From the NCBI RefSeq assembly GCF_001194135.2, contig NC_068983.1, positions 62,456,780-62,499,223 of the forward strand: DNA of 42,444 nt, written 5' to 3'. The notes beneath the pieces are model-generated. The model worked only from the letters and a program-made list of their open reading frames with translations. It was not told the DNA's origin and did no database searches. Below are positions 1 through 42,444 of the stretch, piece by piece; the stretch's first letter is position 1; each line of letters opens with the position of its first letter. This stretch comes from Octopus bimaculoides (taxonomy: Eukaryota). Both the position numbers and the translations under genes were made by a program.

Positions 1-44
<44 letters not shown>
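1..44. repeat. (AT)n microsatellite
   Basis: Pure AT dinucleotide run at the window start. Confidence 0.98.
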
Positions 45-46
<2 letters not shown>

Positions 47-986
47 GCATTCAAAGATATGCATGTGTGTCTACATAGATGCATATATATACCCACACAC
101 ATACATACATGCATAATATTTGATATATGCATTAAGAATCATGCATTGTTTCAAGTTTTTATGTCTAGTTATAAAACAATGATCTCCACCAACACGAAAA
201 CAGAGACTACTTTCTTGAAAAACATCAATACAAAGACACAGCTTGTGGTATTCAAATAAAGTATAAAAGTATTATTGTCTGCAAAAAAATCTTGAAATGA
301 ACCCACCCCACACACACACGCACACAAATAACCTTGCACTCCGTCTGTTACGACAGCCTGCTTCTGTAATTAACGTGCAGGTAGCCGGGTACTCCATAGA
401 CTTTCAACAGCGTTCTCAGAGAGATTAAGCATGACACAGAATGTGACAAGACTATCAGAAAGTGTTAAGTAAAAATATCAAGAGTTAGGTATAATCCAAT
501 TAATTAGGTAATAGTATCTTCCAGCTTTTTAGAAGGTACTTATGAAAGCAACGGTATTTTGTAAAGACCCCTGATTTCGTATTTTGACAATATTCAAATT
601 CATTATGCTTTCTGAGTTAGAAATTATTCTGAGACATACATAACCCGCTTCATTTGGTCCAGTTTCTAAATGCCTTGCATTAAGCGACAATACATCGCTT
701 GAAATTGAAATCGGTTGTATCTCCATTCAAATCTCATATATATATACTTTGCATCTTCCTTTCTGTTTACGCGAAGGTAGAAGTATTACTGAAGTAACGA
801 TTTTTAAAATTTTCGTTAATAAGCTTCATACATACATGGTATATGAAGATAATTTTATATATATTTGTGTTTTTAATATATTTATGGTTTTAATATATAT
901 TTATGTTCGATTTATGATAATATGGGAATGTTAAAGTTGTTTTGACCAATTAGAGCTTTTATTCAGTATACCTTTCAATTTATTTT

Positions 987-1037
987 TACCTACCTACCTA
1001 CCTACCTACCTACCTACCTACATACATACATACATAC

Positions 1038-1068
<31 letters not shown>

Positions 1069-1079
1069 CATACATACAT
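987..1079. repeat. Compound (TACC)n-(TACA)n microsatellite
   Basis: Tandem tetranucleotides read directly. Confidence 0.95.
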
Positions 1080-1202
1080 GCCACTCAAATTACTTACTCT
1101 TGTAATGTAAAAAGCAGAACCTTTACATAGTGCGTAAGTATTATATATGTACAGAGGAAGTAACTTAAGCAACGTCATTTCAATCAGACCCCTGCTTCCA
1201 AT

Positions 1203-1475
<273 letters not shown>

Positions 1476-2003
1476 TGCATGCGTGCACGAATACATACTT
1501 GCACACTTACTCATTTATAAACAGAATACGAATAAAAGCATCCATTCATAGAGAAGTTGTAAGAATACTGATTTCAATAGAAAGCGGATGATCAGTGAGT
1601 GATGTAAACTTCATAGAAATAGAAATATAACATTACGAAATATGTTTAGCTGAGAACGGGTTCATAATAAAAAAAAAAATTCAACACGTCTATAACAAGC
1701 TGATCTTTACAAACTGACGCCACTAGGTTAAGTACTCCAAACAAACTTGAATATCATATACCCATCTAATTAATACTTTATTCTGTTTAACTCTGTCAGA
1801 GGTATTGGCTTCTCTCTAACGTATTCAGTATCATTCCATTCTCCAACACTGCACAACGAGCAGTCTTCGACTTTATTCATCCAAGGGATTTTTAAGCTAA
1901 TATTCTACATGCTGTTATTTATAGCTTCACCTATTATGAGTTCCGGAGTTTAAGACGAGTTACTTCAGATAGCTCAAGTTACTTAATTCTAAAGGCGTAA
2001 ACA

Positions 2004-2063
<60 letters not shown>

Positions 2064-2110
2064 GCGCACACATTGTAAATGAATCTTCATCCATTTCGAC
2101 AGTGGAGATC

Positions 2111-2280
2111 CAGTTGTTCAATCAGTTAAATTATCTTCTCATTGCACTCACGATCTTGAGATCGTGATTTTGATTCTCAGATCGGCTGCGTGTTGTGTTC
2201 TTGAGCGAAACACTTCATTACACGTTACTCTACTCCGCTGTAAATGGGTAACCCCGCGACAGGCTATCCTTCCGATCAGT
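2111..2280 (+). mobile_element. Diverged tRNA-derived SINE (family C)
   Basis: Contains GCACTCACGATC..GATTTTGATTCTCAG (degenerate B-box region), then GTTGTGTTCTTGAGCGAAACACTTCA and TAAATGGGTA. An inverted related copy lies at 26425-26533. Confidence 0.6.
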
Positions 2281-2438
2281 GGTTGTAAAACTTGACCGGT
2301 GATGTAAAACTTGCTTTATTCCGTTCGTATTCACATTTCAGAGAAACTTTACTATCAAAGTATTTTCCCATTATGCACCCATTTGGCTGTGCAACATTGC
2401 AAGCAAGCAAGCAAGATTCAGCTTTGCTTGTAATGTAT

Positions 2439-2470
<32 letters not shown>

Positions 2471-2779
2471 TATAGTCAACCTATATATAACAGTCAACCT
2501 ACTAAGACGAGACACGTTGACAAAAATGTCACGCTAACAGAGTGCTAGATCTGAATGACAGTGTAACGTGGTCAGAGTCACGTTCATGAAGATTCAGTAT
2601 TATTATATATATTTCCTTTTGCCTTCTAACTATCAACTGTAGTATAATGTAGAGGTAGAAAAGAATAGACAGTAAACTATACAGCAACAATGGGCTATGT
2701 TGAGTAAGAAAACGATTGACGTACTTGGTGATGAAATTACTTAGCCAAATCTGAAAGGAATCTGTGTGATGAATGTAAG

Positions 2780-3450
2780 GGAACCTGGAATGCTATTAAT
2801 GAATTAATGCACTTATAACAAATGAACTTTTGGATACTAAAAGAATAGTCGAAGTTATAACAAAAATGAGAGGGGGTATCTCTGTATATAATGTAGGGAA
2901 AACAGAAGAGAGTAAACAAACTAAAGGAGTAAAAGTGGTAGTGAGCAAAAGAGTAAAAAAGAATATACCAAAATTCTGATTATATTCGGATAAAGTCATT
3001 TGACTGCATTTTATCTTTAGAAAGGAGAGGTCATGACAGTCATGCAAATGTAAGCATAAAATGTAGATTATAGAAACGAAGATGTAGAAAAGATGTTCGA
3101 AGAAGTAATGAAAATAATGGACGATAATGGATCCAAATATTTAGTAATGGTAGGAAATTTTAGTAGCAAATTTAGGAAAATAAAACAGGAAAGAAAAAAA
3201 GAAAAAGTAAAAACAAGACGTGGAAATTTGTCTATGGAGTGAAAATATAGAGAGCGATTGACGGTAGATTTCGGTATTTAATAAACATTAGTTCTTGAAA
3301 ATTCTTAGTTGAAGAAAGAGAAGAGTGATTACTTGATGTGTCAGAGTTCAAGTAGCCAAATAAGAAATCAGATGTTATGTTAAGTATTTAAAACGGCATA
3401 ATTTAGGAACGTGAAGTTATTACCTGTGTAGATATAAGAAGTGCAAGAAT
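2780..3450 (+). pseudogene. Heavily decayed APE endonuclease domain of an RTE-type LINE
   Basis: Colinear, stop/frameshift-broken motifs: GTWNA, KGVKVVVSK, SDKVI, VMQM*A (cf. IIQVYAP), DVEKMFEEV, LVMVGNFSSK (cf. IVMGDFNAK), LVLENS*LKKEK, SQIRNQ (cf. RNQIDY). Confidence 0.6.
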
Positions 3451-3848
3451 CAAACAGAAATCTTTTGATTATAAAGAACAAAAAGAAAAGAATAAACATA
3501 CAAAAGCATCAAGAAGGATAAGAAAATTTCCAGATAGACATATCCAATAAAACTAGCTAACTAAATTTATATGTGTGTACGTATATAGAGGCATCCACTG
3601 CATTATGGTATGCCGCATCGTGAAAATGTAGCCACAAATCAAAATTCCTTATGTGAAACTTAGTTTACCATTAATTTTAATTCATAAACTGAAGTGCATT
3701 ACAACAGAATTTTCCCGATAATGCGTTAATAACAATATAGCCACTTTCATGCATGAAAATGTAAATTTTTAAAGAAACCCTGCAGCTCGCATATATAAGA
3801 ACACTTGAAGAGAAAAAATATTAGGGAATAACTAAACATACAGTAATC

Positions 3849-3976
3849 TTTTCTACTCTAGACACAAGGCCCGAAATTTTTGGGGAGTTGGGGGGCAATC
3901 GATTAGATCGACTCCAGTACGCAACTGGTACTTAATTTATCGACCCCGAAAGGATGAAAGGCAAAGTCGACCTCGG
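3849..3976 (-). mobile_element. tRNA-derived SINE family A, partial copy
   Basis: GGCCCGAAATTTT..GATTAGATCGACTCCAGTACGCAACTGGTACTTAATTTATCGACCCCGAAAGGATGAAAGGCAAAGTCGACCTCGG. Homologous copies at 6903-7052, 24870-25075 and 30712-30993. Confidence 0.8.
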
Positions 3977-4771
3977 ATTAGACATACAATAATATCGCAT
4001 TTCAGTACGTACACACTACAAATAAACTTGACTGTTCTGTTGTTCGGTGATATGTAGTGAAGTAACGTGAGTTGCTGCAAGGACAATCTCTATAATCTGC
4101 AATGGAGTTCGTCGTCATGAGTATCTAGAACAGAGGTGACGAACTGATCGAAAATTTGTTCACGTTTATGGCTCACCTTTTATTTTTACAATTAATTATT
4201 GTAAGAATTGAGCTCATTGTGAACTCTTCTCGAAAGGGTTCCACAACTATCACGATTAGAACCGTTATTTGCAAACCTTACTCTATAATTGTCATACCCT
4301 TAACTATATCATTTGCAACCACCTGAAGTAGAATGTGTAGAGCTGCTCTGTCTTCGTGCCTAAAACTTTTTTCTTATTCTAATATCATAAGACAAATCAA
4401 TGAGAGTGTGGCATCAATCTCAACAATAACATTTACGATTTCTTCAATCGCTATATTATTTGTCAATACTACAATAACTTCCTGAACTTGATGTAAACTT
4501 TGTGCTGATTGAAAAACTGTTAAGTCACTGATAGATCCAATATCTTTGTTTTAATATTTTGCCAAACACCAAATACACTGTCATGGATGAGATTTTTTCC
4601 CTCATTCTATGACTCGGCTATGTTCTCTACTTCATCCATAATGTTGATCTTTTACCAAAACCTCTAACTTTATTTTTATCTTCCCATTATTCGCTTTCAT
4701 AAATTGATTCAGATTTCTCACATTATGCTTCAAATTATCTATCTTATCTTGATCTATGATCTGAATATGGT

Positions 4772-4818
<47 letters not shown>

Positions 4819-5344
4819 NNNNNNNNNNNNNNNNNNNNNNNNNNNNNNNNNNNNNNNNNNNNNNNNNNNNNNNNNNNNNNNNNNNNNNNNNNNNNNNNNN
4901 NNNNNNNNNNNNNNNNNNNNNNNNNNNNNNNNNNNNNNNNNNNNNNNNNNNNNNNNNNNNNNNNNNNNNNNNNNNNNNNNNNNNNNNNNNNNNNNNNNNN
5001 NNNNNNNNNNNNNNNNNNNNNNNNNNNNNNNNNNNNNNNNNNNNNNNNNNNNNNNNNNNNNNNNNNNNNNNNNNNNNNNNNNNNNNNNNNNNNNNNNNNN
5101 NNNNNNNNNNNNNNNNNNNNNNNNNNNNNNNNNNNNNNNNNNNNNNNNNNNNNNNNNNNNNNNNNNNNNNNNNNNNNNNNNNNNNNNNNNNNNNNNNNNN
5201 NNNNNNNNNNNNNNNNNNNNNNNNNNNNNNNNNNNNNNNNNNNNNNNNNNNNNNNNNNNNNNNNNNNNNNNNNNNNNNNNNNNNNNNNNNNNNNNNNNNN
5301 NNNNNNNNNNNNNNNNNNNNNNNNNNNNNNNNNNNNNNNNNNNN
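4819..5344. other. Assembly gap (N run) flanked by (TA)n
   Basis: N run. Other gaps are at 9841-9984 and 33512-33642. Confidence 1.
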
Positions 5345-5853
5345 ATATATATATATATATACACAGAATATTCTCCTAAATTTTCAGCGTAGTGCACTGG
5401 AAATATCGAATGCATCACACAAAGAAACTGTTCTTGAAAGACCTGTCTCATACTAATATAGATTGGGGCCGAGATAATACATCTCAAACTCTAGATTATA
5501 TATTTCTGAGCCGTAAAAATCATGTCAGAGCATTTTTATTTTCGTTTTATTCTGTTCCATTACGTTCTGTCAAATAACTGTTTACGGCATCAAGTTTAAC
5601 GTTATCTGAGTATTCTATCGAAATTTCGTTAAGCTTCGATAATAATTGTTGTGTGTTTTTTCTTTTTTTAATTTGCTGAATAAGCAGTTTTTTTTTACTG
5701 ACCTAACAATCTCAGATAGCTATCGACATTAATTGACTCTGTCACCATTCAATTATATAAAACATCTAAAAGAACACGTGTAATAGCTGTCTCGAAATTA
5801 ATACTTATGATTGTATACATTCATCCAGACACATTTACATTCAGACAAGGACG

Positions 5854-5949
<96 letters not shown>

Positions 5950-6902
5950 TTCTCTCTCTGTCCCCCTCTCACACACACGTACACACACACACGTACACAC
6001 AGACTTATTACAGAAAAAAAAACAATATCTTGACTAGACAAAATATTGAGTAAGCCAGAAGTAAAAAGGTATACACACAGACGAAAACAATTACAAATGA
6101 CAGACATTACAACACAAATCCTTACATCAGCTGTCTATCGATCCCAAATTGATTTCGACACCCAGAAGTTTTCACTCTGTCATGCAGTTTCAGTAGGGCT
6201 AAAACGGCACTAGCTAAACCAACCAGAAGATAGAATAACTAAAGGAATTATTGGACAAAATACTGCAGATAGATTCTGACTGTCCCGACATTGATGTACA
6301 ATATATAACGCAAATGCCAAATATATCAGCGTGCATGTGTGTGCGGGAGTTTTAATAGCAAATGTTCTCGAGACAGTTAAAGTTTTGTTTCGTTGTTTTG
6401 TGACTCCAAATTTTAATTTATGCGTCAATTCTTCTAATTTAAAAAAGAAAAACAGAGAATTAACTGCAAGTTAATATATATTATCTCTATAATTAGATTT
6501 TTACGTTTCTAAATATGTAGAGAACCTCATATTTGCTGGCAACATAAATGGAAAATTTTTTTAAAAAAATGGAACTTATAAATAATATTTTCATATCTTT
6601 AAAAATATATAGAATTCAACATTAATTTGATTTAGTTAAAACTAATATTATTTAAGGCATTCTTGAACGCTTATTTTAAAAATAACAGATATTTCAGAAA
6701 TATAATTAAAGAATATTTATTTCTTATGTGCGCATAAAGCCATAAAGGTGTATTAGAAATGGGTAGAGATAACTAAATTTTCTTCCCTTCTGCGACAGAA
6801 TTATCCTCCATCCGGTTTAACAGACCCACCAGGTCCTTGCGAAGTTTTAGCAGGGTTTTGAGGTAACTCCATATTTATCAACTTACCACTTCCCATTACA
6901 GT

Positions 6903-7052
6903 AGGCGAGCTGAAAGAGTCGTTATGACCCGAACAGTTACTATGCAGTATTTCTACCCGGTCCCTGTGTTTTGATTTGAAATCCCGCCCAGATTAATTTT
7001 GCCTTTACTCTTTGCCGATACCGCAAAGTACAATTATTCTCCCCGGAATCAG
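6903..7052 (+). mobile_element. Diverged SINE family A copy including the tRNA-like head
   Basis: AGGCGAGCTGAAAGAGTCGTT head, B-box-like GATTTGAAATCCC, then TTTTGCCTTT. Its reverse complement aligns with the 30712-30993 copies. Confidence 0.6.
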
Positions 7053-8949
7053 TTAGGAAGTGTCGTAGAGGACCATTTACGGCGTCCTTTTTATTTCCAA
7101 AACTGGAGAATGTTTGAGAAAAGTATTAGATACGGCATCATATTGAAAAACTTATACGCAGTTGTAACTCCCCAGGGACAGATTGATTTTCAGTATATCA
7201 TGGAACGGAAATAATGAAGAAGGCTCCTTATTACAGCAACCCACGAGTGAGTTATGGTTTTCTTCTAATTTTTCTTTAGGTTTCCATGTTATAATAAAAA
7301 TTCATAAAGAGCTTATCAAAACTTGGAATATACACAATCGAAACTAAACGCTTTACCGTTATTCCAATTTTACAGTCGTTTGGAATGAAGATAAAAAAAA
7401 AAACTGATTGCTTACTTTAACACACGGTCATATAGCACAAGAAGAAAAAATAAACTTAAAATATTGCTGCTGATGTTAGAATTTTAAAATGTTCCTTTAT
7501 ACCTTTTTTATTTTTACATAAAAGTTTACACATTTAAAATTTGATATTACATATTTATACATTTAAAAAGTCACAAATAGCAAAATAAGCAAAATTGACA
7601 ATGTATTGTAACCTTAAGTTTTTTTTTTTAAGAACAAACTAAAGAGTCATTTCTACATTTTGCACTCAATTTGTTCATTAGCTTAAGTTTTTAAAATATT
7701 CTTCTAAATCTCAGTAGAAAATACTTTTTTTTATCTGAAAATGGAAACTTAAAAAGAAAATATTCCTTTCGTTTCTTAAAATATCTTTTTTTACTACTTT
7801 TTACTCTTTTGAATAACATATATTGTACATAAGTCTAATCTTATAACACAATATCTGTGATTTAAAATTTTTGCATAATGAGTTTTGTTAAGAAAATGAA
7901 ATTAAAAATACATAATACCAAAATTAAGACAGAGATGTTTAAGCTTAAAACAAAGAGATTTTAAAATGAAAACATTAACTTAAAGTGGTTTGCAAGAATT
8001 ACAGAAATATATTTAGTAAATTCTAACTTAAGCTGCAATATTTAAGTTTTTTTTTTTAATTGTTTTCCAAGTTCAGTACATAAAAATATTCTAGCACTCT
8101 CTACCCGTATTTTTCATTCTGTTACTGCTTGTTGTGTCACTTTTCCAGATTCAATATTTAAGAATATTCTAGGATTCTGCGTCCGCATTTTTCATTCTAG
8201 TCCCTTTTTTTCCAGGCATCGACTCTATTATTATAATTAATTATATCTACTTCTATAAGTTACAGAAATGATACTATGCTAAATATTTTTAAAATAAGGA
8301 ATTTGCTCACATCTAAATTTTGCTGACACCTAAAAAAAATAATGTTTCTACAGACCCTCCTACAAAATGTAAATGATTCATCTTATTCTGGTTGCATGAC
8401 TGCAGCTCTTCTTATGCATAGCCAACGTCACCATGCCCAATCTGATGATATCGAATAGCAAAAAGTGTTAGATTGTTACAAGTCCTTCCTCTCTTAGCAT
8501 CATGTTGTACCACATTGTGCAGCTGGTTCGCAAACAGGTGGTAGAATATAGCCTCAGCCATTATAACGATATTTTAGCCATACATATATACCACATCATA
8601 ATGGATCACACCATAGACAAAGTTTTCATTGCAGTGATCAATTCTTTCAATAGATACATCAATAAATATTAATAAAATATGGTTATGCCAAACTACAACT
8701 TTTAATATCATTAAGGTAATGTACTGTCTTGCTAACTTAGCGTAGAAAGAAACTATATTGAAGACAATGACAAAGAGCCTACACCAATAGTTGACTGATT
8801 AACGCATATCTTAGGAATACAACGAGCTTTGTAATCATTGAACTGTTAAACTGCTACACATAGTGTGTTTTCTTCCTTGAGTATATAACATTTGATCTAT
8901 ATCTTGAGCTATGTATTTTAATTTCGTATTTCCTTCCAAAATATTTACT

Positions 8950-9110
8950 GTTTTACTTGTTTCAGTTATTTGACTGCGGCCATGCTGGAGAACTGCCTTT
9001 AGTCGAGCAAATCGACCCCAGGACTTATTCTTTGTAAGCCTAGTGCTTATTCTATCGGTCTTTTTGCCGACCGCTAAGTTATCGGTTGTCAAGCGATGCT
9101 GGGGGGAGAA

Positions 9111-9191
<81 letters not shown>

Positions 9192-9358
9192 TACGACAGG
9201 TTTCTTTCAGTTTCCGTCTACCAAATCCACTCACAAGGATTTTCTCGGCCTGAGGCTATAGTAGAATACACTTGCCCAAGGTGCCACGCAGTGGGACTGA
9301 ACCCGGAACCATGTGGTTGGTAAGCAAGCTACTTACCACACAGCCACTCCTGCGCCTA
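8950..9358 (-). mobile_element. Near full-length tRNA-derived SINE family B with an internal (CA)n(TA)n tract
   Basis: Minus strand reads GGCGCAGGAGTGGCTGTGTGGTAAG..GGGTTCAGTCCC..CCTTGGGCAAGTG, then an internal microsatellite, then the body. A plus-strand homolog lies at 38954-39240. Confidence 0.85.
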
Positions 9359-9639
9359 TAAGTTAATTACAATTCAAAAACCAGCTTATTACATGAAGTT
9401 ATTTCTTTTTCCAGTAGAGTTACAAGGGTATCTTACAAGGTCAAATATTTGAAATGCATATATTAAGTGCTTCATTAAACATGGATGGATGGAATCTGTA
9501 TTGATCCCACCATGATTTGAAGTCAGAAATTTAAAATAATGTAATTAAATACGAAGCATATTACAGATACTCTATTTACTCCTAACAACAACGTTTCTAT
9601 TCATTATCAATACCCTCTGGCAGATTCAAAAGTTGTGCT

Positions 9640-9840
9640 TCGTCATTGAAGAATATCGTCTTCCTTGAGACGATGTATCGTCGTAAATCACTGGGATAAC
9701 GGGACTTATATATGCTTTCTGTTGAAGAGCGTAGCTCGAAACGTCAAAGACTTTCCGTATTCCCGAGCGTCATACTAATATATACTTTTGTTATTTACAC
9801 CACCTGTCCTCGTCTGTTGTTATTATTTGTATATTCTCCT
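9640..9840 (+). mobile_element. Penelope-like element 3' terminal (pseudo-LTR) fragment
   Basis: Contains CTGTTGAAGAGCGTAGCTCGAAACGTC, the CTGANGA..CGAAACGTC arrangement typical of PLE ends. It runs into a gap and (TA)n. No RT or GIY-YIG sequence is visible. Confidence 0.5.
9715..9749 (+). ncRNA. Minimal type I hammerhead ribozyme-like motif (core variant CUGUUGA)
   Basis: Stem I CTTT(9715-18)/AAAG(9746-49); core CTGTTGA (9719-25) plus a bulged A; stem II GAGC-GTA-GCTC (9727-37); GAAA (9738-41); palindromic ACGT stem III; GTC cleavage triplet ending at 9745. Confidence 0.55.
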
Positions 9841-10051
9841 NNNNNNNNNNNNNNNNNNNNNNNNNNNNNNNNNNNNNNNNNNNNNNNNNNNNNNNNNNNN
9901 NNNNNNNNNNNNNNNNNNNNNNNNNNNNNNNNNNNNNNNNNNNNNNNNNNNNNNNNNNNNNNNNNNNNNNNNNNNNNNNNNNNNATATATATATATATAT
10001 ATAAAAGGGTAGCAAAGCTATACAAAGTTATACTACCAGTGGCCTAGCATG

Positions 10052-10913
10052 TATTAAAAAAATATGAAGTTGATAATCATAATAGTTGTGGTGATGGTAA
10101 CAACTACAACAACCAATATTACTACCTCTCTCTCTAACTTTTTGCTACCCTTTTATATATGTACTCAAGTATTTGATATTAAAATTTCAAAGTTCGTTTC
10201 GGCATTTTTCCTTTTCTGCCGACTGAAATTGCGTCTGCGCAGTGGATTTAGAAAAAATAAGAATGTATATATAGAAAACATGTGCTTTTGGCCTTCTGTC
10301 TTGTAACTATACGTTAATTCCTTGTCGGCTGGTTACTGAAGAGAATTCACCTAGTAAATCATTTTATTTACTAAAAATTTCGAAACCTATAGGTCTAACC
10401 GTTAAAAATAAGGTAAAAGTTTTTATTTTTTCTTCCCTTTGAAATGTTTTACTTTGTGGTTTTCTTCTAGCATGTAGAAGTTACCTGTTATGGGTAATTT
10501 CTCTTATACTTTATATTGAATATGTCTAAATATGCATATTATTGCATTAAGTCATACCATATTTACTCTTTCTAGTAGGCAATACTTTATACGCATTTTT
10601 ACCTACTTTTATTTGAAGAACGGTTAATTACCTAAGTAGAAATTTCGTAATGTTTTGACCGTAAGATTTGTGTTAGGCTAAATGAATAACTCGGAATAAA
10701 AGACTGTCGAACAAGAATAAGAGAGTAACTAATATTACGAGAGAAACCATATTAGTGTTGCGGCGGCGATGTGGAGGATGATTATGTTAAGCTGAGAAAG
10801 AGAACGGAAAGGGAGAGGCAGTAAAAGTTAGAGAGAGAGGTGGTAATATTGGTTGTTGTAGTTGTTACCATCACCACAACTATTATGATTATCAACTTGA
10901 TATTTTTTTAATA
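10052..10913. mobile_element. Non-autonomous TIR element with ~91-bp terminal inverted repeats
   Basis: 10052-10142 is the reverse complement of 10823-10913 with 2 mismatches. The ~680-bp interior is non-coding and AT-rich. Confidence 0.75.
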
Positions 10914-12329
10914 TATATGTATATTTTTGCTATTCGTAAAAATATTTCATTGCTATTGAATCTTTCATATGCTAGATTATGATACGACTTTAATTATGAG
11001 AATTTACTTTACTTAAGAAATTCCTAGCGCTTTTAGCATTAAGTAGAAATTGGTTAACATTCTGTAAAACTGAATTCTTGTTGACTTAACTTTAATTCTA
11101 TTCTACATTCTACGATGTTCTGTCAAAAAAGCATAAACATTAGAAACCTAACTGGTATTCAAACATTAACAGATATGAACTGTATTGTGTTAATATAGTA
11201 CTGATATCCCCAGAATTTATATAGATGCATCTTGTATATGAATAAGCCATGACCACCATTATATTGTTGTTGTTAGTCGTAGTGGTGATGGCGGTAGATG
11301 AGATAATGAACTAAAATATAAATTTTAAAATGTGGATGAATTAACTCACATGCCTTAATGCTTATAATTACTGCAACAAATGTTAATGTTTGTTTATTGT
11401 TGGTAGTCGTACTGCTAATGGTGGTGGTTATGCTTGTTTCTTGATTGGAACTGCGGTGTTGTTTACTGTTGAAGATTGTTTGTTGAAGGCAATTATGATT
11501 GTAGTGGAAGCGGCGCCAATTTGTTTTCTCTTTCTGGTAGATTTTTAATACAACTTATAATAATTTTATAGTGAAAATGAATAAGTCATATTTTGTGTGA
11601 AATGTCTAAAGATCTGACTAATTATAAAAATAGTTTCATAGTGGCATGAGAATATATATTTATGATGGGAAGTAAAGGAAGTTATGATTTACAGGCTATC
11701 CTAAATGGTATTATTGCTCATGATATGAAGATATTCAGAGACGAAACAGATGTATTTTGAGCTCATCAAGACCATCAAATCTCAATTTTACTTTATTCTT
11801 TTGGTCATGAAAACACAATTCTCTGAGCCTCTCCGAATTCACTGTGTCCAACGCGGTTAACGTTCTTTTCGAATAATTCCAAAGCAGTTTCAGGGAGGGA
11901 TATCCAGTGAGCCTTAGATTTGAAAAGGAATGTCTTGGTATAGTCACTAGAACAAGACTTGTGAAGAGACTCAATATGCTTGATGAGAAAAGGAGACTCG
12001 AGTGGAACGAATGTACCAAGGTGGAGATGACACAAGACTAGGTGTGCTCTGGGGAGGAAGAGGTTACAACAGTGATGGCTGAAGACAATCAAAGAGGGGA
12101 CAACCTATTTGTGTGTCAGAGGTGTTATTAAAAATAACAATCGAGATAAGATGTGCTTGGTCACTGATTTGTAGCACTGAGTACGAGATGACAACCTCCG
12201 GAAACTCCACCATATCTGGAAGTGTGACTAACAGTCCTCACAAAACATGGCATACTGTTCTAATTAATACCACCACTGCCATCTCCCGCATTCACTTCTT
12301 CACTTTTGCAGTTTTTCAGAGCCAAAAAA

Positions 12330-12830
12330 ATCTTTAAAGCTGTTTTTCTGTCAAAGTTATAACAACTTGGGCTTTTCACTATACTATCACTTTCCCATCA
12401 CCTTTATACCCATTGTCTCCATTCTCCCATCTGGGCCAGATTTCCGTATGGCTTTGTGACTTTTGATAGTCATTAAGATTTGTAAGTCAATCCACAGCCC
12501 TTTTCTAATCAAAATTTGCTTCTCATCACTGATTCAGTAGCCACTCGTCCATACCGTGTCTCAAAGTTGACAAGCGAGGTATCAACATTATTATTGGTAC
12601 CTCTGACTATCACCTTGTATTACTCTGTTGTAAAAATTGGAACAGGATTGTTTGGACAGAGATGTGTCGGATTATTTCACCCAGTATTTGTGTAACACTT
12701 TCCGCCCATAAAACAACACAAACAGGCCTGTATGTCTTATCATGCTCGACCGAAAGAATTTCTCCCTTATCTTCTTGAGAAGCCCTTCCAGTTATTACTT
12801 CTTTATCGACAACTGGTAAAATCCGTTATT
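12330..12830 (-). pseudogene. Possible decayed L1/Tx1-type ORF1 fragment
   Basis: GC-elevated block. Minus-strand peptides YKVIVRGTNNNVDTSLVNFETRYGRV (RRM-like) and PSCYNFDRK (knuckle-like) occur in ORF1 order. Weak. Confidence 0.25.
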
Positions 12831-13132
12831 TTAAACACTGATACATGAATTGCATTGGAATTGTGTGAGTGATGAGGTCACAGTTGTGCAACGAAAATTT
12901 TGATAACTCATGCAATAAAGACAAATACATATGTCAACATTTCATATGCTTCAAGAAAAAAGACTGTTACACACCACAGGGTTTTTTTTCTCGTGGCATT
13001 CTAATTCAAGAAAAGTCACTTCCTGACGCTAGGACTCCCAGTAGAATACCAAACAGGCAAAAATAGACCCATATGTAATGATAATGTTTTGGTATGTAAA
13101 CTGAGTCTGTATATGTGCATGTGTGTGAGTGC

Positions 13133-13205
<73 letters not shown>

Positions 13206-13970
13206 AGCGATTGCTCGCCATATCTTTTAGAATACTTTAAAGTCATTGTGATATACTAAAATCTCTTCCTTCTCTTTGATTGTGATGATCATCTGTACAT
13301 TCTTAGATTCTCTTTCTTCCTTTTTGTCTGAGATCTGTGATGTTCTCTTCACACATTTTCTTCCGGTTGCGTCTGGTCATGTTGCTTTGAGTTTCCATGT
13401 TTACCATAAAAAAACTGATGAAAGTAAGAAAGATATCTAAAAATGGGAACCTACCATTGAATTGAACAGAAACCTCTCAATGTTGGAAATTTATTATAGT
13501 TGTAACGCTGTTCTTCTCGTTAATGCTGCTGGTGTTTTGCTTAGGCAGCGCTGCTTCCGTAGACCAATGACCATTATAGTATTTTGGGGGTACTAAATCG
13601 GACTGTGTGTCAGTCATTTTTCAAGTAAGTTAGAAGATTGTGGCACTACACAGAGACACCATCGTTCACTCAGCTCAAAAGTGTAGACACCAAACGAAGA
13701 CGATCTGAGAATTAATACCAGTTCAGAGAGATGCCGTTTCCATCGAAGCTAAAACTATTGACAGTACTAACTGAAAAATAAAGAAAGAAAAATAAGAAAT
13801 TGGAAAAGGAAAACAATATGACAATAGGACACTTTAAAATCTATCGAAAATTTAGTGTATATTGATTCGTGCACACTATATAATTTAATTGAATTACACA
13901 TCAAAACAAAGCGCATACACATTGAAAACAGATATATGTTTTAAGTATATATATATATATATGTGTGTGT

Positions 13971-14018
<48 letters not shown>

Positions 14019-14363
14019 CTGTGTGTATGTATGTTTGTATGTATGTATATATATATATATGTATATAGTATATATCCTTACACACGCACGCGCACAGCAC
14101 AAACCCACACGCATAGACATGGATGTATTGTTCGAAAAATTTCCTATATATGTATCTACATTTTCGGAAAGTGTGAAAGCTTGCCCACACGAAGTTTTAA
14201 TAATCAAATAAATTATATATAATTAGCTTCTGTCGTTAAAATATAGATTATATTGATTCATTTTACTACGTTCTATAAACTGTATTATATATCTTTGTAC
14301 CACCACCATCATCAATATTGTTGTTGTTATATAATAGGATTATTGTTGTTGTCGTTGTTGTTA

Positions 14364-14660
14364 TTATTACCTCCGCCTTCGCTGAGGCGGAGATATTGTT
14401 TTTCAGTCGCGTTTGTTTGTCCGTGGACAAGATATTTCAAGAACCGCTGGACAGATTCAGATGAAACTTTCGGGGATGTTTGTCCTCATAACTGGCACGA
14501 ATTGATTAGATTTCGGGATCGATCTGGTACCGAACAGGTTTTCTGGATTATTTTTCTGATTTTTTACTTAATTTTTGAGAGCGGTCGGGTTCATCTTTAG
14601 TATTTTCGTTTGTGAGAGCAGTTGAGTTTATTTCAGAATTTCTCATTTAGAAAATCATCA
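14364..14660 (+). mobile_element. Helentron-type non-autonomous element (HINE/DINE-1-like), 5' part
   Basis: Begins TTATTAC, then a perfect 8-bp hairpin CTCCGCCT-tcgctg-AGGCGGAG (14371-14392), short GTTT/GTCC repeats and a core ..GGACAGATTCAGATGAAACTTT. This is the architecture of DINE-1-like elements. Confidence 0.6.
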
Positions 14661-14749
14661 AGGTTGTTCATTTACAAAGTCATGTGATAGAGACAAATGA
14701 GAAGAAAGTCCGAGAGAAAAAGGAAAAAAATAGAAAAAAAAAAATGAAA

Positions 14750-15256
14750 ATGCAGTCGATTCTTTCTGCGGCTGTATTCAGTTATGGCTTTATTGATCAT
14801 TAATTGATCTTTACAGTCGTATGAGCCCTTGCAGCATCCCTTCTGCTCTTCAGGAAACAGGTTGTTTTCTTCCAGGTGTTTACTCAATCTCTGCGATATT
14901 ATTGCAGTAAAGGCTTTGTAGATTGTAAGGAGACAGGTTATAGGTCTGTAGTTTTGTGGTTTTGCCGTTTCCGTGGATTTGGGAATTAGGATAGTTTTCC
15001 CTTTCGTGAGCCATTCAGGCATTGTCTCTGGCTCTGCTAGTATGTTGTTAAAGTTTTGAGCCAGCTTTTTGTGCATTCCTGTCAGATATTCTAACCAGAA
15101 ATTGGGGATCTTGTCGTTCCCAGGTGCCTTCCAGTTACTTAGTATTTGCGGTGCCTGGCTGACCTCTTCAGTTGTTATAGGGGTCCAGAGTTGCTCAGGT
15201 GCTAAGTTCGTTGTTTTTATGGTCCTTTTCTGAGGTTGTTCCGGCGATTGATCCAT
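14750..15256 (-). mobile_element. R4/Dong-clade LINE, RT N-terminal fragment
   Basis: Open frame with NWKAPGNDKIPNFW, PEWLTKGKTILIPK, NYRPITCL, EQKGC and DQLMINKAI. Homology ends after RRKNRL. Confidence 0.9.
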
Positions 15257-15783
15257 GATAAACTGTTTTGACGATCGATGTTACTATCATCACGGAGCTT
15301 TCTACAAACATATCCATGCATAGTCTTCTACTTATATAAGCTCATCCTTTCATTTGATGATACGTTGCGGTACAGTCGTGTGACTTCTTTGGGCATGTAT
15401 TCTAAGTTATCAGACAAAGAGTGTTGCTCAAAGAGCTGCCTTCCAAGTCTTATAATGTTATAAGCCTCATCTATGCAAACTTTGTCAAGAGATGCACTTC
15501 GACAATTGCTGGTTAAAAATTTTACCGAAGGGATATGATGCGACATTCAAAGGCATTTTGGACCGATGTTAAGCCTCTGCCGCCTTGTTTTCGTTATAGG
15601 TACAGGCTGTCTACGTCACTGTTTATATGGAAATTATGTATGCTTGTAAGTATTTTTCTGGTTTTCACATCAATAGCTCGGATCTCATCAAGCGTCCAAT
15701 CAAGCAGCTCAAATGCTGGTATGAGTACTGGCACTGCAAACAAATTGTCCAAATGTGGTCCAAATGTTATTTTTTCGGCTGCA
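15257..15783 (-). mobile_element. R4/Dong-clade LINE, RT thumb/post-RT fragment
   Basis: FAVPVLIPAFELLDW..IDVKTRKIL..NSDVDSLYL*RKQGGRGL..MHGYVCRKL..LSW. Same family as 17045-18284. Its 5' side abuts (CATA)n on the sense strand. Confidence 0.85.
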
Positions 15784-17044
15784 ATGTATGTATGTATGTA
15801 TGTATGTATGTATGTATGTATGTATGTATGTATGTATTACATTTTTATGGTGGTATTGTGTTGGAAGTAGAAAAGCGTATAGCCAAATATATAAATAAAA
15901 TAATTACGTATACCATCCACACTTTCCTTATTTCAGCTAATAACTGACTTCAAATTCCACTGAAGTGAGATTTTATTTCATCTCTTTGAGTTTTGTAAAA
16001 TAAATTCCATATATGTTTTGAACATGTTTTTAATAGATTGTGTTACTTTCCAAATAATTTGTAGTCGTTATTTTATTTATTTATTGCTTGAGAGATACAT
16101 TAATAACTTTCTGTCCTGTATTACAAATAATAAATAAATGTTCACATAAGTAGAAAGGGTGAATATAAATATTCAACATTAACAAATGCTCTACTACAAT
16201 ACTCAAACAACATTTACAGTCATTAGTATTATTATTTTCTGGAACGTTACTATATCTGTAAACTGACCTGTCGGTATCTTTACTGAAGTGTTTGTATATA
16301 ATTCCTATTGTGTAAATTACAAATGGTATAATAGAATTATTTCTTAAATTCCATAATTGTAAATAATTAGATATCTACAACGGTGTTGATCATTAACTTT
16401 TCAGCACGTCTTAGCACAACATTGGAGGTATTATGTGTCGCTATGATAATTATTAACTCAGCATTGTCAATTTTGTCGTGGAACATGATACCAAGCTGAT
16501 TATACCACCGTGATGATGATGATGATACACATTGCGACGGTAATGGTATCTTAAAGTAAGTGACCTTTTCTCGTTTGTAGTTCCCATCATGGTGCTCACT
16601 ATGCGGTTATTGTTGAAACATCTATCAATATTGGTGAATCTGAAGGTTTTGCTGCACCTTCTACATAAGCCACTCTCAGTAGATTAGATTCATAACTACA
16701 TTGCCAGCTGAACCTTTTTTCTGTTCCAGAGGTATCCCAAATATTGTAGTCGTTGCTGATTTTAATTTCGTTTAGTCAAAGTCAATACTGAAGCGACCAG
16801 AGCTATGATCAAGGGAATTCCTTTAGACATTGTACTTACGAGTACATTATTCGAAGATTCCTTTTCGAATGCAAGATATTATTAGAGAGAATTTGGCAGA
16901 TGCTTTTAGCTTCCCTCAAACACATTCTTTCTGCTCATCAAAAGCATATTTGCTGTTACTTATAACGCATACTCGTCTGCAGTTGACAACCTCTCCTAAC
17001 AATGTTTGCATGTGGGCATCATCTTCGCTCAGGTTAGATATACT

Positions 17045-18284
17045 GGGATACTTGATTGGTCTGTAGAGTAAATCCACTCTATAGATATCAAAACCCGCAA
17101 AATCCTGACAACTGGGAACTTCCATAGGAACAGTGATGTTGACAGGTTCTGCCTAAGAAGAAATGAAAGTACTAGAGGCCTGAGATCAGTGTAGAAGGCC
17201 TTCGAATGCCATATGGTATCATTCAGGCATCACCAGCTAAACATCAGCAACAAAAATAAATATATTAATGCAGTCCTGAAAAGTGAAGTGAGCAACATTG
17301 TACGAGTTGGCAGTGAACTCCTCAAGAAACACTCTCTTCCTGATGATCTCCTATACAGCCCCAAAACAGCTGGGCTCTCTTAACTCAGAGAACACCTGGG
17401 TGGAAAGCTTTCAGCATACAAAAACAAGACCATGCATGGGTATGTTGCCCGGAGGCTTGAGGAAGACAGTAGAATTGACACGAATCCCAACCTCTCTTGG
17501 ACAGAAGACCACTACATCACGTCACACTTTGAAGGTTATGCGTTTGCAATCGAGGAAAAGGTGATTATCAAAAGTACCTGGTGAACAAGAGGGACAGTGA
17601 CGTTCTTGTAATCCCAAGCTGCAACCGCATGTGTAGGCTATGTCATGTATCTGTGGAAGACATTATACGTGTGATTAGCAGCTGTCCTAAAATGTCGTCA
17701 CGGTACTGCCTCCCTATTTGGTACGATGTTGTTGCTAAAACAATTTACATCCGCAAAAAAGACTGTCCCGAAATAAACTTAGAAAATCCCTGTTATGGAA
17801 TACATTCATAAACACCAACTACTGGTGGAATATTCCCAACAAACCTTCTGTCAAATGTAAGCATAACAGGCCGGATATTGTTGTTTTGAAAAGAGGGGCA
17901 AAGATATGTACCATCATACAAGTTAACTGCCCTGGAGATATAAATATCTCTTTGAAAAATCAAAGAAAAAGAAGATATCTATGGACAACTGCTTCGAAAC
18001 CTCCAGCTTCTATATCCAGACTATGAATATGAATTCATACCAATAATAATTGGAGCAAAGAGAATCTCGATAAACTGGGATTTTCTGAAAGAGAAATTGA
18101 CTGGCTGATTCGTATATTACAAGTGCAATCTGTAAGCGGAACAATAAAAATATGCAATACTTTTGTCAAGTTCCAAATGTGAATTTGTCTTTGTTAACTA
18201 CATCCCAAAGATGGAGCCTTGTATCTTGGAAAGCGGCTCCCTCCTCAGTGGAAGATTTATAATAATTAAAAAAAATAGAAGAGA
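17045..18284 (+). mobile_element. R4/Dong-clade LINE 3' part with CCHC knuckle, RLE endonuclease and 3' UTR
   Basis: GILDW..DIKTRKIL..SDVDRF..MHGYVARRL..FEGYAFAIEEK..CRLCHVSVEDIIRVISSC..HNRPDIVV..FIPIIIGA..TFVKFQM* (stop 18180-82). UTR hairpin GGAGCC/GGCTCC (18213-40), then (CATA)n from ~18285. Confidence 0.9.
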
Positions 18285-18750
18285 CATACATACATACATA
18301 CATACATACATACATACATACATACATGCATGCATGCATGCATACATGCATGCATACATATATACATATATTACACTACGGAAGACGGTAGGAATTATAA
18401 TTTTGTATGACTTAACAGAGTTGTCGCTGTTTAGTTGCGTATTTAGGAGTGGTTGTAATTTACTTATGGAATTTATTTATCGATACGATTGTATATTGAG
18501 TAATTGTGTTTGAAAGTTTTGGTTTCTTTAGTTTGTTTGTTCCCAAATGACACTTATTTTAGTGCTGTTGACACCGCCGGATTGAACAGTACTGCCTAGG
18601 TGTCGAAACCATAATGATATCCGTGGGATAGCTGATGATGGAGGTATGTTGGATAGTTGGTATGGCTATGGAATAGTATTATAACACATCCCTTTGATAC
18701 ATACATACATACATACATACATACATACATACATACATGCATACATACAT

Positions 18751-19137
18751 GGCGATTGTCTGTTCCTTATGCAGAGTCTGACCACCTCTTCTACCTAAAC
18801 CTTAGATCCATCATGGCGTCTGATGAGGCTTTTTAAAAAGACAGTGTATTGAAAAGCCACCCACATAAATTGCGTATCCGATTTGGACCACCAAGAATTG
18901 CAGTTAAGTACTGATCTTTGTAGATTTTGAAATGTCTATTGAAACCTCCGTTAGATTTGCAGACCTTATGTCATACACGGCATTGAAATGTGTGCACAGG
19001 TATGCAGGCAGAGTAGTTGGTGGAGGTTCGTTTGTCATGGGTCCGCAAATGAGATTTGAACCCATCAAAAGAAAGGTAATGGTCTGTCACAAACTGTGCA
19101 CACAAAAAAATCATTGTGATTCACCTTCTCGATCGTA
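18751..19137 (-). mobile_element. 3' end of an RTE-like LINE with three decayed C2H2 zinc fingers
   Basis: FVCTVCDRPL/FDGFKSHLRTH; FQCRV*HKVCKSNGGFNRHFKIY; RIRNLCGWLFNTLSF/KSLIRRH. Then a stop, a short UTR and an (ATGT)n tail. (CATA)n flanks both sides on the plus strand. Confidence 0.6.
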
Positions 19138-19223
19138 ACATACATACATACATACATACATACATACATACATACATACATACATACATACATAAATATA
19201 GAATTACATGCCTTAAATTTTAT

Positions 19224-19467
19224 TTAGAGTTGATGCAAATAAACTAAAAGGCATAAACAGATTCTTTGGTTGGGTGCAAGTTGCGAAATTCAGAGCGTGT
19301 AGATAAGCCTTGATCGAGTAGGCTTATAATCAAAATTTATTTTTATCATACACTTCATGATTACAAAATTATTTCAGAATTCGTGCTGCAGTGTTAGCAA
19401 TTTATACCCATCCAAATATATTAGATTTTGATCTCTCACTGTTAATATTTCTTTGCACCAACCTTAA
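19224..19467. mobile_element. Degenerate mariner-derived MITE
   Basis: Left TTAGAGTTGATGCAAA versus right TTTGCACCAACCTTAA, resembling the TTAGGTTGGTGCAAA mariner TIR. Confidence 0.4.
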
Positions 19468-20545
19468 ATTAGCTTTAAGCTAATGACTATGTAATAAACA
19501 CTATGTCTGATGCTTTCACACACTAAAACGTCTTTCTCTCTCCTACTCTAACTCTGTGTGTGTGCGTATGTGTGCGTGTGTTTGTGTGTATGCGCGTGCG
19601 TATGTGTGTGTGTGTGTAAATCGGTATGTACGTGTGACTCTTTGTATGTATGTGTGTATGAATGTTATATGTTAAATCCTACATACAAGGAATTCCACAC
19701 TACCAAGAACATGTATATGTTAGTATGTATGTATGTATATGTTCATGAATGCATGCATGTTTGTTTGTATGTATGTGCTTATGTACGTATGTATTCATGT
19801 ATGCGTAAATGTGTGGTTGTTTTTCATATGTAGGAACTGATATGACGACACAATTTTCATCTACTAAAGAAGGGTGATATCGCAAAAAGTTCATACACAT
19901 ACAAACGCATTGCATGTGATAAGCAAAGGTGAAGATTCAGACAGTTGCATTAAAGACGTGACATTTTTTCCTAATATTTTACTGTGAATAAAGAATAATT
20001 TTATATGTATGCATGCATGCATTTGTATATATTTGTATGGATGTGTGTATGTATATAGATATGCATTTATGTATATATATATAGAAAAAGATAGATTGAT
20101 AGATGTGGATACATGTATATGTACATGTATATGCATGGATGCATACACAAACACATATATATGTATGTATGTATGTATGTATGTGTACGTACATACGTAT
20201 ATATGTATGTATATATATATATTGCATAACTAATTCCTGATATAGTATACACTTCCTGTAAAAATAGTTCTACATTTGATGTTATCGAATCTCAACAATG
20301 TGTCTTCAAGTTTGGAATTTCGTTCTTTAGAAATGAGTTCTCTGAAATATTTGACAACTGAAACTGGTGCGACACGACGCTCTTATTTATATCAACATTA
20401 TTATGCATAAAATAACTTGAAATTCCTTAGAATTAGTGAGGTTTTATCGTAGCTTCGATCGACAAGATGTTGTTTAATTTTAATCTAAACCTCACTTACA
20501 AAAAAACGTATTGATATCAGTTCACAGTCCATGAATACTTTATGC

Positions 20546-20589
20546 TATTATTATTGTTGTTATTATTATTGTTATTGTTGTTGTTGTTG

Positions 20590-20625
<36 letters not shown>

Positions 20626-20685
20626 TTATTAGCATTAGCAGCAGCAGCGGCAGCATCGTCGTCATCATCGTTTTCATCGTTATTG
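20546..20685. repeat. Compound trinucleotide repeat (TTA/TTG/GCA/TCA)
   Basis: Read directly. It explains the poly-L and poly-I ORFs in the track. Confidence 0.9.
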
Positions 20686-21080
20686 CTAATGTTTCACTCT
20701 CCCCACCTAAAAAAAAAAAAATGGTGGGTAATATCCTGATTGGGATTTGTATCATACAATGATCCATAGAATTATATTAACGCACAAGATTAAATACGGA
20801 TAAACATTTGAGCGTTTTTAGTCGATATATTAAAAAAATTCGATTCCTTTGCCATTCAACTGTTGTCATGAGGAAGTGGAAATTTACTCCCTGAAAAAAT
20901 ATGAAGAAAGGCATTGAATAAATATATACTCATAAAAATACCATATGAATGATTTAATTCAATTTTCATTACAGTTATACTATATTCTCTGTCAATTACT
21001 GAATTTAATAATGTGCTCTATGATGACATCCATAATATTTCGCTCTTTTATTCAGTTTCATTCTTCTCCATTTCTTATAA

Positions 21081-21650
21081 CACTGGTCAACAAAAAAGTA
21101 TTTTTTTATAATTGAAGATGAAAACTACCTTTCCTTAATGTTTTGGATGCTAATTCCTGATCTGCCTTTAGGTTTTCTTCGGCACGTCAATTTTTTATTA
21201 TAGATATGACAGCTTTTATTTTTCTCAATTTTATTAATGCTTAAAATTTATCAAATAACATTTTTTTTACAAAATTTGTTTATTGCTTGAACTGAAACTC
21301 ACTGCATACACGTAATTAATCCATGCATGATCAATATTAACCTCATTTTTATATCATAGTTTCAATTTACATTTTATCGAAGAATACGCACTACACGCAC
21401 ATTTTTTTTTTTTAATCTTGTGAATATGATTTTCTCAAACAATTCTGATCTAGCTCATATCGATATGGCTTCCATAAATAACTCAGCTACCATGCTTCAT
21501 TCCAGAATCAACTGTAATCCTGTATCCATTGTTCGAATATCGAGTTCAAATCGCCGTTCTTGCTCATTACATAGTTCTCAGACATAATAGAATGGAAAGC
21601 CAATTTGAAATAGATTCATTGTGCTAGTTCTTGCGGTGGTCTTCGTGAAC
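21081..21650 (-). mobile_element. Chapaev3-like (CMC superfamily) DNA transposon 3' remnant
   Basis: Minus strand gives CNEQERRFELDIRTMDT..FWNE/SMVAE..LW, matching the SDEQGERFHQDIxTMExRYQGxWxxSMxADYCW C-terminal motif. It ends in ..TTGTTGACCAGTG (CACTGGTCAACAA at 21081). Confidence 0.6.
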
Positions 21651-21899
21651 GAGTGATCTACATCACAGTTCAGAGAAATAAGATGTTTCAAATGTTCTGA
21701 GTTCAGTCCCCACTAGATGTGAGATTTCAAGAACAACAGAAGGACACCTAGGAATCATAACTTAGGTGGGTTCGGCTCCCTTTGCATGACAGTAACTAAC
21801 GAGCCGAAACACTTGGGCCACAGGAGTCTTCTTTGAAGTCTTCTCCTGCTGTTTGCTCGCTTCCTAGCGAGTTTCCATTTACTATGAAAATCTAGGTAT

Positions 21900-24765
21900 A
21901 TTTTTAACGACATCCGACAATCATGGATTTTCCCGACTCTGCTTTTAATACATCAGAACAAACAACATCACAGAACCGAATAATTTGATCAAGGCAGCAA
22001 GTATTCTTGTAGCAGAAAATGTGGTTGTTGATGTCAAGAAAAAGAAACATAATGAGAGTGACAAAAGATAAGATCCACGTTGGAAAATAAAAATCCAGGC
22101 AGGGTTAGACATGCTCCCGAAGGAAATCTCTGTGTTAGACCGAAAAGAGAAAGAGGAGCTTAAAAGCGGACAAAAATACAGGGCGCTGAAAAGGAAGTAT
22201 GATATTGGAAGAAAAGGCCTGGAAGTAGTAGTGGAGGAAAGCGCTTCGTTGCAAAGAAAGCAAAGATGGTAAGATACGACCAAAGAATGAAGGGTTACCA
22301 CCAGAATAGGTTATTAAGAGTAGATCAGAAGAGATTCTATAAAGAAATAAGTGGAGAGTGTTCAGATGAAAAGTTGATACCAGATAATATTGAAAGTCAA
22401 GAGTTTTAGAGTGACATCTGGAGCAAAGACAAGGAGCAAAAGAGGCTGAATGGTTGCAAGAACTGAAACAAACAATAGTCTGTCCAAAACAGGCAAAACT
22501 AGTCATTTCAGTTAGGGAAGTGAAGGAAATCGGCAAAAGAATGAGCAACTGGAAGGCCCAGGGACCAGGTGGAGTTCAAGGCTACTGGATCAAAAGATTT
22601 GGTGAATGTCATGCACTAATAGCTGCGCAACTCAACACCTTGTTAAATGCCGACCAAGGAACATCAGAGTGGTTGACATTGGGTAGGATAGTGTTGTGCT
22701 TGAAAAGCATCGAAAAAGGAAATACAGTAGACAATTACAGGTCGATATCCTATTTGCCACTTATGTGGAAGTTATTGACTGAAATACTCGCAGAGTCAAT
22801 GTACGAACATCATAAAAAAAATGGAGTCCTGCCACATGAGCAGAAGGGTTGCAAGAGTAAGTGCAGAAGTACCAAGAATCAACTCCTGATAGTCAAAACT
22901 GTACTTAGAGACTGCAAGAGGAGGAAAAGTAACTTAGCCATGTCATGGATAGACTATCGTAAGGCGTATGATATGATCCCACATTATTGGATTATGGAGT
23001 TCATGAATCTGGTATTGCATTGAATGTTGAGCGATTGCTTGGAAAAAGTATGGCGAATTGGAGGACGGACCTTACAGCATACGGAAGAAGGTTAGAGACA
23101 ATAGAAATTAGAATGGGCATCTTCCAAGGGGACTGCCTGGTCTCACTGATCTTTGTACTGTGCTTGACACCACTGACACTGATTCTGAGAAAAGCAAAAG
23201 CTTGGTATGTTTTCAAAAACCGCCAGCAAAAAGTCAACCATTTGTTATTCATGGATGACCTCAAACTGTATGGTAAAGATGAAACCCAAGTCAGTTCCCT
23301 CGTTGATACGGTGTATACCTTCAGTGCTGATATCAGAATAAAGTTCGGAGTGAGAAAGTGTGGTGTGTTAGTCTTGAAGAGAGGCAAAATCAAATGTTTG
23401 GACGGGCTAACGATACCGTCGGGGAAGGTTATGAAGCAGAAGCAGATTGAAGAGACGGGCTATAAGTACTTGGGGTTTGGGAAATGGATAAATTGATGGA
23501 GAAAGAAATGACAGGAAAAATTAAGGTGGAGTACTTCCGCAGACTGAGACTGATCGTTAAGTCGAAATTAAACGGACGGAATAAGATCGAAACGGACGGA
23601 ATAAGATCAACACCTGGGTAGTTTCACTCCTTAGATATTGAGCAGGGGTAATTGCATGGACACTAGACGAACTAAGCATCTTAGGCAGAAAGACAAGGAA
23701 GTTGCTAACTAGATATGGGTCACACCACCCCAAAAGTGACAGAGACAGACTGTGTGTACCAGGAAAAGGAGGGGCAAGAGTACTTATTGGTTGCGAACAA
23801 AGCACTAGAGCAGAAGAAAACAACATAGCATGGTATGTAAAAAATGCCACAGAACCGCTTATATTAGAAGTAAGAAGGTCAATCTTGTGTAGGATGAAAG
23901 ATTGCAAAGATAAAGCTCTATACAAGAAATTGAAAATGAATGAAACTGGAAATAGGTGGGTAAAGAAAAGAATGCATGGTCAATTTCATAGGGATGTTGA
24001 AGATAAGACAGAGAAAAAAGATGGCTGTGGATGACTAAAAGTGTTTTAAAACCGGAAACGGAGGCTCTGATTTGTGCTGACCAAGAGCAAGCACTAAGAA
24101 CAATCTACATAAAATACAGAATAGGTATCACAGTAGAAAGTGATAAGCGCAGAATCTGTTGATAAAACGGTGAAAGCGTATGGTATATTACCAGCCAATG
24201 TACGCCACCAGCTCAGAAGGAATATAAGAGACGTCACGACAATAGAGCCAATCTTGTCTATTGGACACTCTGCAACAAGTATGGACTTGACAGAGGAAAG
24301 AACTGGTACGATCACAACCTGAAGGCATCATCGAAAATAGAAATGCAAAGATCCAATGGGATTTTATGATTCAGTGCGACCATGAGATAGAGAATAGGAA
24401 GCCAGACATAGTCTTAAATGAGAAAGAAAACAAACTATGATGGATCATAGACATAGCATGCCCAGCTGACAACAAGTTATGTGATCAGGAAGAAAGAAAA
24501 GTTGAGAGATATGACAGGTTAGCTTGGGATGTTAAGCAGTTGTGGTCGATGAAAAAGGTAGCATTAGTACCAATAATTGTCAGAGCCCTGGAACAGTGAG
24601 TAAAAATCTCGAGAAGTACGTGGAACAAATAGGGGCTGCAATAAGGGTGGAGCACTTGCAGAAAACAGCACTGCTTGGAACCGCTCAAAGGTGTTACCTT
24701 AGTTCACTGGTACTGAACAGCTGACACTGTAGTACATCTCCAGCGTTAGAATCTGTGCAAAGGCA
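21900..24765 (+). mobile_element. Long, frameshifted R4/Dong-clade LINE (RT plus RLE), second family
   Basis: NWKAQGPGGVQGYW, NYRSISYL, EQKGC, WIDYRKAYD, GIFQGD, HLLFMDD (23248-59), YKYLG, MHGQF, RRHD, RKPDIV (PD 24402-07), IIDIACP and LQKTALLGTA. Short UTR, then (ATG)n(AAT)n. Confidence 0.93.
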
Positions 24766-24866
<101 letters not shown>

Positions 24867-24869
24867 TTG

Positions 24870-25075
24870 TTCTAAATTTGGCTCAAGGCCCACAATTTTT
24901 GAGAGAGGGTTAAATTGACCACATCAACTCTAGAGCTCAGCTGATACTTCTTATATCGACGATAAAAGAATAAAAAGCAAAGTTGAACTGGGCGGCGTTT
25001 AAACTTAGCAGCTAAAGAACCAGAAAAATCTGTAGCTGTGCATTTTGTCCCGTGCGGTAACTATTCTACCTCTTC
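24870..25075 (-). mobile_element. Diverged SINE family A copy
   Basis: GGCTCAAGGCCCACAATTTT..TATCGAC..AAAAGCAAAGTTGAACTGGGCGG aligns with 3849-3976. Confidence 0.65.
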
Positions 25076-25622
25076 GCTGAATTCATAACAACATCAGCAA
25101 CAACAACAACAACAATAATAAAAATAAAATTTTCTTGTTTCTTTTTGATAATTGAGTTTTTGGAAATCAATATTGATTTAAGATACAATTACTTTTGTTT
25201 CGTCGGTTAAATTTGCAACTTCTTCACTTTTGCTGATATTCTATTCAGCTGTTTATATGTTTAAAGTAGATATAGCGTAATTACTTAACATTTTTTTCTC
25301 TCTCTTTGTAGCCATCCTTAACACTTCTCATATGTCAATAAAGCGATCAATTCGATTGGCTGACATATTCGTAATTGAAGAATGAGATCAGTTTTATTAG
25401 GATATACATCTCTATTTGTCAACTTCATTGATTTGTTACGAGAAACGCTGCTGCATTTTATAATATAAACACTATATCATAGCTCATACATTTTCTATAT
25501 GGCATGGACAAACAAATGAGTGCAGTTGTTGAACGTATCACTCAACGACAATATAAGAAATGGATTTCGCTTTCCATTACCGGCAGAAATTTATACTCGC
25601 CACCGCATATATGTATACACAT

Positions 25623-25662
<40 letters not shown>

Positions 25663-26424
25663 ACACACAGACACACGCATACACATACATACATAAATGT
25701 ATGTATGTATGTATGTATGTATGTATGTATATACATATGTATGTATAGCTGTGGAAATGTATGTAACTTCAGTAACGTATTCGCTGTCAGTTTTGTGGAT
25801 GTGTATTTCGAATTGTTTAATATTCCAGATACACCATAATATCTAACTCTACATAATTACCACATGAAAGTGCACATCACTGCAATGAATCCATCCTGTG
25901 TTTTGTCAAAGAATATACCTAGTTGCCTAACCAACAAAGTAAATTATTCATTGAAACAGTAAATTTAGTAGCATTGACTCTGTAGTAGACACAGTGCATG
26001 TGTCTGATTGCACCACAGATACTGGTAGCCACTATAGACACTGGAAGCAGCGCGATACAAGTGCGTGATACATCCAAATAGTTGAATTACAGATACCACC
26101 GACTAGGATATATAGTTTCTGTTTTAGCAGTTTTATGTAAAAAAAAAGGCCTGGGAAGAAAGATGACAATGTGAGAAAACATTTGTGGATGGTGCGAAAG
26201 CATCGAAAGCATGCAGGATTTCATGCTCTCGAACTGAACCTCTTAAGTGTTCGGCCACGATCGTTACAGATCATCAATATGTATGGTGGTAATCTCTCGC
26301 ATTCCGTGAAAGATGGCTCAGCAATTACTAACTGAACACCCTGCAAAAAAATGATTTGTTTATAGTGATCAAATATTTGTGCTGCATATTAGCTTGCTTC
26401 TTCCATGAAATCGGCATTGCCTGC

Positions 26425-26533
26425 ACATGAAGTGTTTGGCTCAAGAATACAATCGATCACCCGGTCCAGAAACTGAAAAGATGGTCTCTCTCGATCTTGT
26501 GTGCCACACCCTAACCACTTGGTCACGCGCCCT
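26425..26533 (-). mobile_element. SINE family C head
   Basis: Minus strand GCGTGACCAAGTGGTTAGGGTG (A-box-like)..TTGTATTCTTGAGCCAAACACTTCA. Homologous to 2111-2280. Confidence 0.55.
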
Positions 26534-27091
26534 GAGATCATCGATATAAGTACCTTGAAAAATCTGAAAGTCATGCTTATGTGGTAAGGGCGAAAATTTG
26601 GGTTCTCTTATTCTTGTCGTTAAGTCATGAGGCAGCAATTGGCCAAAATGTGAGGTAGATGTATTGAAATACAAGATTATACAATGTATCGAAATGCAAG
26701 GATTTCAAGAAATGCTCTTTTTATGTGTTTGTTTGTTAAGTAGATATTTCCAATTAAAGTGCGCTTCATGTAATTTGATTTAGAAGATATAATTGATATT
26801 TAGATGTGATTCAAATCTAACCAGAAACTAAAAAAGTTGATTCAAACGATATCCGTGCCACACATCTACAAACACTTACATGTGGACTTTCACAGACTCA
26901 CGCACCTACACACATGTGCAAACATGCAAGCAAACCCATATACACAACTATGTAGGAATACTTGTACATATATATATCTTTATGTCTGTGTTCTCCCCCT
27001 ACATGTGTATATTTATGTGCATGCATATTGGTATGTATATGTAAGTATGTGTAAGTACACACGTATGTGTGTGTATGTACATAGGCACACA

Positions 27092-27133
<42 letters not shown>

Positions 27134-27384
27134 TATATATACATATTCATAGTGACTTCGAAATTTTGCTGATGTGACTTAAGTTAGTATCCTTACAATT
27201 AAGGGGCTGATTGAAATGGGTTTCACTATATGCTTACATATATTCACACTTACATGCATTCCTTGGTGCATGCAGGTGAAAATGCACACGAACTCATTCA
27301 CACACACACACACACCTGAAGATCGCAATAACGTGAAACTCGAGTCACAAAACAAACTTGTTTCAATATAAAAATACGCTTGTG

Positions 27385-27464
<80 letters not shown>

Positions 27465-27660
27465 CGTGTGTGTGTGCGTGTGTGTGTATGTGTGTGTGTG
27501 TGTGTGTGTGTCTGTCTGTGCGTCTGTGTGTAGAGAGAGAATTAAAGATAAAATCCTTTTAATGATTTTATCAAGTGGCCATCGTGAAATAAGAACCTTA
27601 TAGGTAATATTTTATACTAATTTATAATTATATAAATAATTATATTAAAGGGTGCGGATT

Positions 27661-28010
27661 GACTACACCAACAGACTAGAAATAGACGCCAAATGGCTCT
27701 AAAACCACTTCAACAAAACTTTATTAGCACGGGTTGTAAACGGGCAGGTGAAAAGATAAATATCTTGTTATCTTCAGTACAATATGTATAAGTATATATA
27801 TATGTATAGATATATGCATACATATACTTTGACACATTGTACTGAAGATAGCAAGGTGTTTCATAACGCTAAGTTTGAAATCGATTTACAACTGATCAAA
27901 AAGATCTTACTTATGTTTTCATCTGCCCGCTTACAACCCGTGCTAACGGAGTATTGAAGTGGTTTTAAAGACATTTGGCGTCTATTTCTAGCGTGTTTGT
28001 CTAGTGGTCA
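27661..28010. mobile_element. Palindromic (foldback/MITE-like) element
   Basis: Outer arms 27676-27754 and 27916-27991, inner arms 27764-27783 and 27836-27855, AT-rich loop. The right arm carries ~60 extra nt. Confidence 0.75.
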
Positions 28011-28814
28011 TTCGGCATCTTTTAATATAATTATTTATATCATTGTAAATTAGTATACATATATATGTGTATGTGTGTGTGTGTGTATGTCTGTATATAT
28101 ATATGTATGTGTGTGAATAGATAGATAAAGAGATAGATAGATAGATACATACATACACACATACACACATACATACATACATACATACATACTTACATAC
28201 ATACATACTTAAATGTTTACAGAAACGTATGTGTTATTTTGTGAGCGTGTGTATGCACGCTGCGTCTCTGCCAATTACTGGCAATAGGTTTTAAAGTGCA
28301 AAAATGGACAATTTCGATTGTGATATCAAATGAGATTTGGGAGTTGCAACTCGCGTATATTCTGCAGCACTAAGTAAATGTCAAGTGATAAACACAGCAG
28401 CGACAGAGTTTCTTGAATCGCGATGTAAAACGTAGTGTGAATGCAATTAGGTAGACACTTTCCACAAAGTTGAATTCTTAGAATTCTTAAATTATCTATT
28501 GGTTGCGACAATATACACAGTGACACACAAAAACACACGCAGATATGTATGTATATGACTAGCAAATCAAAGAACCTATGTTTGTGTATGTAGTTCTGGG
28601 AAACATCCGTAAATACACATACACTTATACACACAGACTTGACTGCTTGTATATGTGTGTATGTATGTATGTATGTATACACACACGCGCGGGCGCGCAC
28701 ATATGTATATATATGTATACATATACACACACGTGTGTGCGAGTTTGTGTGTGTATGTGTATATGTGTTTGTGTCTATGTGCATATGTATGTATAGATGG
28801 ATGGCTGTTGGAGT

Positions 28815-28940
28815 AAAGGCGCGTGACCCAGATGAAACCTCTTCAAGACTGTACTCTGTCCTGAGACACTTCCTTGAAGAGATTTTATCGGTCATACCGA
28901 CACCAGTTCTTAATTGAACCGAATAAAAATGTTTGCAATA
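28815..28940 (+). mobile_element. Possible Penelope-like terminal fragment
   Basis: TTCCTTGAAGAGATTTTATCG resembles TTCCTTGAGACGATGTATCG at 9661. It ends with AATAAAAATGTTTGCAAT. Confidence 0.3.
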
Positions 28941-29399
28941 TATGTATGGATATATACCTACGCCCCACCCTCACGCACACTGACACAGCTGTAACGAAAA
29001 AGAGATTAATTACTTAAGGCAAGATTAACCCCCTCAGACGTAGGAAGACACCCCTAAAGTGAAGATGCTCATGAGGAATCAAATATGGCATACATGAGGA
29101 ACAATATTAATTCTATAAAAAAACATTATATTCAAATTTCCGCATTATCTACACATGACCTAATTGTAAATTCAAAATGCCGCCAGACGACCGACAAGGC
29201 AAACACACCCTTAATTTAGGTCAATTTGTCTACCAAACTATCAAAGATAATATTCTCTAACTTGGAATGCTAACAGATTGGGGTACAGACTAGATGCTGA
29301 ATTAAAGATATTGATGAAGTTGGCCTAGATTTTGTTGTGGGATCACTCATAGACATTATGCAGCAGTTCAAGCGCTTTTGACCCCTGGGTAGTAGCATT

Positions 29400-30330
29400 C
29401 AAGGGTCTATGGAAGATGAAAAAATAAAATGCATCTAATCACACTAGAACAGAATCTAGGCAAGTATCAAAATAATACACATGCAAACTTTCAGCCTGTT
29501 ACATCAATTGTTCTCGGAGATATCGTGACCTAAACATTGCTACTCATAATCAGAAATGTCATTTTGAGAAAAACGCAAAATATACTGGAAATGGTAGATT
29601 TTACAACAATGCCCAACTATACAAGGATAATATCCACACTTTAGTGAAATATTCACAGCTTTGAACAGTCTAATAACGCCCCGAGGCATATCCTTTTAGC
29701 TGAGAGCGCCTATGTCTTGCTTTGATTATGGATTTCTGTCCAAGCACATATGCTTTTTTCAGTCACTGCACCTCAAATTACCTCAGTCCCTCTCTCTGAT
29801 GATGACCATGGCTGAGGCCTAAATTTTCAAACACAGGTATCCTTGCAATTTCTCCTTGATTAGAAACTATAATAGCATCATTGAGAGTTAACTCCAGGCG
29901 CAATCGCCTGACAAATGTTGATTTAGGACACCGTTCCCAAACTAAGTTGTGGAATAACTCATTGTTATTTTGTGATCCTCTATGCAGGTACTTATCCAAG
30001 AGTTTGTCCTCAGATAAGGCTACAAACACAGGTTTCATTTTATTCAGCACAAATTTTGACTATTGACTAATTTGACTTTATATGGCTTACCTTCTTTTTA
30101 TTGTTCTGGAGTGCAAAATGCAGTTCTTTTAGCAGTTATGGATTAAACGTTTTGGATCTTTTCCACTTCTTTGTTTATTATTCTATCAGAGTTCTAGTTT
30201 TTGGAAATCCACCCAAATGCAACCAAATATAAAAATTTCAGCTCTGTGGATTTTAAACTAAATCATTTCAATTGTCTTTAATTTCGGAGTCCATGAATTC
30301 ATCTGACGATAACGGTTTCTTTGTAATGAT
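29400..30330 (-). mobile_element. Kolobok-like (Mutator-related) DNA transposon remnant
   Basis: KPVFVALSEDKLLDKYLHRGSQNNNELFHNLVWERCPK..DAIIVSNQG matches the LSxxxLLxKCLxGxTQNxNESxNxxIWxxxPK..AVxxFNxG motif. Upstream decayed IKDN*NDL, CIWVDF and HNC occur in the expected order. Confidence 0.6.
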
Positions 30331-30673
30331 ATAATGTTTTCTTTAATCAATTGGGGGAGTTTACAAACGGCTATGATGGATTGACAGTTGTACCTCTATT
30401 GTTACTCATTTATATTATATTATATTCACCTATCTCCGAATATGCCTTTCGTAAATATAACGAACTGTATACTTAATATAAAACGAACATGTCTGAATAG
30501 CACAAAAAGCGGATTTCTTTACTCATCTGGGTGTAATTGTCTATATGCACTGCATGAATATCATTGAGCGGTTTATATACCAAGTTTGATATTTACATAA
30601 TATTGTTGTGGGTAAATCTTATTCTGATCTAACCTGGTGCCTCAATTTAAGTACCTAATCCAACTGAATCTTA

Positions 30674-30711
<38 letters not shown>

Positions 30712-30714
<3 letters not shown>

Positions 30715-30993
30715 TCAGAAGATAAAAGCAGACGAAATGCCGCTAAGCACTTTGCAGGGTGTGCTAACGCTTCTGCTAACTCGCTATCTTCAATAATTAT
30801 AAGAATAGTTTCAAATTTTGGCACGAGGCTAGCAAGGTTGGGGGAGAGGGTAAGTCATTTACATCGAATCCGTTGTTCAGCTGGAACTTATATTTTATCA
30901 ATGAAAAGTAAAGTCGACCTCCGCAGAATTTCAACTCAGAACGTAAAGATGAAATGCCCCTAAACATTTTGCCTGATGCTGCCAATTCGTCGC
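30712..30993 (-). mobile_element. Two tandem SINE family A copies
   Basis: The head segment GACGAAATGCCGCTAAGCA..TGCTAAC..CTCGC occurs at 30712-30790. A second copy at 30805-30993 includes AAAGTCGACCTCCGCAGAATTTCAACTCAGAACG (B box on the minus strand). Confidence 0.75.
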
Positions 30994-32356
30994 TTCCAAA
31001 AGTAAAAGGTAAATATACACCCAGTAAGCTACTCGCTATTTAAGAATTGATAAGGTTTTGTTAATGCAAAGGGATAAGTTTGTAGGAAAAATTGAATAGA
31101 AATCTCAGAAGTTGAAGAAAAAGCAAAATATTGTGGTTAATGATTAATAAATTGCAATAATATTAGAATGAGAAAATAGATATAAATAATAATGAAAATA
31201 AACTGAAAATTCTAGGAGAGGTGTATATATTCGAAATGTGTTAAGTAATTAAGGAGGAAATAAGACTGTTTATTGTGTAAAATAAAAGACTAAAGCTATT
31301 AACAAGAAATAATTACGATATAAACAGGTGAATGTAAAGAGAAATCAGGGTTGTTATAAATATGATAAAGAAACATATTGTAAGGAGTTAATTACAGAAT
31401 GGTTTAAAATGCAATACTGAAACTACTGAGATAAGATTAAGTTGGGAAAATTATTTTTTCATATTCTAATTAAAATCAAGACATTAATACATCATTTAAT
31501 CGATGTGGAAAGACATGGAAGGGAAATTCATATAAGACAGGGTAACTACAAGCAAACAAAAATGTAACATAAAAGCTAGGTAGGCTAAAGATTAAATTTA
31601 ATTAGTTAAATGAAATCAAACTAGATTTAATTAAATTGAAGATAAACATGATCATCACGATCTTTAACCACAATTCTTTGCGCTTTATTTAAATCCTGAA
31701 ATCTGCTTACCTCACCCACTTTGCAACGTGTTCCTTTTCACTTGACTGCAAAAACTTAGAATAGCTTTATTTTCTGTTCATCTATCTCTGCTTTTTAGTA
31801 TATAGTTATTAACCCACCAAGTATATATAGCGGTTAGATTTAGCTTTGACTTTCATTGATACGCAGTAAAATATCTTTATTATTGGCATACGCTTTTTCT
31901 TTATTATTTGATTTAAAACTTTAATGGTAACTCTGTGTTATTGCGAAGGAACCTTTTCAAATGCATCTTTTATAAAGATATGCAATGCCAAAGATTTTAA
32001 GTATTCAACGAATATTTTTTATCAAAACTATATACTTTCATGCAAATTTTACTCACCTAGTCAATGAGCTTTTCAAGATACTTTCTTTAAATCTTTAAAT
32101 TATATCTTTTAGAAACAATGCTTTGAACGAAATTCTACGTAACAAAAGGTTTTTGCATGAGCAAATTACTCCTCTTAAAGATGTTGTCACTCTCTGTCTC
32201 TCTCATAACTTTATTTCTATCTCCACATATTCCGTCATTCCTCTCTCAACCTTTGTCTACTCTATCAATATCTTTCGCTCTTCAGTTTACTATCAACTAC
32301 CATGTTGCTAAATGACGTTACACATTTGTACGAACATACACGTGTGTGTGTGTGTG

Positions 32357-32397
<41 letters not shown>

Positions 32398-33379
32398 GCG
32401 TGCGTGTGTGTGTGCGTGCGTGCGCGCGCGCGTGCACAGCAGGAGTGTTATAGGTATTCACTAAGTGGTATTCAAATAAATAAAAACTTGAACTCCTCCA
32501 TCCAGATCAGTTCGCTCCAGCGTAGAATCCTAGCTACAAAAGCGATCTTCACCTAGCGAGTATCGAAGTAAAAAGGCAGGTAAGCATCCACAAAAATAGT
32601 GGATTTACATGGTATACTAATAAACAAAAGAAGGATGATTCCATGTTTCTTTAACCATCTAACAATCATTTTCATATAAGATCAGTTGGGTTTTTTATGT
32701 ATGTCTTTTCGCTTCCTCACCATATTTCTCGCTTCCTCACCATAGGTTCCCCCAAACGCCCTTTGTATTCATTAGCATTTTACTCCCGATCTTACATTGA
32801 TAGCCACAGTTTACCAGTCTTATGCACTGACGTTCATTATAATAGCTGTCCACGCAAACAAGTCATTGAATTCGTAACACACAGGAAATTGAATCAGATT
32901 AATGTTAGTAATACGCTATTTTTAGGGCAATGAATATCCTTTCCTCTTGTGATAGCATTCTTAAATATGTTAAAACAATAAATATATGTAAAGATACTCA
33001 GATAATTGAAAATATAGTGTCAAACTGTGTAATATCTGAATGATGATGAAACAAAATATTAAAATCTGTGTTTATGTATTCATGTATGTATAAAGTACCT
33101 TGCAGAGTCGCATCTAAGGATTAAATATATAGTCCTGGGGTAGAGGAGGTTCTCGTTATTTTTGACAAAGCCGAGAGGAAGGCAACTCTTCCAGAAGGTT
33201 CTGATATAACACTTGCTGACAAAATTGTAGCAGTCAACATTCAGTACTTGTCACTGGAACTTACTGTGGTGATAGATAATGGCAAGGGTGTTGTACAAGC
33301 TTTTGCCACGTAACACTAATGGTGTAAAGCTGTTTCACCGCTGCTATCTGAGACAGCTATCATCTGTTTTATTGTGGAT

Positions 33380-33461
<82 letters not shown>

Positions 33462-33466
<5 letters not shown>

Positions 33467-33912
33467 GTTTAAAAGAGTTCCAACACTGTCTGTTTTTTAT
33501 GTTTTATTTATNNNNNNNNNNNNNNNNNNNNNNNNNNNNNNNNNNNNNNNNNNNNNNNNNNNNNNNNNNNNNNNNNNNNNNNNNNNNNNNNNNNNNNNNN
33601 NNNNNNNNNNNNNNNNNNNNNNNNNNNNNNNNNNNNNNNNNNATATAAATATATAAAGGCCTTTATATATTTATATATTTAATCCTTTATATTGAACACT
33701 CAATATTTCATCTATACAATAAGACATATTCCATATATTCAATATGACATTCAATACTTTATTTCATAGTACCATCCATTTTTATTTTATATTATATATT
33801 GTATATTATATTATATATTGTATATTCCATATTCTATATCCCACATTAGTTTTGCAGGAATATAAATAAAACATAAAAAAATAGACAGTGTTGGAACTCT
33901 TTTAAACAAAAT
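33462..33912. mobile_element. Putative MITE with ~50-bp TIRs, spanning an assembly gap
   Basis: 33462-33511 (TTTTGTTTAAAAGAGTTCCAACACTGTCT..) is inverted at 33862-33912 with one mismatch and one indel. TA-rich flanks. Confidence 0.6.
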
Positions 33913-33972
33913 AATATATTCCTCTATACACAATCATACAACCCCCCCTTTTTTGTATTTATTTTTACTCGC

Positions 33973-34029
<57 letters not shown>

Positions 34030-34046
34030 CATGTATGTATGTATGT

Positions 34047-35073
34047 AGTATTCGGACAATTGAGCGACTAGGGGAAAGATACAATGCCACAAACAGCATG
34101 GATATTCGACCATGCACTGGCCGACCGAGGGTTGCAACGACATGTCAAGATTGCTACCTGCACCGATAGCACTTGCAGGACCAATTCCGGAGGGCAACGG
34201 AATCAGTTAGGTAAACCATAGGAACTCCCCACAGACGCATTTGTACAAAAACAGTTCGCTGTCGGCTGAGAACCTCTCAACCTATCTTATTCGGCTAGGG
34301 GCCCAATCCTCACAGATTGTCATCACCTGGCACGGCTGTAGTGGGCTCAAAAACGCCAGAACTGGCGATACCAGCAGCACAGTATTGTAGTCTTCTCTGA
34401 CGAAAGTTAATAGTGCATTTCTGTGGGAAATGGTAGAGCTAGGGTTTGGAAAAGAAGGAGTGAACGTAATGCCGATGTCTGTGTGGTGGAGAGAGACTCA
34501 TAGGGAGGACAGAGCATCATTGTATGGGTCCGGACTGCACTCAACCAGAAACTTGGACCAGTGGTCTTCCAAAACATCAGCCAAGGCTGGGGCAATGGAG
34601 TAACAGCTACTCGCTACATCGAGGCCTCACATTGTGCTATACTTTACCCGTCATCGGAATCACGTGTTCCAACACGACAACACCCGTGCCCATACTGCCA
34701 AACACTGCTATGACCTGCCCTAAGTCCGGACTTGAACCCGATAGAACTTCCGTGGGACGAAATCCATAGGCCGACAACGAAATCCAAGGCCGACAACTGC
34801 GGCACAACTCACTGCAAGTTTTAATATAGAGCGGACTGCTATCCACTTGACCTTCATCAGTCGTTTGATGCATTCGATATACAGAAGATGCCTAGTGGTA
34901 ATTAACACTAACGGTGGTCACATGAGATGTTGAGTTCACGTTTCAGGAAATGATGTTTTTTCATTAAGAAAGAACGGTTTCTTAATTAGCACTCTTCAAT
35001 TAATGCAATGACAGTCCGTTAATAAACCGGTTTCTATTTAGTATGTGTGCGACGTTTCTTTTGTGGTTCAGTT
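34047..35073 (+). mobile_element. Tc1-family transposon, 5'-truncated and decayed
   Basis: RPCTGRPRV, TVRCRLR, VFSDES (D 34399), GGQSIIVW, FQHDNTRAH (D 34676) and SPDLNPIE. Right TIR TTTCTTTTGTGGTTCAGTT followed by TA. Confidence 0.92.
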
Positions 35074-35080
35074 TATATAT

Positions 35081-35161
<81 letters not shown>

Positions 35162-35405
35162 TGTTAAGCAGGACAGCAAACATTAAGGTAAGGGAAACAT
35201 CTCAAGTCGTATACAATATTATTATAGGAAGAAATTCAAAATCTTACAGTTGATTCTAGGATATCCCCAATGAATGGGATATTCCGTCATCAGAGACAAA
35301 TAAGGTGGGGGGGGGGGCAAAAGTAGGGAAAATGAGAATGGTGTATATTAATGAAATGACTACGTAGAGGAAGGAGATGAAAAGAATAAGGAGATGGAAA
35401 GAAAA

Positions 35406-35587
35406 AAGGAAAAACAAACATAAAAGTTCATAGTTCAACGTTGTAGAAACCAGAACATGAGTCCTTAGGTGCAATCATGCGTAGATCTATGAGCGTAAGT
35501 CTACGCAGGATTGCACCTAAGGAGTCATGCTCTGGTTACTAAAACTTCGAAAAGTTGAACTATGAAATTTTATATTTCTTTTTCCTT
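35406..35587. repeat. ~180-bp palindrome with a near-perfect 38-bp core stem
   Basis: 35448-35485 pairs with 35500-35537 (3 substitutions, 14-nt loop). Outer arms 35406-35439 and 35554-35587 also pair. Confidence 0.85.
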
Positions 35588-35740
35588 CTTTCTTTATGTT
35601 ACGCTTTACAATTTACAACTGGCGAGATACATACGCATATACATGCACATACGCACACATGCATACATTTATTTATACACACATATACGCGTGCGCACGC
35701 ACAAACAAACACACACACTCACACACATCATCATCAATAC

Positions 35741-36239
35741 TTTATATATCCGAAAAAGAAGTACAATCTAAATCATTAGATCGGTAGTACATTTTTAGAA
35801 GGTTGATTGTTATGGCCGGTCAGGAAGTGACCACTGGTTTCGCACCTATAAAGCGCTTAGCTATGTAGGTGACCCGTCAAACTCAAATGACTGGAGGCTC
35901 CCTTGAGGAGAAGAGAGGTTATGTACCTCGTGCCATTTGTGTCTGGCGAGTCACCTATAAAGCTAAGCCATTTATAGGTGCGAAATCAATGGCCACTCTC
36001 TGAGAGAGAGAGAGGGGGCAGGGAAGAATCAGAATTAATCAAATTAAGTTGGTTAATTGGGTGAAACAATAATCAAAATTTACTTTATGTTCGTATTTAG
36101 GCGTGACTGCTGTTTTTCAATGAATGTAGTATACTTATTTATAAGCTCTTGTTCAGATGCTGTCCCAATATGTTGATATAAAGGAAATAATTTGGAGTTT
36201 GGTTGGAGATTTCCCGTGCATTCATCTAAGTGTTCGCTT
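35741..36239 (+). repeat. Left arm of a ~500-bp inverted repeat
   Basis: Continuously alignable to the reverse complement of 37888-38396, with scattered mismatches and small indels. Confidence 0.92.
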
Positions 36240-37887
36240 AATGAAATTTGTCTATATCTTGGGAAGAGATATTGTTCTGTATGCCTTTTTTAAAAATGGA
36301 ATCCCGAACTTTCCAGTAGGTAAGGAAACTCCCACTGTTTGGTAAGAACCAAGAGTAAAAAATTTGGGCGACCGGACTATGGGAGTGTCCAAAGCAAATG
36401 GAAGCTTCGGAATTCCATTTTAAATTATACACACGCACCCCCACCCCCATATATATTAAGAAGGAGGCAGTCAGAATTATGGATAGTTCCTTATCAGCGC
36501 TTTCGTCCATCAATAGGACATACATACATATATACATATATATATACACACACACACAAACAAACATGTTTAAATACATATATAAATATACATATACATG
36601 TGTATACATACTTACGCACATACATGTATGCATGCATGCATACATACACATACATGTGTGTGTGTTTGTGTGTGTGTATGTGTGTGTGTGTGCATGCCTG
36701 TGTACAATCACATACAATTGAATAAACATGTGTGCGTTTGTGTGTGTGTGTGTGTGTGTGTTTGTGTGTGAGTATGGGTGTGTCAGTGTGTGTGCGCGTG
36801 TTCATGCGTATATGTAAAGAAGAGAGACAGTCAGGGACTGGCAAAAACGGAATGAGAAATGAAATTTAATGAAAAATGAATATTTTAGTGAAAAATATAT
36901 GACCGCTAACCATTTTACATAGAGGAGGAAAAAATAAACAATATTTTCAGAATACTAGAACATTAATATAGACACATGGAAATCGATGTTAAATTGAAGA
37001 AGCTACTTGCATTGAAATCCCCAAGGATCAAGAATTCTTTATTGCAAAACACTAATGAGCATATACGAAATGAGGAAAAAGTGAAAGAAGCGGGGTGCTG
37101 CTTAATATTTCATGTAGGTGTGTCGGTTTTATAATAAGTGCTTGTAGAATTTGTAAGCCGTGAGTTTCAACACAATTGGGAAGACACTCACGGCCTTTCA
37201 CAAAGACATGATGTTCAGCTATTTCTTTAGAAAATTTTCTTCAATATGTTGAGATTTCTGGCAAAAGATACCCAGAAAATGATGAGTTTATTTGTGAAGT
37301 ACTTGACGTAATTTCTTCACTCCAACAAAACCAATCAAAACGTAATTAATGTCCAATATTTTACAATTTTTCATCCTCAATAACTAATCGACAACGTTTT
37401 GAAAATTAGGAAGAAGAAAATTCTAGGTGTTGATTCATACATAAATACATGCATACACATACATACACACACATACATACTCACATATATATGTATACAG
37501 AGAGAGAAAGAGAGAGAGAAAGAAAGAAAGTAGTAATAAGATTACATACTCCACAGTTATAACGAAAATATTTCTTTTATGCAAAGCAATTAACGAGGCA
37601 GCTCAACATAAGTGAAAGGTATCAGCTTTAGAGCAATTGTATTATACAACATAAAGAGTCAAAACGAAGTGGCACTTGAAAATAGAATCACGCTGCACAT
37701 TGAAATGAATTTGTAAAACACGTAAAATTTTCTCCGACATACTGGCACATACACACGTACACAGTTGTATATATACAAAATAATATATACTCTCGCAAAA
37801 AACGCAAGCATACCCTTGAATATACACACAAGAACACACATTGCTGCATTATTAATACTGCTTTATTTCGGAGGAGTCATACTAAGA

Positions 37888-38396
37888 AAGCATACACATA
37901 GATACATGCACGGGAAATCTTCAACCAAATTCCAAATTATTTCCTTTATATCAGCATAGTGGAATAGCATCTGAACAAGAGCTTATAAATAAGGAAGCCA
38001 CATTCATTGAAAAACAGCAGTCACGCCTAAATACGAACATAAAGCAAATTTTGATTATTGCTTCACCCAATTAACCAGCTCATTTTAATTAATTCTAATT
38101 CTCCCCCTCCCCCTCTTTCTCTCTCTCTCCCTCTCAGAGAGTGACCATTGGTTTCGTATCTACAAAGTGCTTAGCTTTATAAGCGACTCGTCAGATACAA
38201 ATGGTCCGAGGCACATAATCTCTCTTCTACTGAAGGGAGCCTCCAGTCATTTGAGTCTGACGAGTCACTTACATAGCTAAGCGCTTTATAGGTGCGAAAC
38301 TACTGGTCACTCCCTGACCAGCCATACGACTCAATCTTGTAAAAATGTATTACCGATCTAATGTTTTAGAGTGTACTTCTTTTTCGGATATATAAA
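37888..38396 (-). repeat. Right arm of a ~500-bp inverted repeat
   Basis: For example AGCATCTGAACAAGAGCTTATAAATAAG (37967) mirrors CTTATTTATAAGCTCTTGTTCAGATGCT in the left arm, and CGGATATATAAA mirrors TTTATATATCCG. Confidence 0.92.
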
Positions 38397-38399
38397 CTA

Positions 38400-38435
38400 T
38401 TTATTTGATATTTTTACTATATTTTTCGTTTTATT
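38400..38435 (-). promoter_or_regulatory. Two candidate AATAAA polyadenylation signals of the Ly6/uPAR gene
   Basis: TTTATT on the plus strand at 38430-35 and 38400-05, about 100-135 nt past the stop codon. AATAAA is frequent by chance in AT-rich DNA. Confidence 0.4.
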
Positions 38436-38536
38436 TACATACGAATACATATAAACGTGTGTGTGTGTGTGTGTGTTTCATACCATCTCAACCGGCAACA
38501 AACAACATAATACTCTACTGCTACATTCACTTTGTT

Positions 38537-38772
38537 TCATCCAACAATGACATCAGTAGCAAATAAAGACACAATAAGAAGCTGTAAGACAGCAAACGAT
38601 GACTGTACGAACTCCTGCCCGCTGATATTACAGCCATCTTCGTGACAGCAACTGGTGCAAATCCATTTGTTTTGGGTTTTATCACAGGGAATATCTTTAT
38701 TCTCCTGTTTCTGGATGTGACAAGAAGCATTCACAGAACATGTTTTTATGATGGACAGCTTCTCACTGACGT
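38537..38772 (-). CDS. Last coding exon of a Ly6/uPAR (LU, three-finger) domain GPI-anchored protein
   Basis: Long T-rich acceptor ..TTTATTTTTGCAG| at 38773, phase 1. Encodes (D)VSEKLSIIKTCSVNASCHIQKQENKDIPCDKTQNKWICTSCCHEDGCN (CCxxxxCN hallmark), then ISGQEFVQSSFAVLQLLIVSLFATDVIVG* (GPI-signal-like). Confidence 0.9.
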
Positions 38773-38953
38773 CTGCAAAAATAAATAAATAAAAAAGAGT
38801 AAAAAGACAAAGAAATACAATGAAAGTACAAGAAAAATTTAATACAAATACAACATCAACTTTTCAAGACCCTTGGGCTCCAATGACTTTCAGGGTTACT
38901 CATTTCTCCAAACTAGAGGTGATCGCCTAAACAAAACAAATACTAAATTTATA

Positions 38954-39240
38954 CAGGCATGGCTGTGTGGTAAAGAGTTTACTTCCCAATCATATGGTTT
39001 CAGGTTCAGTTACATTGCATGGCGTGACAGCTTGGATACTGCTTCTACTTAAGCCCTATGTCGACCAAAGACTGAGTAAATTTGGTAAGTGGAAACTGAA
39101 AGAAGCCCATTGTATATGTAAGAGAGAGAAAGTGTGAGTCTTTGTCTGCCCACTACCGCCTGCTTGACAACCAACGTTTTATTTACGTCCTCGTAATTTA
39201 GTGATTCGGCAAAAAGACACCTATAGGATAAGTACCAGTA
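38954..39240 (+). mobile_element. Diverged SINE family B copy (intronic)
   Basis: CAGGCATGGCTGTGTGG..AGGTTCAGT..GGAAACTGAAAGAAGCCC..GCTTGACAACC..GGCAAAAAGA. Homologous to 8950-9358. Confidence 0.8.
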
Positions 39241-39886
39241 TTTGGAAGCTCGTCATGCAATAAAGTTTTGTGTGAAGCTAGGTGAAAACTCCACAGAAGC
39301 TTCTGAAATACTCCTGACTTTTTCACTGGCACAAGCAACTCAAAGACAGTAGAAAGGAAGTGAGAGATGATGAGAGGTGTGAGAGGGAGAAGGACACCAG
39401 AACATCGGACTGGTTGAGAAAATTAACAGTTATCTGGATGAAAACTATAGTGTGTCTATATAGACAATAAGCATACAGTTTGGAGTTACTGTGATATAAA
39501 ATTATTCATAAAGATCTGTATGCGCAAAATTTATGCAAAGTTTGTACCTAGGGTGTTCATTGATGAGGATCCTAGTAACCAACAACTTGACAGAGAGGGG
39601 AGTGGAAACCATCCGTCACCCTCCTACAACTCTATGAGACTTCTGGCTGTTTCATAAGCTGAAGGAGAACCTCAAGGGTAGTGGTTTTGGAGAGGAAGGT
39701 GGCTATAACAAGAGTTCGGAACTCTGTCAATTTGGAAGACTTCTATGGGGACTCGACGAAGTGGTTGGAGTGAGCGCTACAAGTGCATTGACAGAAGATC
39801 TTATGTTAAAGGAGATTAGAGGTTTTATACTTCTTAAAATTTATGTCTCTCCTGAAAAGTCTGAAAACTTCAGAAATACAACTTGT
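39241..39886 (+). mobile_element. Internally deleted mariner transposon (intronic)
   Basis: LEARHAIKFCVKLG, WHKQLKDSR..DDERC, AKFVPRV (WVPREL equivalent), ETIRHPP and DFWLFHKLKENLKG. The catalytic core between these is deleted. TIR-like AAAGTCTGAAAACTT..CTTGT at the end. Confidence 0.85.
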
Positions 39887-39999
39887 TCAAAAATTCAAGT
39901 CTTATACATTGGTAAATACGATAATTTTAAAAAATAAAACAGTACCCAAAAGTAGATAAGAAGTAATTGCCATCAGTTCTGAGGGGACATGGGACGTAC

Positions 40000-40128
40000 C
40001 TGAATAAGCTACAATGGTTTGGCATGTGTCCAACGCTGGTCCACATTCGTGCAGGTTTAAATCGCTCATGCAAAAGTTGTTGGTCAACTCATTGTCACAT
40101 TCATAGCATTTGAGGCTGGAAACACAAT
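40000..40128 (-). CDS. Internal coding exon of the Ly6/uPAR-domain gene (N-terminal half of the LU domain)
   Basis: Acceptor TTTCTTTATTGTTCCAG| and donor AG|GTACGT; 129 nt, phase 1-1. Encodes CVSSLKCYECDNELTNNFCMSDLNLHECGPALDTCQTIVAYS and splices in frame to 38772. Confidence 0.9.
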
Positions 40129-40249
40129 CTGGAACAATAAAGAAACAAAATTAATGATTTAGCAATAACTGAATTCCACTGGCCACCCCAAGCGCCACTA
40201 CTGTGTTTCAAAGAATGCCTCGTAAACATTAAGTCTTTCATCTCCCCTG

Positions 40250-41211
40250 TGTTCACTGGTAACTATACCTTGAAGACCAGTTTATACATTTCAGCCAAAG
40301 AGAGCACAGCAGCAACAGTGGAATTATTTTCAGAATTCATCAATGAACTTTTCCTCTTTCAGCTTGTACTTATGCCAACAAGATTCAACAGAACCACGTT
40401 GGACTTAATGTTTAGTAACCACATCCTTTCTGACCACGGTATGATTATCTGTAGTTCGAGATTCCAGCAACCAAAAGCGACACAGTACGATCTCGCTCCA
40501 GCACACTCTTTTGGCCTCATGGATCTACACAATGCTAACTGGAAGGCAATCACCTATGATCTTCTACTTGTTGACTAGTTTTTCACTCACTCACTCACTC
40601 TCTCTCTTCCTCCTCCCTCACTCCAAGCAGCATCAATACTGGCTGCTATTTGTGGACATTGTTACAAATAAATGTTCACACCACACTCCATTACGGTCCA
40701 TGAGCAAAACTAAACATGGGCACCTGCATAACAGAAAAGTACTTAGGGAAATAAAAACCAAAAAAATTAACCAGCTATAACATTGCCCACTGCAACGCGC
40801 TCACTTGACAGATATTGCTTCACTGGAATCAAAGAAACATTATCATCAAAATTGCATGAAGATTATCATTGTTATTCAAAGAACACAAGAAGAAAAGTTA
40901 TTTTCTGAATGAAATCACTAGATGCTGGTTATATTTGCAAAATTTCCTATCCCAATTGATTGTTTCACTTACCTCTCATATCATCACATTATTCAAGAGA
41001 ATGGTGAGATTTCAAGTAACTCACTTCCTGGAAAATAACAATCTACTTATTCCCAACCAGTATAGTTTCCACAGTGGCAGGGACAACTCCTGCATCAATG
41101 ACACCCTAAAGTCTCCAGGTGAGGGTTCAAATGTAAATGTCACATATCTGGAGTTCAGCTTGGGCCCTGACAAGGTAGATTACGTCCTGTTAAAGAAACT
41201 ATCAAACATTT
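40250..41211 (+). mobile_element. Decayed CR1-like LINE remnant (endonuclease end and RT start)
   Basis: FQLVLMPTR..TLDLMFSN..SDH, NANWKAI, SLTSHIITLFKRMV, FLENNNLLIPNQYSF and VTYLEF..DKVD..LLKKL. Large internal deletions. Confidence 0.75.
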
Positions 41212-42444
41212 GTGTTGCAAGACAGTGTGTGAGAGAGAATCGTGATGTTGTAGGAGAGAAATGTGTCCGCATAGATGATGGTACACTTGCACGAAACAAG
41301 GCTGCAAAGAGAGAGGTTTGGAGACGCTACTATGAAAGGTTGCTCAATAAATAGAATGAATGGGAGAAAGAGTCTGCCGAATGTCGACCCAACAGAGGGA
41401 CCAGCTATCCGAGTTGACAGTACCATGGTAGATAAAGTAATTAAGAGTATGAAGACAGGGAAAGCCCCCGGCCCATCAGGAACCACTGCAGACATGCTCA
41501 AAATATCTGGCAGCGTTGGCTATAGCCTAGTCACCTGTATAGTTAACCAGGTGATACACGGAGTCATACCCAATGACAGGTGTAGCAGCACCATAGTCAA
41601 CTGCTACAAAGGTAAAGGTGACGCTTTAGATACAAATAATTACAGAGGCATCAAGTCGCTGGATCAGGTAATGAAAGTCATGGAGAGGGTCATAGCTCAA
41701 CTGATTAGGGTGAGAGTCAGTTTAGATGAGATGCAGTTTGGGTTCGTGCCAGGGAAAAGCACCACTAATGCTATATTTCTGGTAAGACAGCTGCAGGAGA
41801 AATACCTAGCCAAAGATAAACCTCTGTACCTGGCTTTCGTTGACATGGAGAAAGCCTTTGACAGGGTCCCCCGATCCCTTATCTGGTGGTCAATGAGGAA
41901 ACTAGGGATAGAAGAATGTTTAGTGAGAGCTGTGTTAGCCATGTACAGAGACGCTGTCAGTAAGGTAAGGGTTGGCAATGAGTACAGTGAAGAATTCAGG
42001 GTAGAGGTAGGGGTCCACCAAGGTTCCGTCCTCAGCCTCCACCTATTTATCATAGTCCTTCAAGCAATAACACAGGAATTCAAGACAGGATGCCCCTGGG
42101 AGCTTCTTTATGCTGATGACTTTGCGCTAATTGCTGAGTCACTATCAGAACTAGAGGAGAAGTTTCAGGTGTGGAAGCAAGGTCTAGAATTGAAGGGCCT
42201 TAGAGTCAACCTAGCTAAAACCAAAATCCTAATAAGTAGGAAGGTAGATAAAACACAAACCCCTTCAGGTAGATGGCCCTGCTCAGTATGTAGAAAAGGA
42301 GTAGGTAGTAACTCTATAAGATGTACCCGGTGCAAGCTATGGACACATAAGAGGTGCAGCAACATCAAAGGCAGGTTAACTAGCAAGTTAGTTTTTGTTT
42401 GTGGCAGATGTTCAGGTGCAATAAAGACTGCAAACAAACAGGAA
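41212..42444 (+). mobile_element. RTE-clade LINE, 5'-truncated, RT with PHD finger; runs off the window
   Basis: After an early stop and 2-nt frameshift, 41371-42444 is open for 358 codons: GKAPGPSG, NYRGIK, QFGF, FVDMEKAFD, GVHQGSVLS, LLYADD (42109-20), then the C4HC3 motif CSVC..CTRCKLWTHKRC..CGRC (42280-42411). Confidence 0.95.

Follow-up and report, generated by a model that had tools for sequence, protein, structure and literature searches.

A probable Ly6/uPAR three-finger protein of the LYPD1/LYPD6 type encoded by an unnamed gene of Octopus bimaculoides

Do two short open reading frames on the minus strand of the octopus genome, one of 61 aa at 39902-40087 and one of 65 aa at 38537-38734, belong to a single gene, and if so, what kind of protein does that gene encode? 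The window in which they lie, meaning the whole stretch of DNA that was analyzed (42,444 nucleotides), is 100% identical to Octopus bimaculoides chromosome CM046603.1 (GCA_001194135.2), which settles the octopus origin that the initial annotation had proposed only conditionally. That annotation read the two frames as neighboring exons joined at 40000/38772, and the reading proved exact: splicing 40128-40000 to 38772-38537 on the minus strand gives a product of 120 aa (CVSSLKCYEC...CTSCCHEDGCNISGQEFVQSSFAVLQLLIVSLFATDVIVG*) identical to residues 23-142 of RefSeq XP_014783861.1, the product of LOC106878993. The gene had also been described as hidden, but RefSeq already models it and merely leaves it unnamed, as an "uncharacterized protein" with no name and no domain call; we found no literature on the locus. 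The precursor has 142 aa, is encoded by a three-exon gene and contains one LU domain of about 88 residues. We conclude with good confidence that 38537-40128 (minus strand) corresponds to exons 2 and 3 of LOC106878993 and that the product falls within the three-finger (Ly6/uPAR) class.

Coding exon 2 (40000..40128, minus strand) is 129 nt long and is made up of 2 nt, 42 codons and 1 nt, so that the introns on either side are both in phase 1. Its acceptor at 40129/40128 reads ...ttattgttccAG|ATTGTG and its donor at 40000/39999 reads TTCAG|GTacgt, while the acceptor of exon 3 at 38773/38772 reads ...tttatttttgcAG|ACGTCA; long polypyrimidine tracts precede both acceptors. Exon 2 codes for the last signal-peptide residues (D-CVSS) together with loop I and the initial strand of loop II (LKCYEC...TCQTIVAYS), a segment that matches the family HMM at 3.4e-24. 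Intron 2 (38773..39999, minus strand, 1227 nt) has the GT...AG ends and the phase 1 that had been predicted for the junction, with the splice sites at the predicted positions. It interrupts the LU domain where the central finger has its tip (YS|DV) and contains an interspersed repeat copy at about 38944-39238. Coding exon 3 (38537..38772, minus strand, 236 nt including the TGA stop at 38539-38537) completes loop II with its second strand, continues through loop III and the CTSCC..CN core to a candidate GPI region (N-I-S-G) and a hydrophobic C-terminal propeptide, and matches the family HMM at 6.5e-33. Downstream of the stop, motifs in the sequence point to the start of a putative 3'UTR (38430..38536, minus strand) with a (CA)9 microsatellite at 38458-38475, a first AATAAA, presumably used as poly(A) signal, at 38435-38430 (101 nt past the stop), and a second candidate AATAAA at 38405-38400.

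Where is the exon for the signal peptide? A low-stringency tblastn search of the window with the N-terminus of the O. sinensis protein returned noise only. The phase 1 exon that had been expected beyond the window is located on the same chromosome, 12,055 nt (12.1 kb) past the window end (L002, positions 10001-10064); this exon 1 runs from ATG to CCAG|GT and ends in MITSGCQQTLISGLILLFLAP plus G | GT, a phase 1 donor. The intervening intron 1 is 14,370 nt long, and its 3'-most 2.3 kb, which lie within the window (40129..42444, minus strand), contain repeats and ORF debris; the ORFs in this part gave no Pfam match, and an Rfam scan of 36000-42444 matched no RNA family. A typical Ly6 gene has three exons, for the signal peptide, the LU domain and the GPI signal (PMC4839075). 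LOC106878993 has this three-coding-exon layout, with the signal peptide in exon 1, the LU domain split between exons 2 and 3, and the GPI-type signal in exon 3. Searches of the window, and of 10 kb on either side of the gene in O. bimaculoides and O. sinensis, turned up no further LU exons and no tandem paralogs.

The gene is well conserved among octopods and beyond. The O. sinensis ortholog (XP_029649167.1) is 95% identical over all 120 aa, the splice sites and the context of exon 2 are conserved in that species, and the coding sequence is 94.9% identical while the intron is 77-88% identical. The dN/dS of 0.20 for this pair indicates that LOC106878993 is under purifying selection. Orthologs are also present in O. 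vulgaris (CAI9738429.1) and in Argonauta hians (84% identity over 85% of the 120 aa). More distant relatives, at 47-60% identity, occur in other phyla. Relatives are present in bivalves, nemerteans, tardigrades and deuterostomes. Those of Solemya velum, Ostrea edulis and Lineus longissimus are 57-60% identical over about three quarters of the 120 aa, and the profile search brought in Argopecten irradians (E = 7e-34) and Tubulanus polymorphus (1e-42). An intron-less 1.2-kb contig from a sequencing run encodes a relative with 71% identity and reads straight through the junction; it is apparently the spliced mRNA of that relative.

To what family does the protein belong? Compared with Pfam as a single sequence, it gives four matches, all full-length, all to members of the LU clan and all below the gathering cut-off: Toxin_TOLIP (19.6 vs 21.2 bits), UPAR_LY6_2 (PF16975; 18.9 vs 31.5), UPAR_LY6 (16.7 vs 24.8) and CD59 (15.7 vs 33.9). 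These sub-threshold scores explain why the RefSeq protein carries no precomputed domain, and they mean that the LU assignment depends on profiles and structure. PF16975 is matched by all 11 close relatives at E below 0.01, and a profile built from these 11 finds LYPD6B as its best PDB match (8.4e-8), with CD59 at 2.4e-5. The broader profile A3, built from 99 sequences, has LYPD1 as its best PDB match (1.9e-13), with LYPD6B at 2.2e-11, LYPD6 at 6.4e-11, CD59 at 9e-11 and uPAR at about 1e-10 or better. Among the 99 relatives, 28-30 pass E below 1e-3 on PF16975, PF00087 or PF00021 (best 2.3e-18), and 16 match the CD59 Pfam model. The homolog search with the 99-sequence alignment yielded only 12 proteins and brought little that was new apart from echinoderm entries named 'uncharacterized'. 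The initial annotation had looked to the UPAR_LY6 and QVR families for an HMM match, and it had named three observations that would count against the gene, none of which was made. The family profiles do match LU proteins, while the single-sequence UPAR_LY6 score stays below threshold and QVR (PF17064) gives no match to the octopus protein at E up to 10, being matched by only 6 of the 99 distant relatives at E below 1e-3.

The cysteines allow a more specific placement. Twelve of them fall in the domain after LKC, and the terminal part of the signal peptide contains a 13th. The eight core cysteines, which in LU proteins form the four invariant 'head' disulfides, are present, those of the C-terminal CC-x4-CN motif included, and together with CCHEDGCN they align column by column with LYPD1, LYPD6B, LYPD6 and CD59. 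The extra cysteine pairs of loops I and III align with C6-C15 and C66-C75 of Lynx2. Spacing is 2,8,8,6,18,5,11,8,2,0,4 in the octopus protein and 2,8,8,7,16,5,10,8,2,0,4 in LYPD1, and all 12 cysteines align one to one with those of LYPD1 and LYPD6, which bears out the earlier proposal of a 12-Cys, CTSCC..CN pattern resembling LYPD1/LYPD6. Judged by this pattern, the arrangement is that of the six-disulfide LYPD1(Lynx2)/LYPD6/Lystar5 group, and from homology to Lynx2 we infer the pairs C29-C57, C32-C41, C50-C76, C82-C106, C94-C103 and C107-C112.

Structure prediction leads in the same direction. A first AF2 run with 11 sequences was unusable (pLDDT 57.5), and since the shallow alignment performed poorly, the fold depends on the model built from the 99-sequence alignment, which has a pLDDT of 89.3, a pTM of 0.74 and values above 90 in the LU part. 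This model shows the three-finger β-structural fold. Its best Foldseek match is Lynx2 (6zss; TM 0.80, rmsd 2.4 Å, E 2e-5, 28% identity over 88 columns), followed by LYPD6B, LYPD6, PSCA, uPAR, Lynx1 and snake toxins; nearly all of the top 50 PDB matches are LU proteins or three-finger toxins, and the remainder are ectodomains of BMP/activin-type receptors. A helix is predicted at residues 57-66. Lynx2 has a long α2 helix (PMC7582953), to which the predicted helix corresponds, and we count this in favor of the LU class. The profile matches (2e-13 to 1e-10) and a model nearest to Lynx2/LYPD1 thus agree with the original proposal of a three-finger LU protein.

The two ends of the precursor suggest how it would be processed. 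Hydropathy analysis reveals one hydrophobic region near the N-terminus, at residues 9-21, and a second at 123-142, which runs to the very end of the chain. Calls for the signal peptide and the GPI signal are heuristic, being based on sequence layout, and on this basis the signal peptide is likely cleaved at VSS|LKC. After CN the chain continues as ISG-QEFVQSS and then 19 mostly hydrophobic residues to the protein end, an order that is compatible with a GPI signal, in which small residues at the site precede a polar spacer and a closing hydrophobic stretch and no cytoplasmic tail comes after. This tail of 29 residues with its hydrophobic end is probably a GPI-attachment signal, with the site near N113-I-S-G; a hydrophobic ending is common to all relatives, even though the tail sequence itself is not conserved. 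There are two N-glycosylation sequons, of which N79-A-S is invariant in the family. With such an anchor, the mature product would be a small three-finger domain, glycosylated and held on the outer leaflet of the plasma membrane.

The pattern of conservation within the domain is uneven. Between the octopus protein and its bivalve and nemertean relatives, loop II is 80-90% identical, whereas loops I and III are 39-47% identical. The central finger is near-invariant from octopus to bivalves and nemerteans (DTCQTIVAYSDVSEKLSIIKTC), and the lophotrochozoan ortholog group as a whole shares the near-invariant central finger DTCQTIV.YS..SEKLSI.K.C, an invariant N-x-S sequon and a hydrophobic C-terminus. 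These alignments place the protein in an LU subfamily that spans the lophotrochozoans and whose central finger is unusually conserved, which suggests a binding partner that is old and fixed.

What might that partner be? The functions of LU proteins are diverse, including complement control, Wnt co-receptor function, septate junctions and lipase transport, and family membership alone therefore predicts function weakly. Lynx2 and LYPD6 act on nAChRs (PMC7582953, PMC8494132), and modulation of these receptors is known for Lynx2, LYPD6, LYPD6B and Lystar5 (PMC7582953, PMC9410279, PMC8494132). By analogy, the octopus protein could bind, with its central finger, the extracellular domain of a nicotinic-type (Cys-loop) receptor located in its own membrane, and this binding would damp or tune the gating of the channel. 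The central finger is the part that is near-invariant across phyla. We offer receptor binding through the central finger with modulation of gating, in the manner of Lynx2, LYPD6 and Lystar5, as a tentative proposal, and regard a role as modulator of nicotinic or chemotactile receptors as plausible, if still rather doubtful. Should the partner be a receptor of the nicotinic type, the protein would lend itself to co-expression with nAChRs or chemotactile receptors of cephalopods. A far bolder reading takes the near-invariant finger as the mark of an auxiliary subunit, ancient and dedicated to a conserved Cys-loop receptor of lophotrochozoans, and supposes that in octopus the protein was also enlisted to tune the suckers' chemotactile receptors, which derive from nAChRs. 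We found no literature linking chemotactile receptors with Ly6 proteins and consider this version quite improbable; if true, cephalopod taste-by-touch would have in it the first endogenous modulator of a protein kind.

Several other explanations need to be weighed against a receptor modulator. Considering that each frame is short when taken alone (61-65 aa) and that retroelement debris and microsatellites abound around them, could these be chance ORFs or a decayed pseudogene in repeat-rich intergenic DNA? The splice sites are canonical and the frame is unbroken over all three exons, conservation is higher in the exons than in the intron and dN/dS is low, orthologs and relatives extend from other octopods to other phyla, and a transcript-like contig encodes a close relative; the conservation data refute this reading, and its probability is close to nil. 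That the octopus salivary gland secretes the protein as a three-finger toxin or venom component is very improbable, even though Toxin_TOLIP is the top single-sequence Pfam match, snake three-finger toxins are among the fold matches, and NCBI names an oyster relative 'U-scoloptoxin(05)-Cw1a-like' (a search for literature background on the name 'U-scoloptoxin(05)' found none). We rejected the toxin because the protein keeps a hydrophobic GPI-type tail, which secreted toxins are without, because the gene has no tandem copy within 10 kb on either side in two octopus species and is under purifying selection (dN/dS 0.20), and because it has been retained in non-venomous bivalves, nemerteans and tardigrades. 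The fold matches to toxins are, moreover, far weaker than those to Lynx2 or LYPD6.

The remaining alternatives accept the gene and its LU fold and give the protein other work. LYPD6 binds LRP6 and enhances Wnt signaling (PMC8494132, PMC8473786), and the octopus protein might likewise be a GPI protein of rafts that engages LRP5/6, the Wnt co-receptor, and stimulates phosphorylation of this co-receptor, with a part in development and not in neurotransmission. LYPD6B and LYPD6 do stand among the top matches in sequence and in structure, all 11 close relatives match PF16975, the Pfam model of LYPD6, and the N-terminal half has the exact LYPD6 cysteine spacing (2,8,8,6,18). Loop III, however, has the LYPD1/Lystar5-like spacing of 11,8 where LYPD6 has 4,10, and human LYPD6 and LYPD6B find their best match in another invertebrate sequence (P0151), well above the octopus clade. 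LYPD6 is said to use an N-x-I motif for LRP6 (a finding attributed to Zhao et al., 2018); the LYPD6 chain has 'GNSIS' at the tip of loop II, and the N-x-I tripeptide is absent from the sequence of the octopus domain. A Wnt role is thus improbable, and since LYPD6 also acts on nAChRs, it would be compatible with receptor modulation. A non-neuronal housekeeping role, in epithelial septate junctions and paracellular barriers or in CD59-like protection of the cell surface, is unlikely. The Drosophila Ly6 proteins Boudin, Coiled and Crooked serve in septate-junction and paracellular-barrier assembly, and CD59 is a significant match of the broad profile as well as a Pfam match of some relatives. The lack of a tandem copy near the gene and the spread of relatives over many non-cephalopod phyla also fit a basic cell-biological role, and the database names of the relatives are mixed (CD59B-like, LYPD2-like, PSCA-like). 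Yet CD59 has 10 cysteines with another spacing and comes after LYPD1 and LYPD6 whether sequences or folds are searched, and the insect QVR-type match is absent from the octopus protein and confined to a few distant relatives.

How does the protein compare with LU proteins that have been studied? Within the lophotrochozoan ortholog group, function has been studied in none, and the database names conflict (uncharacterized, LYPD6B-like, LYPD2-like, U-scoloptoxin(05)-like). The closest characterized relative is Lystar5 of the starfish Asterias rubens (XP_033628517.1), with 36% identity over 97 aa and a pairwise E of 3e-15, calculated with the sequence in the paper's supplement, from which one residue is apparently missing. 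The Asterias match P0162 is XP_033629861.1, a different protein from Lystar5. Lystar5 and the octopus protein agree in having 12 cysteines in a six-disulfide arrangement, three exons in the gene, and a putative signal peptide and GPI site. Coelomocytes are the cells in which Lystar5 was found, and PredGPI calls it GPI-anchored. It inhibits the α4β2 nAChR, in assays on rat or human receptors and not on native partners (PMC9410279). It differs in a loop I that is two residues longer and in having its own echinoderm and hemichordate orthologs (P0044, P0046, P0040; 59-78% identity); the octopus clade ranks below these and below tardigrade sequences, so the relation between the octopus protein and Lystar5 may be paralogous.

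Human LYPD6 and LYPD6B (6gbi, 6ib6, 6zso) share with the octopus protein the cysteine spacing of the N-terminal half, six disulfides and a GPI anchor (predicted in octopus), and LYPD6B is the best PDB match of the close-subfamily profile. In addition to the different loop III, the octopus model superposes less well on them (TM 0.58-0.63); the β-sheet of LYPD6/6B is one wide sheet, whereas Lynx2 has two sheets (PMC7582953). Human LYPD1 (Lynx2) is the best match both in structure and with the broad profile; all 12 cysteines align, the spacing in loop III is similar (11,8 in octopus, 10,8 in LYPD1), loop III is predicted to begin with a long helix similar to Lynx2 α2, and both proteins have a GPI-type C-terminus. 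On the other hand, identity is only 28%, loop II has 18 residues between cysteines in octopus vs 16 and differs in sequence, and activity at nAChRs is a feature of Lynx2 that would extend to the octopus protein only by analogy. There is no reciprocal best match, as LYPD1 prefers other invertebrate sequences, and among the 160-odd sequences compared, LYPD1, LYPD6, LYPD6B and Lystar5 each match better outside the octopus clade; for this reason the octopus protein is filed as LYPD1/LYPD6-like and as the ortholog of neither. What is gained is annotation and not concept, namely another member of a very large and well-known family: the label of a Ly6/uPAR protein of the LYPD1/LYPD6 type, with a predicted GPI anchor, can be attached to LOC106878993 and to its O. 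sinensis, O. vulgaris and Argonauta orthologs.

The ORF list holds only two fragments of the LU (Ly6/uPAR three-finger) gene, 39902-40087 (61 aa) and 38537-38734 (65 aa). On the minus strand, however, coding exon 2 (40128-40000, 129 nt), which is open throughout, can be spliced to coding exon 3 (38772-38537, 236 nt), which is open up to a TGA stop at 38539-38537, giving a single frame with the product CVSSLKCYECDNELTNNFCMSDLNLHECGPALDTCQTIVAYSDVSEKLSIIKTCSVNASCHIQKQENKDIPCDKTQNKWICTSCCHEDGCNISGQEFVQSSFAVLQLLIVSLFATDVIVG. A long polypyrimidine tract and an AG acceptor (40130-40129) precede exon 2; intron 2 starts at 39999 with the donor GTACGT and ends with a T-rich tract and an AG at 38774-38773. 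An AATAAA (38435-38430) lies 101 nt 3' of the stop, and a (CA)9 microsatellite (38458-38475) sits in the 3'UTR between the stop codon and this first AATAAA. Because exon 2 consists of 2 + 126 + 1 nt, the introns on both sides are phase 1. The initial annotation had proposed this junction and was right about the sequence it quoted, the coordinates, the splice type and the phase. It had also placed a signal-peptide exon ending in phase 1 beyond the window; none was found within the window, and the exon was located at 10001-10064 of L002, the O. bimaculoides locus fetched for protein XP_014783861.1. This exon 1, running from ATG ATA to GCT CCA G before the GT donor gttcgt, encodes MITSGCQQTLISGLILLFLAP plus one base, does end in phase 1 and lies 12,055 nt past the window end, making intron 1 14,370 nt long. 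The resulting plan, with a signal peptide, the first half of the LU domain, and the second half plus a GPI-type signal on three successive exons, is that of a typical Ly6 gene (PMC4839075).

How hidden is this gene? When the 120-aa product was compared with a large protein collection, it matched O. sinensis XP_029649167.1 (95% identity, 100% coverage), an Argonauta hians protein and two relatives without names. The 90% cluster of XP_029649167.1 also contains O. vulgaris CAI9738429.1 and O. bimaculoides XP_014783861.1, the 142-aa product of LOC106878993, labelled 'uncharacterized protein', whose residues 23-142 are identical to the spliced product. L002 (GCA_001194135.2, chromosome CM046603.1) and the window are 100% identical across an overlap of 8.8 + 5.0 kb, so the window is from O. 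bimaculoides, an octopus, as had been supposed, and the proposed junction is exactly that of RefSeq. Since the gene is annotated in RefSeq, it is not hidden, contrary to the initial annotation; the model nevertheless has no name and no precomputed Pfam domain, and no mention of the locus was found in the searchable literature. The gene model was thus already known, as is the very large and familiar LU family across Bilateria; what is new is the assignment of this unnamed model to that family.

The same three exons, with identical splice-site contexts, are present in O. sinensis. The coding sequences of the two species are 94.9% identical in nucleotides, while intron 2 (1227 vs 2032 nt) is 77-88% identical where alignable, and dN/dS is 0.20; the gene is functional and under purifying selection. 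A 71%-identical relative is encoded by L003, a 1238-nt contig from sequencing run SRR23936179, whose frame is unbroken where exons 2 and 3 join, with a 3'UTR after its end; this contig behaves like a spliced mRNA. The ORF called on it (Logan contig SRR23936179_37819, 235-807, 190 aa) begins at an upstream ATG in a lysine-/arginine-rich leader, and the true start is likely the internal Met of MPSPLYASYFVLTFILWPANLCA, which would give a normal signal peptide. The Argonauta hians model 'LOC115222915' begins with METAGDDGLPRVIKLRGEV and, unlike its Octopus orthologues, lacks a hydrophobic signal sequence; its first exon is probably wrong.

The surroundings of the gene are rich in repeats. A repeat of about 300-420 bp occurs at 8941-9359 and, within intron 2, at 38944-39238; each copy has about ten matches, at 67-82% identity, in the 29.5-kb O. 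sinensis locus, so the element is probably SINE-like. Two intron 1 regions with ORFs of 109-161 aa, 40249-41354 (+) and 41697-42053 (-), gave no Pfam match, and the stretch 40265-40456 has two matches in the O. sinensis locus; all of this is probably more repeat debris. Decayed ORF fragments matching the reverse-transcriptase family RVT_1 (E 8e-6 to 1e-8) at 14672-15256 (-) and 22454-23496 (+), the latter split into two overlapping frames, look like retroelement remnants. Microsatellites of (CA)n, (TG)n and (TA)n type are abundant (for example 1364-1459, 13136-13201 and 35102-35157). Assembly gaps (4819-5344, 9841-9984 and 33512-33642) are flanked by (TA)n repeats, and the long 'ORFs' that cross these N runs are artefacts.

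Family membership was approached with single sequences and with profiles. The single sequence gave four full-length Pfam matches, Toxin_TOLIP, UPAR_LY6_2, UPAR_LY6 and CD59, all of the three-finger clan and all four below the curated cut-offs; its best match among PDB sequences was human LYPD1 (E 0.04), with 12 of 12 cysteines aligned. An 11-relative profile, every member of which matches PF16975, found LYPD6B (8.4e-8) and CD59 (2.4e-5). An HMM search run exhaustively over 1.84 billion representatives then yielded 337 relatives at E <= 1e-3, and a 99-sequence profile built from these found LYPD1 (1.9e-13), LYPD6B (2.2e-11) and LYPD6 (6.4e-11), as well as CD59, uPAR domain III, PSCA, SLURP1, GPIHBP1 and Lynx1. 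It is the profiles that settle the LU class. The suggested resemblance to LYPD1 and LYPD6 also held up: the octopus cysteine spacing (2,8,8,6,18,5,11,8,2,0,4) is like that of LYPD6/6B (2,8,8,6,18,5,4,10,2,0,4) in the N-terminal half and like that of LYPD1 (2,8,8,7,16,5,10,8,2,0,4) in loop III.

AlphaFold2 failed with a shallow alignment (pLDDT 57.5); the 99-sequence alignment gave a predicted three-finger fold with pLDDT 89.3 (above 90 in the LU part) and pTM 0.74. The top Foldseek match in the PDB was human Lynx2/LYPD1 (E 2e-5, target-normalised TM 0.80, rmsd 2.4 Å), followed by LYPD6B, LYPD6, PSCA, uPAR, Lynx1 and snake three-finger toxins. Residues 57-66, where loop III begins, form a helix in the model, and Paramonov et al. 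describe a long α2 helix of that kind in Lynx2 (PMC7582953). By homology to Lynx2, the six predicted disulfides would be C29-C57, C32-C41, C50-C76, C82-C106, C94-C103 and C107-C112 (precursor numbering); extra disulfides in loops I and III are common to Lynx2, LYPD6 and LYPD6B (PMC7582953). In the hydropathy profile an N-terminal hydrophobic core spans residues 9-21, and cleavage between VSS and LKC would likely yield the usual L-x-C-Y-x-C mature start. Glycosylation is predicted at two N-glycosylation sequons, of which N79-A-S is invariant throughout the subfamily. At the other end, CN-ISG-QEFVQSS is followed by a hydrophobic stretch (123-142) that ends the protein without a cytoplasmic tail. 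GPI signals are laid out in this way, and the tethering proposed in the initial annotation is very probable on that basis; a hydrophobic tail terminates all relatives, with sequence conservation of just 12-18%.

Among bivalves (Solemya, Ostrea, Argopecten) and nemerteans (Lineus, Tubulanus) there are close relatives, and remoter ones exist in tardigrades, amphioxus, hemichordates and echinoderms. Their database names conflict (LYPD6B-like, LYPD2-like, U-scoloptoxin(05)-like, SLURP1-like, CD59B-like, LYPD1), and the group has been curated by no one. One-to-one orthology with LYPD1, LYPD6/6B or Lystar5, a starfish (Asterias rubens) LU protein, was not found, each matching other invertebrate sequences better than the octopus clade. 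The loops of LU domains are generally considered variable. Here, however, octopus shares 80-90% identity with bivalves or nemerteans in loop II, the central finger (DTCQTIVAYSDVSEKLSIIKTC, residues 35-54 of the 120-aa fragment), as compared with 39-47% in loops I and III, and intron 2 interrupts the domain exactly at the tip of this finger. Such near-invariance speaks for a binding partner that is ancient and fixed, and an LU subfamily of lophotrochozoans, marked by a strikingly conserved central finger, can now be recognised.

What might that partner be? The three-finger domain would be tethered on the outer membrane leaflet and act in cis on a membrane receptor, contacting it through the conserved central finger. 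Loop II is the finger with which α-neurotoxins and Lynx1 classically bind their receptors (PMC7821949). Given this role, and since three of the nearest proteins with a studied activity (Lynx2, LYPD6/6B and Lystar5) act on nicotinic receptors, a Cys-loop receptor is by analogy the most likely partner, a choice that we make tentatively. No connection between Ly6 proteins and the nAChR-derived chemotactile receptors of octopus was found in the literature searched; the gene offers a concrete candidate for co-expression with receptors.

An epithelial-junction or CD59-like surface role is unlikely. The LYPD6-like half of the domain might instead suggest a Wnt/LRP6 role, which appears quite improbable, as loop III is of the LYPD1 type and the octopus protein has no N-x-I tripeptide, the motif reportedly described by Zhao et al. 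in 2018 for LYPD6 and LRP6. The snake toxins among the structural matches raise the idea of a secreted toxin. Against it stand the GPI-type tail, the purifying selection and the lack of tandem copies: no second LU exon was found in the window, nor in either octopus species within 10 kb on each side of the gene, so there is no tandem array over that distance, and a toxin is very doubtful. A pseudogene, or a pair of chance ORFs, is scarcely credible.

The best experimentally studied relative is Lystar5, at 36% identity (pairwise E 3e-15). It is a GPI-predicted LU protein with six disulfides and three exons that inhibits α4β2 nAChRs in oocytes (PMC9410279). Its cysteine spacing is 2,8,10,6,17,5,12,8,2,0,4, and the octopus protein has the same C-terminal layout as Lystar5, for which PredGPI predicts a GPI anchor.
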